NCBI GenBank assembly: GCA_002727315.1
Contig: PBWR01000011.1
Coordinates: 766 to 64,765 of the forward strand
Direction: 5' to 3'
DNA length: 64,000 nucleotides
DNA from: Alphaproteobacteria bacterium
Lineage (GTDB): Bacteria > Pseudomonadota > Alphaproteobacteria > UBA6615
A model generated the notes under the pieces. The model was not told where the DNA came from, did not search any database, and was given only the letters and a program-made list of their open reading frames with translations. The position numbers and the translations under genes were made by a program. Within the stretch, counting starts at the first letter, position 1, and each line of letters starts with the position of its first letter. Positions 1 through 64,000 of the stretch are shown one piece after another.

Positions 1-1037
1 GCGACGAAACGGTAACAGAAGACGTCATTCACGATGCGTTGGCCGGAAACCTCTGTCGGTGCACGGGGTATCGCTCGATCGTTGCGGCGGCGCGCGCCGC
101 TTGCGCCCAACCGGTTGGCGACGATGCGTTGGATGTTTCGGACATCACGGCCAGTGAACACGTGTCGGTGGATGACCAGCTGTTCCTGGCGCCGGCAAAC
201 CTCGCAGATCTGGTTGCCAGCCGCGTGGCGCATCCCGACGCGCCGCTGCTATCGGGTGGAACCGATCTGGGGCTGCGGTTCAGCAAGGAACGCGAGAGCT
301 ACCCGGTCGTGATTTTCACCCAGAATGTGGCCGAGCTGAAACAGGTCGCGGAAGATGATGCGGCGCTCACTATCGGGGCGGCGGTGACCTACACCGAGGT
401 GCTGGCCCGGATCGAAGATCTGTACCCGTCCTTCGCCACGCTGATCCACCGGATCGGATCGCGGCAAATCAGGAATGTGGGCACCATCGGCGGCAATATC
501 GGAAATGCGTCTCCTATCGGGGACACGCCGCCGTGTCTGATTGCGCTCGATGCGACGCTCGTCCTTCACGGGTCGAAGGGTGGACGTGAAATCCCGCTCG
601 AATCCTACTTCCTGGACTACCGCAAGACGGATCTGGCCGGGTACGAAGTGATTGCGTCGGTGCGGGTCCCCAAGCTCACCGACGGTCAGGTCTTCCGCTC
701 CTACAAGATTTCCAAGCGTTACGATCAAGACATCTCGGCCGTTGTCGGCGCATTCCGCCTAACCATCGAAGACGGTGTCGTGACCGACGCGCGGATCGCG
801 TTCGGCGGGATGGCCGCCATCCCCAAACGCGCTGCGGCATGTGAAGCGGCATTGGTCGGCCAGACCTGGTCGGAGGAGGCCGCGCGCCAGGCCGGTGCGG
901 CGGTAGGCGAGGATTTTGCGCCGATCGACGATCATCGCGCGAGCGCCGACTACCGGTTGCGGGTCGCGTCCAATCTGTTCGTGCGCCTGTATCGTGATCT
1001 CGACGGCGCCAGCGATGTAGAGGTGATGGCGCTATGA
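1..1037 (+). CDS. xdhA: Xanthine dehydrogenase small (2Fe-2S/FAD) subunit, 5'-truncated by the window edge
   Basis: Frame is open from position 3 (DETVTEDVIHDALAGNLCRCTGY). Contains the GNLCRCTGY Fe-S motif, GGTDLG, QIRNVGTIGGNIGNASPIGD and YKISKRYDQDISAV; overlaps the xdhB start (ATGA). Confidence 0.95.
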   Translation, partial: DETVTEDVIHDALAGNLCRCTGYRSIVAAARAACAQPVGDDALDVSDITASEHVSVDDQLFLAPANLADLVASRVAHPDAPLLSGGTDLGLRFSKERESYPVVIFTQNVAELKQVAEDDAALTIGAAVTYTEVLARIEDLYPSFATLIHRIGSRQIRNVGTIGGNIGNASPIGDTPPCLIALDATLVLHGSKGGREIPLESYFLDYRKTDLAGYEVIASVRVPKLTDGQVFRSYKISKRYDQDISAVVGAFRLTIEDGVVTDARIAFGGMAAIPKRAAACEAALVGQTWSEEAARQAGAAVGEDFAPIDDHRASADYRLRVASNLFVRLYRDLDGASDVEVMAL

Positions 1038-3352
1038 GCACGGATACGGATATTCGCGGCGCGGTTCACACCAATGTCCGCCACGATAGCGGCCACGGCC
1101 ATGTCACCGGCAAGGCTCGCTATATCGACGATATGCCCGTGCTGCCGGGTACGGTTGAGATCGTCCTGGTCACGAGCCCCCATGCGCATGCGGCGATCAA
1201 GTCGATCGATGTGGCGGCCGCACTTGCCGCCGACGGGGTGCGCGGTGTGCTGACCGCAGACGATATTCCCGGACACAATGACATCGGGCCCATCTTCGAA
1301 GGTGAGCCGGTGCTGGCGGCGGGGGTTGCCGATTATGCCGGCGCGCCGATTGTCGCGGTGGCAGCCGACAGTTTTGATCAGGCATTCGCGGCCGCCGGGC
1401 AGGTCGAGATCGAGTACGAAGTGCTGCCGGCGGTGCTCGAGATCGAGGACGCGCTCGAGCAGGAGCTCTACACCTATCCACCCCAGATCATGACCTATGG
1501 TGACCCCGACAGCGCTCTCGACGGGGCGGCACGCCGGATCAAGGGCGAGCTGCGCTGCGGCGGTCAAGATCACTTCTATCTTGAGAGCAACATCGCCCTG
1601 GCCGTGCCGCGCGACGATGGCGATCTCGACGTCCACAGCTCCACCCAGCATCCCAGCGAGGTGCAGCACGGTGTCGCCCACGTCCTCGGCATGCCGACGA
1701 ACGCCATCACCGTCGAGGTGCGGCGCATGGGCGGCGGGTTTGGCGGCAAGGAGAGCCAGCCCACCATTATAGCCGCGATCGCCGGCCTGGTGGCCAATCA
1801 CACGGGCCTGCCGGCTAAGCTGCGCCTGCGCCGCGACGACGACATGATCGTGACGGGCAAGCGGCACGATTTCCTGTTTCGCTATGACGTCGGGTTCGAT
1901 GATGACGGCCGTATCTCCGGTGTCGATATCCTGATGGGCATGCGCTCGGGCAATGTCGCGGATCTGAGCCCCGGCGTGCTCGCCCGTGCGCTGTGCCATG
2001 CCGACAACTGCTACTACCTGCCGAATGCTCGGTTGAGCGGTTATCCGTGCAAGACGAACACCGTATCCAATACGGCGTTTCGTGGCTTCGGCGGCCCCCA
2101 GGGCATGATCGTGATCGAGGCGATCCTGGAACATATCGCCCGGGAAAACGGACAGACGTTGGACCATGTGCGGGCGGTCAACTACTACGGCACCGAGGAC
2201 CGCAACGTGACGCCGTATGAGCAGACGGTAAAAGACAACATCATCGTTCCGCTGGTCGAGCGCCTGCAGTCCGAGGTCGATTTCGATGGCATGTCCAGGG
2301 CCGCGGATGAATTCAACGCATCCCATGAGACCCTGAAGAAGGGCGTGGCGCTGATGCCGGTGAAGTTCGGCATTTCGTTCAACACGCCGAAGCTCAACCA
2401 GGCCGGGGCGCTCGTCCATGTCTATGCCGATGGCAGCGTTCATCTCAACCACGGCGGTACGGAGATGGGACAGGGGCTCTTCACCAAGGTTGCCCAGGTC
2501 GTGGCCTCGGTGTTTCAGATCGATCTCGACAACATCAAGATTTCCGCTACCCGCACCGACAAAGTTCCCAACACATCGGCGACCGCGGCTTCGTCCGGTT
2601 CCGATCTGAACGGCATGGCGGCCTTCAATGCCGCCACCGCGATCAAGGGCCGGATGGCACAGGTCGCCGCCGATCATTTCGACACGGATGTCGACGCAAT
2701 CGAATTCCGCCAGAACCGGGTCTATGCCGGCAATGAAAGTCTGTCGTTTTCCGAACTGGCCGAAGAAACCTACAACCAGCGCGTTCAGCTGTCCGAGGCC
2801 GGCTTCTATTCCACCCCGGGCCTGCACTGGAATGCCAAGAAGCTCGTTGGCAATCCGTTTTACTATTTCACCTACGGCGCCGCGATCGCGGAGGTTCTGA
2901 TCGACACGCTGACCGGCGAGAGTCGGGTGCTGCGCGCCGATATCCTGCAGGACTGCGGCAGTTCCCTGAACCCGGCGATCGACATTGGGCAGATCGAAGG
3001 CGCCTTCGTGCAGGGGCAGGGTTGGCTGACGTCGGAAGAGCTGGTCTGGAATGACCGGGGACAACTCCTGACCCACGGGCCGTCGACCTACAAGATACCC
3101 GGCAGTCGGGATGTGCCCCCGGTGTTCAATGTTCACCTGTTGGAAGATGCGCCCAACCGGGTCCCGACCGTGTTCCACTCCAAGGCCGTGGGAGAACCGC
3201 CACTGATGCTGGCGATTTCGGTCTGGCTGGCGATCCGCGATGCGGTCTCGCGTATTGGTGACAACCGGCTGGTGCCGAAATTAGATGCGCCGGCGACCCC
3301 GGAAGCAATCCTGGCCGCGGTCGAGGATATTCAGGCGCGGAGCGGGGCCTGA
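1034..3352 (+). CDS. xdhB: Xanthine dehydrogenase molybdopterin-binding subunit
   Basis: Motifs HVTGKARYIDD, QDHFYLE, RRMGGGFGGKESQ, TAFRGFGGPQG, GGTEMGQG and SKAVGEPP; the catalytic Glu/Arg/Glu of xanthine oxidoreductases are present. Confidence 0.96.
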   Translation: MSTDTDIRGAVHTNVRHDSGHGHVTGKARYIDDMPVLPGTVEIVLVTSPHAHAAIKSIDVAAALAADGVRGVLTADDIPGHNDIGPIFEGEPVLAAGVADYAGAPIVAVAADSFDQAFAAAGQVEIEYEVLPAVLEIEDALEQELYTYPPQIMTYGDPDSALDGAARRIKGELRCGGQDHFYLESNIALAVPRDDGDLDVHSSTQHPSEVQHGVAHVLGMPTNAITVEVRRMGGGFGGKESQPTIIAAIAGLVANHTGLPAKLRLRRDDDMIVTGKRHDFLFRYDVGFDDDGRISGVDILMGMRSGNVADLSPGVLARALCHADNCYYLPNARLSGYPCKTNTVSNTAFRGFGGPQGMIVIEAILEHIARENGQTLDHVRAVNYYGTEDRNVTPYEQTVKDNIIVPLVERLQSEVDFDGMSRAADEFNASHETLKKGVALMPVKFGISFNTPKLNQAGALVHVYADGSVHLNHGGTEMGQGLFTKVAQVVASVFQIDLDNIKISATRTDKVPNTSATAASSGSDLNGMAAFNAATAIKGRMAQVAADHFDTDVDAIEFRQNRVYAGNESLSFSELAEETYNQRVQLSEAGFYSTPGLHWNAKKLVGNPFYYFTYGAAIAEVLIDTLTGESRVLRADILQDCGSSLNPAIDIGQIEGAFVQGQGWLTSEELVWNDRGQLLTHGPSTYKIPGSRDVPPVFNVHLLEDAPNRVPTVFHSKAVGEPPLMLAISVWLAIRDAVSRIGDNRLVPKLDAPATPEAILAAVEDIQARSGA

Positions 3353-3451
3353 TCGGCGCCCGATTCCGGGAAAACCTCTCTTTACCCAATGATGTTTGGG
3401 ACGAATGCACCGGTGCACCGTGTGCCGGTGAATTTCCAAATGGGGGTAGAG

Positions 3452-4381
3452 ATGATTAACAGAACCATTTTCGCAATTTTGTTTGCGGTCGCAGTTCTGT
3501 TCGACGGCAGCGAATCGTCGGCGCAAATCATCGAAGTCGAAGACGATTTCGGCAATCGACGCGCCTATTTCGGCATGACAACCAGAGATACCGGGCTGAT
3601 GTAGCTGATCAGTAACGATAACCGATCGGCAACGGTAAAACTGTCGGACGATGAAGACGGCGGATATCTGAGTCTTCGTACGCTTCGCAGTGAGTCGTCG
3701 GCGGTTTTGGCCACCAATGATACTGGTGGCGGCCTGTTTCTCTTCGATACGGCCGGTCAGGAGCGGGCCTCTATCGGTGTCTCGAACGACGGCGCCGATA
3801 TCATCGAACTCTTCGACAGCAACGGTCGGGACTCGGTCGAACTCAATGCTGGCGAAAGCGGCGGCGCCATGTTCGTCCGCTCCCCGAAAGGGAATATCGC
3901 GGCGGGATTGACGGTTGACGAGGATGGCGGGTTCTTCACCATCTGCGACAATGCCGGTGATGCGAAGGTCGGGCTGTTTATCGACCGTTCCGGCAACGGG
4001 GTCATCGAGTTGAATGGCAACTCCATCGGCGATGGCGCCGAAGTCTTCCCGTTGCATACACGCGGCAATCTCGTCCCCAGGACGGTCGTGTCCATGCATG
4101 GGAGCGGCGCGGGATTGCAGCCGACATCCGGTGCCTACCACCCCTCCGTTGTTGGGGTCATCAGTGGCGCCAACGAGCTGAAGGCGGCCATGACAATCGG
4201 TTCGCGCGTGGACGGTTCGAACGATCTGCCCGCGGCCATGACGGGTCGGGCTTATGTATGTGTTAGCGCGGACGATCGGCTGCGTGCCCTGGGTGGCGTG
4301 GTCGGCAAGGCGCTGGAGAACTACATCCCGGCCGATGCGGACGACGAGGCGCTGGTCCTGATGCTCGTCATGCGCCTCTAG
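3452..4381 (+). pseudogene. Secreted beta-rich protein with a C-terminal intramolecular-chaperone/peptidase-G2-like domain, interrupted by an in-frame TAG
   Basis: ATG 3452 follows GGGGGTAGAG and begins a signal-peptide-like N-terminus. TAG at 3602-3604; the same frame then stays open into ORF 3707..4381 (DGAEVF...VVGVISGA...TGRAYV...VVGKALE...LVLMLV). Confidence 0.6.
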
Positions 4382-4512
4382 GCTAGCGACCATACCTCCC
4401 CCTGGGTGTAGCCGCATTGACGTGGTTGCATCCGGACTCGTCCGTCTCTTCGCAGTTGCAGCAAAGTTTCTCGCCTCGGTTCGAAATCTGTGTTACCGAG
4501 CGCGCGCGTTCG

Positions 4513-4541
4513 GGCCGCCGGCGTTGGCGGCCGTTTTTTTT
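4513..4541 (+). terminator. Intrinsic terminator-like hairpin 13 nt upstream of the typA ATG
   Basis: Stem GGCCGCC (4513-4519)/GGCGGCC (4526-4532) followed by T8 (4534-4541). Confidence 0.7.
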
Positions 4542-4554
4542 GGATCCCTGTTTG

Positions 4555-6384
4555 ATGACCGATTCCGCCGAGAACCTTCGCAACATCGCGATTGTCGCCC
4601 ATGTCGATCACGGCAAGACGACGCTGGTCGACCAGCTGCTGCGTCAGTCCGGCACGCTGGCGACCCACGGTGATGTGGCCGCGCGTGAGCGCGTGATGGA
4701 TTCAAACGATCTCGAACGTGAACGAGGCATCACGATCCTGTCGAAGAACACCGCGCTCGAGTGGCAGGGTTGGCGGATCAACATCGTCGACACACCCGGC
4801 CATGCCGATTTCGGCGGCGAGGTCGAGCGGGTGCTCTCGATGGTGGATTCCGTTCTGCTGCTGGTCGATGCGGTCGAAGGACCCATGCCCCAGACCGCGT
4901 TCGTCACCCGCAAGGCGCTCGAGGCGGGATTGAAGCCGGTCGTGGTGGTCAACAAGGTGGACCGCGCCGGCGCGCGTCCGGATTGGGTCGTCGATCAGAC
5001 CTTCGATCTATTTGATCGTCTGGGTGCGAGTGACGAGCAGCTTGATTTCACCACAGTGTTCGCCTCGGCGATCCAGGGCTGGGCGTCGGAGGCCTCGGAT
5101 GTTGGTGGCGAGAACATGGATATCCTGTTCCAGACCATCGTCGACCAGGTCGACCCGCCCGCCGTCGACCGTGACGGCTCGTTCCAGATGCAGGTCTCGG
5201 CCCTCGACTATTCCTCTTATGTGGGTGTCATCGGAATCGGCCGGATTGCGCGCGGGTCCGTTCGCCGCAATGAAGTGGTCTCAGTCGTCGGTGCCGACGG
5301 GGCGCAACGCCAGGGCCGTCTGCTTCAGGTGCTCGGCTTTCATGGGCTGGACCGGGTGGAACGGGAAGAGGCGGCCGCCGGAGACATTATCGCGTTCTCC
5401 GGGCTCGACCAGCTGAACATCTCCGACACCCTGTGCGATCCCGAAAAGGTTGAAGCGCTGCCGGCATTGAGTGTCGATCAGCCGACCATCTCGATGACCT
5501 TCCAGGTCAACGATTCTCCCTTCGCGGGCAAGGATGGCAAGTACGTCACCAGCCGCAACCTGCGCGACCGGTTGCAGGAAGAACTGCTGCACAATGTGGC
5601 GCTGCGTGTGGAGGAGACGGATTCCGCCGACCGCTTCAAAGTCTCGGGCCGCGGCGAACTGCATCTGTCGATCCTGATCGAGAATATGCGACGCGAAGGT
5701 TACGAGCTCGCCATCTCGCGGCCCGAGGTGATTACCCGCGAGGTCGATGGCGTATTGCACGAGCCGTGGGAGACGCTGACGGTCGATATCGAGGAAGAAC
5801 ATCAGGGCGCGGTGATGGAACTGCTCGGCACCCGCAAGGCCGAACTGAAGAACATGGCGCCGGACGGCAATGGGCGCGTACGCATCGACTATCTGGTCCC
5901 GACCCGGGGCCTGATCGGCATTCGCTCGACCTTCCTGACCCAGACCTCGGGCAGCGGGTTGATGTACCACGCCTTCGATCACTACGGCCCCCGCGTGGCG
6001 GGCGAGCTCGCCCAGCGGATTCGCGGAGTCCTGGTCTCGACCGATACCGGCATGGCGCGCGCTTATGCCCTGTTCAATCTGCAGGAACGCGGGCAGCTGA
6101 TGATCGGCCATGGTGCCGAGGTCTATGAGGGGATGGTCATCGGCATCAACAGTCGGGCCAACGATCTGATGGTGAACCCGCTGAAGGCCAAGCAACTGAC
6201 CAATATTCGTGCGGCCGGCACGGACGAGAACCTGGTGCTGACCACGCCGGTGAAGGTCACCCTGGAATATGCGCTGGAGTTCATCGACGACGATGAGCTG
6301 GTCGAGGTGACGCCGGAATCGATGCGCATTCGCAAGAAGTTCCTCAAGGAACACGAGCGCAAGAAGGCCAGCCGCGCGGCCTGA
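4555..6384 (+). CDS. typA: Translational GTPase TypA/BipA
   Basis: [46 protein letters not shown] and C-terminal [10 protein letters not shown]. Start taken at ATG 4555 rather than the ORF-track start 4417. Confidence 0.97.
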
Positions 6385-6504
6385 ACACACGCGATGCTGT
6401 CGGCGTAGAGGTTCAAACCGGCGTAGTTTCCGTCATACACCGGTATTGGAAAGGGTTAATTTGATGCGGTAATCCGGGATTCCACTAAGAGAAACAAGAG
6501 ATTG

Positions 6505-6683
6505 CTTGCCATCGGGTCCGTTCAGGCCCATCTTCGCGCTAATGACATCCGCTCACGGCTTTCGAGCGCGCCGAATTCCGCAATGAAACTTGCGGCGATA
6601 CGCCCCTCCGGAAAACGAAGTGAAGCTGATTTCGTCACGCAGACATGGTGTCCGTGTGAATTACGACGATTGGAAAAGTATAA
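6505..6683 (+). promoter_or_regulatory. Putative cspA promoter and long structured 5' leader
   Basis: CTTGCC...CATCTT promoter-like boxes ~150 nt before the ATG. The leader has hairpins CCGCAA/TTGCGG and ACGAA/TTCGT; long structured leaders are typical of cspA. Confidence 0.45.
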
Positions 6684-6887
6684 ATGCCTACTGGTACCGT
6701 AAAGTTCTTCAACACCACCCGTGGTTTCGGTTTCATTGCGCCTGACGATGGCGGCAAGGACGTGTTCGTTCACGTGACGGCCGTTGAGCAGGCTGGAATG
6801 AGCACCCTGACCGAAGGTCAGAAGGTCAACTTCCAGGTTCAGGACGATCAACGCGGCCCGAAGGCCGTCGATCTCTCGGCCGCTTAA
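6684..6887 (+). CDS. cspA: Cold-shock protein
   Basis: 67 aa; GTVKFFN, RNP1 RGFGFI, RNP2 VFVH, RGPKA. Confidence 0.95.
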   Translation: MPTGTVKFFNTTRGFGFIAPDDGGKDVFVHVTAVEQAGMSTLTEGQKVNFQVQDDQRGPKAVDLSAA

Positions 6888-6901
6888 GTAGCCTTTAATT
6901 C

Positions 6902-7036
6902 CGGAGGTGCCGGGCGGCATGCCCGGTCCTCTCTCCGCTCCATTTAGGTGCCTTGCACCTGGTGGACCAGCAGCATGGAGCCGCTGCGATCACGCCGACA
7001 GGGCGGAGCATCGCAGGCGGGCTGCATGCTGTTTTT
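6902..7036 (+). ncRNA. Candidate structured 3'-UTR/sRNA after cspA: three hairpins, the last terminator-like
   Basis: Hairpin CCGGGC/GCCCGG (6910-6926); hairpin TCCATTTAGGTGC/GCACCTGGTGGA (6939-6966); long hairpin CAGCATG...TGCGAT/ATCGCA...CATGCTG (6971-7031) followed by T5. Confidence 0.4.
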
Positions 7037-7211
7037 CGTTTGAACGGCATCGCAGCGGCGATAATCGGTTTTCCCATGTCATGGCCGTTCAAATCTTTGT
7101 AGGGGAGCCTTGTCTGCGGCCGCGGACGGACTAAGCTATCCGCAGCGAAGTAACAACGAACCGGAAGGGGCCTACTGGGCCGAAGTCCGGGACTTTCGAG
7201 GGGACGAAGAG

Positions 7212-8297
7212 ATGTCGGATTACAGCAATCTTTTTCAGGGCTACGAGATGCGTGGCCTGTCGCTACCGCACCGGGTTGTGATGTCGCCGATGACGCGCTC
7301 GCGCGCGGGCGAGGGCGATGTGCAGGGCGAGATGAACGCGGAGTATTACCGCCAGCGCGCGAGCGCGTCGTTCATCGTGACGGAAGGCGTCCAGCCGAGC
7401 CTGGACGGCAAGGGTTATTGCCGCACGCCGGGCCTCCACACTGACGAGCAGGTGGCGGGCTGGAAGCTGGTGACGGATGCGGTGCATGCGGAAGGTGGCC
7501 GGATCTTCTGTCAGCTAATGCATGCGGGCCGTATTGCGCACCCACTGAACAAGAGCGGCGGACGGATCGTGTCGGCGTCTGCAGTGCAGGCGGCGGGCCA
7601 GATGTTCACGGTGCAGGAGGGCCCGCAGGACCATCTGGTGCCCGAGGCCCTGACGACGGAAGAGGTGAAGGCGACGATTGCGGACTTCCGGCATGCCGGT
7701 GAGTGCGCCAAGCGTGCGGGTTTCGACGGGATCGAGCTGCATGCAGGGCAGGGATATCTGCCGATGCAGTTCCTGTCTCCGAATGTGAACCAGCGCGATG
7801 ATGAGTATGGCGGCTCGGCGGCCAACCGGGCACGGTTTTCGATCGAGATCATGGAGCAGCTGTCCGATGTGATGGGTGCGGACCGTGTGGGTATCCGGAT
7901 TGCGCCGGGTAACACATTCAACGATGTGAAGGACGAGGACCCGGTGGAGACCTATACGGCGCTGCTGCAGGGGCTACGCTCGCTGAACCCGGTCTATCTG
8001 CATGTGGTCACACCGTTCCCGCATATGAGCCACAAGGTGCCGGAGGATGTGACGGAGCTTTGCCGGAGCAACTTCGAGGGCACGTTGATCCGCAATGGCG
8101 GTTACACGCCGGAGAGCGCGGATGCGGCGATTGCGTCGGGCGAGGCGGACCTGGTGGCGTTTGGGAAGATGTTCCTTGCCAACCCGGACCTGCCGAAGCG
8201 GTTCGAGACGGGTGCCGAACTCAACGAGTGGAATATGGATACGTTCTACACGCCGGGACCCGGAGGCTATATCGACTATCCCGCACTCGATGGCTAG
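7212..8297 (+). CDS. Old Yellow Enzyme family alkene reductase (NemA-like)
   Basis: VVMSPMTRSRA, YYRQRAS, QLMHAGR, AGFDGIELHAGQGYL, NQRDDEYGGS, ANPDLP, TFY...GYIDYP. Confidence 0.93.
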   Translation: MSDYSNLFQGYEMRGLSLPHRVVMSPMTRSRAGEGDVQGEMNAEYYRQRASASFIVTEGVQPSLDGKGYCRTPGLHTDEQVAGWKLVTDAVHAEGGRIFCQLMHAGRIAHPLNKSGGRIVSASAVQAAGQMFTVQEGPQDHLVPEALTTEEVKATIADFRHAGECAKRAGFDGIELHAGQGYLPMQFLSPNVNQRDDEYGGSAANRARFSIEIMEQLSDVMGADRVGIRIAPGNTFNDVKDEDPVETYTALLQGLRSLNPVYLHVVTPFPHMSHKVPEDVTELCRSNFEGTLIRNGGYTPESADAAIASGEADLVAFGKMFLANPDLPKRFETGAELNEWNMDTFYTPGPGGYIDYPALDG

Positions 8298-8362
8298 CCC
8301 GGCTTGCGCGTGTTTCCCGGCAGCGCCTAAGGAGCCGGGATACTGAAGGCAGGGAGCTCGTC

Positions 8363-9181
8363 ATGTCAGTGTCGACGGAAACGATCGAGGCCCCGATCGG
8401 TTATCTGGTGAACACCGGAGAGCTTCCGGTGTTCTATCAGTCGAACGTGCCGGGCGAGCGGACGAATTTCGAAGGCGAGCGCGAATTTCAGAAGGTGACC
8501 GTGAGCAATGCGCGGCTGCTTCCGAACGATTTCTCACTCGACCGGGAAGGGTTCGCCTTTGTGGCGCACACGACGGCGGTGACGGATTTCCAGGACGATG
8601 CCCAGCTTGAGGGCGTCTACAACGCCAAAGCTGAGGCGCTGGTCCGCGAGGCGACCGGGGCCAGCCGCGCCCTGGTGTTCGACAACACACGGAGATCTTC
8701 ATCCCAGAGCCTGCGCGAGGCACACAATGCGCGTGATCCCGCCAACGCTGCCCACACCGACTACACTGACTGGTCTGCCCGCAAGCGGGTGGAAGACGTC
8801 ATGGGCGACGAGGCGGAAGCGCTGTTGGCCAAGCGGTTTGCCATCGTCAATGTCTGGCGCTCGCGCGCCGGGGTGATCGAAGAGTGGCCTCTGGCCCTGT
8901 GTACCTGGGACAGCGTCGATGATGCGCACCTGCACACCGTGGAACGACGCGCCTACAACCGTGTCGGGCAGACCCGCCATGCGTCTTATGACAACAAGAA
9001 TGACTGGTACTATTTCCCGCGCATGACGCCCGACGAGGCCATCCTGATCAAGAACTACGACACCGAGACCGACGGCCGGGCGCGCTACGCCCTGCACACG
9101 TCCTTCGATGATCCGACGGCACCGGCGAATGCCGCGCCGCGTGAGAGCCTCGAGACCAGGGTGTTTGCGTTCTTCGACTGA
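8363..9181 (+). CDS. CmcJ/NvfI/AsaB family putative non-heme iron oxidoreductase
   Basis: FSLDREGF, FDNTRR, AHTDYT, IVNVWR, PLALC, WYYFPRMTPDE, HTSF, RESLETR; RBS GGGAG before ATG 8363. Confidence 0.85.
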   Translation: MSVSTETIEAPIGYLVNTGELPVFYQSNVPGERTNFEGEREFQKVTVSNARLLPNDFSLDREGFAFVAHTTAVTDFQDDAQLEGVYNAKAEALVREATGASRALVFDNTRRSSSQSLREAHNARDPANAAHTDYTDWSARKRVEDVMGDEAEALLAKRFAIVNVWRSRAGVIEEWPLALCTWDSVDDAHLHTVERRAYNRVGQTRHASYDNKNDWYYFPRMTPDEAILIKNYDTETDGRARYALHTSFDDPTAPANAAPRESLETRVFAFFD

Positions 9182-9202
9182 CCGACGGGCGGGGAGACGA
9201 CG

Positions 9203-9472
9203 ATGGAACACGATGATGTCCTTGCGTTGCCGCCGCGCCGGCGCGCACAAGGCCGGGCGCTTTTCCTGTATGCCTACGCGGCAGGCGATGCCTTCGCCTA
9301 CACGCCCCATCCCGATCCGTCACCCCGCGTCTATGTGGTCGTGCGCGGTGAACGGGCGCACTGGGCGTGGAATGATCCGCGCCCGTGTCAGATCCCGCCC
9401 GACTGGTCTGGCGGCTACACCTCGATCTTCGCGGCGCAGACCGGTGAGGGTTTGGCAGACGCGGCGGAGTAG
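9203..9472 (+). CDS. Small hypothetical protein, possibly a gene remnant
   Basis: 89-aa ORF with RBS GGGGAG that fills the gap between two genes; no motif recognised. Confidence 0.4.
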   Translation: MEHDDVLALPPRRRAQGRALFLYAYAAGDAFAYTPHPDPSPRVYVVVRGERAHWAWNDPRPCQIPPDWSGGYTSIFAAQTGEGLADAAE

Positions 9473-9482
9473 GGCGCCGGGC

Positions 9483-10409
9483 TTAATCCTTCGCGAAGCA
9501 GCCCCTGAGTGCATCGGCGACCTGTGCAACCGCGACATTGCCCTGATCGCAGAAGCCACCCATGTTGAAGAAGCCGTGCACGACCCCGTCATACAGGTGG
9601 TACCGGACCGGGACCCCTGCATTGCGGAGTTTCGAGGCATATGCCTTGCCTTCGTCGCGGAGCGGATCAATCTGGGCCGCGATCACGACCGCCGGGGCCA
9701 GGTCCGCGACGTCCGGCTCCAGGATGGGGGACGCCCGCGGGTCAAGCCGATTGTCGCCCACATGCATGCCGATCACCCATTGCAGGGTTCGGTCATCGAG
9801 GAACATGGTCTCCTCGATCCGGCTCGGCGGCAAGCCGCCCATATCGGTCATCGGGTAGATCAGGACTTGCAAGAGCGGTTGGGCTGCGCCGTTGCGCTTG
9901 GCTTCCTGGGCGACGGTCGCGGTTAGATATCCGCCGCCACTGTCCCCGGCGATCGCGATCCGGGCGGGGTCGCCGCCGATGTCGCCGGCATTGGCCTGCA
10001 GCCAGGTGTAGGTCGCGAAGCAATCTTCCAGCGGGGCGGGAAAGGGATTTTCGGGTGCGCGCCGATAGGCGGGAACGACGACGATACAGCCGGCATCCTC
10101 GGCCAGGGCCGTGTTGGTCCCGTCATAATCCTCCGGCGCCATCATGCAGCAGCCGCCCCCGTGAAAATATGCCAATACCGGGAAGGGGCCGTCGCCATTG
10201 GGTGTGTAGACCTTGGCGCGGATGTCGCCGGCCGGGCCAGGGATCTGAATATCCTCGATCTTCGCGAGTTCGCGCGACGGTGGGTTGACCTGCTGCCACA
10301 TCTGGCTGAAGCCATCGCGGGTCGCCTCAAGGCCGAGTTCGACCGGGTGCGGCATGTCCAGTTTGACCAAGCCGTCGATGAATGTCTTGATCTGCGGATC
10401 GATATACAT
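9483..10409 (-). CDS. HSL-family alpha/beta hydrolase (esterase/lactonase)
   Basis: HGGG oxyanion motif, YRRAPENPFPA, GDSGGG nucleophile elbow, DPLRDEG, HGF. Confidence 0.93.
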   Translation of the reverse strand: MYIDPQIKTFIDGLVKLDMPHPVELGLEATRDGFSQMWQQVNPPSRELAKIEDIQIPGPAGDIRAKVYTPNGDGPFPVLAYFHGGGCCMMAPEDYDGTNTALAEDAGCIVVVPAYRRAPENPFPAPLEDCFATYTWLQANAGDIGGDPARIAIAGDSGGGYLTATVAQEAKRNGAAQPLLQVLIYPMTDMGGLPPSRIEETMFLDDRTLQWVIGMHVGDNRLDPRASPILEPDVADLAPAVVIAAQIDPLRDEGKAYASKLRNAGVPVRYHLYDGVVHGFFNMGGFCDQGNVAVAQVADALRGCFAKD

Positions 10410-10556
10410 GGCTCTTCTACCCCTTTGTTTCCCACATTGAAGGCGAGACCGGACACACGCGTCAATGGAAACCCGGCCCGGGTCGGGTCTCTGGTCCGCA
10501 CCTTGAGGCGGTGCTACGCTTTTCGGCAGGGAGCGCGGCCTGCCGCGATAACGCTC

Positions 10557-11630
10557 ATGTCCGACAATCTCAACTTCGGTTTCGTCGTCGCAACGGTAGG
10601 TGGAGACGATCTCGACGATGCCGCCCTGTACCAGGAAGTGATTGCGGATTGCCGGCTCGGTCAGTCATTGGGCTATGACAGCGCCTGGATGCTTGAGCAT
10701 CATTTTTCGGACTATTTCCCGACGCCGAGCCCGCTGGTCTTCATGTCCCATGTCGCGGCCTACTGTCCCGGACTGAGCCTTGGCAGCTCGGTCCTGGTGG
10801 CGCCCTGGTATCAGCCGCTGCGTCTGCTCGGTGAAATCTCCATGCTCAGCAACCTGGTCGACGGCGACCTGTTCATCGGGGTCGGCCGGGGTACGGCGAA
10901 GATGGAATATGACGCCTTTGACGTGAACATGGAGGACGCGCGGGGCCGGTTGCGTGAATGCCTGGAGATTATAGATCTCGGACTGTCGGGAGAGCCGTTC
11001 ACCTATGACGGTGAGCATTTCAAGATCGGCCGTACCATCCAGATTCGGCCGGTGCCGCAACCCGACCGGGTTCACCTGTTCGGCGCCATCGGCAGCCCAG
11101 AAAGCGCGCGCCTGACCGGCGAGATGAAGGTGGCGCCGCTGAATATCTGCCAGTTCCCGTTCCACATTCTCGAGAAGATGTATGCGAGCTGGAACGAAGG
11201 GGCCGCGAATGTCGGTTTTGCCGATGGGGGTCGCCGGCCCGTCGTCGCGCACTGTCTGATGGCCGATACCGACGAGGAAGCCCTTGCCATGGCGCGGACG
11301 CACCTGTCCCGGTTCTTCCGGTTGCAGAGCGTTCACTACGAGGCGGACAGCGAACCGTGGACCGACATCAAGGGCTACGAGCAGTTCAACCGGTATTTCG
11401 GGAATCTGCTCGCCCTGTCGCAGCCGGAGAATATCGACAAGTTTTCGGCCCACAATTTCGTGGGCAGTGCGAAGACCGTTGCAGGCCAGGTCGAGCGCCT
11501 GCACGACATCGGCTTCAACCACATCATAGTGCACCCGGCGACGGTGGGCGTGCCGCGCGAGATCCGGCACGACACGCTGCGCCGTTTCGCTACAAGCGTC
11601 GCACCGGGCTTCTCAGGCGCCTTCGCTTGA
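10557..11630 (+). CDS. Luciferase-like (LLM class) flavin-dependent monooxygenase
   Basis: GYDSAWMLEHHFS, PSP, PLRLLGEISML, GVGRG...EY, RLRE, PFTYDGEHF, FVGS. Confidence 0.9.
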   Translation: MSDNLNFGFVVATVGGDDLDDAALYQEVIADCRLGQSLGYDSAWMLEHHFSDYFPTPSPLVFMSHVAAYCPGLSLGSSVLVAPWYQPLRLLGEISMLSNLVDGDLFIGVGRGTAKMEYDAFDVNMEDARGRLRECLEIIDLGLSGEPFTYDGEHFKIGRTIQIRPVPQPDRVHLFGAIGSPESARLTGEMKVAPLNICQFPFHILEKMYASWNEGAANVGFADGGRRPVVAHCLMADTDEEALAMARTHLSRFFRLQSVHYEADSEPWTDIKGYEQFNRYFGNLLALSQPENIDKFSAHNFVGSAKTVAGQVERLHDIGFNHIIVHPATVGVPREIRHDTLRRFATSVAPGFSGAFA

Positions 11631-11642
11631 TCCGGGCCGATA

Positions 11643-12881
11643 TCAGTAGGGCGTGGCCTCGACCTGGCCCAGGGAATTGATCAGCACGGATTCGCTCGGT
11701 GCGGGCTTGTCGTTGACCCGGTCCAGGCACCAGTCGGCCAGCATCGTGTACCAGTTTTCCCCCAGATAGGCTGCCGATCCGCCGCCGATCGCGTGGCGCT
11801 CGCCTTCGTACATGACGAGCTTCTTCGGCACCGAAAGCTTGTTCACGAAGTCCTCGGAACATTCAATCGGACTGAGCTCCTCGTCCTGTCCGGCCTGGAC
11901 GAGGATGGGACATTTAATCTGGTCGACGATCGGGTCGAGTGAGAACTCGCTGATGAAGTTGTCGAACTCGGCCTCGTCGTCATAGTCGGCCATGAACATG
12001 AACCGGAGCTTGAAGGTCGGCGCAGCCATGTTGAAGATCGTGTAGCAGCCCGGTTCGTGACACACGAAGGACAGGGCTGCCCCTTTCACCTTGTCTCCCA
12101 GCTGGGCGGCGGCCTGTGCACCGAAGAACGATCCGAAGCTGATCCCGAAGATGACCAGGCGGTCTTTGTCGATATTCGGGTGCTGGATCAGCCAGTCGTA
12201 GACGGCCTGGGCCGCCTCCATATGATTGTCCTTGGTGACATAAACGCCGTTGACCGGGCATTCACCCTGGCCGGGCCCGTCATAGACGAAACTCGCCATG
12301 CCGCGTTCGAGCATCTTGTCGCCGTACATGGAGCACATGATCTCCTTCGATCCGTCCATGCCGTCGATCCCGATGGCGCAGGGGAACTTCTCGCCATCCT
12401 TCGGTTCGTGGGGCAGTGCCAGGAAACCCGGCAGGACACCATCGCCAAAGGGGATTTCGACGCGTTCGATCGGGCGCGGCGCAAACTCGATATACTTGTC
12501 GTAGCAATCGACCATGCGCTGGTTGTAGTCCTTGTGCAGATCGTTGGCCTCGAAGATCGGCCAGCGAGCGGCCGAATAGAGCAGTGACGCGATGAAGTAG
12601 CTCTCGCGGGCGGACACCAGACGATCCTCGGCCTCGAAGGCCTTTGCCTTGATTTCGCGCCGCCGGGCCGCGCCGGCAAACTCGCGGTGCATGTCTGCGA
12701 ACTTCTTGGTGCGCATGCCCACCGTGCGGAAATCACCAACGGCGTCGGGCCCACACGGAAACATGGTGTAGCCAAGCCGCGGCTGATCCCACTCCATCCC
12801 GACAGACGAGATGATTGCATCTAGGATCCAGCGCTGTTCGGCAAAGCGCTTCATTTTCTGTTCGGTGAAAGCCCGCATCAT
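11643..12881 (-). CDS. Alpha/beta hydrolase of the 2,6-dihydroxypseudooxynicotine hydrolase (C-C hydrolase)/FrsA-like family
   Basis: ERVEIPF, GMDGSKE, DGPGQGE, GISFG nucleophile, terminal His (ERHAI); RBS GGGGAG before ATG 12881. Confidence 0.85.
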   Translation of the reverse strand: MMRAFTEQKMKRFAEQRWILDAIISSVGMEWDQPRLGYTMFPCGPDAVGDFRTVGMRTKKFADMHREFAGAARRREIKAKAFEAEDRLVSARESYFIASLLYSAARWPIFEANDLHKDYNQRMVDCYDKYIEFAPRPIERVEIPFGDGVLPGFLALPHEPKDGEKFPCAIGIDGMDGSKEIMCSMYGDKMLERGMASFVYDGPGQGECPVNGVYVTKDNHMEAAQAVYDWLIQHPNIDKDRLVIFGISFGSFFGAQAAAQLGDKVKGAALSFVCHEPGCYTIFNMAAPTFKLRFMFMADYDDEAEFDNFISEFSLDPIVDQIKCPILVQAGQDEELSPIECSEDFVNKLSVPKKLVMYEGERHAIGGGSAAYLGENWYTMLADWCLDRVNDKPAPSESVLINSLGQVEATPY

Positions 12882-12972
12882 GGTTCGTCTCCCCAAGAAT
12901 CCATTTTTTGATTATCAGAGAATTATCTCACCACACTGGGCGCGCATTGTCTCGGCGAATTGCGCCGATTGA

Positions 12973-13557
12973 TTATTGGCGAAAGCGTTGCATCAATAAT
13001 CCGGACATGGCGTCGGCTGACGGCCTGCAAGCATTGTTGGGCACCCCGAGATTCTGTCCGACAGCGAAACCATCGAACGCCATGAAGGCGATATGCGCGA
13101 GGCTGCGGATATCGCCTTGTTCGTGCTCGGGTATCTCGAGTGCTTCACCGAGAATCTCCGCAAGCCGCTCTTCACACCATCCGAGCAGTTCCCGGCTGTA
13201 TCCGTCGCTTTCGGATGTGGTGGACAGTGCCTGCATCATGTTGTTCGCGAACCCGTTTCGCTCGGCAGGAAGTTCGCACCACAGGAAACGGAAGATCATC
13301 CGCACGCGCTCCTCGACTTCGGGTATCGAGTGCGCATCGGCTTCCAGGGCATCGAAACGCTGGAGGAGCCATGGGTTGGAGATGGCCCAAAGAATTTCGA
13401 GCTTGGAGGAAAAGTAGACATAGATGTTTGATTTCGAGACACCCGATGCCGCCGCGATGGCCGCCATTGTCGTGCCGACATATCCGTTGTCGGCGAAAAG
13501 ACTTTCTGCGCCCTTCAGAATGTGATCGCGGACTTCTTGTTTCTTAACCTGGGCCAT
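12973..13557 (-). CDS. TetR/AcrR family transcriptional regulator
   Basis: N-terminal HTH: ILKGAESLFADNGYVGTTMAAIAAASGVSKSNIYVYFSSK. Confidence 0.93.
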   Translation of the reverse strand: MAQVKKQEVRDHILKGAESLFADNGYVGTTMAAIAAASGVSKSNIYVYFSSKLEILWAISNPWLLQRFDALEADAHSIPEVEERVRMIFRFLWCELPAERNGFANNMMQALSTTSESDGYSRELLGWCEERLAEILGEALEIPEHEQGDIRSLAHIAFMAFDGFAVGQNLGVPNNACRPSADAMSGLLMQRFRQ

Positions 13558-13559
13558 AA

Positions 13560-13640
13560 AACCGAACTATATTCGTTATTGACTTGCCGACCATATCGAC
13601 TAGCATTACCGCCTACAAACGAAATCCGACATGATCGGGA
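13560..13640. promoter_or_regulatory. Divergent promoter region with three imperfect CCGA...TCG inverted repeats (candidate TetR operators)
   Basis: CCGAACTATATTCG, CCGACCATATCGA and CCGACATGATCGG between the tetR and nicX-like starts; TTGACT lies between the first two repeats. Confidence 0.35.
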
Positions 13641-13667
13641 GTGAAGAGCATGCGAATTCCAGGCGGG

Positions 13668-14732
13668 ATGCGATTTCAGGAGACCAATCCGGGCAAGCTG
13701 ACAGGCTTGTTCATGAAACAGTTCCTTATGTCCAGGGTGACGAAAGGGGAGACCATGGTCCTTCTGTCGGACCTGACGTCGCGTCCGGAATATGTCCAGG
13801 CTGGTTTTGCGGCCGCCGAGGAACTCGGGGCTGATGCCTACGAGATGCGGGTCAACATGGTGCCGTCGTGGACAAAGGTCGGTGTCGATACGATTGGCAA
13901 AACCAATGGCCTGATGGACGCGATGAAGGCGGCCGATATTGTCGTGGCGCTTCATATTCCGTTGTTCACGAGCTGGCTGCGCGAGGTGATGGCAACCGGC
14001 ACCCGGTTCCTGATGATCATCGATGCCCCGGACGACCTGGAGACGCTGCTCGCACCCAAGGGCCTGAAGGAGGCGGTAAAGTACGCAGAGAGCCGCTACC
14101 AACAGACCAAGGAAGTGCGCGTCCTGAGCGATGCCGGCACGGACCTGACCTATTCATGCGGCGAGTATCCGGTGATGAGCCAGTGGGGCTACGCCGACGA
14201 ACCGGGACATTTCGACCAATGGGGTGTTGGCCACATCCATACCTTCCCGAACGAAGGCTCAGCCAACGGCACGGTTGTGATGGCGCCAGGCGATATCATT
14301 ATTCTGCCCTACTGCCGGTACGTGCATGACGAGGTTCGGCTCGAGATTCGCGACGGGTTTATCCGGAAGGTCGAGGGAGGCCTCGATGCCAAGCTCATGC
14401 AGGACTGGCTCGATGACAACAAGGTCGCGGATGACGATCTCGATCCGTATGCGGTATCGCATCTGGGCTGGGGGCTGAACCCGCAGGCCCGCTGGTACAA
14501 CATCGCGCTCAACGGTGACGATCCGGAGCGTTCGCACGCGGCCGCGCGGGTCTTCCCGGGCAATTTCCTGTTCTCGACGGGCCCCAACACCCAGGGTGGT
14601 GGAAGCCGCAACACGAAGGGACACTGCGATGTGCCGATGCGCGATTGCACCGTCATCCTCGACAATGAGGTGGTGATCGAGCGGGGTAAGTTCGTCGACG
14701 AGAAGATGATCGTCGAGCGGGAGATGCGCTGA
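13668..14732 (+). CDS. NicX-like (2,5-dihydroxypyridine 5,6-dioxygenase family) non-heme Fe(II) ring-cleavage dioxygenase, divergent
   Basis: GYADEPG, PNEGSANG, SHLGWGLNPQARW, GNFLFSTGPNT, GHCDVPMRDC match the recalled NicX signature; the His/Ser/His/Asp metal ligands are present. Start may instead be 13650. Confidence 0.85.
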   Translation: MRFQETNPGKLTGLFMKQFLMSRVTKGETMVLLSDLTSRPEYVQAGFAAAEELGADAYEMRVNMVPSWTKVGVDTIGKTNGLMDAMKAADIVVALHIPLFTSWLREVMATGTRFLMIIDAPDDLETLLAPKGLKEAVKYAESRYQQTKEVRVLSDAGTDLTYSCGEYPVMSQWGYADEPGHFDQWGVGHIHTFPNEGSANGTVVMAPGDIIILPYCRYVHDEVRLEIRDGFIRKVEGGLDAKLMQDWLDDNKVADDDLDPYAVSHLGWGLNPQARWYNIALNGDDPERSHAAARVFPGNFLFSTGPNTQGGGSRNTKGHCDVPMRDCTVILDNEVVIERGKFVDEKMIVEREMR

Positions 14733-15568
14733 TGGCCCTGCGCGACCTTGCAGCATATCCGAAACAGGAGCCGTTCTCCGAGATCGGCGCAAAATATCAC
14801 GTCCGTGTGCAGGAGCTGGGCGCCGGAGTAACCGGACAGTCCTTTGCGTATGGTGACGATCCGTACCAGCAAGTTGCGGTGTTTCCGGCAGCCGAGCCAA
14901 ACGCGACCGTGGTTGCATTCATGCATGGCGGCGGCTGGACCAACGGCTACAAGGAGTGGATGGCGTTCATGGCGCCACCGCTGACCGCGGCAGGTATTAC
15001 CTTCGTCAGTATCGGCTACAGGTTGGCGCCCAGTGTCAGCTGGCCGACGGGCATTCAGGATGCGGCCCGGGCCGTGCAGTGGATACACGCCAACATTGCC
15101 GAGCATGGCGGCGACCCGGACCGGATTGTCATTGGCGGCCATTCGGCAGGTGGTCACTATGCTGCCTGGCTGGCGGTACGGTCAGATTGGCAAAGCCCGC
15201 TGGGCCTGCCGGACGATGTGATCAAGGGCGCATTGCCCGTGTCCGGGGTGTTCGACTTCACTGAGGGCAACGGAATGCCCATGCGACCCCGGTTTCTGGG
15301 CGAAGATCCCGACAACGACCGGGATGCCAGCCCGATTCACACGATTTCCCGCACCCCGCCATTCTACCTCTCCTGGGGTGATGCGGACTTTCCCCATCTC
15401 ATCACCCAGGCCGAACAGATGGCGCGAGCGTTGTATAATGCCGGTGGCGACGTCGAAACCCTGGTTTTGGCGGGCTGCGACCATCTGGGCGCGTCCTACG
15501 CCTGCGGCGAGAACGGGGGTGTGTGGATCAGTGGTTTAACCAGCTGGCTGAACAACCACTTTAGATAG
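14732..15568 (+). CDS. Alpha/beta hydrolase, arylformamidase (kynurenine formamidase)-like; candidate deformylase
   Basis: YGDDPYQ, HGGGW, YRLAP, GHSAGG, SGVFD, ASP, CDH; translationally coupled to the nicX-like gene (TGATG). Confidence 0.82.
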   Translation: MALRDLAAYPKQEPFSEIGAKYHVRVQELGAGVTGQSFAYGDDPYQQVAVFPAAEPNATVVAFMHGGGWTNGYKEWMAFMAPPLTAAGITFVSIGYRLAPSVSWPTGIQDAARAVQWIHANIAEHGGDPDRIVIGGHSAGGHYAAWLAVRSDWQSPLGLPDDVIKGALPVSGVFDFTEGNGMPMRPRFLGEDPDNDRDASPIHTISRTPPFYLSWGDADFPHLITQAEQMARALYNAGGDVETLVLAGCDHLGASYACGENGGVWISGLTSWLNNHFR

Positions 15569-15710
15569 ATTGCGGAAATCGCAGGAAAGTACCCGGATAC
15601 CGAACGCCGGGGCATTTCGTTAAGCCTTTTTTAGACCGTCCCTCATAACGTTAACCCTACCTTCCGAGCAATTGGCACCAGTTGTTGCCGATATTTCGGA
15701 AGGGGCAAAC

Positions 15711-16345
15711 GTGGCTCGTTCAATGTTGCGAGCGGTGCAGGAATGGACGGCCTCGAAGCCACGCGCCGCATTCGCAAACTTGAAGACCCCGATCAGTCGA
15801 ACATCTACATCATCGCGATGACGGCGAATGCACTGATCGGAGATCGGGAGACGTGTATTTCAGTGGGAATGAACGACTAACTTCCGAAGCCGATCGACCA
15901 GAACAAACTGCTCGCGGCGCTGGCAAAGGCGGGCGCTGTCGCGCCGACGGTCGCAGAAGACGAGGCCGATATCGTTGAAGACGGTGGGCCGGAATGTTTG
16001 GACCGCATGGTTCTCGACCAGCTCGAGGAGACGATCGGACAGGAAGCCCTCAACGGTATGCTGGCAATGACAGTCGCCGAGGCGCCGGCGACAGTGGCGC
16101 TGATTTCGGCCGTCAACGCGGACGGTGATCTGGAAATGATGCGGCGCGAAGTGCATGACATGAGAAGCAATTTCGGAAGCTACGGTGCCATGCGGCTGTG
16201 CGAACATGCGCGAGCCATCGAAAAAGCCTGCCGTAAGGACAATGCCCGCGAGGCATCCGAACTGGCCGACAGGCTGCCGTAGATCGTGGATCAGACCCTC
16301 GACCTTCTTAAACAACGCCTGCCAGAACTCAAGATCGCCAGCTAA
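15711..16345 (+). pseudogene. Decayed receiver (REC) + Hpt domain signalling gene
   Basis: From ATG 15743: [11 protein letters not shown]...[27 protein letters not shown] (TAA 15878-15880 replaces the usual Tyr). Hpt motif VHDMRSNFGSYGA follows, then a second stop TAG 16280-16282; the frame ends at TAA 16343-16345. An out-of-frame VARSMLRA remnant sits at 15711. Confidence 0.82.
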
Positions 16346-16358
16346 CCCGGGTATACGC

Positions 16359-17015
16359 TCACGTTGCCAGCAGTTCGGGCATCACGTCCTCGACGGCGTC
16401 GCGCACAATGCCTGCCGCCGTCTCTGCCAGAAATCGAATGTCGTCCCTGTCGCTTGCTAGGCTGGACAGCCAGTGCAGGTGGGCAAGGGCATATCCCTCT
16501 CCGACATTGGCCCATATGTCGTCCGGCTCCAGGTCCTCGTCGTTCAGGTCACACACGCGCATGGCGAAAGGTGGCGGGCCGAGATGGACGACCCAGGGAA
16601 CATCGTCGATCGCACCTGTTTCCGAATCATGGAGCGCGCCCACCACGAATCCGACGGGGACGTCTTCGGGCTGAAGTTCGGCCGATGACGGCGAGAAAGG
16701 CCGGTTCGTCAAGGCGAGACGCTGTTTGAGGTCGTCGTCGTGAACGCAATTGATGGCCAGCGCGACGAGCTGTGCGACTTCGCGAGGGTCGACCGGCCGT
16801 GGTTCCATGAAAATCAGATTGCCGACGGCGAAGCGCCCATCGTCTTCGAGCGGAAAGTACAGATCCGTCAATTCCCCGGTGGGGATCAGGTCCTCCGGGC
16901 GATGGATCACGCGGAGGAAAAACGTGGGCTCCTCGATGTGAACCAGCCAGACATCATCGCCATCTTCGGCGAACTCCGGCCAACCGAACAATCGTCCTGC
17001 AATAAACCGCGCCAT
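16359..17015 (-). CDS. Acidic hypothetical protein with two internal repeats
   Basis: 218-aa ORF from ATG 17015; repeated motif WLVHIEEPTFFLRV / WVVHLGPPPFAMRV. Confidence 0.75.
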   Translation of the reverse strand: MARFIAGRLFGWPEFAEDGDDVWLVHIEEPTFFLRVIHRPEDLIPTGELTDLYFPLEDDGRFAVGNLIFMEPRPVDPREVAQLVALAINCVHDDDLKQRLALTNRPFSPSSAELQPEDVPVGFVVGALHDSETGAIDDVPWVVHLGPPPFAMRVCDLNDEDLEPDDIWANVGEGYALAHLHWLSSLASDRDDIRFLAETAAGIVRDAVEDVMPELLAT

Positions 17016-17125
17016 TCTGTCTGGGTGCCAGATGGCAGGATGAGACGCAAGCGAAACAGGGCTTGCGTCATTCATGCGGATTCGATACCCGCGTAGACAA
17101 CAAGCAAAAAGGGGGAGAGACAGTC

Positions 17126-18163
17126 ATGAAAGCGCAAGTTCTGCACAAGGCGGGTGAACCGTTCTCGTACGAAGATGTTCCCGACCCGAAGCCGGGCCCC
17201 GGTGAGGCCGTTGCACGTGTGCTGGCTTGCGGTTCGGGCCTGACGATCCACCATGTGCGCGCGGGGCGTGCGGCGGCGGAATTCCCGATCATTATCGGAC
17301 ACGAAATCACCGGCGAGATCGTCGAGGTGGGATCCGGTGGTGAGACCGGCGGCCTGCAAGTCGGCGATCCAGTGACATCCTACTTCTATCTGACCGACGG
17401 CGAGGACAAGTGGACCCGGCTTGGCCACGATCCCGTTTCAGCCCACAACGCGGGCTATATCGGCCGACAGATGGATGGCGGCTACGCGGAATACATCAAG
17501 CTGCCGGTCCGCAACTTCATCAAGTTGCCCGAGGCGCTCGACTGGAAGGGCAAGCCGGCCGATGTGGGCGTGATCACGGATGCGATCGCCACGCCGTACA
17601 AGGTGTTGACGCGCGCGCGCGTCACTCCGACCGACACCGTTGCGGTGTTCGGTGCCGGCGGCGGGTTGGGCGTGCATCAGGTCATGATGGCGAAATGGGC
17701 TCACGCCCGCGTCATCGCCGTCGACGTGATGGCCGATAAGCTCAAGGTTTGCCAGGACCTGGGTGCGGACATGGTCGTCGACGCTTCGAACGACCGCGTC
17801 GTTGAGGAGATTATGGATTTGACCGATGGGGCCGGGGTCGATGTGGCGGTCGATTATGTCTCGACCCAGTCAACCCAGGAGCAGGCAGTCGGAAGCCTCG
17901 GGGTCCATGGGCGGTTCGTCACGCTCGGCGGCGCCTGCCAGCCCTTCATGGCGCCGGCGCCCCACATGCTGGCCAAGGAGCTTGAACTGCTGGGCAGCCG
18001 CTATTGCACGCGCCAACAAGTCGTTGAATCGCTTGAGTTGTGCGCACGCGGCGAGGTCTGGCCTTTGGTGACCGAGACCTACAAGCTGGAAGACGCCGAG
18101 ACCGCACACACCCGGCTCGACCAGGGGCTGGTCACCGGGCGCGCCGCACTCGTCATGGACTAG
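17126..18163 (+). CDS. MDR-superfamily alcohol dehydrogenase-like protein with atypical zinc ligands
   Basis: GHEITGEIVEVG, VGDPV, DGGYAEY, GAGGGLG Rossmann motif; RBS GGGGGAG. Confidence 0.9.
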   Translation: MKAQVLHKAGEPFSYEDVPDPKPGPGEAVARVLACGSGLTIHHVRAGRAAAEFPIIIGHEITGEIVEVGSGGETGGLQVGDPVTSYFYLTDGEDKWTRLGHDPVSAHNAGYIGRQMDGGYAEYIKLPVRNFIKLPEALDWKGKPADVGVITDAIATPYKVLTRARVTPTDTVAVFGAGGGLGVHQVMMAKWAHARVIAVDVMADKLKVCQDLGADMVVDASNDRVVEEIMDLTDGAGVDVAVDYVSTQSTQEQAVGSLGVHGRFVTLGGACQPFMAPAPHMLAKELELLGSRYCTRQQVVESLELCARGEVWPLVTETYKLEDAETAHTRLDQGLVTGRAALVMD

Positions 18164-19038
18164 CCGACCTCGACCGGGTTCGTCAGCACACCGACGTTCG
18201 AGACCTCGACCTCGATCGTGTCACCGGCCTTCATCCACAGTGGTGGGGTCCGGCCAAGGCCGGCACCGCTCGGCGTGCCGGTGGCGATCACGTCGCCGGG
18301 CACAAGTTCGGTGAATTTCGAAATATAGGCAATCAACTCAGGGATCGAGAAGATCAGGTCGTTGATGCCCGTATGCTGAACGACCTCGCCGTTCAGGCGG
18401 GTCTCCAGGGTGAGGGCGGCCGGGTCGGGAATTTCATCGTCGGTGACCATGCACGGTCCGAATGCGCCGGACTGGTAGAAGTTCTTACCCGGCATGTACT
18501 GGGATGAGTGACGCTGATAGTCGCGCAGCGTGGCGTCGTTGTAGATGGAGTAACCGCCCACATAGCTCAACGCATCGGCCTCCGACACGCGCCGCGCCGG
18601 TTTCCCGATGATCGCGGCCAGTTCGCCTTCATAGTCGAACATTTCGGATTCGGCTGGCGCCAGGATCGGATGTTTGTGGGGCACATGGCTGTTTGCCCAG
18701 CGGGCAAACAATGTCGGGTGATCGGGTAACTCGATTCCAGCTTCCTTGGCGTGCTCGCGATAGTTCCAGCCGACACAGATAATCTTTGCCGGGTCGCGGA
18801 TCGGTTCCAGCAACGTGATGCCGCTGGCCGGAAAATCCGAAGCCTTGCCCGAATTGTCGCCGAAACCGGTACCCAAATATTCTGCCACCTTTGCCTTGGC
18901 CGTATCGTCAGCGGCCAGATAGTCGCGCAAGGTCGGAATCGATGTGCCGAATTCGGCACCGAGATCGATGATGCCGCCATCGGGTGCGTAGGTGCCCCAG
19001 GATTCGCGATTGACCACTTTAAAACTGATGAGTTTCAC
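18160..19038 (-). CDS. Fumarylacetoacetate hydrolase family protein
   Basis: KIICVGWNYREH, FDYEGELAAIIG, NDATLRDYQ, GKNF, PGDVIATGTPSG. Confidence 0.93.
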   Translation of the reverse strand: MKLISFKVVNRESWGTYAPDGGIIDLGAEFGTSIPTLRDYLAADDTAKAKVAEYLGTGFGDNSGKASDFPASGITLLEPIRDPAKIICVGWNYREHAKEAGIELPDHPTLFARWANSHVPHKHPILAPAESEMFDYEGELAAIIGKPARRVSEADALSYVGGYSIYNDATLRDYQRHSSQYMPGKNFYQSGAFGPCMVTDDEIPDPAALTLETRLNGEVVQHTGINDLIFSIPELIAYISKFTELVPGDVIATGTPSGAGLGRTPPLWMKAGDTIEVEVSNVGVLTNPVEVG

Positions 19039-19069
19039 AATTACCCCCGGTTGGATTCGTTATGATTGA

Positions 19070-20227
19070 TCAGCCGTTTGCGGCATCGCGCAGCATGTTC
19101 CGCGCAATGACGATCTGCTGGATCTGTGATGTTCCTTCGTAGATGCGCAGTAACCGGACGTCACGGTAGAAACGCTCGATGGGATATTCGGCCATGTAGC
19201 CGGCACCGCCGAAAATTTGAACCGCGCGATCGGCCACTCGGCCGACCATTTCGGTGCAATAGAGTTTGCAGCATGCCGCCTCGATGGCGATGTTCTCACC
19301 ACCGTCGAACCGACGCGCGGCGTCTAGGACCATGGTGCGACCGGCATAGGCTTCTGTCCGGCTGTCGGCGAGCATGGCCTGGATCAGCTGAAATTCGCCG
19401 ATGGGCTTCCCGAACTGCTGCCGTTCGCTGGCGTAGCGTACGCTTTCGTCGATCAATCTTTCCGCCATGCCGGTTGCGATGGCGCCCATGTGAATCCGAC
19501 CGCGGTCGAGCACCTTCATGGCCGTCTTGAAGCCCTGTCCCTCCACGCCGCCGATCAGGTTCTCGGCCGGAACGCGACAATCCTCGAAAATCACGTCGGC
19601 GGTATGGGCACCCTGCTGGCCCATCTTCTTGTCCGGCGTCCCGACCGACAGCCCCGGAGAATCACGCTCAACAATGAAGGCGGAAACGCCACGCGCGCCG
19701 GGCGTCTCCGGGTCGGTACGCGCCATGACCGTGAAAATGCCGGCATGGGGTGCATTTGTGATGTAGCGCTTCGAGCCGTTGAGCACATAGTGATCTCCGT
19801 CGCGGATCGCCGTTGTCCGCAACGAGCCGGCGTCGGAACCCGCCTCGGGTTCGGTCAGCGCGAAAGAGGCAATGATCTCGCCGCTCGCAAGCCGGGGTAG
19901 CCATGATTGTTTTTGCTCGTCCGTGCCGTCGATGACGATACCTTGGGAGCCGATCCCCACATTGGTGCCAAACACCGAACGGAAGGCCGGCGACGTCCAG
20001 CCCAGTTCGAGAACGGCGAGGACCTCCTCGGTCATGGACAGGCCGATCCCGCCATATTCTTCGGGAATGGAAAGGCCAAAGAATCCGAGCTCGCGCATTT
20101 CCGCGATCACGTCTGCCGGGACTGCGTCATTTGCGGACACCTCGGCCTCAAGCGGGACCAGCCGGTCGCGCACTAAGCGACGGATCGTGTCGAGGAGTTG
20201 TTCCAGTGTGTCGGAATCCAGTGCCAT
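19070..20227 (-). CDS. Acyl-CoA dehydrogenase
   Basis: FALTEPEAGSDAGS, LNGSKRYITN, KKMGQ, RQQFGKPIGEFQLIQ, QIFGGAGY, IYEGTSQIQ. Confidence 0.95.
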   Translation of the reverse strand: MALDSDTLEQLLDTIRRLVRDRLVPLEAEVSANDAVPADVIAEMRELGFFGLSIPEEYGGIGLSMTEEVLAVLELGWTSPAFRSVFGTNVGIGSQGIVIDGTDEQKQSWLPRLASGEIIASFALTEPEAGSDAGSLRTTAIRDGDHYVLNGSKRYITNAPHAGIFTVMARTDPETPGARGVSAFIVERDSPGLSVGTPDKKMGQQGAHTADVIFEDCRVPAENLIGGVEGQGFKTAMKVLDRGRIHMGAIATGMAERLIDESVRYASERQQFGKPIGEFQLIQAMLADSRTEAYAGRTMVLDAARRFDGGENIAIEAACCKLYCTEMVGRVADRAVQIFGGAGYMAEYPIERFYRDVRLLRIYEGTSQIQQIVIARNMLRDAANG

Positions 20228-20363
20228 AGCGAGCCGGTTATATCCGGATCGCCCCCTTGGTTCCATGCAGGAATGGATTATCTACTGATCAGCCCAAACC
20301 TGTGAAACCGGCGTGTGTCTGCTATTCTGCGCGCCAGTTCGATCCGCCAGAGGAGGGATGCCG

Positions 20364-20924
20364 ATGTCCGAAGCGTTTGCACATGTGCCGGAACCCAACA
20401 ATGTGCCTAGTCCGGCCTATTTGGCGCATATCGTGCTCTACACGAAGCAGCGCGCAACGATGACCGACTGGTATTGCAAGGTGCTGGGCGCACAGGTCAT
20501 GGGCGATTCCGAGGGGATTTCGTTCTTGACGTTTGACGACGAACATCACCGGGTGGCGATCATCGAGCGTGACGGTATTGGCGACAAAGTGCCCGATACG
20601 GTCGGGTTGGCACATTTTGCCTATTCCTATTCCTCGCTGACGGACTTGGTGACCGTTTTCGAGCGGCTCAACGACTTCGATATCGCCCCCTATCGGCAGA
20701 TCAATCACGGTCCGACGACGTCGCTCTATTATCGCGATCCGGACGGAAACGCCGTTGAGCTGCAGACCGACAATTTCGAGTCCATCGCCGCGCTCAACGA
20801 GTGGTTCGCGACCGGGGCCTTCGACCGGGAACCGATCGGTGTGGAGATCGATATGAAAGAGGTCGCCGCCAAGCTTCACGCCGGCGTGCCGGAAAGCGAA
20901 CTGAAGAAACCTTTGCAGACATGA
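20364..20924 (+). CDS. VOC/glyoxalase family protein (extradiol dioxygenase-like)
   Basis: LAHIVL, FLTFDDEHHRVA, GLAHFAY, INHGPTTSLYYRDPDGNAVELQ; RBS AGGAGG. Confidence 0.9.
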   Translation: MSEAFAHVPEPNNVPSPAYLAHIVLYTKQRATMTDWYCKVLGAQVMGDSEGISFLTFDDEHHRVAIIERDGIGDKVPDTVGLAHFAYSYSSLTDLVTVFERLNDFDIAPYRQINHGPTTSLYYRDPDGNAVELQTDNFESIAALNEWFATGAFDREPIGVEIDMKEVAAKLHAGVPESELKKPLQT

Positions 20925-20960
20925 ACCGCGCCCGAACCGGGCACGGGAAAGGAAGATTCG

Positions 20961-21971
20961 ATGGGAATGTTGGTCGACGGATCGTGGATCGAGAACGATG
21001 CCACGGCGCGCGAAGTCGCCAAGGACGGCAAGTTCGAGCGCAAGGAAAGCCAGTTTCGCAGCTGGGTGACGGCGGATGGCAGTGCGGGCCCGTCCGGTGA
21101 GGGCGGTTTCCAGGCCGAGCCGGGGCGCTATCACCTCTACCTCGCACACACCTGTCCCTGGGCGCATCGGGCGCTGATTTTCCGGACGATCAAGGGGCTG
21201 GACAGTGCGATCTCGGTCTCACTAGCGCAGCCGGGACGGCATGATCAGGGCTGGACCTACGCCGACAATCCCGACAATCCCGACTGCGTGCCAGACCATG
21301 TAAATGGGTTCGAGCATCTGCATCAGGCCTATTCGGCATCGAAGGCCGACTACACCGGCAAGGTCACGGTTCCGACCCTTTGGGACAAGCAGACCGGCCA
21401 GGTGGTGAACAATGAATCGTCGGAAATCATCCGGATGTTCAATACGGCCTTCGAGGCGTTCACCAACGCCACCGAAGACTACTACCCGGAAGACCTCCGG
21501 GCCGAGATCGATGAGATCAATGAAATCGTCTATCACACCCTGAACAACGGCGTGTATCGCGCCGGTTTCGCTTCGTCCCAGGAAGCCTACGAAGAAGCCG
21601 TGATCGCGCTGTTCGACACCCTCGACAATCTCGAGGAACGCCTTGGCCGCCAGCGCTATCTCGTCGGCGACCGGCTGACCGAAGCCGACTGGCGCCTGTG
21701 GGTCACGCTGATCCGATTCGACGCGTGCTATGTCGGTGCGTTCAAGTGCAACATCCGGCGCATCGCGGACTATCCGAACCTGCTGAACTACACCCGCGAG
21801 CTCTACCAGATCCCCAGAATCGCCGAGACCTTCAGTTTCGATTTCGCAAAAAAGAACTATTACGGCATCGAGCGGATCAATCCGAACGGGATCGTGCCGA
21901 TCGGGCCGGAAGATCCCGTGGCTGTCTACAGGGCGCCGCACGACCGCGAGCGGTTTCCGGCCGAGAGTTGA
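20961..21971 (+). CDS. yqjG: Glutathionyl-hydroquinone reductase (GST Xi/omega-like, YqjG/ECM4 family)
   Basis: GRYHLY...CPWAHR, VTVPTLWDK, VNNESSEIIRM, NNGVYRAGFA, TEADWRL, INPNGIVPIGP. Confidence 0.93.
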   Translation: MGMLVDGSWIENDATAREVAKDGKFERKESQFRSWVTADGSAGPSGEGGFQAEPGRYHLYLAHTCPWAHRALIFRTIKGLDSAISVSLAQPGRHDQGWTYADNPDNPDCVPDHVNGFEHLHQAYSASKADYTGKVTVPTLWDKQTGQVVNNESSEIIRMFNTAFEAFTNATEDYYPEDLRAEIDEINEIVYHTLNNGVYRAGFASSQEAYEEAVIALFDTLDNLEERLGRQRYLVGDRLTEADWRLWVTLIRFDACYVGAFKCNIRRIADYPNLLNYTRELYQIPRIAETFSFDFAKKNYYGIERINPNGIVPIGPEDPVAVYRAPHDRERFPAES

Positions 21972-21986
21972 GAGAGCGGGGGTATC

Positions 21987-22379
21987 ATGATCGACAAGGA
22001 ACTTTACAAAACCGGCGAACGTATCCGCCGCGAAGTGATGGGGGACGCACGTGTCGATGCTTCGATGGCCAACCTCGATGATTTCAACCGCGATTTCATG
22101 GAGCAGTTCATCACTGAGCTGGGCTGGGGTTCGGTGTGGGGACGCGACGGCCTGACCCGAAAGCAGCGCAGCCTGTTGAACTTGGGCATGCTTGCCGCAC
22201 TGGGCCGGATGCACGAGTTCGAAGGCCATGTGCGTGGTGCGATCAACAACGGCCTCACGCGCGAAGAGGTTCGCGAGGCGCTTTTGCAGGTCACCATGTA
22301 TTGCGGAGCGCCGGCCGGTATGGAGGCGTTCCGTTCCGCGACCAAGGTTTTGAAAGAGATGGATGATGAGGCGGGCTGA
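21987..22379 (+). CDS. Carboxymuconolactone decarboxylase family protein
   Basis: GERIRREVMG, WGSVWGRDGL, RSLLNL, HVRGAINNG, YCGAPAG. Confidence 0.9.
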   Translation: MIDKELYKTGERIRREVMGDARVDASMANLDDFNRDFMEQFITELGWGSVWGRDGLTRKQRSLLNLGMLAALGRMHEFEGHVRGAINNGLTREEVREALLQVTMYCGAPAGMEAFRSATKVLKEMDDEAG

Positions 22380-22489
22380 CCCCCGTCGCCTAGCTGTCCC
22401 TTCTACGGTCTCCTTCCAAGGCCTGATTTCGTCAATCCCTGAAACACGCTACAACCGGTTTCACAACCGTTGCATGCGAGGGAAGAGAC

Positions 22490-23440
22490 ATGGCGAAGGC
22501 GTTTGCGAGTGCGGCCGATCTGGCACCGAAGAAGATCACGTTCGAAAAGCTCGACAAGGGCGTCTACGCCTACACTGCAGAGGGGGATCCCAACTCCTGC
22601 GTGATCGTGGGCGACGACGGTGTCCTGGTCTTGGACGCGCAGGCAACCCCCGTTATGGCGAAACGGGTGGTGAAGGAAATCCGCAAGGTCACGAAGAAAC
22701 CCATCAAGTATGTACTGCTCAGCCATTACCACGCGGTCCGGACCCTGGGTGCGAGCGGTTTCGGTGCAGCCGAAATCGTGATGAGCGAGGCGACACGAGA
22801 TCTCGTGGCCGAGCGGGGAATGCAGGACTACAAGTCGGAGGCCGATAGGTTCCCCCGCCTGTTCGAGGCAATCGAGACGGTTCCGGGGTTAACCTGGCCG
22901 ACGCTGACCTTCGAGAATGAGATGACTTTGTGGATGGGTGACCGCGAGGTCCGGATCATTCACGCCGGACGCGGACACACCAAGGGCGACACGATCGTGT
23001 GGTTGCCGAAAGAGCGTATCCTGTTCGCCGGCGATCTGGTGGAGGCCCATGCCGCGCTTTACTGCGGCGATGCCTATCTCACCGATTGGCCGGGTACGCT
23101 GAAGAAACTTCGCGCCCTCAAACCGCGTAAACTCGTACCCGGTCGCGGCCCTGCGGCGACCACGCCGCGGCAATGCGAAAAGGCCTTCGATCAGACAGAG
23201 GGGTTTGTCCGCGACCTGCTCCGGGGTGCCAGGCATGGCGTGAAACGTGGATGGTCACTCAAGGAAACCTTCGACCACACCTACAAGAAGATGACGCCGA
23301 AATACGGCGACTGGGCCATCTACGAGCACTGCATTCCGTTCAATGTCGGCCGCGCCTATGACGAAGCAGGCGGCCTCGAGCATCCGCGGGTCTGGACGGC
23401 CCGGCGCGACAAGATCCTCTGGAAGGAATTGCAGGCCTGA
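22490..23440 (+). CDS. MBL-fold metallo-hydrolase with a non-canonical SHYHAVR motif
   Basis: AYTAEGDPN, SHYHAVR, GHTKGD, FAGDLVE, VPGRG, HPRVWTA. Confidence 0.9.
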   Translation: MAKAFASAADLAPKKITFEKLDKGVYAYTAEGDPNSCVIVGDDGVLVLDAQATPVMAKRVVKEIRKVTKKPIKYVLLSHYHAVRTLGASGFGAAEIVMSEATRDLVAERGMQDYKSEADRFPRLFEAIETVPGLTWPTLTFENEMTLWMGDREVRIIHAGRGHTKGDTIVWLPKERILFAGDLVEAHAALYCGDAYLTDWPGTLKKLRALKPRKLVPGRGPAATTPRQCEKAFDQTEGFVRDLLRGARHGVKRGWSLKETFDHTYKKMTPKYGDWAIYEHCIPFNVGRAYDEAGGLEHPRVWTARRDKILWKELQA

Positions 23441-23444
23441 CGGA

Positions 23445-23648
23445 TCAGCTTCGGTCCGCAGCCTTGGCTGCGGCAATCGCCTGATCCAGGATTGCGCGTT
23501 CGCCGACGTGGTTGGCGAGAAGCAGGATGAGCCGGGCGTTCAGGCGCATGCTTTCGTCTTCGCTCAAACCGGCATGGGCTTCGATCAACGCCTCGTAGAA
23601 ATCGTCGGGCGCATCTATTCCAAGGCGGGTACGCAGTTCGCCGGTCAT
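23445..23648 (-). CDS. DUF2783 family small protein
   Basis: DDFYEALIEAHAGLS...LNARLILLLANHVG signature. Confidence 0.85.
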   Translation of the reverse strand: MTGELRTRLGIDAPDDFYEALIEAHAGLSEDESMRLNARLILLLANHVGERAILDQAIAAAKAADRS

Positions 23649-23672
23649 TCTGATCTCCCAGTCATGTTGTCG

Positions 23673-25241
23673 TCACAGTCGGGCACAGGCGCGGTTCCAG
23701 GCCTCCGTGACGGCATCGGCATTGAAGTGACGCCACCGCGCCGCCACATGCTGATCGGGGCGGAACAGGTAACAGGTCCCGGGTCGGGCGTCGTAGCGAT
23801 CGGAGGCCAGGCCGGTGGCATCGATCAGGACCAAATTTAGGCCGTCAATTGAAGGTGCATCGGTGCCGAAATGAACAAGGGTGAAAGCGTTGTCCGCGAG
23901 ATGATCGATCAACCAGTCGCCGGCGTTGCTTTGCAGCGGAGCATCGATGGCCGGTGCGCCCGGTGGCGGGCCGTCCTTGAACGTGTCGGCGTCGGGTGTG
24001 TTCAATGGCGAATCGCTGTAACGGGCAGGGACGGACAAGCGCCCGCTATTGACCAGCCGGCGCGCGAACTCGTGGTCACGCGCCAGGTCGAGAACGGCAT
24101 CGCGAAACGCGCCGCTGACTTTTGATTTCGGTGTCATGAAATCTGTGCTGCGTGTCGAGTTGAGCAGGTTCTCGTCCGTTGCCGGAATGCGTTCGGCGTC
24201 ATAACTGTCCAGCAGGCGCTCGGGGGCATCGCCCCGGATGACCGATGCCAGTTTCCAGGCCAGATTGTCGGTGTCCTGCAGTCCGCTGTTTCCGCCGCGT
24301 GCGCCGAAGGGGGACACGACATGGGCGCTGTCGCCGGCAAAAAACACACAGCCATGCCGTAACCTGGCCAAACGCCGGCAGGTGAAGGTGTAGACCGATG
24401 TCCAGACGATCTCGAAATCACCGTGCCCGAGCATGCGTTCGATACGCGGGATCACGCGCTCAGCCTTGCGTTCTTCGTCGGGGTCGGCATCCCAGCCGAG
24501 CTGGAAGTCTATGCGCCAGACATCGTCGGCCTGCTTGTGCATCAGGGTCGATTGTCCGTCGAAGAATGTCGGTGAGAACCAGAACCGCCGGATGGCGGGA
24601 AAATCCTCCTTCATCCTAATATCGGCAATCAGGAACCGGTCCTGGAAGACGCGGCCTTCGAAATCCAGACCCAGGCTTTCGCGTGTCTGGCTGCGCACGC
24701 CGTCACACGCAATTAGCCAGTCACCTTCGAGCGTATAGGGGCCATCCGGCGTGTCGACCTGGATTTCCACATGGTCATCGAATGACCGGACATCGCGGGC
24801 CGAATGCTGCCAGCGCAGGTCGATGGCCGCCAGTTCCGTGGCGCGCGCCACCATCTGCTGCTCGAAAAAGAACTGCTGCAGATTGATGAACGCCGGACGC
24901 TTGTGGTCTGGCTCGGGCAGCAGGTTGAAGCTGTAGATCAGCTCGTCGCCGACAAAAATCTCGCCTTCGTTCCACGTCACGCCCTTTTCGACAAGTGCGT
25001 CGCCCGTGCCCAGGCGGTCACAAATCTCCAGGCTTCGCTTGGCCCAGCAAATCGCCCGGCTGCCTTCGCTTACATCGCTGCGGGAATCGATCACCACGCA
25101 GGAAATGTCATGCAGCGCGAGATCGACGGCGGCGGCCAGTCCAACGGGGCCGGCGCCGAGAACAATAACGGGATGTCGCGTGGTCTGGCCGTCGAGCTCA
25201 GGGCTGCGGCGAAACACGAATGTCGGCTGTGATTGCGACAT
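23673..25241 (-). CDS. FAD-dependent aromatic monooxygenase (MhpA/PheA-like group A)
   Basis: GAGPVG, GSRAIC, CDGVRS, GDSAHVVSPFGARGGNSG, NLAWKL, YLFRPDQHVAARW. Confidence 0.92.
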   Translation of the reverse strand: MSQSQPTFVFRRSPELDGQTTRHPVIVLGAGPVGLAAAVDLALHDISCVVIDSRSDVSEGSRAICWAKRSLEICDRLGTGDALVEKGVTWNEGEIFVGDELIYSFNLLPEPDHKRPAFINLQQFFFEQQMVARATELAAIDLRWQHSARDVRSFDDHVEIQVDTPDGPYTLEGDWLIACDGVRSQTRESLGLDFEGRVFQDRFLIADIRMKEDFPAIRRFWFSPTFFDGQSTLMHKQADDVWRIDFQLGWDADPDEERKAERVIPRIERMLGHGDFEIVWTSVYTFTCRRLARLRHGCVFFAGDSAHVVSPFGARGGNSGLQDTDNLAWKLASVIRGDAPERLLDSYDAERIPATDENLLNSTRSTDFMTPKSKVSGAFRDAVLDLARDHEFARRLVNSGRLSVPARYSDSPLNTPDADTFKDGPPPGAPAIDAPLQSNAGDWLIDHLADNAFTLVHFGTDAPSIDGLNLVLIDATGLASDRYDARPGTCYLFRPDQHVAARWRHFNADAVTEAWNRACARL

Positions 25242-25268
25242 GGGCGCCCGCTCCGTGGTGCGGCAGCG

Positions 25269-25511
25269 TCAGCCGAACGCCTTGAACGTGATCGTGGTGA
25301 ACGTGTCGGAAACCCCGGCCAGGGTCTGGATGTTGTTTGTCACGAAGTGACCGATATCGGTGTCGTCTGCGAGGTAGCACTTCATCAGCAGATCGAACTG
25401 TCCCGACGTTGAATAGACCTCGGACACCTGGTCGATGTTGAGCGCGGCCTCGTCAGCCACCTCGTAAGCCTTGCCGAGTTCGCATTTCACCTGCACGAAA
25501 ATCGTCTGCAT
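25269..25511 (-). CDS. Stand-alone Lrp/AsnC ligand-binding domain protein
   Basis: 80 aa; EVYSTSGQFDLL...GVSDTFTTI; no HTH. Confidence 0.85.
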   Translation of the reverse strand: MQTIFVQVKCELGKAYEVADEAALNIDQVSEVYSTSGQFDLLMKCYLADDTDIGHFVTNNIQTLAGVSDTFTTITFKAFG

Positions 25512-25546
25512 CGCTTTATCGTCCGTTGTCTGACGCGGCGAAAAGT

Positions 25547-27007
25547 CTAACGCAAAAGAAAGGCCGGCGTGTGCTCATCTTTGCCGAATGCAGAATCGCC
25601 GTCATCATCATCGCTCTTGGGCTTGCCTGATCGGCTCTCATCCTTCGGCCTGGGCGTTCGGACCGGCTTGCATTGTTCGCGGACTTCTTTCTTCTTTGCG
25701 TCGGGTTTGCTGTTGGATTCCTTTGAAGATTCCGATTTGCGGCGGCCGCGCCGGCGCCGGCGCGGGGCGTCGTCTTTGTCCTTGGTCTCGCGCTCTTCGC
25801 TCGCCTCTGTGACCGCGTCCTCCTGAACGTCTGCAGCGGCGGCATCGTTGTCAGGGGTTTCGGTGTCTTCGTCGGTGCGCACGGCTTCCGGAGATCCGAT
25901 CGGCGGTATCGACTTGCCCAGCATCCGCTCGATCGCGCCGAGGAACTTGGCGTGGTCGCGGGTGCACAAGGTATAGGCATGGCCTTCCTTGCCCGCGCGG
26001 CCGGTGCGGCCGATCCGGTGAATATAGTCTTCCGCGTGCATCGGCACATCGAAGTTGAAGACATGGCTCATGTTGGCGATATCCAGGCCGCGCGCGGCGA
26101 CATCGCTGGCCACCAGCAGCTCGATCTCACCATCGCGGAACTTGGCCAGCGTTTCCATGCGCGCCGTCTGATGCATGTCGCCGTGCAGACCCGCCGCATT
26201 GAAGCCGTGCGACTTGAGGGATTTCTCCAGCGTCGCGACATCGCGCTTGCGGTTGCAGAAGACGATCGCGTTCTTGACGTCGCTGTTGCGGATCAACTTG
26301 CGCAGTGCGGCGCGTTTTTCCCGGAAGCCGCCACTGACACGCAGAAGGCCCTGGGTCACGGTTTCTGCCGCAGAGGCCTGTGGCGCCACCTGCACCGTTC
26401 GAGGGTTCATCATGTAGGCGTCGGTCAGACGCTTGATTTCCGCTGGCATGGTAGCCGAGAACATTGCGGTCTGACGAATGGCCGGAAGCAGCTTGATGAT
26501 GCGTTCGACATCCGGGATGAAACCCATATCGAGCATCCGGTCTGCTTCGTCGACCACCAGGACCTTGATGTCCGCGAGCAGCACCTTGCCGCGCTCGAAA
26601 TGATCCAGCAGGCGCCCGGGCGTGGCGATCAGGACGTCGACCCCGCGGTCGAGTTTCTCCTCCTGATCCGCAAAGGACACACCGCCGATCAGCAGTGCTT
26701 TGCTGAGTTTGTGGTTCTTACCGTAGATCTCAAAGTTTTCGGCCACCTGTGCCGCCAGTTCGCGGGTCGGTTCCAGGATCAGGGAGCGGGGCATCCGCGC
26801 CCTTGCACGGCCGGTAGAAAGAATCTCGATCATCGGCAGCGTGAAGCTGGCCGTTTTGCCGGTGCCCGTCTGGGCAATGCCGATGATATCGCGAGCCATC
26901 AGAAGGTGCGGGATAGCCTCAGCCTGAATGGGTGTCGGGGTCTCGTACCCCGCCTCGCCAATGGCGTTCAATAACGGGTCGCTCAGACCCAGGTCCTCAA
27001 ATCGCAT
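25547..27007 (-). CDS. DEAD-box RNA helicase (RhlE-like)
   Basis: Q motif, AQTGTGKT, PTRELA, TPGR, DEAD, SAT, ARGLD, HRIGRTGR; charged C-terminal tail. Confidence 0.96.
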   Translation of the reverse strand: MRFEDLGLSDPLLNAIGEAGYETPTPIQAEAIPHLLMARDIIGIAQTGTGKTASFTLPMIEILSTGRARARMPRSLILEPTRELAAQVAENFEIYGKNHKLSKALLIGGVSFADQEEKLDRGVDVLIATPGRLLDHFERGKVLLADIKVLVVDEADRMLDMGFIPDVERIIKLLPAIRQTAMFSATMPAEIKRLTDAYMMNPRTVQVAPQASAAETVTQGLLRVSGGFREKRAALRKLIRNSDVKNAIVFCNRKRDVATLEKSLKSHGFNAAGLHGDMHQTARMETLAKFRDGEIELLVASDVAARGLDIANMSHVFNFDVPMHAEDYIHRIGRTGRAGKEGHAYTLCTRDHAKFLGAIERMLGKSIPPIGSPEAVRTDEDTETPDNDAAAADVQEDAVTEASEERETKDKDDAPRRRRRGRRKSESSKESNSKPDAKKKEVREQCKPVRTPRPKDESRSGKPKSDDDDGDSAFGKDEHTPAFLLR

Positions 27008-27132
27008 ATTGCTCGTCTGCGTAGAAATCACACTTGATCGCGTGTTGTGCGGAAAATGAGGGTGGCGGCGCGGAAAGTCCAGCGATTCCATATGCTATTG
27101 CATGGTCAATTGGTTTCTGGAAGAAAGCTGGA

Positions 27133-29157
27133 ATGGTTGAAAATTCGAGTGAACTCGACGCGATCGTCGCGGATGCGCGCCAAAAACACCGCGACGGCGC
27201 GCTGGCCGATGCGGCTTCGTTGTACGACACGGTGCTGGCGGAAGACCCCGACCATGTCGAGGCGCTGCACCTGAAAGGGATATTGTCCGCCCAGAAGGGG
27301 AATGTCGCCGAAGGGCTCGAACTGCTCGAACGCGCGGTGTTGCAGGCGCCGACCGACGCACGTGTGCGCGCCAATTACGCCAAGCTTCGCCTGGATACTG
27401 GCGATATTGCCGGTGCCGTCGAACAGTATCAGGCGGCACTGACGCATGCACCGGACGATGCCAACCTGCTGTACAACACGGCCGGTGCCCTGGTTAGCGC
27501 TGCGCGGGTTGGGGACGCCATCGATCATCTTGAACGCGCCCGCACGATTTCGCCGGATCATGGCCGCGCGCTCGCCAACCTTGGAAACCTCTATCGGCAG
27601 GTGGGGCAACTGTCGGACTCCCGCGCCGTTCTGGAGCAGGCGGTCGCGGCAGCGCCCAATGAGGCCGAGGTGCAACACAGTCTCGGCGTCACGTTGGCGG
27701 CGCTGCTCGACTACAAGGCAGCGGCAGACCGGTTTAGGGAAGCGCTGGCCTGCGATCCTGGCTTTGTGCGCGCAGCGACACAGCTGTTCTACGTCAATCT
27801 CTATGCCTGCGACTGGGCGGACCGGGACAAGCTGATTTCCAATTTTGTCCGGCTGGTTGAAAACGGCGGTGAGCTGATCGCTGAACTTTCTCCGATGGTC
27901 TCGCTGTTCCTGCCGTTCGAACAGCCGGGGCTCAACGCCGTGGCCGCTGCACGGGCCGCCAGCTTGCGGCATCGCCAGCCCTCCATCCGTCCCGTCGTTG
28001 CCCCCGCGGCCCGCGATCGACTGCATGTCGGCTACCTGTCGCCAGATCTGGGGCGGCACCCGGTGGGGCACTTGCTCGCGGATATACTGCCGCGCCATGA
28101 CCGAGAACGGTTCGAGGTCTCGGCCTTTGCGTTGAAGCCGGCCGATGGCAGCGACGTTCAGAAAGCGATCTATGGGGGCATGGGACGGGTCGAGGATATA
28201 TCTCAGGCCACCATGGAGGATGCGGTGGGCCGCATCGTGGATGCAGGCGTCGATATCTTGGTCGATCTGAGTGGCTTCACCCGGGGTGGCAGACCGGAGA
28301 TTCTCGCCGCCCGGTCAGCACCTCTGCAGATCGGCTGGCTTGGATACTGTGGCTCATCGGGCGGATTGAACGATGTTCTGCTCGCCGACGAAACGCTGGT
28401 GCATGCGGGTGAGGTTTCGCGCTTTTCGGACGCGGTGGCCCATATGCCCGGCACGTTCATGCCGCTCAACCGGTTCGACACCGCCGACACCGATGCCGGC
28501 GCGCGCTCCGACCACGGTTTACCCGACGACGGGTTCGTGTACTGCGCCTTCAACACCCCCACGAAGATCGACCCTGTCACGTTCGGCGCCTGGATGGATA
28601 TTCTCGGGCGCGTCGATAACGCCGTTCTTTGGCTGCGCGATCATGCGGATGTGACGCGCCGAAACCTGACGGAAGCGGCGCGGCAGGCAGGCATCGATCC
28701 GGACCGGCTGGTATTCGCGCCCTTGCTCGATGAGATGTCCGCCCACCTGGCGCGCCACGCGCACGCCGATCTGTTCCTCGACAGTTTTGTCTACGGCGCC
28801 CATTCGACGGCGGCTGATGCCATTGCCCAAGGCTTGCCGGTGTTGACCCTTGCCGGAGATGCAATGCCTTCGCGCGTCGGCGCCAGCCTCTGCCGGGCTC
28901 ACCGGCTGGGTGATCTGGTTGCGGACAGCCCGGGTGCCTATGTGACAAAAGCCGTTTCGTTGGCCGAAGACGAAGCCGAACTCAAGGAAATGAAGAAGCG
29001 CGTCCGGCTGGCCGTGGAATCCGATGATTCCAGCGAACGGTTTGTTCGCAAGCTGGAGGGGGCTTATCAGCTTCTGTGGAACGTGGCCTGCGCCGGACAG
29101 CTTGAGCCGGGCGCGCTGGTGCGGATTGAGGCGGCACCAGCCGGTGGCGGAGCGTGA
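27133..29157 (+). CDS. TPR-repeat protein O-glycosyltransferase (GT41, OGT/SPINDLY-like)
   Basis: N-terminal TPRs (ALANLGNLY, VQHSLGVTL); GYLSPDLGRHPVGH, DILVDLSGFT, WLGY, FNTPTKI, ADLFLDSFVYGAHST, SRVGASL. Confidence 0.9.
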   Translation: MVENSSELDAIVADARQKHRDGALADAASLYDTVLAEDPDHVEALHLKGILSAQKGNVAEGLELLERAVLQAPTDARVRANYAKLRLDTGDIAGAVEQYQAALTHAPDDANLLYNTAGALVSAARVGDAIDHLERARTISPDHGRALANLGNLYRQVGQLSDSRAVLEQAVAAAPNEAEVQHSLGVTLAALLDYKAAADRFREALACDPGFVRAATQLFYVNLYACDWADRDKLISNFVRLVENGGELIAELSPMVSLFLPFEQPGLNAVAAARAASLRHRQPSIRPVVAPAARDRLHVGYLSPDLGRHPVGHLLADILPRHDRERFEVSAFALKPADGSDVQKAIYGGMGRVEDISQATMEDAVGRIVDAGVDILVDLSGFTRGGRPEILAARSAPLQIGWLGYCGSSGGLNDVLLADETLVHAGEVSRFSDAVAHMPGTFMPLNRFDTADTDAGARSDHGLPDDGFVYCAFNTPTKIDPVTFGAWMDILGRVDNAVLWLRDHADVTRRNLTEAARQAGIDPDRLVFAPLLDEMSAHLARHAHADLFLDSFVYGAHSTAADAIAQGLPVLTLAGDAMPSRVGASLCRAHRLGDLVADSPGAYVTKAVSLAEDEAELKEMKKRVRLAVESDDSSERFVRKLEGAYQLLWNVACAGQLEPGALVRIEAAPAGGGA

Positions 29158-29256
29158 GCAATCTTGTCCTGATTCTCGGACTGCTCTGCAACGCCGATCT
29201 CTGGGCGCACCAGGTCGAGCATCTGTCCGATCTTGCAGTCTGCACAGTCGCGGACA

Positions 29257-29820
29257 TCACCGGTGCGGGTTTTCGTCCGGGAACATAGCCAGAGTGAGCT
29301 GGATCATCAAGGCATCGAGTTTCTCCGACGCGGTCCCGTCTATGTCGCTTGCCCGTGCGATGGCATGTGACACTGAACTGTCCGACGAACAGAAGGCGCT
29401 CATCAACGGGACGGTGCCCGACGCGGGCGCGGCCAGTGCGATATCCTCGCCGGCGGTACAGAGTTTCGCGGGATCGCGGATCGCCTCGGGAGTGAAGGTG
29501 ACGACCACGCGAAAACGAGCGGCTTGGGTCCGGGTTTTGGGGTTGGCCGCGAAATTGATGGGTATGCCCGACGTGCTGCCCTGCATGCTGTCGATGACTG
29601 CCGCTTCCAGAGTCGCGTGCGGTGCATCGAACGGGTTGCCGAGAACGGTCACCTTCATCTGATGATCGCCACCGCCCGCAGCCCTTGCTTCGGCAGGCTC
29701 ATACTGGGTTGCGTAGTCGACCCGGGTGACGACGATACCCAGTTGCGCGCAGGCCGTGAGTGCGACGAGCCCGCCGATGGCGAGGGTCGAGCGTAGCGGA
29801 AAACCGGAGTTCCTGTGCAT
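29257..29820 (-). CDS. Hypothetical lipoprotein
   Basis: Lipobox-like LTAC after a hydrophobic stretch; two further Cys residues. Confidence 0.7.
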   Translation of the reverse strand: MHRNSGFPLRSTLAIGGLVALTACAQLGIVVTRVDYATQYEPAEARAAGGGDHQMKVTVLGNPFDAPHATLEAAVIDSMQGSTSGIPINFAANPKTRTQAARFRVVVTFTPEAIRDPAKLCTAGEDIALAAPASGTVPLMSAFCSSDSSVSHAIARASDIDGTASEKLDALMIQLTLAMFPDENPHR

Positions 29821-29963
29821 TTTGAAGTCCCGAGTGGATGTTGGGCCAATTCAGGTCGCAAAATGCCGGGCAAGCGGCGGTCCCGGCAGATACCGGTTCC
29901 ATAAAGATAGTGTGTGGTCGGGTTTCGGCCAAATCCTGGCCGGGCAACTCTTCGTGATCGGCT

Positions 29964-31982
29964 CTAAATATCGATCTCGTCGACGAACTTGGCGTTGTCC
30001 TGGATGAAGCGGAACCGCAACTCCGCCTTCCGGCCCATCAGTTGCTCGACCAGCTGGGCCGTGGCCTTGGCCTCGCGCGCGTGCGCCTTGTCCGTATCGG
30101 TCGCACTGGGCAGTGCGACCTGGATCAGCTGCCGTTTCTCCGGATCCATTGTCGTTTCGCGCAGCTGGGCAGGTGGCATCTCGCCCAGGCCCTTGAAGCG
30201 GCTGATCTCGACCTTGCCGGACCCCGAGAAATGCTCGTCCATCAGGCGTTCCCGGTCGGCGTCGTCCAGCGCGTAGACCACATCGCCACCACGCGCCAGG
30301 CGATACAGCGGCGGGACGGCGAGGAACAGGTGCTCCTGGGTCACCAGCTCCGGCATCTCGCGATAGAAAAAGGTCATCAGCAGCGAGGCGATATGCGCCC
30401 CGTCAACATCGGCGTCAGTCATGATGACCACGCGTTCGTAGCGCAGCTTGTCGAGGTCGAAGGTCTTGCCCGATCCGCATCCCAGCGCCTGGATCAGGTC
30501 GCTCAGTTCCTGGTTCCCGCGCAGCTTGTCCGCCGAGGCGCTGGCCACGTTCAGGATCTTGCCGCGCAATGGCAGGATCGCCTGGGTTTCGCGGTGGCGT
30601 GCCTGCTTGGCAGAGCCGCCGGCGCTGTCGCCCTCGACGAGGAAGATTTCCGTCCCCTCGGCGCTGCCGCGCGTGCAGTCGGCGAGTTTTCCGGGCAGGC
30701 GTGACTTGCGGCCGGCGGTCTTGCGCTTGAAGGCTCGGTCCTCGCGTCGCCGTTTGCGTTCTTCCGCCCGTTCAATGGCCCATTCCAGCAGGGAATCCGC
30801 GTTCTGGCGGTCATTCGACAGATGGTGGTCGAAATGGTCCTTGATCTGGGCCTCGACAAAGCGGGCCGCGTCGGGCATCGAAAGTTTTTCCTTCGTCTGC
30901 CCCTGGAACTGGGGTTCCGAGATGAACAGGGACAGGACAATGGCCGCGCCGTCGGCGATGTCGTCGGCCGTCAGCTGTGTCGCCTTGCGGTTGTTGGTCA
31001 GCTCGCCATAACCCTTCAGGCCGCGGGTCAGTGCGCCGCGAATGCCGGCCACATGGCTGCCGCCTTCCGGCGTCGGCACGGTGTTGCAGTAGGAACTGAC
31101 GAAGCCTTCACCGTCTGCCGGCCAGCACACCGCCCATTCGACCCGGCCCTTGCTGCCGTTCAGGTCGGCGCGTCCCGCGAAAATGTCAGCGCCCACAAGC
31201 GGCCGTTCGCCGACGGTCGAGCGCAGATAGTCGAGGATGCCGTCGGCGAACTGGAAGGCCTCGCTGTCGGGAAGCTCGGCGGCAGCCGCGATCTTGCTGT
31301 CGCACGACCAGCGAATCTCCACGCCAGGGAACAGGTAGGCCTTGGATTTGGCCATGTCGTACAGACGTTCCGCCCGGAATACCGCTTTCTCACCGAAGAT
31401 GTCCGGGTCGGGCAGGAACGAGATCGTGGTGCCGCGCCGGTTCTGCACGGCCTTGAGTTTCTTCAGTTTGCCCTTCGACTTGCCGCGCGCGTAATCCTGC
31501 GCCCACAGCTGTTTGTCGCGTGCGACCTCAACGCGTAGGTTGGCCGCCAATGCGTTGACGACACTTAGTCCCACACCGTGCAGGCCGCCGGACGTCTGGT
31601 ACACCTTGCCGTCGAATTTGCCGCCCGAATGGAGCGTCGTCAGGATCACTTCCAGTGCCGACTTGCTCTTGAACTTCGGATGCGGATCGACCGGAATTCC
31701 CCGACCATTGTCCGAAATCGAGAGCACGCCGTCGCCGTCGAGATCCATCTCGATCCTGTCGGCATGCCCGGCGACGGCTTCGTCCATCGCATTGTCGAGT
31801 ATCTCGGCCGCCAGGTGGTGTAGTGCGCGTTCGTCGGTGCCGCCGATATACATTCCCGGGCGCCGCCGGACCGGCTCCAGGCCCTCGAGAACCTCGATAT
31901 CCTGTGCGGTGTAGTCGCCGCCCGCGCCTGCTGCGTCGTCAAACAGGCCGGGATCTTCGACTTTTCGTTTTGCTCGCGCCAC
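29964..31982 (-). CDS. parE: DNA topoisomerase IV subunit B
   Basis: IEVLEGLEPVRRRPGMY, DNAMDEA, SGGLHGVG, EGDSAGGSAKQ, PLRGKILNV, MTDADVDGAHI, RFKGLGEMPPAQL; ~670 aa, lacking the GyrB insertion; GTG start 31982. Confidence 0.93.
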   Translation of the reverse strand: MARAKRKVEDPGLFDDAAGAGGDYTAQDIEVLEGLEPVRRRPGMYIGGTDERALHHLAAEILDNAMDEAVAGHADRIEMDLDGDGVLSISDNGRGIPVDPHPKFKSKSALEVILTTLHSGGKFDGKVYQTSGGLHGVGLSVVNALAANLRVEVARDKQLWAQDYARGKSKGKLKKLKAVQNRRGTTISFLPDPDIFGEKAVFRAERLYDMAKSKAYLFPGVEIRWSCDSKIAAAAELPDSEAFQFADGILDYLRSTVGERPLVGADIFAGRADLNGSKGRVEWAVCWPADGEGFVSSYCNTVPTPEGGSHVAGIRGALTRGLKGYGELTNNRKATQLTADDIADGAAIVLSLFISEPQFQGQTKEKLSMPDAARFVEAQIKDHFDHHLSNDRQNADSLLEWAIERAEERKRRREDRAFKRKTAGRKSRLPGKLADCTRGSAEGTEIFLVEGDSAGGSAKQARHRETQAILPLRGKILNVASASADKLRGNQELSDLIQALGCGSGKTFDLDKLRYERVVIMTDADVDGAHIASLLMTFFYREMPELVTQEHLFLAVPPLYRLARGGDVVYALDDADRERLMDEHFSGSGKVEISRFKGLGEMPPAQLRETTMDPEKRQLIQVALPSATDTDKAHAREAKATAQLVEQLMGRKAELRFRFIQDNAKFVDEIDI

Positions 31983-32109
31983 GCTGGCCTCGCCAGAAAA
32001 TAGACCTAACTTCGACCACACCATCACGGCCTGAACCGTCGCGCACCGGCGGGTTCCACTCTGGTGATGATCGTGCTCAATATGTGTGATTCGCGCATGA
32101 GGTGACACT

Positions 32110-32511
32110 ATGAACGGAGACACGGAATCGCCGCACGGCGAATTGTTTATCCAGACCGCTGCCATGCCGGCCGACACCAACGCCAATGGCGACATTTTCG
32201 GCGGCTGGCTGTTGTCCCAGATGGATATCGCCGGCGGTATTGCCGCACGCAACTATTCGGCCGGTCGGACGGTCACCATCGCGATCGAATCCATGACGTT
32301 CCGGAAGCCGGTCAAGGTCGGCGATGTCGTATCGTGCTACGCCGCGCTGGAGCGGGTCGGGAACACCTCGATGACCTGGCGGATCGAGGCCTGGTCCCTG
32401 CGCAGCGCCAGTTTCGTGCGCGAAAAAGTGACCGAAGGGGTGTTCACCTATGTGGCAATAGGAGCGGACGGGAAACCGCGACAGATTTCGCAGGAGACGC
32501 AGGATAAATGA
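32110..32511 (+). CDS. yciA: Acyl-CoA thioesterase (hotdog fold, YciA-like)
   Basis: AMPADTNANGDIFGGWLLSQMDIAG, FRKPVKVGD, VGNTSM, FTYVAI. Confidence 0.92.
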   Translation: MNGDTESPHGELFIQTAAMPADTNANGDIFGGWLLSQMDIAGGIAARNYSAGRTVTIAIESMTFRKPVKVGDVVSCYAALERVGNTSMTWRIEAWSLRSASFVREKVTEGVFTYVAIGADGKPRQISQETQDK

Positions 32512-32849
32512 AACGCGCATTTGCGATCATGGCCGTCGGTATGGGGCTGTTGGCGGCCCCGGCGGCAGGGCAGGCGGGGGAGGCGGATGTGACCGCCGTC
32601 GCCGTTCGGACCGGCAGCACCTACACGTTCAATGTCACGGTGCGCCACGCCGACGAGGGCTGGGACCACTACGCCAACTCGGACAAGGCGTGGTTCACCG
32701 ACCTCGACAACGTGGAGTGGGAGACCTTCTTCACCTTCGGTGCGTCGGACGCCTATCACGGCGATGACGATTCCGAGCGTGATTTGCGCATGTCGATCAT
32801 CACCCACAAGGATGCCGCCGTCTGCTGCGACGGCGGCTGGCGCGTCTGA
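32508..32849 (+). pseudogene. Chimeric ORF: N-terminus of a secreted protein fused in frame to the C-terminus of an ArsI/CadI-like VOC protein
   Basis: Signal peptide + GEADV...FNVTVRHADEGWDHYA, then SDKAWFTDLDNVEWETFFTFG...AVCC; junction ~32670-32678. Confidence 0.55.
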
Positions 32850-32860
32850 CCAACAGACAG

Positions 32861-32896
32861 AAAAAAGGCCCCGCCGGCTGGCGGGGCCTTCTTCAT
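32861..32896. terminator. Intrinsic terminator of glnA, probably bidirectional
   Basis: Stem AAGGCCCCGCC/GGCGGGGCCTT with an A6 tract on the left (U-tract for the minus strand) and CTTCATT on the right. Confidence 0.85.
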
Positions 32897-32914
32897 TGGA
32901 AGGGTCCAGGTGGA

Positions 32915-34324
32915 CTAGGACGAGAAGTACATCTGGAACTCGATCGGATGCGGCGCCTCGAGAAACGCCGTGACCTCTTCCTGCTTCAGCTCGATATAGG
33001 CATCGATCTGATCGTCGGAGAAGACATCACCTTTCTTCAGGAAATCCCGGTCCGCATCGAGAGCAGCGATCGCCTCACCCAGGGATTCCGACACGGTCGG
33101 CACGCCCTCCAGCTCCTCGGCGGGCAGATCGTACAGGTCCTTGTCCATCGGGTCGCCCGGGTGGATCTTGTTCTCGATACCGTCGAGGCCGGCCATCAGC
33201 ATGGCCGAGAACGCCAGATAGGGGTTCGCGGTGGCATCAGGGAAACGCACCTCGACACGCTTGGCCTTCGGGTTGGTGGCAAACGGGATGCGGCAGGAGG
33301 CCGAGCGGTTGCGCGAGGAATAGGCGAGCAGCACGGGTGCTTCGAAGCCCGGGACGAGGCGCTTATAGCTGTTCGTCGTCGGGTTCGAGAAGGCGTTGAT
33401 GGCCTTCGCATGCTTGATGATGCCGCCGATATAGTAGAGGCAGGTGTCCGACAGGTCGGCATAGCCCGAGCCGGCGAACAGCGGCTTGCTGTCCTTCCAG
33501 ATCGACTGATGCACATGCATGCCCGAGCCGTTGTCGCCTGCGATGGGCTTCGGCATGAAGGTTGCCGTCTTGCCGTATTGGGCGGCGACGTTGTGCACGA
33601 CATACTTGTAGATCTGCATCTGGTCGGCGGTCGCCAGCAGCGTGTCAAACTTTTGACCCAGCTCGTTCTGGCTCGGCGCCACCTCGTGATGGTGCTTCTC
33701 CATATCTATGCCCATCTGGATCGCGGTGGTTACCATCTCGGCGCGTAGGTCGGTCATGGAGTCGACCGGCGGGACGGGGAAGTAGCCACCTTTGATACCC
33801 GGGCGATGGCCAAAGTTGCCTTCCGGAAAATCGGTGCCAGAATTGTAAGGGCCCTCGTCGCTGTCCACTTCGTAGAAGCTGCGCGACATGGAGACTTCGT
33901 AACGCACATCGTCGAACACGAAGAACTCGGCCTCCGGCCCGAAGAATGCGGTGTCGCCGACGCCACTGGACTCCATATAGGCCAGCGCCAGTCGGGCCGT
34001 GCTGCGCGGGTCGCGTGCGTAGGGCTCACCGGTCGACGGCTCGAGGACGTCGCAGAACAGGATCAGCTGGGGCTGTGCCGTGAACGGGTCCATCACGGCC
34101 GTGCTCAGGTCCGGCATGAGGGTCATGTCGGATTCGTTGATGGCCTTCCAGCCGGCGATCGACGATCCGTCGAACATGATGCCGTCGGTCAGCAGGTCCT
34201 CATCGACGGTCGATACATGCTGCGCGGTGTGCTGCCACTTGCCGCGCGGGTCCGTGAACCGGAAGTCCACAAACTCGACGTCGTTCTCTTTGATCATGTC
34301 TAGGACTGTTTTTGTGTCCGACAT
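32915..34324 (-). CDS. glnA: Glutamine synthetase type I
   Basis: [54 protein letters not shown] (adenylylation Tyr). Confidence 0.98.
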
Positions 34325-34393
34325 TTCTAGGCTCTCCTGTTCGTTCGGAAAAATTCTTTGCTTGGTTGCTGGTGGTGTTCGATTTCCGGGCCG

Positions 34394-34735
<342 letters not shown>

Positions 34736-34805
34736 TCACTGTCCTGCCTTCACCGCGTTGTTCATTCTACGCGCAGGCGACGGGCTGCGCCTACGCACTG
34801 GGCAT

Positions 34806-34822
34806 AGCATAACGCGTGCCAG
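34806..34822 (-). promoter_or_regulatory. Sigma54 (-24/-12) promoter of glnB-glnA
   Basis: The minus strand reads CTGGCACGCGTTATGCT, an exact GG-N10-GC with the TGGCAC core. Confidence 0.85.
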
Positions 34823-34894
34823 ATGAGGGGCCCGCGCAATCCCCCGGATTTAGGGGAGTTTTCGTCGTGATACCAGCATTGATCCGGCGCAAAA

Positions 34895-34931
34895 TGCACA
34901 ATAATTAGGCACGACGCTCAATAAGTAGGCG
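34895..34931. promoter_or_regulatory. Tandem NtrC binding sites
   Basis: TGCACAATAATTAGGCA (34895-34911) and CGCTCAATAAGTAGGCG (34915-34931) resemble TGCACCA-N3-TGGTGCA and lie ~75-110 bp upstream of the sigma54 promoter. Confidence 0.7.
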
Positions 34932-34932
34932 C

Positions 34933-36111
34933 CTAATTGTATATCTCGCGCACACGCCCCATTGCGGCCTGAATGTTCTCCACAGAATTCGCATAGGAGA
35001 ACCGAACATAATTCTCTCCCAGATGTCCGAAACTGGTGCCCGCGACGGTTGCAACATGGGCCTCCGTCAGCAGTCGGTCCTGCACCTCCCGGGCGGATGC
35101 TCCGGTCCCGGATATGTTGGGAAATGCATAGAAGGCGCCGACCGGCGTGCGGCAGGAGAAGCCGCCGATGCCGTTCAACTCGTCGACGATCACCTTGCGG
35201 CGCTGGTCGAAGGCACGAACCATTTCGTGGACGGAATCCTGGGGCCCTTCGAGGGCCGCGATGCCGGCGAACTGGGTGCCGGCATTCACGCAGGAATGGC
35301 AATTGATGGCCAGGCGTGTCGCGGATTCGACGAGGCTGTCGGGCCAGAGCGCATAGCCCAGCCGCCACCCGGTCATCGCATAGGTCTTGGACCAGCCGTC
35401 GAGCAGGATCAGCCGGTCGCGCAGATGCTCGTAGGAAAGCAGGCTGACATGCTCGTGGCCGTCATAGGTCATCTGGCCATAAATCTCGTCCGACAGGATG
35501 GCGACATGGGGGTGCGCCTCGAGCCCGGCGGCCAGCTTGTCCATCTCCGCGCGCGGGACGGCGCCGCCGGTGGGATTGGCCGGCGTGTTGATGATGATCA
35601 GGCGCGTCGCGGGTGTGATCAGGGACAGGACTTCCTCGGCGTCGAACGAGAAGTCTTTTTCTTCCAGCAGCGGGATCGGCACGGCTGTCGCACCGGAATA
35701 GTTGATCGCGGATTCGTAAATCGGGAAACCTGGGTTCGGGTACATGATTTCCGCGCCGGCCTCGCCGAACATCATGATGGCGAAGAACATGGTGACCTTG
35801 CCGCCGGGCACACACACGATGTTGCCAGGATCGACCTCCACCGCGCGCAGGCGATGAATGTCCGCCGCCACGGCCTCGCGCAGCGCCACGATGCCCGGCG
35901 CCGGTGTATACCCATGATGGCCGTCGCGCAGGGCCTTCACCGCGGCTTCGACGATGTGCTCGGGTGTTTGAAAATCGGGCTGCCCGATGCCGAGATTGAT
36001 CACATCGTGTCCCTCGGCTTTGAGGGCTTCGGCGCGGGCCAGAACCTCGAATGCGGATTCGGTGCCGAGGCGCGAGAGGTTCTCGGCCATGTGCAATTGT
36101 GCGCTGGTCAT
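34933..36111 (-). CDS. PLP-dependent aminotransferase class I/II (aspartate aminotransferase-like)
   Basis: INLGIGQPDF, GGK, PANPTGG, SDEIY, DGWSKTYAMTGWRLGY, GAFY, VRFSYA. Confidence 0.94.
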   Translation of the reverse strand: MTSAQLHMAENLSRLGTESAFEVLARAEALKAEGHDVINLGIGQPDFQTPEHIVEAAVKALRDGHHGYTPAPGIVALREAVAADIHRLRAVEVDPGNIVCVPGGKVTMFFAIMMFGEAGAEIMYPNPGFPIYESAINYSGATAVPIPLLEEKDFSFDAEEVLSLITPATRLIIINTPANPTGGAVPRAEMDKLAAGLEAHPHVAILSDEIYGQMTYDGHEHVSLLSYEHLRDRLILLDGWSKTYAMTGWRLGYALWPDSLVESATRLAINCHSCVNAGTQFAGIAALEGPQDSVHEMVRAFDQRRKVIVDELNGIGGFSCRTPVGAFYAFPNISGTGASAREVQDRLLTEAHVATVAGTSFGHLGENYVRFSYANSVENIQAAMGRVREIYN

Positions 36112-36289
36112 GTGCGTCGTCTCTGATGTCCCCACGAAAGAGCGCACTATAGGCGGTCGGAGAACGGCTGAGCAAAACCTTTGGGGCGTACAGCCCGCAG
36201 GCCCGATGCTGTTTGGTCGCGGCTGTACCCCGGCCCGCGAACCGGCAACAATATGTCTGCAATGCGTAGACACACAGAAGGGTGCGGCC

Positions 36290-37360
36290 ATGTCCGATGA
36301 TCAGTCCCGTCCGCTTGATGATGAGGAAGTACTCCGATACTGGATCCCGCGGCTGGTCGCCGATGGCGGCGACCCGAACGATGCGCTCGCGGTGCGCAAT
36401 CGTGCGGCGACCTGGGATGCATGGCCGGATGCCTGGGCCGAGCTCGGTGACGGCTATATCGCGATGGGGCAGGATCGCCTGGCGCTCGGTCACCAGGCAA
36501 GCGCGGCCGCCGCCTATGTGCGGGCTGCCATTTGCTATCACTTCGCCCAGGTGGTCGCGTTTCACCTGCCGGAGTTAAAGACCGAGCTGCAAGGCCGCAA
36601 GGTTGCGGCCTTTCGGGAGGCGGCTCCATTGATGTCGCCGCCGGCAGAACGCCTCGACATTCCCTTCGGCGATGCGAACCTGCCCGGATATCTTCGCCTG
36701 CCGGCGGGAAGGGACGGACCGGTTCCCTGCATCCTTCTGGTGCCGGGGCTGGATTCCACGAAAGAGGACTTCGCCACCATTATGGAGATGGCGGTGCAGC
36801 GGGGGCTTGCGGCGTTTGCGTTCGATGGTCCGGGTCAGGGCGAGGTGCATCCGCGAATTCTGCTCGGCCAGAATTACGAGGCATGCATTGTCGCAGCTCA
36901 TGAGGCCATGGCCGCGCGGCCGGAAATCGATGCCGAACGGATCGGTACGCTCGGGCGCAGCCTTGGCGGAATCTATGTGGTCAAGGCGGCGGCGGTCGAA
37001 CCACGTATTAAGGCGACCGTCGTCTTTGGTGGCGCGTGGGACCTCGGCGACTGGCCGGCGATGCCGCCGCTGATCCGCGACGGGTTCGTCTATGCCACGG
37101 GTGCCGATGACGAAGACGATGCCCTGGCGCGCTTGTCCGATGTCACGCTCGACGGATGCATATCCGCGGTTACTTCGCCGGTGCTGGTCGTGCATGGGCG
37201 GAACGATGCCATCTTCAAGGCCCACCAGGCCGAGCGGATCGCCGCGGCCTTGCCGGGCAACGCGACTTTGTGGATGGATGAAGACGGGGTTCACTGCTGT
37301 CACAACCATGCATTCGAGTACCGGACCGGCATGGTGGACTGGCTCGACCGTACATTGTGA
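36290..37360 (+). CDS. Alpha/beta hydrolase of the 2,6-dihydroxypseudooxynicotine hydrolase family
   Basis: PRLVADG, YHFAQ, ERLDIPF, GLDSTKE, DGPGQGE, GRSLGG, HGRND, GVHCCHN. Confidence 0.88.
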   Translation: MSDDQSRPLDDEEVLRYWIPRLVADGGDPNDALAVRNRAATWDAWPDAWAELGDGYIAMGQDRLALGHQASAAAAYVRAAICYHFAQVVAFHLPELKTELQGRKVAAFREAAPLMSPPAERLDIPFGDANLPGYLRLPAGRDGPVPCILLVPGLDSTKEDFATIMEMAVQRGLAAFAFDGPGQGEVHPRILLGQNYEACIVAAHEAMAARPEIDAERIGTLGRSLGGIYVVKAAAVEPRIKATVVFGGAWDLGDWPAMPPLIRDGFVYATGADDEDDALARLSDVTLDGCISAVTSPVLVVHGRNDAIFKAHQAERIAAALPGNATLWMDEDGVHCCHNHAFEYRTGMVDWLDRTL

Positions 37361-37499
37361 GGGTCGTTAACGGCCCCTCAGGGCGCCTGCGGGCAGTACC
37401 AACATCGATGCGTTGGTTGCGACCGTTTCGAAGGCGGGTACACCGAAGAAGAAACAGCGGCGCAAGGCTGCGACCTGAACGAAACTTGTTCGCGTCCGC

Positions 37500-37528
37500 T
37501 TGACGCCATCGGGTCCTATGATTACACA
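37500..37528 (+). promoter_or_regulatory. Sigma70-type promoter of tRNA-His copy 1
   Basis: TTGACG-N17-TACACA immediately upstream of the tRNA. Confidence 0.55.
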
Positions 37529-37541
37529 AACGCCGGTTTGT

Positions 37542-37619
37542 GGTGGCTGTAGCTCAGTTGGTTAGAGCGCCTGGTTGTGGTCCAGGAGGTCGTGGGTTCA
37601 AATCCCATCAGCCACCCCA
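37542..37619 (+). tRNA. tRNA-His(GTG), copy 1, with encoded G-1 and CCA
   Basis: G-GTGGCTG/CAGCCAC-C-CCA acceptor stem, CCTGG-TTGTGGT-CCAGG anticodon arm, GGTTCAAATCC T-loop. Confidence 0.97.
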
Positions 37620-37633
37620 ATATTTTCAATGAC

Positions 37634-37915
37634 TTAGCTGTTACTCGTATTTGGCGCTTTGCCAATTTCCGCGACTCTTGTCGCGCATTTGTGCAGTTGG
37701 TCCATCACATCCAGCTTTTTCTGCGTAGCGTGTTTGGCGTATCGCAAAGTGCTTTCGATCGTAGCGTGGGCCAGATAGTCCTGGGCGGCCTTCAGGTCGC
37801 CCGTAAGGACAAGTATGCGCGGGCCAGTGGTGTGTCATCGATACGAAAGCCTGCACGGCGGCAGGCGGCCTTAAAGATCGTGCGTTTGGCTGTGATTGGT
37901 TTGCCGGGATCTCGT
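37634..37915 (-). pseudogene. C-terminal remnant of a tyrosine recombinase/phage integrase
   Basis: Minus strand reads GKPITAKRTIFKAACRRAGFRIDD, then shifts frame to TTGPRILVLTGDLKAAQDYLAHATIESTLRYAK...NS* (TAA 37634-37636). The HxLRH box is decayed and the LGH...T..Y box is recognisable. Confidence 0.8.
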
Positions 37916-38032
37916 TTGCAGTAAGGGCAGGCATAGAGGTCGGGGTAGTATGGGAATGCCTGACCTGATTTTTCGTATTCATGCGCGTCATTTATCAGTG
38001 AAGCCCCTTGTTTCCTGGCCAGCCGATGATTT

Positions 38033-38440
38033 TTAAAAGTGGTCCCTTCTAAACTTTCCAGCATCGTCCTTGGTTCTCTGTTTAAGTTCAAACCAAACCA
38101 TCAATGCCAGAAAAGCGACAACCAGAAGATGTTGCATATCTTTCAGTTCTACGTTGTCCCGATAACCAAACAAGAGACCGCCAATCAGGTAAAACACTCC
38201 GAAGTTAAGAACGATCGCAAGTGATGGTGCGGCCTTAAATGAAAAGAGGTATCTGTAAACTGCATAAGCTAGTAAGCAACCTGCCGCAAAACGGATCGTC
38301 TTATACCGATAAATTTGCTGACTTTCATCGATTTTTAAATCGAAAGGGAAAAATAAATCGGTACCGGCTAAAGTCATTATTATCGATACGATGAACCATA
38401 CGAATAAAATCCAAATCAAAATTTTTCTAAAGGCTTTCAT
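38033..38440 (-). CDS. Low-GC hypothetical membrane protein (~4 TM segments)
   Basis: 135-aa ORF with four hydrophobic stretches and AT-rich codon usage, inside the island. Confidence 0.75.
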   Translation of the reverse strand: MKAFRKILIWILFVWFIVSIIMTLAGTDLFFPFDLKIDESQQIYRYKTIRFAAGCLLAYAVYRYLFSFKAAPSLAIVLNFGVFYLIGGLLFGYRDNVELKDMQHLLVVAFLALMVWFELKQRTKDDAGKFRRDHF

Positions 38441-38697
38441 GACTGAATTCGTTCTCTTTTTTGAACTGTTTAAAGATTAACGTTAAAACGTCATTTAAAA
38501 ATAAAACTGCATTCTTCTTTGGATTTAGCGTGGTGCTAAGTTCTTGACCTAGAAGTTGGGAAAAATACGGACAGTTGAAAAATAGTCTGAAATTTAGTGT
38601 GATTTATGTTCCACTTTTATCGCATATTCTCCACTATTTTCTACTTTCGCCTTGACGGGAAAATTAAAAAACCCCAGAAAACTGCGGGATTTCGTGT

Positions 38698-38775
38698 GGT
38701 GGCTGTAGCTCAGTTGGTTAGAGCGCCTGGTTGTGGTCCAGGAGGTCGTGGGTTCAAATCCCATCAGCCACCCCA
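38698..38775 (+). tRNA. tRNA-His(GTG), copy 2, identical to copy 1
   Basis: Same sequence including G-1 and CCA; preceded by TTGACG at 38652 in an AT-rich context. Confidence 0.95.
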
Positions 38776-38864
38776 TTTCCTCCGCCGACTGACCTAGCGC
38801 AAAACCGTGCCGACCGGAGTGCGGCTAGAATAGCAGCGTTGATATTTGGGGAGTTTGCGGCCGC

Positions 38865-40382
38865 ATGGCGACGCGCTGGATCGATAAAGAACCGGAATTG
38901 TTGAGCGTCCAGCAGATGTACCGCGCCGACCAGGCGGCGGTAGATTCCGGTGTTCCCGGCATCGACTTGATGGAAGCGGCCGGAATTGCGGTGGCCGATG
39001 CGCTCGAGGACAGATGGCCAACAGGGCGTGTGCTCGTCTTGTGCGGTCCGGGCAATAATGGTGGTGACGGGTTTGTGGCCGGCCGGATTCTGGCCGAGCG
39101 CGGCCGTGAGGTGACAATGGCGCTGCTGGGGTCGCGCGACAAACTGTCCGGCGACGCTGCGATCAACGCCAGGCGCTGGCAGGGTCCGGTCGAAGCCGTG
39201 TTTGCTGATCTGGTTGGAAATGCCGACATTGTCATCGATGCCCTGTTCGGGGCCGGGTTGAGCCGTGCTCTGGACGGGGTTGCCCGAGAGACCGTAGACA
39301 GCATGAACGCCCACGCCGTGCCCTGCCTCGCGGTCGATGTGCCCAGCGGTGTCCATGGCGACTCGGGTGCGGTGCTCGGTGCCGCGACGGCTTCGGACGT
39401 CACGGTGACGTTCTTTCGACGCAAACCGGGGCATCTGCTGTTTCCGGCGCGCGGCTTGTGCGGGGATGTGCGGGTCGCCGATATCGGTATTCCGGACGCC
39501 GTGCTCGACGACATCGGTGCGAACCAGTGGCGGAACGCGGTTTCGCTGTGGCGCAGCCGATACCCGACGCTGACACCGGATGGGCACAAATACGGCCGCG
39601 GGCATGTGGTCGTGGCGGGTGGGGCCGAGCTGACGGGCGCGGCGCGCCTTGCGGCGTATGCCGCGCTCAGGGTCGGTGCCGGGCTGGCCTCGATCGCGAG
39701 CCCGACGGAAGCCGTTCCGGTTTACCGGGCCGGCCGTCCGTCGATCATGGTCCGCGAAGTTGCCGACCGAGACGGGTTTGCCGCGATGCTCGAGGACTCC
39801 CGGATTCGCGCTGTGCTCGTTGGCCCCGGCAACGGGGTGAGCAGCGAGACATGCGAACGGGTGGCAACAGCGCTGGCCAGTGAGCGCGACTGTGTCGTCG
39901 ATGCCGATGGCATTTCGGCGTTTGCCGATGATCCCGGTGAACTGTTCGGCCGGGTTCGCGAGCACTCCGGGGATGTGGTGTTCACCCCCCATGATGGCGA
40001 GTTCGCACGACTTTTTGCCAGCACGCTCGATGATGGCGGTTTCGGACGGCTGGGCCGGGCCCGGGCGGCGGCGGCATTGTCCGGCGCCGTCATTTTGCTC
40101 AAGGGTGCCGACACGGTCGTTGCGGCACCCGACGGGCACGCGACGATCAACGACAACGCCCCGCCCGACCTGGCGACCGCGGGAAGCGGCGATGTGCTGG
40201 CCGGTCTTATCGTCGGATTGATGGCCCAGGGAATGGGTGGCTTCGACGCTGCATCTGCGGCGGTGTGGTTGCATGGTGCAGCGGCGGCGGCGTTTGGCCC
40301 GGGACTGATCGCAGATGATATTGTAGATGCACTGCCGGGGGTGCTCGCAACGCTGCGCGAGGAACAGCGGGCAACGCCATGA
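38865..40382 (+). CDS. nnr: Bifunctional NAD(P)H-hydrate epimerase/dehydratase (NnrE-NnrD)
   Basis: LMEAAG, CGPGNNGGDG, DALFGAGL, VDVPSG, HKYGRG, GPGNG, DADG, TPHDGEFARL, LATAGSGDVLAG. Confidence 0.95.
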   Translation: MATRWIDKEPELLSVQQMYRADQAAVDSGVPGIDLMEAAGIAVADALEDRWPTGRVLVLCGPGNNGGDGFVAGRILAERGREVTMALLGSRDKLSGDAAINARRWQGPVEAVFADLVGNADIVIDALFGAGLSRALDGVARETVDSMNAHAVPCLAVDVPSGVHGDSGAVLGAATASDVTVTFFRRKPGHLLFPARGLCGDVRVADIGIPDAVLDDIGANQWRNAVSLWRSRYPTLTPDGHKYGRGHVVVAGGAELTGAARLAAYAALRVGAGLASIASPTEAVPVYRAGRPSIMVREVADRDGFAAMLEDSRIRAVLVGPGNGVSSETCERVATALASERDCVVDADGISAFADDPGELFGRVREHSGDVVFTPHDGEFARLFASTLDDGGFGRLGRARAAAALSGAVILLKGADTVVAAPDGHATINDNAPPDLATAGSGDVLAGLIVGLMAQGMGGFDAASAAVWLHGAAAAAFGPGLIADDIVDALPGVLATLREEQRATP

Positions 40383-40503
40383 TAGGGATTTCTGGTCAGC
40401 CGTTTACTCGGCTGACGTGATGGTATAGGACATCCGCCGTTCGGCGGGATTGCCCGTTGGAACGCGCGTGGCGTGCGATCCCGGCATGTTTACAAGTGCG
40501 TGC

Positions 40504-40590
40504 GCGGGCGTGGCGAAATTGGTAGACGCGCCAGGTTTAGGTCCTGGTGACTGAAAAGTCGTGGGGGTTCGAGTCCCTTCGCCCGCACCA
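40504..40590 (+). tRNA. tRNA-Leu(TAG)
   Basis: GCGGGCG/CGCCCGC-A-CCA, CCAGG-TTTAGGT-CCTGG, long variable arm, GGTTCGAGTCC. Confidence 0.97.
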
Positions 40591-40700
40591 CTTGTTCCGG
40601 CGTGTCGAGTACTGACGAGACGGCCAGTTGGCCGCATTTGGGCGGTCGGGAATGGAACCCGGCAGCATGTTATCTAGGAAGCAGAAAATCGGACCTGGTC

Positions 40701-42119
40701 ATGGAAGTCGTCGAAACAAACACCGAGGGTCTGCTGCGTGATTTCAAGATCGTAATTGCAGCAGATGACATTCAGCAACGCGTCGATGCGCGCCTGACGG
40801 AGGTCGGTCGCGATATGCGCATTCCCGGCTTCCGGCCGGGAAAGGCGCCGTTGAACATTCTCAAGCAGCGTTTCGGCAGTGCCGTGATGGGAGAAGTTCT
40901 TGAGGCGGCCGTGCAGGACAGCTCGCAGGAAGTGCTGAGCGATCGTGGCTTGCGTCCCGCCGGGCAACCGAAGATCGAGGTCGTTTCCTTCGATGAGGGC
41001 AAGGATCTGGAGTACGACCTGTCGGTCGAGATTCTGCCGGAGATCGATGTCGTTGACCTGGCCACGATCGAGGTGGAGCGAGTGAAGGTCACCCCGACGG
41101 ATTCCGAAATTACTGATGCGATTGGTCGCATTGCCCAGCAGAACCGTGAAACCAAGCCGATCGATACACCGCGCGCGGCCGAAAAGGGCGATGTCGTTGT
41201 CATCGATTTCGAAGGAAAGATCGACAATGAGCCGTTCGACGGCGGCAAGGGGACCGGTATCCGGCTTGAATTGGGCTCGGACCAGTTTATCCCCGGCTTC
41301 GAGGATCAGCTGGTCGGCGTCGAACCGGGCAAGCCGGTCGAGGTGAAGGTCGCTTTCCCCGACGATTACGGGGTCGATGACCTGGCGGGCAAGGATGCGG
41401 TGTTCGACTGCACCATCGAGGAAATTCACGAGGCCGCAGAGGTGACCATCGACGATGCGTTTGCCGAAGGCCTGGGCCTGGAAAATCTTGGCGCTCTGAA
41501 AGAGGCAATCAGCGAACAACTGGGACAGGAGTACAGTCGGCTGACCCGCGAGCGTACGAAACGCGATCTGCTCGACAAGCTGTCCGATACCCATGACTTC
41601 GAAGTGCCGCCGCGAATGGCTGACGAGGAATTCGACCAGATTTGGCAGCAGATCGAGCAGGCCAAGGAGAACGACCAGCTCGACGAGGAAGATAAGGGGA
41701 AGTCCGACGACGAGTTGCGCGAGCAGTATCGCGACATCGCGCTGCGGCGTGTTCGCCTGGGTCTACTTCTGTCCCAGATCGGTGAGCAGAACGGATTATC
41801 GGTGTCCCAGGAAGAGGTCAATCGCGCGATCATGGAGCAGGCGCGCGAGCTGCCGGGGCAGGAACAGCAGGTGGTCGAGTTCTATCGCGACAACCCGCAA
41901 GCGACCGCGTCGTTGCAGGCGCCGATCTTCGAGGACAAGGTCGTCGATTTCATCATCGAGATGGCGAATGTTTTGGAGCGCGAGCTGACGCCGGAAGAAC
42001 TCAACGCCGAAGCGGAGGCCGAGGCGAATGCTGCGGCCGAGCCCGAAGAGAAAAAGCCGGCCAAGAAAAAGAGCACCAAAAAGGCCGACAAGAATGAAGA
42101 GGACAAGGACGACGCTTAG
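40701..42119 (+). CDS. tig: Trigger factor
   Basis: IPGFRPGKAP ribosome-binding motif; FKBP domain IDFEGKID...FIPGFEDQL...FPDDY. Confidence 0.97.
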   Translation: MEVVETNTEGLLRDFKIVIAADDIQQRVDARLTEVGRDMRIPGFRPGKAPLNILKQRFGSAVMGEVLEAAVQDSSQEVLSDRGLRPAGQPKIEVVSFDEGKDLEYDLSVEILPEIDVVDLATIEVERVKVTPTDSEITDAIGRIAQQNRETKPIDTPRAAEKGDVVVIDFEGKIDNEPFDGGKGTGIRLELGSDQFIPGFEDQLVGVEPGKPVEVKVAFPDDYGVDDLAGKDAVFDCTIEEIHEAAEVTIDDAFAEGLGLENLGALKEAISEQLGQEYSRLTRERTKRDLLDKLSDTHDFEVPPRMADEEFDQIWQQIEQAKENDQLDEEDKGKSDDELREQYRDIALRRVRLGLLLSQIGEQNGLSVSQEEVNRAIMEQARELPGQEQQVVEFYRDNPQATASLQAPIFEDKVVDFIIEMANVLERELTPEELNAEAEAEANAAAEPEEKKPAKKKSTKKADKNEEDKDDA

Positions 42120-42212
42120 GGTGCCGCGGGCAGCAGCCCCTTGCGGAGACTCGTCTCAAGCCTATTTTCTAAGCTTTGCCAGTCTGGCCCGAGTACGGAG
42201 CGACCGAACATC

Positions 42213-42851
42213 ATGCCGAACAACGACGCACCGCGTATGAACGCGCTCGTGCCCATGGTCGTCGAGCAGACGAACCGTGGTGAACGCGCCTACGACATTT
42301 ATTCGCGTCTTCTCAAGGAGCGCATTATCTTCCTGACAGGTCCTGTCGGCGATGAAGTGGCGAGCCTGATCTGCGCCCAGCTCTTGTTCCTGGAAGCAGA
42401 GAATCCGAACAAGGACATCAGCTTCTATATCAACTCGCCCGGCGGCATCGTGACGTCGGGCCTGTCGATCTACGACACGATGCAATACATCCGTCCCGAC
42501 GTTGCGACCCTTTGCGTGGGGCAGGCGGCCTCGATGGGCTCGTTGCTGCTGGCCGGCGGCGCCGAGGGCAAGCGTTACGCCTTGCCGAATGCACGCATCA
42601 TGGTTCATCAGCCGTCCGGCGGTTTCCAGGGCCAGGCGACGGATATAGAAATCCACGCCCAGGAAATCTTAAAAATCCGCGAGCGTCTCAACGAGATTTA
42701 CTCCGGACACACCGGCCAGTCGGTCGACAAGATTGCCGAAGCGCTGGAGCGTGACCGCTTCTACACCGCGGAGGAAGCACAGAAGTTCGGCCTGATCGAC
42801 GAGGTTGTCGAGAGCCGGCCGGAGAGTGATGACGCCGGTGATGAGGACTAG
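42213..42851 (+). CDS. clpP: ATP-dependent Clp protease proteolytic subunit
   Basis: [45 protein letters not shown]. Start may instead be 42237. Confidence 0.97.
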
Positions 42852-43002
42852 GTTTCCGGAGCTTTTGGGCCGGATCCGCCAAGAGGGTTTAACTAATTAT
42901 TGATCACTGACGTTTAGCTATTGTTCAATCGCTTCTGTTAGTGATTCGCTCCTGTCGGGGCAAATTGAAAGAACAACTGCCCCAGCACGGGACCACACTG
43001 GT

Positions 43003-44268
43003 ATGAGCAAGTCCGGTAACGGCGATTCGAAAAACACCCTCTACTGCTCCTTCTGCGGAAAGAGTCAGCACGAGGTCCGCAAGCTGATTGCGGGTCCGAC
43101 CGTGTTCATCTGCGATGAATGCGTTGAATTGTGCATGGACATTATCCGCGAGGAGCACAAGTCGACGCTGGTCAAATCCCGCGACGGGGTGCCGACGCCA
43201 AGAGAGATTTGCGAAGTCCTCGACGACTACGTGATCGGTCAGGACCGCGCCAAGCGCGTGCTCTCGGTCGCGGTGCACAACCATTACAAGCGTCTCAGCA
43301 GCGGCCCCAAGGGCAACGAGGTTGAGATTGCCAAATCCAACATCATGCTCATCGGCCCGACCGGTTGCGGCAAGACGCTGTTGGCCCAGACCCTGGCGCG
43401 CATCCTGGATGTTCCGTTCACGATGGCCGATGCGACGACCCTCACCGAGGCGGGTTATGTGGGCGAGGATGTCGAGAACATCATCCTCAAGCTGCTGCAG
43501 TCGGCAGACTACAATGTCGAACGCGCCCAACGCGGGATCGTCTATATCGACGAGGTCGACAAGATCAGCCGCAAATCCGACAACCCGTCGATCACCCGCG
43601 ACGTGTCGGGTGAGGGAGTCCAGCAGGCATTGCTGAAGATCATGGAAGGGACCGTTGCATCTGTGCCGCCCCAGGGTGGCCGCAAGCATCCGCAACAGGA
43701 GTTCCTGCAGGTCGACACGACCAACATCCTGTTCATTGTCGGCGGCGCGTTCGCCGGCCTCGACAAGATTATCTCAGGCCGTGGCAAGGATACGGCGATC
43801 GGCTTCGGCGCCGATGTGCGTAGCCCTGATGACCGGCAGACCGGTGAAATCCTCAGCGAGGTCGAGCCGGAGGATTTGCTCAAGTTCGGGCTGATCCCCG
43901 AGTTCGTTGGTCGCCTGCCGGTGATCGCGACCCTGGGCGACCTGGACGAGGATGCCCTGATTCAGATTCTGACCCAGCCGAAGAATGCGCTGGTTAAGCA
44001 GTATCAGCGTCTGTTCGAGATGGAGGGCGTCGAGCTTTCCTTCGCGGAAGACTCCCTGAAGGCGATCGCCCTCAAGGCCATTGCCCGCAAGACCGGTGCG
44101 CGCGGCCTGCGTTCGATCATGGAGCTCATCCTCCTCGACACGATGTTCGACTTGCCGGGCATGGACGGTGTCGAAGAGGTCGTGATCAATGGCGAAGTGG
44201 TCGACGGAAACGCCGCACCGCTGCATATCTACGCAGACAAGCGCGAAGATTTGGGTACCAGCGCCTGA
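43003..44268 (+). CDS. clpX: ATP-dependent Clp protease ATP-binding subunit
   Basis: CSFC/CDEC zinc finger, [20 protein letters not shown] loop, TGARGLRS. Confidence 0.98.
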
Positions 44269-44308
44269 GCAACCCACTAGGAATTGTGTTCACTTCTGGC
44301 CCGCTCCT

Positions 44309-44339
44309 CTTGATTGTGGGGGGGTGGTTGCCCAAATAT
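44309..44339 (+). promoter_or_regulatory. Putative RpoH (sigma32) promoter of lon
   Basis: CTTGAT-N16-CCCAAATAT resembles the alphaproteobacterial heat-shock consensus CTTGAA...CCTATAT. Confidence 0.55.
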
Positions 44340-44450
44340 CCGTCTATGGCGCGACTCGCCCCACAGGCGTTCCCTAGCCTTTTGATGTAAACCCACCCGC
44401 AAGGTTTTCCGGCTAATCTGGAAAGCAATCCCGCGAATTCGGAACCTGAA

Positions 44451-46865
44451 ATGACTGATCTTTCCAAAGGTGCGTTGTTCCCCGTCCTGCCGTTGCGGGA
44501 CATTGTTGTGTTTCCGCACATGATCGTGCCGCTGTTTGTCGGCCGTGAGAAGTCCGTTCGGGCGCTCGACGATGTCATGAAGGAGGACAAGCAAGTCCTG
44601 CTGGTCACCCAGAAGGATGCGGGCCAGGACGATCCGTCGCCTGCAGATCTGTTTACGGTCGGGACGATAGGCACAATTCTGCAATTGCTGAAACTTCCCG
44701 ACGGCACCGTGAAGGTGCTGGTCGAGGGCAGCGAGCGGGCCGCGATCGCCGAGTTCACGGACAATGAGGAATTTTTCCAGGCTTTCGCCGAAGTTCTGCC
44801 GAAAGCCGAGTTGGACGAGGCGGAAACCGGAGCGCTGGCGCGCTCGGTCGTCAACCAGTTCGAGCAGTACATCAAGCTCAACCGCAAGGTGCCGCCCGAA
44901 GTCCTGGTCTCGATCAATCAGATCGAGGAGCCTAGCAAGCTCGCCGACACGATTGCCTCGCACCTGTCATTGAAGATCCCCGAGAAGCAGGAACTTCTTG
45001 AGGCCGAGACCGTTCAGAAGCGTCTCGAGAAGATCTACAGCTTCATGGAAGGCGAGATCGGCGTCCTGCAGGTCGAGAAGCGCATCCGCAGCCGGGTCAA
45101 GCGCCAGATGGAGAAGACCCAGCGCGAGTATTATTTGAACGAGCAGTTGAAGGCGATCCAGAAGGAACTCGGCGAGGCCGAGGACGGCCGCGACGAGCTT
45201 CAGGAGCTCGAGGACAATATCAAGAAGACCAAGCTGACCAAGGAAGCGCGCGAGAAGGCCAGCCAGGAGCTCAAGAAGCTGCGCAACATGAGCCCGATGT
45301 CCGCCGAAGCTACGGTGGTGCGCAACTACCTCGATTGGATTCTGGCGATCCCGTGGAAGAAGCGTTCGCGGGTAAAGAAAGACATTATGGCGGCTCAGGA
45401 GGGTCTGGATCAGGACCATTACGGTCTCGACAAGGTCAAGGAACGCATCCTCGAGTATCTTGCGGTGCAACAGCGCATGTCGAAGCTCAAGGGACCGATC
45501 CTGTGCCTGGTGGGGCCGCCGGGTGTCGGCAAGACCTCGCTTGGCAAGTCGGTCGCCCGTGCCACGGGCCGCAAGTTCGTGCGGATGTCGCTCGGCGGCG
45601 TGCGCGACGAGGCCGAAGTGCGCGGTCATCGCCGGACCTATATCGGATCCATGCCGGGCAAGGTCATCCAGGGCATGAAGAAGGCCGGGACCTCGAACCC
45701 GCTATTCCTGCTCGATGAGATCGACAAGCTGGGTGCCGATTGGCGCGGCGATCCGTCGTCGGCCTTACTCGAGGTCCTCGATCCGGAGCAGAACCACACA
45801 TTCCAGGATCATTATCTTGAGGTCGACTATGACCTTTCCGATGTGATGTTCGTCTGCACTGCCAACACGATGCGCATGCCCCAGCCGCTGATGGACCGCA
45901 TGGAGATCATCCGGATCCCGGGCTACACCGAGGACGAGAAGGTCGAAATCGCGAAGCGCCACCTGATTTCCAAGCAGGTGACCGAGAACGGCCTGAAGGA
46001 CGATGAGTGGGCCATCTCCGATTCCGCGCTGCGCGATCTGATCCGCTACTACACGCGGGAAGCCGGGGTGCGAAGCCTGGAACGGGAAATCGCCAACCTG
46101 GCGCGCAAGGCCGTCAAGGAAATAGCCGTCGACAAAGAGGTTTCCGCCGTCAAGGTCACGGTCAAGAACCTCGACAAGTATGCCGGCGTCCGCAAGTTCC
46201 GCTTCGGTGAGACAGAGGCCGACGATCTGGTCGGTGTCGTGACCGGTCTGGCCTGGACCGAGGTCGGCGGCGAGTTGCTGACGGTTGAATCCATCATGGT
46301 GTCGGGCAAGGGCAAGATCACGGTGACCGGCAAGCTTGGCGATGTGATGCAGGAATCAGTGCAGGCGGCCAATGCCTATGTCCGTGCCCGTGCGGTCGGG
46401 TTCGGTATCGAGCCGCCGCTGTTCGAACGCCGCGATATTCACGTTCACGTCCCCGAAGGCGCGGTGCCGAAGGACGGTCCGTCCGCCGGCGTCGCGATGA
46501 TCACCTCGATGGTGTCCGTCCTGACCCAGAATCCGATTCGCAAGGATGTAGCCATGACGGGTGAAATCACCCTTCGCGGCCGCGTGCTGCCGATCGGCGG
46601 GTTGAAGGAAAAGCTCCTCGCGGCGCTTCGTGGCGGCGTGAAGACAGTTATCATTCCGAAGGATAATGAGAAGGATCTGGCGGAGATTCCGGACAACGTG
46701 AAGAAGGGCCTCGAGATCATCCCGGCGACGAGTGTCGACGAGGTGCTTGAGCACGCTCTGACCCAGCCGCTGGTCCCGATCGAATGGGACGAATCGGAGC
46801 ACGAATCGAGCTCGGTTCCGGCCTCGGATGACGATTCCGAGATCTCCGGCGTGGTGCGTCATTAG
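44451..46865 (+). CDS. lon: Lon protease
   Basis: [34 protein letters not shown] (catalytic Ser), GGLKEK. Confidence 0.98.
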
Positions 46866-47041
46866 GGTTGACGCAAGTAGAAGCCCGAGTCGGACCCAAA
46901 TTTTCGCAAAAAACCCCGGAATTCCGGGCCGTTTCGATTGACGGCTCGGAATCCCGGCTTTTAGACTTCCCGGACTGTTTGGATTTGGGCTTCACGCTCC
47001 AGACATCGATCCACTGAACAAACCCAAAAGGGGGTCAAACT

Positions 47042-47314
47042 GTGAACAAGAACGATCTCGTCGCATCTGTTGCTGACTCATCTGGTCTCTCGAAGGCCGA
47101 CGCCGGCAAGGCGGTTGATAGTGTCCTCGACAACATTACTGGTGCGCTCCAGGGCGGTAACGAAGTCCGGCTCGTCGGTTTCGGTACCTTCTCCGTTGCG
47201 CAGCGCAAGGCCACGACCGGTCGCAATCCGCAGACCGGCGCGACCATCCAGATCCCGGCCTCGAAGCAGCCCAAGTTCAAAGCGGGCAAGGCTCTCAAGG
47301 AAGCTGTGAACTAA
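47042..47314 (+). CDS. hupB: DNA-binding protein HU
   Basis: MNKNDL, GFGTF, GRNPQTG, PKFKAGKALK; lies downstream of lon. Confidence 0.96.
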   Translation: MNKNDLVASVADSSGLSKADAGKAVDSVLDNITGALQGGNEVRLVGFGTFSVAQRKATTGRNPQTGATIQIPASKQPKFKAGKALKEAVN

Positions 47315-47338
47315 ATCAACATCTGATTACGTTTCGCG

Positions 47339-47378
47339 CGGGCCGGTCGCACAGGGTTGCGGCCGGCCCGTTGCGTTT
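47339..47378 (+). terminator. Hairpin after hupB (terminator-like)
   Basis: Stem CGGGCCGGTCGCA/TGCGGCCGGCCCG followed by TTGCGTTT. Confidence 0.55.
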
Positions 47379-47435
47379 CCGGTGTGCGCACGGGACTGGC
47401 CGGCAGACCGGGATTTGGGATAGAACCCGAACACC

Positions 47436-47511
47436 GGGCGGTTAGCTCAGCTGGAAGAGCACCTCGTTTACACCGAGGGGGTCGGCGGTTCGATCCCGTC
47501 ACCGCCCACCA
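47436..47511 (+). tRNA. tRNA-Val(TAC)
   Basis: GGGCGGT/ACCGCCC-A-CCA, CCTCG-TTTACAC-CGAGG, GGTTCGATCC. Confidence 0.97.
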
Positions 47512-47535
47512 TTATCTCTGACGGAGTTGATCTGC

Positions 47536-48597
47536 ATGAGCGGTCCGGAAACCATGCGCGGCGTGTATCTCGACGGCCATGAGGGCCTGTCCTCCGTCGT
47601 CGTCGGGGATCGCCCCAAACCCCCGTTGGGCGCGCGCGACGTGCTGATCAGGGTTGCCGCGGCCGGTATCAACCGGGTCGACCTCTACATGGCCTATGAC
47701 GGCAGCGGGTTCCGCCATGAACTGCCGCTGATCATGGGGGTCGATGGGGCCGGGGTGATCGAGGCGGTCGGGCACGGGGTCACGACCCGCAAGCCCGGCG
47801 AGCGTGTGGTAATCTATCCGGCCAAGTTTGGCGAGGATGAATTCAGCCGTCGCGGCGACCAGATGCTGTCGTTTCAGCGCTCGATCCCGGGCGAGAATTT
47901 CGACGGTACCTTCGCCGAGTACATCGTCATGCCAGCGGAATGTGCATTCCCCATCGCCGATACTCTGAGCTTCCGCGATGCGGCCGTGCTGCCGACTGCG
48001 TACCTGACGGCGTGGCGCATGGTGACCACGGCCGGTCGGGTCACCCAGAAAGATTGGGTGCTGATCCACGGGATTGGCGGCGGTGCTTCGCTGGCCGCCC
48101 TGCAATTCTGCAAGATGCGCAACGCGCGGACGATCGTCACCTCATCGTCTGACGAGAAAAACGCCGTGGCGAAGGGCTATGGGGCCGATGTGCTCGTGAA
48201 CTATCGCGATCAGGATGTCCTGGAAGAGGTTCGCCGCGCCACCGGCAAACGCGGCGTCGATGTCGTCATCGAGAATGTCGGCGAGGCGACCTGGGAAACC
48301 TCCATGCGCGCAGCCGTCGGGGGTGGCCGGATCGTGGTCTGCGGGGCGACCTCGGGACCGAACCCGAAGGCCGATCTGCAGCGTCTGTTCATTCGCCAGC
48401 TGCAGGTGATCGGTGTCACGATTGGTAACTTCGATGAGTTTCGGACCCTGATCGATGCCGCCGAACGCAAGCTGTTCGTGCCTCACTTCGACAGCGTCTA
48501 CGGGCTTGAGGAAGTGCCGGCGGCGCTTCGAAAGCTCGATGCGGGCGACCATGTGGGCAAGATCGGTGTGACGGTCGACGCCAGTCTCGGCGAGTAG
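47536..48597 (+). CDS. MDR-family NAD(P)H oxidoreductase (quinone/enoyl reductase-like)
   Basis: AGINRVD, GVDGAGVIEAVG, DGTFAEY, YLTAWRM, HGIGGG, GRIVVCGATSG. Confidence 0.9.
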   Translation: MSGPETMRGVYLDGHEGLSSVVVGDRPKPPLGARDVLIRVAAAGINRVDLYMAYDGSGFRHELPLIMGVDGAGVIEAVGHGVTTRKPGERVVIYPAKFGEDEFSRRGDQMLSFQRSIPGENFDGTFAEYIVMPAECAFPIADTLSFRDAAVLPTAYLTAWRMVTTAGRVTQKDWVLIHGIGGGASLAALQFCKMRNARTIVTSSSDEKNAVAKGYGADVLVNYRDQDVLEEVRRATGKRGVDVVIENVGEATWETSMRAAVGGGRIVVCGATSGPNPKADLQRLFIRQLQVIGVTIGNFDEFRTLIDAAERKLFVPHFDSVYGLEEVPAALRKLDAGDHVGKIGVTVDASLGE

Positions 48598-48605
48598 GAG
48601 GAACC

Positions 48606-49367
48606 ATGCGCGGCCTGAACGGGAAAACGGTCATCGTGACAGGTGGCGCCGGCGGTATCGGCCGCGTGACCTGCCGGCGTTTCGCCGAGGAAGGCGCGCG
48701 GGTTGCCGTTCTCGATATCGACGGGGACAGCGCCGCGGCCGTTGCAGCCGGCATTGTAGGCGACGGGGCCATGTCCGTCGCGGTCGATCTGACGGATCAT
48801 CGTGCGGTCGCAGACGCTGTCGCGGCCGTTGAATCGCAGCTCGGCCCGATCGAGGTGCTGGTCAACAATGCCGGCTGGGACAGGTTCACGCCGTTTCTGA
48901 AGTCAGAGCCGGAGTACTGGTCGAAGATCATCGACATCAATCTGAAGAGCGCACTGAACATATTGCACGCGGTCATGCCGGGAATGGTGGATCGTCAAGC
49001 CGGACGGGTGGTGACGGTCTCTTCGGATGCCGGCCGGGTGGGCTCGTCGGGAGAATCCGTCTATTCGGCCTGCAAGGCCGGGCTCATCGCATTGTCCAAG
49101 ACCCTGGCGCGCGAACATTCCCGCGAAAACCTGACCTTCAACGTGGTTTGTCCCGGGCTGACAGACACCGCCATGTTCCAGTCCTTCATGGAAGGCGCGG
49201 GCGATCCGGAACGCCTGCGCGAGGTCTATCGCAAGGCCATTCCCATGGGGCGCATCGGCGAGCCCGAGGATCTGTCGGGTATCATTACATTCCTCGCCAG
49301 CGATGATGCGGCCTTCATCACCGGGCAGGTGATCAGTGTCTCGGGCGGCCTGACGATGCACGGATAG
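48606..49367 (+). CDS. SDR, BadH-like (2-hydroxycyclohexanecarboxyl-CoA dehydrogenase-like)
   Basis: TGGAGGIG, NNAGWD, SSDAGRVGSSGESVYSACK, LAREH, GQVISVSGGLTMHG. Confidence 0.88.
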   Translation: MRGLNGKTVIVTGGAGGIGRVTCRRFAEEGARVAVLDIDGDSAAAVAAGIVGDGAMSVAVDLTDHRAVADAVAAVESQLGPIEVLVNNAGWDRFTPFLKSEPEYWSKIIDINLKSALNILHAVMPGMVDRQAGRVVTVSSDAGRVGSSGESVYSACKAGLIALSKTLAREHSRENLTFNVVCPGLTDTAMFQSFMEGAGDPERLREVYRKAIPMGRIGEPEDLSGIITFLASDDAAFITGQVISVSGGLTMHG

Positions 49368-49377
49368 GAGCACGGAG

Positions 49378-50139
49378 ATGGGACAACTCGATGGCAAGGT
49401 TGCAGTCGTGACCGGCGGTGGCCGGGGCCTCGGACGGGCATACTGCGAAGCGCTTGCGGCCGAAGGCGCGGCGGTTGTGGCCGGGGATATCCGCGATATG
49501 GCCGACACCGTCTCATCGGTTGAGTCCGCCGGCGGCGCGATTGTCGGCGTTTCGCTCGACGTGGCCGACAAGGAAAGCTGTGAGGCTTTGGCCGCTGCCG
49601 CGCAATCAGCGTTCGGGCAGGTAGATATCCTGGTCAACAATGCGGCCCTGTACGGCGATATTTCTGGCGGCCGCTTCGACGAGATATCCGACGACCAGTG
49701 GGACCGTGTCATGGCGGTGAACGTCAAGGGCATATGGCAGTGCTGCCGGGCCTGCGTGCCTGCCATGCGGGAAAAAGGCGGCGGCTCCATCATCAATATC
49801 GCCTCGCTCGCCGCGACCTACGGCATGCCCTATGCGATCGACTACGCGACGTCGAAGGCCGCGGTGATCGGCCTCACGCGTTCGCTGGCCCGCGAACTGG
49901 GCCGGGACCGGATTAGGGTCAACGCCGTCGCGCCGAGCGCGGTCCTGACCGAGGGCACCGACGAGTTTATGGGCGAGAAGCGCGATCACACACTCTACGT
50001 GATCTCCCAGGGGCAAAGCCTGAAGGGCAATCTGGAGACCGGGGATATGACGGGGACGATCGTCTACCTGGCGTCCGATGCGAGCAACTTCGTGACGGGC
50101 CAGACGATCATGGTCGATGGCGGCACGGTGATGCTTTAG
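49378..50139 (+). CDS. SDR family NAD(P)-dependent oxidoreductase
   Basis: TGGGRGLG, NNAA, YATSK, IRVNAVAP, TGQTIMVDGG. Confidence 0.93.
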   Translation: MGQLDGKVAVVTGGGRGLGRAYCEALAAEGAAVVAGDIRDMADTVSSVESAGGAIVGVSLDVADKESCEALAAAAQSAFGQVDILVNNAALYGDISGGRFDEISDDQWDRVMAVNVKGIWQCCRACVPAMREKGGGSIINIASLAATYGMPYAIDYATSKAAVIGLTRSLARELGRDRIRVNAVAPSAVLTEGTDEFMGEKRDHTLYVISQGQSLKGNLETGDMTGTIVYLASDASNFVTGQTIMVDGGTVML

Positions 50140-50225
50140 CGACGGACTTGCCGTGGCCGCTGGCGAAACATATGTACTGGCCCAATCGATAAGCGACACG
50201 CCGTCGCGAGCAAACCAAAGGCACG

Positions 50226-51422
50226 ATGATGACCAAGACACCCCTCGAGGAAATGGGTGAGCCCCTCTACTACATAGCCAGTAATGCAGAAGAGGCCGGT
50301 TTCCCCACGCCGCCCAATCCCCACGGTCAGTCTCTGCGCACCTGGGTCCGTTCCCTCGGCGGGATGCAGAAGGAAGCGCTTGTGGTCAACGCGGCCACGG
50401 GCACCGCATGGCGGTTTACCTGCGACGAAGGTGAACATCTGGGCGGTCACAACAAGGCACCGAACCCGCTGACCTATCTCAGTACCGGCATGATCGCGTC
50501 CTACATGAACGAGATCACGGCACTTGCCGAGCAGCGGCAGATCGAACTGCGCGACCTGGAGCTTGTGCTGGAGAATTATTACTGGCGCGAGGGCGACTTC
50601 CGGAAGGGAACTATGAACAGCGGTGCCCTGGCGCCGGAACTGACCGTCAGCTGCGACGCCGATTGTGACGATGCGACCTTGCAGACCCTGCTTTATGAAG
50701 CCGTTGCGGCCTCGCCCCTGAACGGCCTGGCGCGCGGCGAGCATCCGAGCCTGTTCAACCTGGTCCACAATGGGGTGGAGCAGACGCCTGAGGCGGTGCT
50801 GCCGCTGGCGGCCGATCCGTTCCCCAATCCCGGCGACAATTTTCCTAACCTGGTGCGCGATGCCGACAGCCCTGCGGTGCCGGACCTGATCCAGATGATG
50901 GTGGAAGAGGGAGCCGCGTATGAGGCGTTCCTCAAGACCCGGCCTGTCTCGCCCGATCTCGGTGAGGGCAAGCAACTGTTGCATATGCACAGCTGTTGCA
51001 CGCTGCGCCCCGACGGGGTCAAGGAAATCTACAAGGAGCAGTACGGCACGCCTGCGCCGAGCTGGCAGTTCCTGTCATCGGAAGATGGCCGCGCGCCGGA
51101 TGCTGGCTCGCTGATCTCGGCCGGCATCGGTCTCTGCTTCATGACTCAGATGGGCCGGTTCTCGAAAATGGCGAAGCTGCCGCTGACTGGTTACTCGATC
51201 ATTCAGGACACCCACTTCTCCCTCGGCGGTGCGTCGGGCGGAACCGGTCAGTCCGGCGTCGCCCAGCCGGTCGAGACCCATGTTTATCTGGACACCGATG
51301 CTGATGACGCCGCGGCGCAGCAGATCCTTGGGGTCGGCGAGCGGACCTGCTTCCTGCACGCGTTCGCCCGCGACGATCTGAAGCCGAAGGTGCGTGCGGC
51401 GAAGACGTCCCGCGCGGCTTAG
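50226..51422 (+). CDS. Tandem OsmC/Ohr-like domain protein
   Basis: Domain 1: DEGEHLGGHNKAPNPL...ASY...AASP. Domain 2: APDAGSL...GLCFMTQ...ERTCF. Confidence 0.75.
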   Translation: MMTKTPLEEMGEPLYYIASNAEEAGFPTPPNPHGQSLRTWVRSLGGMQKEALVVNAATGTAWRFTCDEGEHLGGHNKAPNPLTYLSTGMIASYMNEITALAEQRQIELRDLELVLENYYWREGDFRKGTMNSGALAPELTVSCDADCDDATLQTLLYEAVAASPLNGLARGEHPSLFNLVHNGVEQTPEAVLPLAADPFPNPGDNFPNLVRDADSPAVPDLIQMMVEEGAAYEAFLKTRPVSPDLGEGKQLLHMHSCCTLRPDGVKEIYKEQYGTPAPSWQFLSSEDGRAPDAGSLISAGIGLCFMTQMGRFSKMAKLPLTGYSIIQDTHFSLGGASGGTGQSGVAQPVETHVYLDTDADDAAAQQILGVGERTCFLHAFARDDLKPKVRAAKTSRAA

Positions 51423-51437
51423 TTTGGGAGGAGGAGG

Positions 51438-52673
51438 CTACTCCGCGGCAACGGCGTAGTTCGGAACCTCGAGTTCCGGCACCACCTTCTCCATGAACAG
51501 GCGCATTTCTTCGAGCAGCTCGTCCTTGGGCTGCTGGGCCCAGTGCCAGATCAGAGTGATGTGCTCGCACGGGATGCGAGAATAGATCTCCTGCCAGTCG
51601 GCGATCGCGTCATCGACGGTGCCGCCGAGCACGAATTTGTGCTCCTTCATGGCCCGGAACGCTGCCTCGGCGTCGTGGTTCACCGGGTCCACATTATGGT
51701 TGCCGAAGACCGAGTAGAAGTTCTTGAAAATGTCGAGATCGTAGGACCGAAGCTTGCGGTCGAAATCGTCGGCTGATTTTCCGATGCGGGTATGGCGCAC
51801 GATGTTCTGCATCTGGCCGTACTGCAGCTGCCGGCCATGCTTGGCGGCTTCCTCCATATAGACCTGGGCAAGTTCCACGACCCCGTCGGTGGGATTGAAA
51901 TAGCTCGGCCGGAACCCGTGTTTGGCGGCGAACTCGATCGTCTCGCGCGACCGGGCTACGGCGCAGAAGACCGGCGGGTGGGGCTTCTGCAAAGGGCTGG
52001 GGACGACGGAAATCCGGCGTAGCACGCCGTTTTCGTCGATCTCGCCAGGCGCACCGGCCTCCCTGGCGATTTCATAGCCCGGGTAATCCTCGATGCCGGT
52101 CTCGATCGGGTAGGGAGCCTGATAGTATTTCCCGTCGAGTGCGACCGAATCCTGGGTCCAGCAGTCGAGCACCATCTCGACACGTTCCTCGAAAATCTCG
52201 CGATTGAGCTTGTCGCCCGAGCTGCCGTCCGAGACGGTTGCAACCGCCCCGGTCGACTGCCCAAGTACGTTCGTCCAGCGCGACTGGTAGCCGCGCGCGA
52301 AGCCGACGAAATACTTGCCCTTCGTCAGATGGTCGATCATCGCCGTTTCCTCGGCGACCCGGATCGGGTCCTGCGCCGACATCACGTAGCCGAAGGCGCC
52401 GACACGCAAATTCTCCACCTGGTTTGCCCAGTGGGCATTGAGGATGCCCGGGTTCGGGCCGACCTCGTAGCCTTCCGAATGGAAATGATGCTCGATGGTG
52501 GACATGCCCCAGAATCCCATCTCGTCGGCCGCCTTGAGGATGTCGGTCCACTCGTGGACGATCTCCTGGTAGAGGTCCGCATCCCGACCGATGGGGCGTT
52601 TTGCGCGGCGGTCGTGTTCGTCTTCGGCAGGGAAGACGGGATATAGCTGAACGATGACTTTCGGCGAACCCAT
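51438..52673 (-). CDS. Luciferase-like (LLM class) flavin-dependent monooxygenase
   Basis: ADEMGF...EHHFH, DPIRVAEETAMIDHLTKG, GFARGYQ, PSPLQKPHPP, TIEFAAKHG. Confidence 0.9.
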   Translation of the reverse strand: MGSPKVIVQLYPVFPAEDEHDRRAKRPIGRDADLYQEIVHEWTDILKAADEMGFWGMSTIEHHFHSEGYEVGPNPGILNAHWANQVENLRVGAFGYVMSAQDPIRVAEETAMIDHLTKGKYFVGFARGYQSRWTNVLGQSTGAVATVSDGSSGDKLNREIFEERVEMVLDCWTQDSVALDGKYYQAPYPIETGIEDYPGYEIAREAGAPGEIDENGVLRRISVVPSPLQKPHPPVFCAVARSRETIEFAAKHGFRPSYFNPTDGVVELAQVYMEEAAKHGRQLQYGQMQNIVRHTRIGKSADDFDRKLRSYDLDIFKNFYSVFGNHNVDPVNHDAEAAFRAMKEHKFVLGGTVDDAIADWQEIYSRIPCEHITLIWHWAQQPKDELLEEMRLFMEKVVPELEVPNYAVAAE

Positions 52674-52941
52674 TATGCGTTCCTCACAGATGTTGGCGGC
52701 GGTGTTTGTTGGACCCGATCATGCAAAGACTAGTCGGTCCCGCCAAATCGATTGCACAGAAATTTTTACTGAATGAAAATATCATTGGGCGTGCGCCAAG
52801 ACCAGTTCCGGTGCGTCGGCTTCGCGGTTCCATTGCTGTCTGGTCGTGTGTCAAATAGATCCATGCAGGTACGACGATTTACGATTTGCGCTATCATCCG
52901 GTTCGCTGAAATTCCGTGTAACCGTTGTTTGAGAGACAGAG

Positions 52942-53886
52942 ATGGCCCTCCATCCCCAAATCATAGAACTTATCCACCGTGCCGAGCAGGCTGGCGTCCG
53001 TCCGACGCACGAGATGACACCTCATGAGGCACGCCAGCAAATGGATGAAATGTCCCGTATACGTGACCAGGATCGAACTTCGGTTCGCATGGTCGCCGAT
53101 ACGGTGATCGACGGACCGGGCGGGAATCTGACCCTGCGTTTCTACTGGCCGGAGGTGGAGCGGACGGAACTGGCGCCGGCGATCATGTTCTTTCACGGTG
53201 GCGGGCATGTGATCGGCAGCCTGAATTCCCATGACCTGGTGGCGCGCAATCTATGCGCCGATACTGGATATCTCGTGATCTCGGTCGATTATCGCCTGGC
53301 ACCAGAGGCCAAGTTCCCGGCCGCCCCCAAGGATTGCTTTGCAGCCACTCAGTGGGTCGCGGCAAACACGCGCCAGCTGGGCGTCGATCCGGCCCGGATA
53401 GGGGTGGCTGGAGACAGTGCCGGGGCGAACCTGGCGGCGGTGGTCGCAATGATGGCGCGCGAGGCCGGCGGTCCGGACATTGCTTTCCAGCTTCTAATCT
53501 ATCCGGTGGCGGATTTCGCGATGGACACCCCGTCCTACGAAACCTATGCCGAGGGAGCAGGGATTTTGACGGCGGCCGGTATGGCGTGGTTTCGGGAGCA
53601 TTATCTGAATGGGCCGGAAGACCGCGCGGACTGGCGCGCGGCGCCTCTCCAGGCGGCGGATTTCACGAACCTGCCGCCAGCGCTGGTGATAACCGCAGAG
53701 TGCGATGTCCTCCACGATGAGGGGGTGGCGCTGGCGGCGGCGCTGGCCGATGCAGGGGGCACCGTGGAGCACCGCGAATACCCTGGCATGATGCATGGCT
53801 TCTATTCGTTCGCGCCGGTGGTCGATGACGGCCGGGCGGCACAGTTGTTCGCGGCCGAGGCATTGCGCGCGGCTCTTTCAACCTAA
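52942..53886 (+). CDS. HSL-family alpha/beta hydrolase (esterase/lactonase)
   Basis: HGGG, DYRLAPEAKFPAA, GDSAGANL, DVLHDEG, HGF. Confidence 0.93.
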   Translation: MALHPQIIELIHRAEQAGVRPTHEMTPHEARQQMDEMSRIRDQDRTSVRMVADTVIDGPGGNLTLRFYWPEVERTELAPAIMFFHGGGHVIGSLNSHDLVARNLCADTGYLVISVDYRLAPEAKFPAAPKDCFAATQWVAANTRQLGVDPARIGVAGDSAGANLAAVVAMMAREAGGPDIAFQLLIYPVADFAMDTPSYETYAEGAGILTAAGMAWFREHYLNGPEDRADWRAAPLQAADFTNLPPALVITAECDVLHDEGVALAAALADAGGTVEHREYPGMMHGFYSFAPVVDDGRAAQLFAAEALRAALST

Positions 53887-53910
53887 TCATAGGAATTGGG
53901 CCGGGTTTGC

Positions 53911-53939
53911 TTGACATGTCGGGGGTGCGGCAGTACATC
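53911..53939 (+). promoter_or_regulatory. Sigma70 promoter of tRNA-Asp
   Basis: TTGACA-N17-TACATC. Confidence 0.65.
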
Positions 53940-53951
53940 CCGGCGTCGGTT

Positions 53952-54029
<78 letters not shown>

Positions 54030-54057
54030 CCGACCCTTGATTTACAGTTGCAGCGAC

Positions 54058-54079
54058 GGTCCCGTCCAGGGGCCTTTTT
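54058..54079 (+). terminator. Terminator after tRNA-Asp
   Basis: Stem GGTCCC/GGGGCC followed by T5. Confidence 0.6.
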
Positions 54080-54290
54080 CATGTGCGAATCGCGGCCTGG
54101 CGCGGCTTCCCCAAAACAACCGAAAACGACGGCTAGACAATGTGTTGCGACCGAGTCTGGACGCCTTGCAAGGCTGGGTGCGCTGGTGTATCCCTGACCT
54201 CGCTTGATCCGCGGTTTTCAGGCGTGCAGGTCTGTTTCCGATAGACCTCAATTGCGCGTGGATTTGAAGACCGAAACCAGAGCTTTGCCG

Positions 54291-54656
54291 ATGGAAGAAC
54301 TCCTCCTAGAGTACCTGCCAATTCTCATCTTCATTGGGCTTGCGGCCGGGCTCTCGATGATGATGGTGATCGCCTCGATGATCGCCGGCGCGCGCAAGCC
54401 CGATCCTGAAAAGAACTCGGCCTACGAATGCGGCTTCGATGCTTTCGACGATGCGCGCATGAAGTTCGATGTGCGGTTCTACCTGGTTGCGATCCTGTTC
54501 ATCATTTTCGACCTCGAAGTTGCCTTCCTGTTTCCGTGGGCGATCACCTTGTCCGATATCGGCGAGTTCGGTTTCTGGTCGATGATCGTGTTCCTGGGAA
54601 TTCTGACGGTCGGTTTTGTCTATGAATGGCGTAAGGGAGCGCTCGAATGGGAATAA
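54291..54656 (+). CDS. nuoA: NADH-quinone oxidoreductase subunit A
   Basis: [35 protein letters not shown]. Confidence 0.97.
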
Positions 54657-55195
54657 GCATTCATGACCCCGCCGAGGCGGTCTTTCGGCCCGGCCCCGAT
54701 CAGGATGCAGCCATCCAGGCGGTCACGGCCGAGCTGACCGACAAGGGCTTCGTGCTGGCCAACATGGACAAGCTGGTCAACTGGGCGCGAACGGGCTCGC
54801 TCTGGCCGATGACGTTCGGGCTTGCCTGTTGTGCTGTCGAGATGATGCACACCGCGGCATCGCGATATGACATGGACCGGTTCGGGTTCCTATTCCGGCC
54901 GAGCCCGCGCCAATCCGACGTGATGATCGTGGCCGGCACCCTGACCAACAAAATGGCGCCCGCGCTCCGCAAGGTTTACGACCAGATGCCCGAGCCGCGT
55001 TGGGTGATCTCCATGGGCTCGTGTGCCAACGGCGGGGGCTACTACCACTATTCCTACTCGGTCGTGCGCGGCTGTGACCAGATCGTACCTGTCGATATTT
55101 ACGTGCCCGGATGTCCGCCCACGGCGGAAGCGCTGCTTTACGGCATCATGCAGTTGCAGCGGAAGATCCGGCGCACCGGAACCATCGCACGCTAG
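54647..55195 (+). CDS. nuoB: NADH-quinone oxidoreductase subunit B
   Basis: [31 protein letters not shown]. Confidence 0.97.
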
Positions 55196-55230
55196 CGCGG
55201 ACCCGGTAGAAGGCATCACGGAAACGGGGC

Positions 55231-55860
55231 ATGGACGAAGCGCTCAAGGATCTCGGTGACTATATAGCCGCCGCGCTGCCGCAGGACGTAAACGGCATCC
55301 ATACCGCCAATGGTCAGCTGGAAGTGTCGGTGCGCGCAGATGCGATCATCAAGGTGCTGACCTTCCTGCGCGACGACAGCAACTGCCTGTTCAAGGTCCT
55401 GATCGATATTTGCGGTGTCGACTATCCCGAGCGCGCGGAGCGGTTCGATGTTGTCTACGCGCTGCTGTCCATGAGCCAGAACCAGCGGGTGCGCGTGAAA
55501 CTGAGTGTCGGGGAGGATGTCCCCGTGCCGACGGCGACAACCGTTTACAGCGCGGCCGGCTGGTTCGAGCGCGAAACCTGGGACATGTACGGCATCTATT
55601 TCGCCGACCATCCCGACCTGCGCCGCATCCTGACCGACTATGGATTCGAAGGGCATCCGATGCGAAAGGATTTCCCGCTCACTGGCCGTGTCGAGGTGCG
55701 TTACGACGAGACCCAGAAGCGTGTGGTCTACGACCCGGTGAAGCTGACCCAGGATTTCCGCAGTTTCGATTTCCTCAGCCCCTGGGAAGGCATGAACGAA
55801 ATCCTGCCCGGCGACGAGAAGGCGAGCGCGGATGAGGAAGAGGGAGCCGAGGGCGCCTGA
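55231..55860 (+). CDS. nuoC: NADH-quinone oxidoreductase subunit C
   Basis: [35 protein letters not shown]. Confidence 0.97.
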
Positions 55861-57038
55861 TGTCTGAAGTCGCGATCAAGAACCTGACCCTCAACTTCGG
55901 GCCGCAGCATCCGGCGGCCCACGGGGTTCTGCGTCTGGTGCTCGAGATGGACGGCGAGGTTGTGGAGCGGGCCGACCCCCATATCGGCTTGCTGCACCGG
56001 GGCACCGAGAAGCTGATCGAGTACAAGACCTACCTGCAGGCCGTGCCGTATTTCGACCGTCTCGATTACGTCTCGCCCATGTGTCAGGAGCACGCATTTG
56101 CACTTGCGGTCGAGAAACTGCTCGAGATCGAGGTCCCGGAACGCGGCCAGTACATCCGGGTCTTGTTCTCCGAGATCACCCGCATCCTGAACCACATCAT
56201 GAACCTGACGACCTATGCGCTGGATGTCGGGGCCATGACGCCACTGCTCTGGGGTTTCGAAGAGCGTGAGCGGATGATGGAGTTCTACGAGCGGGTGTCG
56301 GGCGCGCGCTTGCATGCGGCCTATTTCCGCCCGGGCGGTGTGCACCAGGACCTGCCGGCGGGCCTGGCCGACGATATCTACGCGTTCTGCGAGAGCTATC
56401 CGAAATTCATCGACGACATGGAAAGCTTGCTGACGGAGAACCGCATCTTCAAGCAGCGCACCGTCGATATCGGCGTGTTTACGGCCGAGGAGGCCATGGA
56501 CTGGGGCATGACCGGTTCGACGCTCAGGGCCAGCGGCGTGCCCTGGGATCTGCGCAAATCCCAGCCCTATGACGTCTATGACCGGATGGACTTCGACGTC
56601 CCGGTCGGAAAGACAGGCGACTGCTATGCGCGCTATCTGGTCCGGGTAGAGGAGATGCGCCAGAGCCTGCGGATCATCAGGCAGTGCCTGGACGAAATGC
56701 CCGACGGCCCGGTGATCACCCAGAACCACAAACTGACGCCGCCTCGCCGGGGTGAGATGAAGCACTCCATGGAAGCGCTGATCCATCACTTCAAGCTCTA
56801 CACCGAGGGATATCACGTGCCCGCCGGCGAGACCTATACGGCCGTCGAGGCGCCCAAGGGCGAATTTGGCGTGTACCTGGTTGCCGATGGGACCAACCGG
56901 CCCTATCGCTGTAAGATCCGGGCGCCGGGATTTGCCTTCATGCAGGCCGTCGAGGCGCTGACCAAGGGCCACATGCTGGCCGACGTTCCGGCCGTGATCG
57001 GCAGTCTGGATATTGTGTTCGGAGAGGTCGACCGATGA
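55860..57038 (+). CDS. nuoD: NADH-quinone oxidoreductase subunit D
   Basis: [42 protein letters not shown]. Confidence 0.98.
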
Positions 57039-57613
57039 GCGACGCGTTTGCATTCGATGACGTCTGCAGGGCCCGGGCCGAGACGATCGTGGGGCGCTAT
57101 CCCGAGGGCCGCCAGCAGAGCGCGGTGATCCCTCTGCTCGACCTGGCACAGCGCCAGGCCGGCGGCTGGCTGCCGACCGAGGCCATCGAGTATGTCGCCG
57201 GCTATCTGGATATGCCGAAGATCCGTGTCCTCGAGGTCGCGTCTTTCTATTCGATGTTCAACCTGGAGCCGGTCGGAAAGAATTTCGTGCAGCTCTGCCG
57301 GACCACCCCGTGTTGGCTACGCGGTTCCGACGATCTGCGCGCCGTGGCCAAGGATGTGACCGGATGCGGACTGGGCGAGACCAGCCCAGACGGCGCGTTC
57401 ACGGTCGTCGAAGTGGAATGCCTGGGTGCGTGCTGCAACGCGCCGATGGTCCAGATCAACGACGAATATTACGAGGACCTCACGGCCGAGAGTTTCAAGG
57501 CCGTGCTCGAAGCGCTGAAACGCGGCGAGACCCCGGAGCCGGGCTCCCAGGCGGGACGAACCGGGTCTGAGCCAGTTGAGGGCCTGACCACGCTGACCGG
57601 GGAGGGCGCGTGA
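57035..57613 (+). CDS. nuoE: NADH-quinone oxidoreductase subunit E
   Basis: [24 protein letters not shown]. Confidence 0.96.
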
Positions 57614-58913
57614 TGCTGCGCGACGAAGACCGGATCTTCCAGAATCTCTATGGCCAGGACGACTGGCGCCTCAAGGGCGCGCGGCGTCGCGGAATCTGGG
57701 ACAACACCAAGGCGCTGCTCGAGATGGGCCGCGAGAAACTGGTCGAAGAAATCAAGGAATCGGGCCTACGCGGACGTGGCGGTGCCGGGTTCCGACCGGT
57801 GTGAAATGGTCCTTCATGCCGCCCGAAGAGCGCCGAGATGGGCGGCCGCACTATCTGGTGGTCAATGCGGACGAGTCCGAGCCGGGCACCTGCAAGGACC
57901 GGGAAATCATGCGTTACGACCCTCATGTTCTGGTCGAGGGTTGTCTGATTGCCGGCTTCGCGATGGGCGCCAACGCGGCCTACATCTATGTGCGCGGGGA
58001 GTTCTACGCCGAGGCCTCCCACATGCAGCAGGCGATCGACGAGGCTTATGAGGCCGGTCTGATCGGCCCCAACGCTTGCAGGTCGGGCTGGGACATGGAT
58101 GTCTACCTGCACCGCGGTGCGGGTGCCTATATCTGCGGTGAGGAAACCGCGCTTCTGGAAAGCCTCGAGGGCAAGAAGGGGCAGCCGCGACTGAAGCCGC
58201 CGTTCCCGGCAGCGTGCGGGCTCTATGGCTGTCCGACGACGGTCAACAATGTCGAGACCATTGCCGTCACGCCGACAATCCTGCGTCGCGGATCGTCCTG
58301 GTTTGCGGGTTTCGGGCGTGAGAACAACACCGGCACCAAGATTTTCTCCATCTCCGGCCACGTGAACAATCCGTGCAACGTGGAAGAGGAGATGAGCATC
58401 CCCCTGAAGGAGCTCATCGAGAAGCATGCCGGCGGCGTGCGCGGTGGCTGGGACAATCTTCAGGCCGTGATCCCGGGCGGGTCGTCGACGCCGTGCCTGT
58501 CCAAGTCGATCTGCGACAATATCCTGATGGATTTCGACTCTCTGCGGGATCACAGCACCGGGTTGGGAACCGCGGCGGTGATCGTGATCGACAAGTCGGC
58601 CGACATGATCGAGGCCATCGCGCGGCTCAGCCATTTCTACCGTCACGAAAGCTGCGGGCAGTGCACGCCGTGCCGTGAAGGCATGGGGTGGGTGTACCGG
58701 GTGATGAAGCGGCTCGTGACCGGGGACGCGGAGATCGAGGAAATCGACATGCTCTGGGAAGTCACCAAGCAAATCGAGGGGCACACGATCTGTGCGCTCG
58801 CCGATGGCGGTGTCTGGCCCGTGCAGGGTCTGATCCGGCATTTCCGGCCTGAGATCGAGGAACGTATTCTCCAGCGCAAGAAGGGTTCCGCGCCCTCGCA
58901 GGCTGCGGAATAG
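57613..58913 (+). CDS. nuoF: NADH-quinone oxidoreductase subunit F, split by a 1-nt deletion at 57792-57793
   Basis: [11 protein letters not shown], then a frameshift (TTC CGA where TTC CCG ACC is expected), resuming at KWSFM...[29 protein letters not shown]. Confidence 0.93.
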
Positions 58914-58925
58914 GGGGCGAAGGGG

Positions 58926-60992
58926 ATGCCAAAGGTCACAGTTGATGGCGTCGAGATCGAAGTCCCGGACGGGGTGACGGCGCTCCAGGCGTGCGAGATG
59001 GCGGGCAAGGAAATTCCCCGCTTCTGTTACCACGAGCGCCTGTCGGTGGCCGGCAACTGCCGCATGTGCCTCGTCGAAGTCTCGCCGGGTCCGCCGAAGC
59101 CCGCGGCGTCCTGTGCGCTGCCGATCAATGAGGGCATGGAAATCAAGACCGACACCGAGATGGTCCGCAACGCCCGCAACGGCGTCATGGAATTCCTGCT
59201 GATCAACCATCCGCTGGATTGTCCGATCTGCGACCAGGGCGGCGAGTGCGACCTGCAGGACCAGGCGATGGCCTATGGCCGCGACGGCTCGCGTTTTCAT
59301 GAGCACAAGCGTGCGGTCAAGGACAAACATATGGGGCCGCTGGTCAAGACGATCATGACCCGCTGTATCCACTGCACCCGCTGCGTGCGCTTTGCGACCG
59401 AAATTGCCGGTGTGCCGGAACTCGGCTTGCTGGGCCGTGGCGAGCATGCGGAGATCACGACCTATCTCGAGAAGTCGCTCGATTCCGAGCTCAGCGCCAA
59501 CGTCATCGACCTGTGTCCAGTCGGGGCGTTGACCTCGAAGCCATATGCATTCGTGTCACGCCCCTGGGAGCTCGAGAGGACCGAATCCATCGACGTGCTC
59601 GACGCAGTCGGGGCGGCGATCCGGGTCGATTCCCGTCAGACCGAAGTGCTGCGGGTGCTGCCCCGGCTGAACGAGGACGTGAATGAGGAATGGCTGGGCG
59701 ACAAGTCACGTTATGCCTGCGATGCGCTCACGCGTCAGCGTCTCGACCGGCCCTATGTCCGCCGCGACGGCAAGCTGCAGGAAGCCAGCTGGGACGAGGC
59801 GTTTGCAGCCATCGCCGACAAGGTGAAGGCGAGCTCCGGTGACCGGATCGCGGCCATCGCCGGCGATCTGTGCGACACGGAATCGATGTTCGCCCTGAAG
59901 CAGCTGATGGGTGCGCTGGGGTCGTCGAACATCGATTGCCGCCAGGACGGCGCGAAGCTGCCGGCTGGGTCGCGCGCGGCGTATTTAATGAATACGGGCA
60001 TCGCCGGGCTGGAGGACACCGATGCGGTCCTGCTGGTCGGCACCAATCCGCGCTGGGAAGCACCGCTGGTCAACACGCGGCTGCGTAAGGCTTGGCTTCA
60101 GGGTGGCGCCATCATAGCCTCCGTCGGTCCGCAGACAGACATGAGCTATCCGGTCGACAATCTGGGTGCCGGTCCGGACACGCTGAAATCTATCGCCGAC
60201 GGTTTGCATCCGTTCGCCGAGACCCTGCGCAACGCCGAACGCCCCGCCGTGATCGTCGGGATGGGAGCGCTGGCGCGCGATGACGGCGCAGCCGTTCTGG
60301 CCGCCGTCCGGGCACTGGCCGATAGCTGCAATCTTGTGCGCGACGGGTGGAACGGCTTCAACGTGCTGCACACGGCGGCGGCGCGCGTGGGCGGTCTCGA
60401 TATCGGTTTCGTGCCGGGTGAGGGAGGCCGCGACGTGGCGGGTATCGTCTCCGGTGCCGGGGCGGGCGAGATCGACATGGTCTTCCTATTGGGTGCGGAC
60501 GAGATCGACATGTCCGGCCTCGGTGATGCGTTCGTTGTCTATCAGGGCCATCACGGCGATGCCGGGGCCCACCGCGCCGATGTCATTCTGCCGGGCGCGG
60601 CCTACACCGAGAAAAACGGCACCTACGTCAACACCGAGGGCCGGGTGCAGCTGGCGCGTCAGGCGGTGCAGCCACCCGGAGATGCGCGCGGGGACTGGGC
60701 GATTGTCCGCGCCCTCTCCGGTGTGCTCGGCGCCGGGCTTGACTATGTCGCCCTGGGTGACGTGCGCGCCGCGATGGTTGCCGCGAATCCCATCTTCGAC
60801 AATGTAGATCAGGTCACGGCCGCCGACTGGGACGACTTCGGTGAGCCGGGAGAGATGGGGACGGATTCGTTCGAGAGCCCCGTCGATAATTATTACATGA
60901 CTGACCCGATCAGCCGGGCGTCCGAGACCATGGCCGAGTGCACGCGCGAGTTCGTGGCCGGCGACGGCGGAAGGGCCGGCACGGATGGTTGA
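58926..60992 (+). CDS. nuoG: NADH-quinone oxidoreductase subunit G
   Basis: [44 protein letters not shown]. Confidence 0.98.
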
Positions 60993-62004
60993 GTTCTGGT
61001 GGTCATATGCCTGGCCGACGATCTGGATCGTTATCCAGATTCTGTTCATCGTCGTGCCGCTTTTGATCGTGGTTGCTTATCTGACCTATGCAGAACGCAA
61101 GGTAATCGGCCTCATGCAGCTGCGCATGGGTCCGAACGTCGTCGGGCCGTTTGGGCTCTTCCAGCCCTTTGCCGACGCCCTCAAGCTGATGACCAAGGAA
61201 TTGATCATCCCGACGGGGGCGAACCGGGTCGTGTTCCTGCTGGCGCCGATGCTGACGTTCATCCTGGCGATGGTCGGCTGGGCGGTCATCCCGGTGGATG
61301 AGGGATGGGTGCTCTCCGACATCAATGTCGGGGTGCTCTACCTCTTCGCGATCAGCTCGCTGGGCGTCTACGGCATCATCATGGCCGGCTGGGCCTCGAA
61401 TTCGAAATACCCGTTCCTCGGCGCCCTGCGTTCTGCAGCGCAAATGGTGTCCTATGAGGTGTCGATCGGGTTCGTGATCATCACCGTTCTCCTGGCCGTC
61501 GGCTCGCTGAACCTGACGGATATTGTGCTGGCGCAGCAGGATGTCTGGTTCTTCATCCCACTATTGCCGATGTTCATTGTGTTCGTGATCTCGGCCCTGG
61601 CCGAAACCAACCGCGCCCCGTTTGATCTGCCGGAAGCCGAGGCGGAACTCGTCACCGGCTACAATGTCGAATACTCGGCGATGGCGTTCGCGCTCTTTTT
61701 TCTCGGCGAGTACGCCAACATGGTCCTGATGAGCGGGATGACCGTAATCCTGTTCCTTGGCGGCTGGTTGCCGCCCCTCGACATCGCCATCTTCAACTGG
61801 GTGCCGGGGATCATCTGGTTCGCGCTCAAGGTCTCGGCAATGTTGTTCGTGTTCCTGTGGGTGCGCGCCACATTGCCGCGTTATCGATACGATCAGCTCA
61901 TGCGGCTGGGTTGGAAGGTCTTCCTGCCGGCCTCGCTTCTCTGGGTTGTCGTCACCGCTGGTGCCATCGTCGTGTTCGACTGGTACCCCGGCGTTGTGAA
62001 CTAG
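60985..62004 (+). CDS. nuoH: NADH-quinone oxidoreductase subunit H
   Basis: [45 protein letters not shown]. Confidence 0.98.
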
Positions 62005-62017
62005 GGGAGGCGCAGAC

Positions 62018-62506
62018 ATGGCCATGCTCGACCGTAACGCCCGTTCGCTTCTCCTGTTGGAGATCGCCGCCGGCATGTGGCTGACCTTGAAGTATTTCTT
62101 CAAGCCCAAAGTCACGATCAACTATCCTTACGAGAAGGGCCCCATCAGCCCCCGTTTTCGTGGCGAGCACGCCCTGAGGCGATATCCCAATGGAGAGGAG
62201 CGCTGCATCGCTTGCAAGCTGTGCGAGGCGATCTGCCCGGCCCAGGCGATCACCATCGAGGCCGAGCCGCGCGACGATGGATCGCGCCGGACCACGCGCT
62301 ACGACATCGACATGACGAAGTGCATTTATTGCGGCTTCTGCCAGGAGGCCTGCCCGGTCGACGCGATCGTCGAGGGGCCGAACTTCGAGTTCGCGACCGA
62401 GACCCGTGAGGAGCTGCTTTATGACAAGGAGAAGCTTCTGGTGAATGGCGACCGGTGGGAATCGGAAATTGCGGCGGGGCTCAGCGCCGATGCGCCGTAC
62501 CGGTAG
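62018..62506 (+). CDS. nuoI: NADH-quinone oxidoreductase subunit I
   Basis: Two CxxCxxCxxxCP ferredoxin motifs; [14 protein letters not shown]. Confidence 0.98.
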
Positions 62507-62521
62507 GCGGGGGACAGACAC

Positions 62522-63136
62522 GTGATCATCCAGGCACTCGTTTTCTATCTCTTCGCCGCCGTTGTCGTCGCGTCGGGCGTGATGGTGATTTCCGCCCGCA
62601 ACCCGGTGCACTCGGTGTTGTTTTTGATCCTCGCCTTCTTCAATTCCGCCGGCCTGTTTGTCCTGATCGGTGCCGAGTTCTTGGCGATGATCCTGGTGGT
62701 CGTCTATGTCGGCGCGGTCGCGGTGCTGTTCCTGTTCGTGGTCATGATGCTGGACATCAATTTCTCCGAGCTGCGCGAAGGCTTCCTGCAGTACCTGCCG
62801 ATCGGTGCGCTTGTCGGGCTGATCCTGGCCGCGGAGCTGATCCTGATCTTCGGGACCTGGGCCGTCGCGCCCGAGGCGGGGCAGGCCCTGGCCGCCCCGG
62901 CGCTGCCGCCCGACCAGCTGACCAACACCCATGCGATCGGGCAGATCATCTATACCGACTATATCTACCTGTTTCAGGCGGCCGGACTTGTGCTGTTGAT
63001 CGCCATGATCGGGGCTATCGTCCTGACGCTGCGTCACCGGCCCGGGGTGCGGCGCCAGAAGATCGCCGACCAGGTATCGCGGCGGCGCGAGGATGTGGTC
63101 GAGGTGCGTGACATCACTTCTGGGAGCGGCGTCTGA
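62522..63136 (+). CDS. nuoJ: NADH-quinone oxidoreductase subunit J
   Basis: [32 protein letters not shown]. Confidence 0.97.
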
Positions 63137-63447
63137 TGCTTGAAATCGGTCTTTCCCACTATCTGACGGTCGGCGCGATCCTGTTCACACTCGGCATTTT
63201 CGGCATCTTCATGAACCGGAAGAACGTGATCATCATCCTGATGTCGGTGGAGTTGATGCTGCTGGCGGTGAACATCAACTTTGTCGCGTTCTCGGCCCAC
63301 TTGCAGGATCTGGTCGGCCAGATTTTCGCGATGTTCGTGCTGACGGTCGCGGCGGCGGAAGCGGCCATCGGTCTGGCGATCCTGGTAGTCTACTTCCGCA
63401 ACCGCGGTTCGATCGCGGTTGAAGACATCAATATGATGAAGGGCTGA
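63136..63447 (+). CDS. nuoK: NADH-quinone oxidoreductase subunit K
   Basis: [27 protein letters not shown]. Confidence 0.97.
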
Positions 63448-63454
63448 TACGGGG

Positions 63455-64000
63455 ATGATCGAACTCGCAGTCTTTTTGCCGCTGGCAGGCGGTGTGATCG
63501 CCGGTCTCTTCGGAGTTCGGATGGGCGACCGCACCTCGCAGCTGAGCACCGTCATTCCGATGCTGATCGCCGCTGTCCTGTCGTGCGTCATCCTGTGGGA
63601 CGTCGCGATCCAGGGCAATGACCGCACGGTCCACCTGTTCGCCTGGATCAACTCCGGCACGCTGGAGCTGGGCTGGGCCCTGCGCGTCGATACGCTGACC
63701 GCCGTTATGATGTTCGTGGTCAATGTCGTGTCCTCGATGGTGCACGTCTATTCGGTCGGCTACATGTCGCACGACGCCCACAAGCCTCGCTTCATGGCGT
63801 ATCTCAGCCTGTTCACCTTCTTCATGCTGGCGCTGGTGACGGCCGACAACTTCGTCCAGATGTTCTTCGGCTGGGAAGGCGTCGGGTTGATGTCCTACCT
63901 GCTGATCGGCTTCTGGTTTGGCCGGCCGTCGGCGAATGCGGCTGCGATCAAGGCCTTCGTCGTCAACCGGGTGGGCGATTTCGGCTTCATGCTCGGAATT
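63455..64000 (+). CDS. nuoL: NADH-quinone oxidoreductase subunit L, 3'-truncated by the window edge
   Basis: ATG 63455 MIELAVFLPL...; DTLTAVM, VHVYSVGYM, RFMAYLSLFTF, GWEGVG, SYLLIGFW, KAFVVNRVGDFG; open to the end of the window. Confidence 0.95.
   Translation, partial: MIELAVFLPLAGGVIAGLFGVRMGDRTSQLSTVIPMLIAAVLSCVILWDVAIQGNDRTVHLFAWINSGTLELGWALRVDTLTAVMMFVVNVVSSMVHVYSVGYMSHDAHKPRFMAYLSLFTFFMLALVTADNFVQMFFGWEGVGLMSYLLIGFWFGRPSANAAAIKAFVVNRVGDFGFMLGI

Follow-up and report, generated by a model that had tools for sequence, protein, structure and literature searches.

A putative N-heterocycle ring-cleavage module built on an uncharacterised subfamily of NicX-like dioxygenases

Genes at the locus

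The window, by which we mean the whole stretch of 64,000 nucleotides that was analysed, contains a predicted ring-cleavage dioxygenase gene, a hydrolase gene that overlaps its end, a divergent regulator and several further genes for hydrolases and an oxygenase (Table 1). An earlier note on this DNA had recognised the dioxygenase, the hydrolase, the TetR regulator diverging from that pair, a DHPON-hydrolase-like enzyme and a luciferase-like monooxygenase (LLM); all five genes were found, on the strands it had given. Its boundaries for the dioxygenase (13668-14732) held for the stop codon but not for the start: the ATG at 13650 is the likelier, because GGGAG sits 8 nt upstream of it and the resulting product has the length of the database homologues. 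For the FrsA-like gene the listed start is a TTG, and the real one is probably a Met a few codons inside it, since the homologues have 411-415 residues. A xanthine dehydrogenase encoded at 1-3352 (TIGR02965, 1142 bits) is distinct from the four-component molybdenum hydroxylase described below, which is absent from the window.

Table 1. Features of the locus, in window coordinates
Feature	Position	Strand	Basis and remarks
Abhydrolase_3 esterase, hormone-sensitive-lipase type	9483..10409	-	Abhydrolase_3 3.8e-61; divergent from LLM
Luciferase-like monooxygenase (LLM), 357 aa	10557..11630	+	Bac_luciferase 2.4e-47
FrsA-like alpha/beta hydrolase	11643..12896	-	Pfam FrsA-like PF06500 5.7e-12; GISFG nucleophile elbow
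TetR-family regulator, 194 aa	12973..13557	-	TetR_N 9.5e-15; divergent
Operator-like palindrome CGAACTATATTCG	13563..13575		CGAAC-N3-GTTCG, one mismatch; within conserved stretch 13560-13579
NicX-family Fe(II) ring-cleavage dioxygenase (predicted), 360 aa	13650..14732	+	Homology, predicted fold, iron ligands
Abhydrolase_3 serine hydrolase, 278 aa	14732..15568	+	Pfam Abhydrolase_3 4.1e-25; translationally coupled (TGATG overlap)

The dioxygenase and its iron site

The dioxygenase matches Pseudomonas putida NicX (PDB 7cn3) over residues 9-343 with an E-value of 2.6e-66 and approximately 35-36% identity (HMMER alignment), and the precomputed family entry for NicX-type proteins is PF26233 (2,5-dihydroxypyridine (2,5-DHP) 5,6-dioxygenase-like). 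Its AlphaFold model (pLDDT 94.9) has 7cup and 7cn3 as top Foldseek matches (TM 0.89-0.92, E 1e-42). The motifs SHLGWG, FSTG and HCD, read earlier as metal-binding, are borne out by the alignment: H271, S309, H325 and D327 correspond to all four iron ligands of NicX (His265, Ser302, His318 and Asp320), and they are retained in the window protein as well as in the 77 relatives with a near-full-length match among 80 loci fetched. Many members of this clade carry the JGI name 2,5-DHP dioxygenase. The next structural neighbours of the model are the M29 aminopeptidases (TM 0.56-0.64 by model length, Foldseek), and PGAP tags distant family members as 'leucyl aminopeptidase'; that the protein is an M29-type metallopeptidase, or another hydrolase with no oxygenase activity, is nevertheless hardly credible, given an identity of 12% to M29 chains but of 35-36% to NicX, with a TM of 0.9 to the latter, the presence of the NicX-specific His/Ser/His/Asp ligands, and no Peptidase_M29 Pfam match even at E 10.

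Residues of the substrate pocket

It had been proposed from the sequence that the pocket is rewired by four substitutions relative to NicX. All four hold in the alignment to 7cn3, namely H105F (LLH to PLF), E177Q (TEYG to SQWG), H189Q (WDHW to FDQW) and E308Q (NTE to NTQ), and the window enzyme thus bears L104, F105, Q177, Q189 and Q308 (NicX numbering) as its version of a subfamily signature, with Gln where the 2,5-DHP enzymes have the substrate-binding Glu177 and His189, and Glu308. F105 and Q177 occur together in 73 of 77 clade loci and in all of the 120 best database matches, 118 of which also have Q308. The proposal was nonetheless overstated, because most genuine nic clusters have F105 (15/18 loci), the H105F variant of NicX is still active according to the published study (PMC7910607), 56 of 77 clade loci retain H189, which alternates with Gln between orthologues that are 88% identical, and Q177 is the commonest state across the NicX family as a whole (41/67). 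Clustering of that family at 50% identity (E<=1e-30) gives 147 groups, among which the pocket positions vary greatly.

What stands of the proposal is that E177Q and E308Q mark the clade. In an even set of 400 Pseudomonadota genomes supplemented with one annotated Azospirillum nic cluster, where residues at 30-35% identity were called from pairwise tblastn alignments, E177, H189 and E308 were all present in each of the 18 loci with NicC, NicD, NicE or NicF neighbours, and E177 was missing from all 14 loci that lacked them. Of the four changes, E177Q and E308Q alone are diagnostic in distinguishing the clade from nic-context enzymes. The same NicX study reports that E177 binds the substrate at N1 and O1, and that E177A leaves 2.7% activity (PMC7910607). 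The comparison supports the view that the window gene belongs to the NicX family but to a subfamily apart from the genuine 2,5-DHP dioxygenases.

It could be argued, however, that the enzyme is an ordinary, isofunctional 2,5-DHP 5,6-dioxygenase, with the hydrolase as a non-orthologous N-formylmaleamate deformylase and the maleamate handled elsewhere or excreted. L104 and the iron ligands are retained, F105 is shared with most nic loci, and the JGI naming agrees with this. Moreover, Gln is able to form the hydrogen bonds that Glu makes to a lactam, H189 is present in the majority of clade members, and NicX tolerates H105F, so the enzyme may still act on plain 2,5-DHP. Set against this are the invariance of E177 and E308 in the nic loci and their replacement throughout the clade, together with the damage done to NicX by E177A. 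The gene context, considered below, also bears on this account, which we judge to be rather unlikely.

The coupled hydrolase

The earlier note had described the dioxygenase and hydrolase as a coupled pair, and this is upheld both by the TGATG at 14730-14734, in which the TGA stop of the dioxygenase overlaps the ATG of the hydrolase, and by a linked hydrolase orthologue in 46 of 78 clade loci. It had also suggested that an arylformamidase-type deformylase replaces NicD. The second half of this is sound: the Azospirillum NicD orthologue gives a BLASTP E-value of 0.08 with a match confined to the nucleophile elbow, and a relationship to the NicD/Nfo N-formylmaleamate deformylases was rejected for want of significant similarity. 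The formamidase type is a tentative assignment based on motifs. HGGGW and GHSAGG can be read in the translation, and an HGG[G/Y]W oxyanion motif with a GHSAG nucleophile motif is what we take to define the arylformamidase-type Abhydrolase_3 proteins; no formamidase label appears among the NCBIfam matches, the top 60 PDB matches or the Atlas names. We propose that the hydrolase acts on an N-acyl (formyl) product of ring cleavage.

Gene neighbourhoods in related genomes

Neighbourhoods were counted over 78 loci of the clade, which is abundant among uncultured Proteobacteria from the sea and from soil. The hydrolase orthologue is adjacent to the dioxygenase gene in 23 loci and lies beyond a 4-kb CoxG-CoxM-CoxS-CoxL insert in 21. 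Outside one marine lineage, which includes related genomes only, this molybdenum hydroxylase and an ABC transporter are encoded between the dioxygenase and hydrolase genes. Molybdenum hydroxylases are the classic enzymes for the hydroxylation of N-heterocycles. In 38 of 78 loci their genes lie immediately 3' of that for the dioxygenase, and two independent arrangements are represented; the four-component form with a separate SRPBCC/CoxG subunit is found in 21-25 related loci. In the metagenome-assembled genome (MAG) to which the window belongs, which is 87% complete, no orthologue of this hydroxylase was found, the best match having 34% identity.

A TetR orthologue (40-59% identity) adjoins the dioxygenase in 24/78 loci, in two gene arrangements. 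The palindrome of Table 1 is directly upstream of the tetR start and approximately 87 nt 5' of the dioxygenase ATG. Sites of this type number only three in the 64-kb window; they occur in 14 of 25 upstream regions with TetR and in none of 29 without it, shuffled sequences giving an average of 0.14/25, although these counts use the very sequences from which the motif was derived, and the loci are related to one another. From these comparisons the conserved core consists of the dioxygenase and hydrolase, frequently accompanied by TetR and a CGAAC-N3-GTTCG site.

The remaining genes are distributed differently. The FrsA-like protein scores 45.6 bits against PF06500 (cut-off 22); its nearest solved relatives are Ayg1/Yg1 (8qd1, 6.3e-13), DHPON hydrolase (2jbw, 1.8e-11) and AntI (6hxa, 6.1e-11), and none of 1760 homologues has a functional name. 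It adjoins the dioxygenase in 21 of 78 loci, all from the marine lineage, and LLM orthologues (77-86% identity) are found in just 8. These two, which the earlier note had placed within the system, are lineage-specific accessories outside the conserved part. NCBIfam matches of the LLM are generic, each below its own cut-off and none to a RutA model, and the best PDB match is luciferase alpha; assignment to the ring-opening RutA/PyrA/TpdA type was discarded, there being no specific model or close relative. The neighbouring esterase (LipP1, 292.9 bits, under the cut-off of 350) has orthologues at 20 of the 78 loci, each of them from the marine lineage, with two weak matches of 30-31% elsewhere. 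The LLM and the esterase are uncertain members of the system.

The variety of these surroundings raises the question of the ring itself. The dioxygenase gene is also met beside cupin, TauD, FAD monooxygenase and cyclase genes; the nearest solved structure to the large subunit of the molybdenum-hydroxylase arrangement (operon B) is 4-hydroxybenzoyl-CoA reductase alpha (1.5e-121); and the NicX family is diverse, as noted above. All this would accord with cleavage of a ring other than a pyridone, such as a hydroxylated pyrimidine, pyrazine, pyrone or carbocyclic hydroquinone-like compound, prepared by the molybdenum enzyme. We consider this improbable: all characterised NicX-family enzymes known to us act on 2,5-DHP, L104 with a Gln/His pair at 177 and 189 would suit a cis-lactam, and nothing points directly to any alternative ring.

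Genes of the maleamate pathway

The canonical nic cluster of Azospirillum oryzae, syntenic with that of P. putida KT2440, was used as tblastn query (E<=1e-5). In agreement with the earlier note, which had seen no nicC-, nicE- or nicF-like genes in the window, neither the window nor the remaining MAG yielded a homologue of NicC or NicE, and NicD, NicE and NicF genes are likewise missing from the window; one NicF-like isochorismatase-family gene, 39% identical, lies elsewhere in the MAG (contig C24). Within 10 kb of the 78-80 clade loci there were no NicD-like, two NicE-like (weak) and one NicF-like genes. This supports the interpretation that the gene context of the clade is not that of the maleamate pathway. 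For an ordinary 2,5-DHP dioxygenase, the NicF-like gene on C24 and the arrangement of CoxG with the molybdenum hydroxylase, which mirrors the HpdA proteins that yield 2,5-DHP, are favourable points; the scarcity of maleamate genes, the lack of NicE in the MAG and the apparently self-contained operon B, bordered at one locus (L036) by unrelated genes, are not.

A proposed ring-opening module

The best reading of the dioxygenase, hydrolase and TetR genes is an undescribed N-heterocycle ring-cleavage module. The two coupled gene products would act in succession, with the divergent TetR probably repressing both through its candidate CGAAC-N3-GTTCG site. The dioxygenase would use its NicX-type iron centre to cleave a 5-hydroxy-2-pyridone-type N-heterocycle beside the ring nitrogen, and the serine hydrolase would then strip the resulting N-acyl (formyl) group. 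Since the change of E177 and E308 to Gln would remove negative charge from the pocket, free 2,5-DHP is probably not the natural substrate; a substituted relative, perhaps one with a carboxyl group or a substituent on the nitrogen, is the likelier compound. This substrate would be made from an imported heterocycle, in most other lineages, by a dedicated molybdenum hydroxylase of four subunits whose genes stand between those of the dioxygenase and the hydrolase; in the marine lineage that lacks the hydroxylase, the neighbouring enzyme of the FrsA/Ayg1/DHPON-hydrolase family may release it by C-C hydrolysis. To the model of a TetR-controlled module that opens a substituted 2,5-DHP relative, in a subfamily apart from the maleamate enzymes, we assign a probability of roughly 0.55. 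More tentative, with the odds slightly against it, is the wider suggestion that the pair stands at the centre of an undescribed route for breaking down an N-heterocycle other than 2,5-DHP, such as a carboxylated or N-substituted hydroxypyridine (e.g. a vitamin- or alkaloid-derived 3-hydroxypyridine), a route that would be spread among bacteria of the sea, of sponges and of soil, would bypass the maleamate pathway and in which, in the marine lineage, a C-C hydrolase would replace the molybdenum hydroxylase as the substrate-delivering step.

Relation to known systems and significance

The window dioxygenase has the fold, iron site and L104 of NicX, the enzyme that converts 2,5-DHP to N-formylmaleamate in P. 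putida KT2440, in whose nic cluster a dioxygenase gene is likewise paired with one for an alpha/beta hydrolase, and its relatives have links to molybdenum hydroxylases. It differs in its modest sequence identity and in E177Q and E308Q, here with H189Q; its hydrolase partner is an Abhydrolase_3 protein unlike NicD, NicC, NicE and NicF are not nearby, and the regulator is of the TetR family in place of the MarR-type NicR. In the 3hpd cluster of Ensifer adhaerens HP1, HpdA1A2A3A4 is a 3-hydroxypyridine dehydrogenase with 2,5-DHP as product, accompanied by hpdBCDE (10.1101/2020.01.08.898148). Relatives of the window gene resemble it in adjoining a four-part molybdenum hydroxylase with a separate SRPBCC/CoxG subunit and an ABC transporter; the 3hpd cluster, however, has a full maleamate set, PEP-utilising helper proteins and a GntR regulator, whereas operon B is without maleamate genes and the window without the hydroxylase. 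The FrsA-like protein shares its family and Ser elbow with DHPON hydrolase of Paenarthrobacter nicotinovorans and the retro-Claisen C-C hydrolases Ayg1/Yg1 and AntI, but the similarity is weak (46.8-51.5 bits) and at family level, and its presumed role would apply to the marine lineage.

The clade is a large, widespread and uncharacterised NicX subfamily. Automatic annotation still calls its members 2,5-DHP dioxygenases, in a family whose more than 100 sequence clusters differ strongly in their pockets, and positions 177 and 308 offer a simple rule for separating the true maleamate-pathway enzymes from the others. Given its abundance, its constant hydrolase partner, its regulator and the hydroxylase and transporter that frequently accompany it, the clade is probably a marker for some common compound of the dissolved organic nitrogen.

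Gene set of the locus

The earlier note had described a NicX-like dioxygenase with a coupled hydrolase and a TetR gene, and this observation is confirmed as a whole. The dioxygenase stop and hydrolase start codons overlap in TGATG, and the dioxygenase ATG is preceded by GGGAG, giving a protein of 360 amino acids, which is the length of the database homologues. The nearest named relatives of the source genome bin (MAG; 2.24 Mb, 87% complete) are uncultured marine Alphaproteobacteria/Rhodospirillaceae MAGs. Near-identical DNA is carried by marine metagenome runs, four of which contain half or more of the words sampled, and one of these samples may be where the sequence came from; there were no RNA runs among those listed as matching the window.

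Features of the dioxygenase locus (coordinates of the window)
Feature	Position	Strand	Evidence
Abhydrolase_3 esterase	9483–10409	-	Pfam domain match
Luciferase-like monooxygenase (LLM)	10557–11630	+	Bac_luciferase, 2.4e-47
FrsA-like alpha/beta hydrolase	11643–12896	-	Domain match
TetR	12973–13557	-	Domain match
Operator-like palindrome, core CGAACTATATTCG	13563–13575 (wider 13560–13579)		Shared by TetR-bearing upstream regions
NicX homologue (dioxygenase)	13650–14732	+	PDB 7cn3 match
Abhydrolase_3 hydrolase (coupled)	14732–15568	+	Domain match

The coupled hydrolase, with its HGGGW and GHSAGG motifs, is a generic Abhydrolase_3 protein in every library, its Atlas names are generic too, and it is not significantly similar to NicD. 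In the FrsA-like protein the elbow reads GISFG, and its similarity to Ayg1/Yg1, DHPON hydrolase (PDB 2jbw) and AntI is weak and of about the same degree for each; none of its 1760 database relatives bears a functional name. The LLM matched no specific model.

Another FrsA-like hydrolase, with 28% identity to that at 11643–12896, and a second divergent LLM/Abhydrolase_3 pair, 30–33% identical to that at 9483–11630, are found in the regions 35987–37360/51438–53886 of the window. The LLM–esterase pairing, seen twice, hints at a separate oxygenase–esterase unit. Beyond the coupled hydrolase, the ORFs at 15860–16315 and 16359–17075 (both on the minus strand) are without a match in Pfam, NCBIfam and the Atlas. 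The latter, of 238 amino acids, is conserved 3' of the hydrolase in 16 related loci, and is followed there by genes for a Zn-ADH, a FAH-family protein and an acyl-CoA dehydrogenase.

The dioxygenase and its substrate pocket

The Pfam and NCBIfam profiles searched, PF26233 not among them, gave no match to the dioxygenase, even at E 10; in a phmmer search of PDB sequences, it matches Pseudomonas putida NicX (7cn3) over its full length (2.6e-66). Homologues in the plasmid collection are all below 40% identity. An AlphaFold model built from a 66-row family alignment (mean pLDDT 94.9) has NicX chains as its top Foldseek matches (TM 0.89–0.92, 35–36% identity), followed by M29 aminopeptidases (TM 0.56–0.64 by model length, 12% identity). 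The residue changes reported in the earlier note are all borne out by alignment with 7cn3: the enzyme has F, Q, Q and Q in place of H105, E177, H189 and E308 of NicX, with Q178 and Q315 of its own numbering at the E177 and E308 positions, and the iron ligands H265, S302, H318 and D320 are retained.

The roles of these positions in NicX are described in PMC7910607. E177 hydrogen-bonds N1 and O1 of 2,5-dihydroxypyridine (2,5-DHP) and H189 bonds O1; E177A and H189A retain 2.7% and 6.9% of activity, respectively, and combining the two changes abolishes it. In E308A, activity drops by approximately half. H105A is dead, and H105M and H105F are still active.

The same eleven positions were compared in four sequence sets. 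In loci from named genome records, of which 77 of the 80 fetched gave a near-full-length match, F105 together with Q177 occurs in 73 and Q308 in 71 (70 of them inside the clade, the subfamily of the window enzyme). H189 is present in 56, and Q189 in 17, every one of which belongs to the marine lineage of the window. The window and locus L014 (Q189) fall together in a quick tree with loci L013, L015 and L016 (H189), identity reaching 88%, so that H189 and Q189 replace one another between closely related orthologues that share a gene context. The 120 best 90%-cluster matches, each at least 70% identical, have F105 in 120, Q177 in 120, Q308 in 118, H189 in 114 and Q189 in six.

At 50% identity, the whole family comprises 1284 clusters at E ≤ 1e-3 and 147 at E ≤ 1e-30; 67 full-length sequences with intact ligands were compared (66 representatives and one clade member). 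At position 177, Q is found in 41 sequences and E in nine; the counts at position 105 are H 27, Y 21 and F 12, and those at position 189 are H 35, N 12 and Q four. Lastly, 400 Pseudomonadota genomes, sampled evenly and at least 90% complete, were searched; 31 contained a family match (E ≤ 1e-30), at 33 places, around each of which 20 kb was fetched. Seventeen of these places, together with the annotated Azospirillum oryzae nic cluster, have NicC/D/E/F homologues nearby; E177, H189 and E308 are present in 18/18, with F105 in 15 and H105 in three, it being noted that residue calls at 30–35% identity come from pairwise tblastn alignments. One further place has the nic-type signature but shows no nic genes in the sequence fetched around it; another 14, likewise lacking nic genes, do not have E177; and tblastn found no match at the remaining one. 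NicX-family subgroups other than the clade, without E177 or nearby nic genes, are found in cultured-type Pseudomonadota genomes (loci L112–L125).

Judged from these alignments, F105 is not diagnostic of the clade and H189Q looks near-neutral, and it is E177Q with E308Q that separates the clade cleanly from the maleamate-pathway enzymes.

Gene neighbourhood and an associated hydroxylase

Window proteins were compared by tblastn with the 78 loci that have a full dioxygenase. An orthologue of the coupled hydrolase (at least 47% identity) occurs in 46, directly adjoining the dioxygenase in 23, approximately 5.2 kb downstream in 21 and at 2.3–3.0 kb in two. The 4-kb insert that separates the two genes encodes CoxG, CoxM (FAD), CoxS (2Fe-2S) and CoxL (Mo), and the order then continues with the hydrolase and a LIV-type ABC transporter; PDB relatives of the binding protein of this hydroxylase operon gave no ligand lead. 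In a third arrangement, found in 13 gammaproteobacterial MAGs, CoxM-CoxS-CoxL follow the dioxygenase without the hydrolase, and aminotransferase, FAD monooxygenase, TauD and aldo-keto reductase genes lie upstream. Altogether, Mo-hydroxylase genes are immediately 3' of the dioxygenase in 38/78 loci. TetR adjoins the dioxygenase in 24/78 loci (in two arrangements). The LLM (orthologues in 8/78) and the FrsA-like hydrolase (adjacent in 21/78, exclusively in the marine lineage) do not belong to the conserved core.

The hydroxylase operon looks self-contained, since in L036, a locus from a soil MAG, it is bordered by unrelated SIR2-like, HNH and methyltransferase genes; with a HARE-HTH gene, these give the operon (3591–9064 of L036) a defence-island-like setting. 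Hwanghaeella sp. 1Z406 (L057) is a cultured bacterium with the complete operon. Two MAGs (L058/L059 and L040/L041) each have two clade dioxygenase copies, on the same or different contigs, with the hydroxylase operon beside one copy and not the other; the L058 and L059 proteins are identical. L043 and L044 have nearly identical dioxygenase-operon sequences in records labelled Alphaproteobacteria and Verrucomicrobiales, which is suggestive of misbinning or of a recent transfer. In L084 (13085–13861), which comes from a Centralia MAG, the dioxygenase–hydrolase pair is followed by a PF04199 ‘cyclase’ gene and another alpha/beta hydrolase.

An operon-type CoxL orthologue was not found in the 87% complete MAG of the window, and the idea that this hydroxylase is encoded elsewhere in it was rejected (best match 34% identical). 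Secondary loss of the hydroxylase in this lineage fits the unrooted quick tree, in which the marine lineage is one well-supported clade of 24 rows and the hydroxylase-bearing arrangement is scattered over several branches. A molybdenum enzyme does occur at 1–3352 of the window, as a partial XdhA and a complete XdhB (TIGR02965, 1142 bits; cut-off 849.5), and eight related marine loci have a similar one 7.5–10 kb upstream of the dioxygenase. It was ruled out as the hydroxylase of the cluster, being a bona fide xanthine dehydrogenase with bipA in between, and probably represents purine catabolism retained through synteny, outside the module.

A candidate TetR operator

A search for inverted repeats with a 6-nt seed in 13540–13670 found none; the imperfect palindrome common to the TetR-bearing upstream regions emerged only by comparing loci. 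CGAAC-N3-GTTCG (at most one mismatch) is present in 14/25 such regions, mostly 83–103 nt before the dioxygenase start, and in 0/29 regions without TetR; 500 shuffles gave a mean of 0.14/25 and a maximum of 2. The whole window has three such sites. This operator is a lead rather than proof, since the motif was defined on the sequences counted and the loci are kin.

Pathway and substrate

With canonical Azospirillum proteins as queries, no NicD was found around the 80 loci; there were two NicE-like (26–29% identity), one NicF-like and eight NicC-like genes (27–28%), the last all in the gammaproteobacterial arrangement. NicE and NicC were not found in the MAG of the window (87% complete), which has one NicF-like gene, on another contig. 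Taken together, the evidence supports a TetR-controlled sequence of NicX-type ring cleavage and then hydrolysis, the dioxygenase belonging to a subfamily outside the maleamate pathway. To this extent the interpretation in the earlier note stands; its reliance on F105 and H189Q does not.

The recurrent association of a Mo-hydroxylase with the dioxygenase favours as substrate an N-heterocycle hydroxylated beside the nitrogen ahead of cleavage. The two carboxylates missing from the pocket suggest, by inference, a 5-hydroxy-2-pyridone that is more anionic or substituted in some other way. Plain 2,5-DHP is a less probable alternative, in favour of which Gln could pair with the lactam, H189 is retained in most of the clade, and the hydroxylase of the relatives resembles in layout HpdA of the Ensifer adhaerens HP1 3-hydroxypyridine cluster, as described in a preprint (10.1101/2020.01.08.898148). 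Homarine catabolism was considered and rejected, homABCDER being a flavin TgnAB-like system unrelated to the dioxygenase–hydrolase module. The literature search found no paper dealing with the clade, nor one reporting a NicX homologue that acts on a different compound. The dioxygenase–hydrolase pair is widespread and open to direct experiment.
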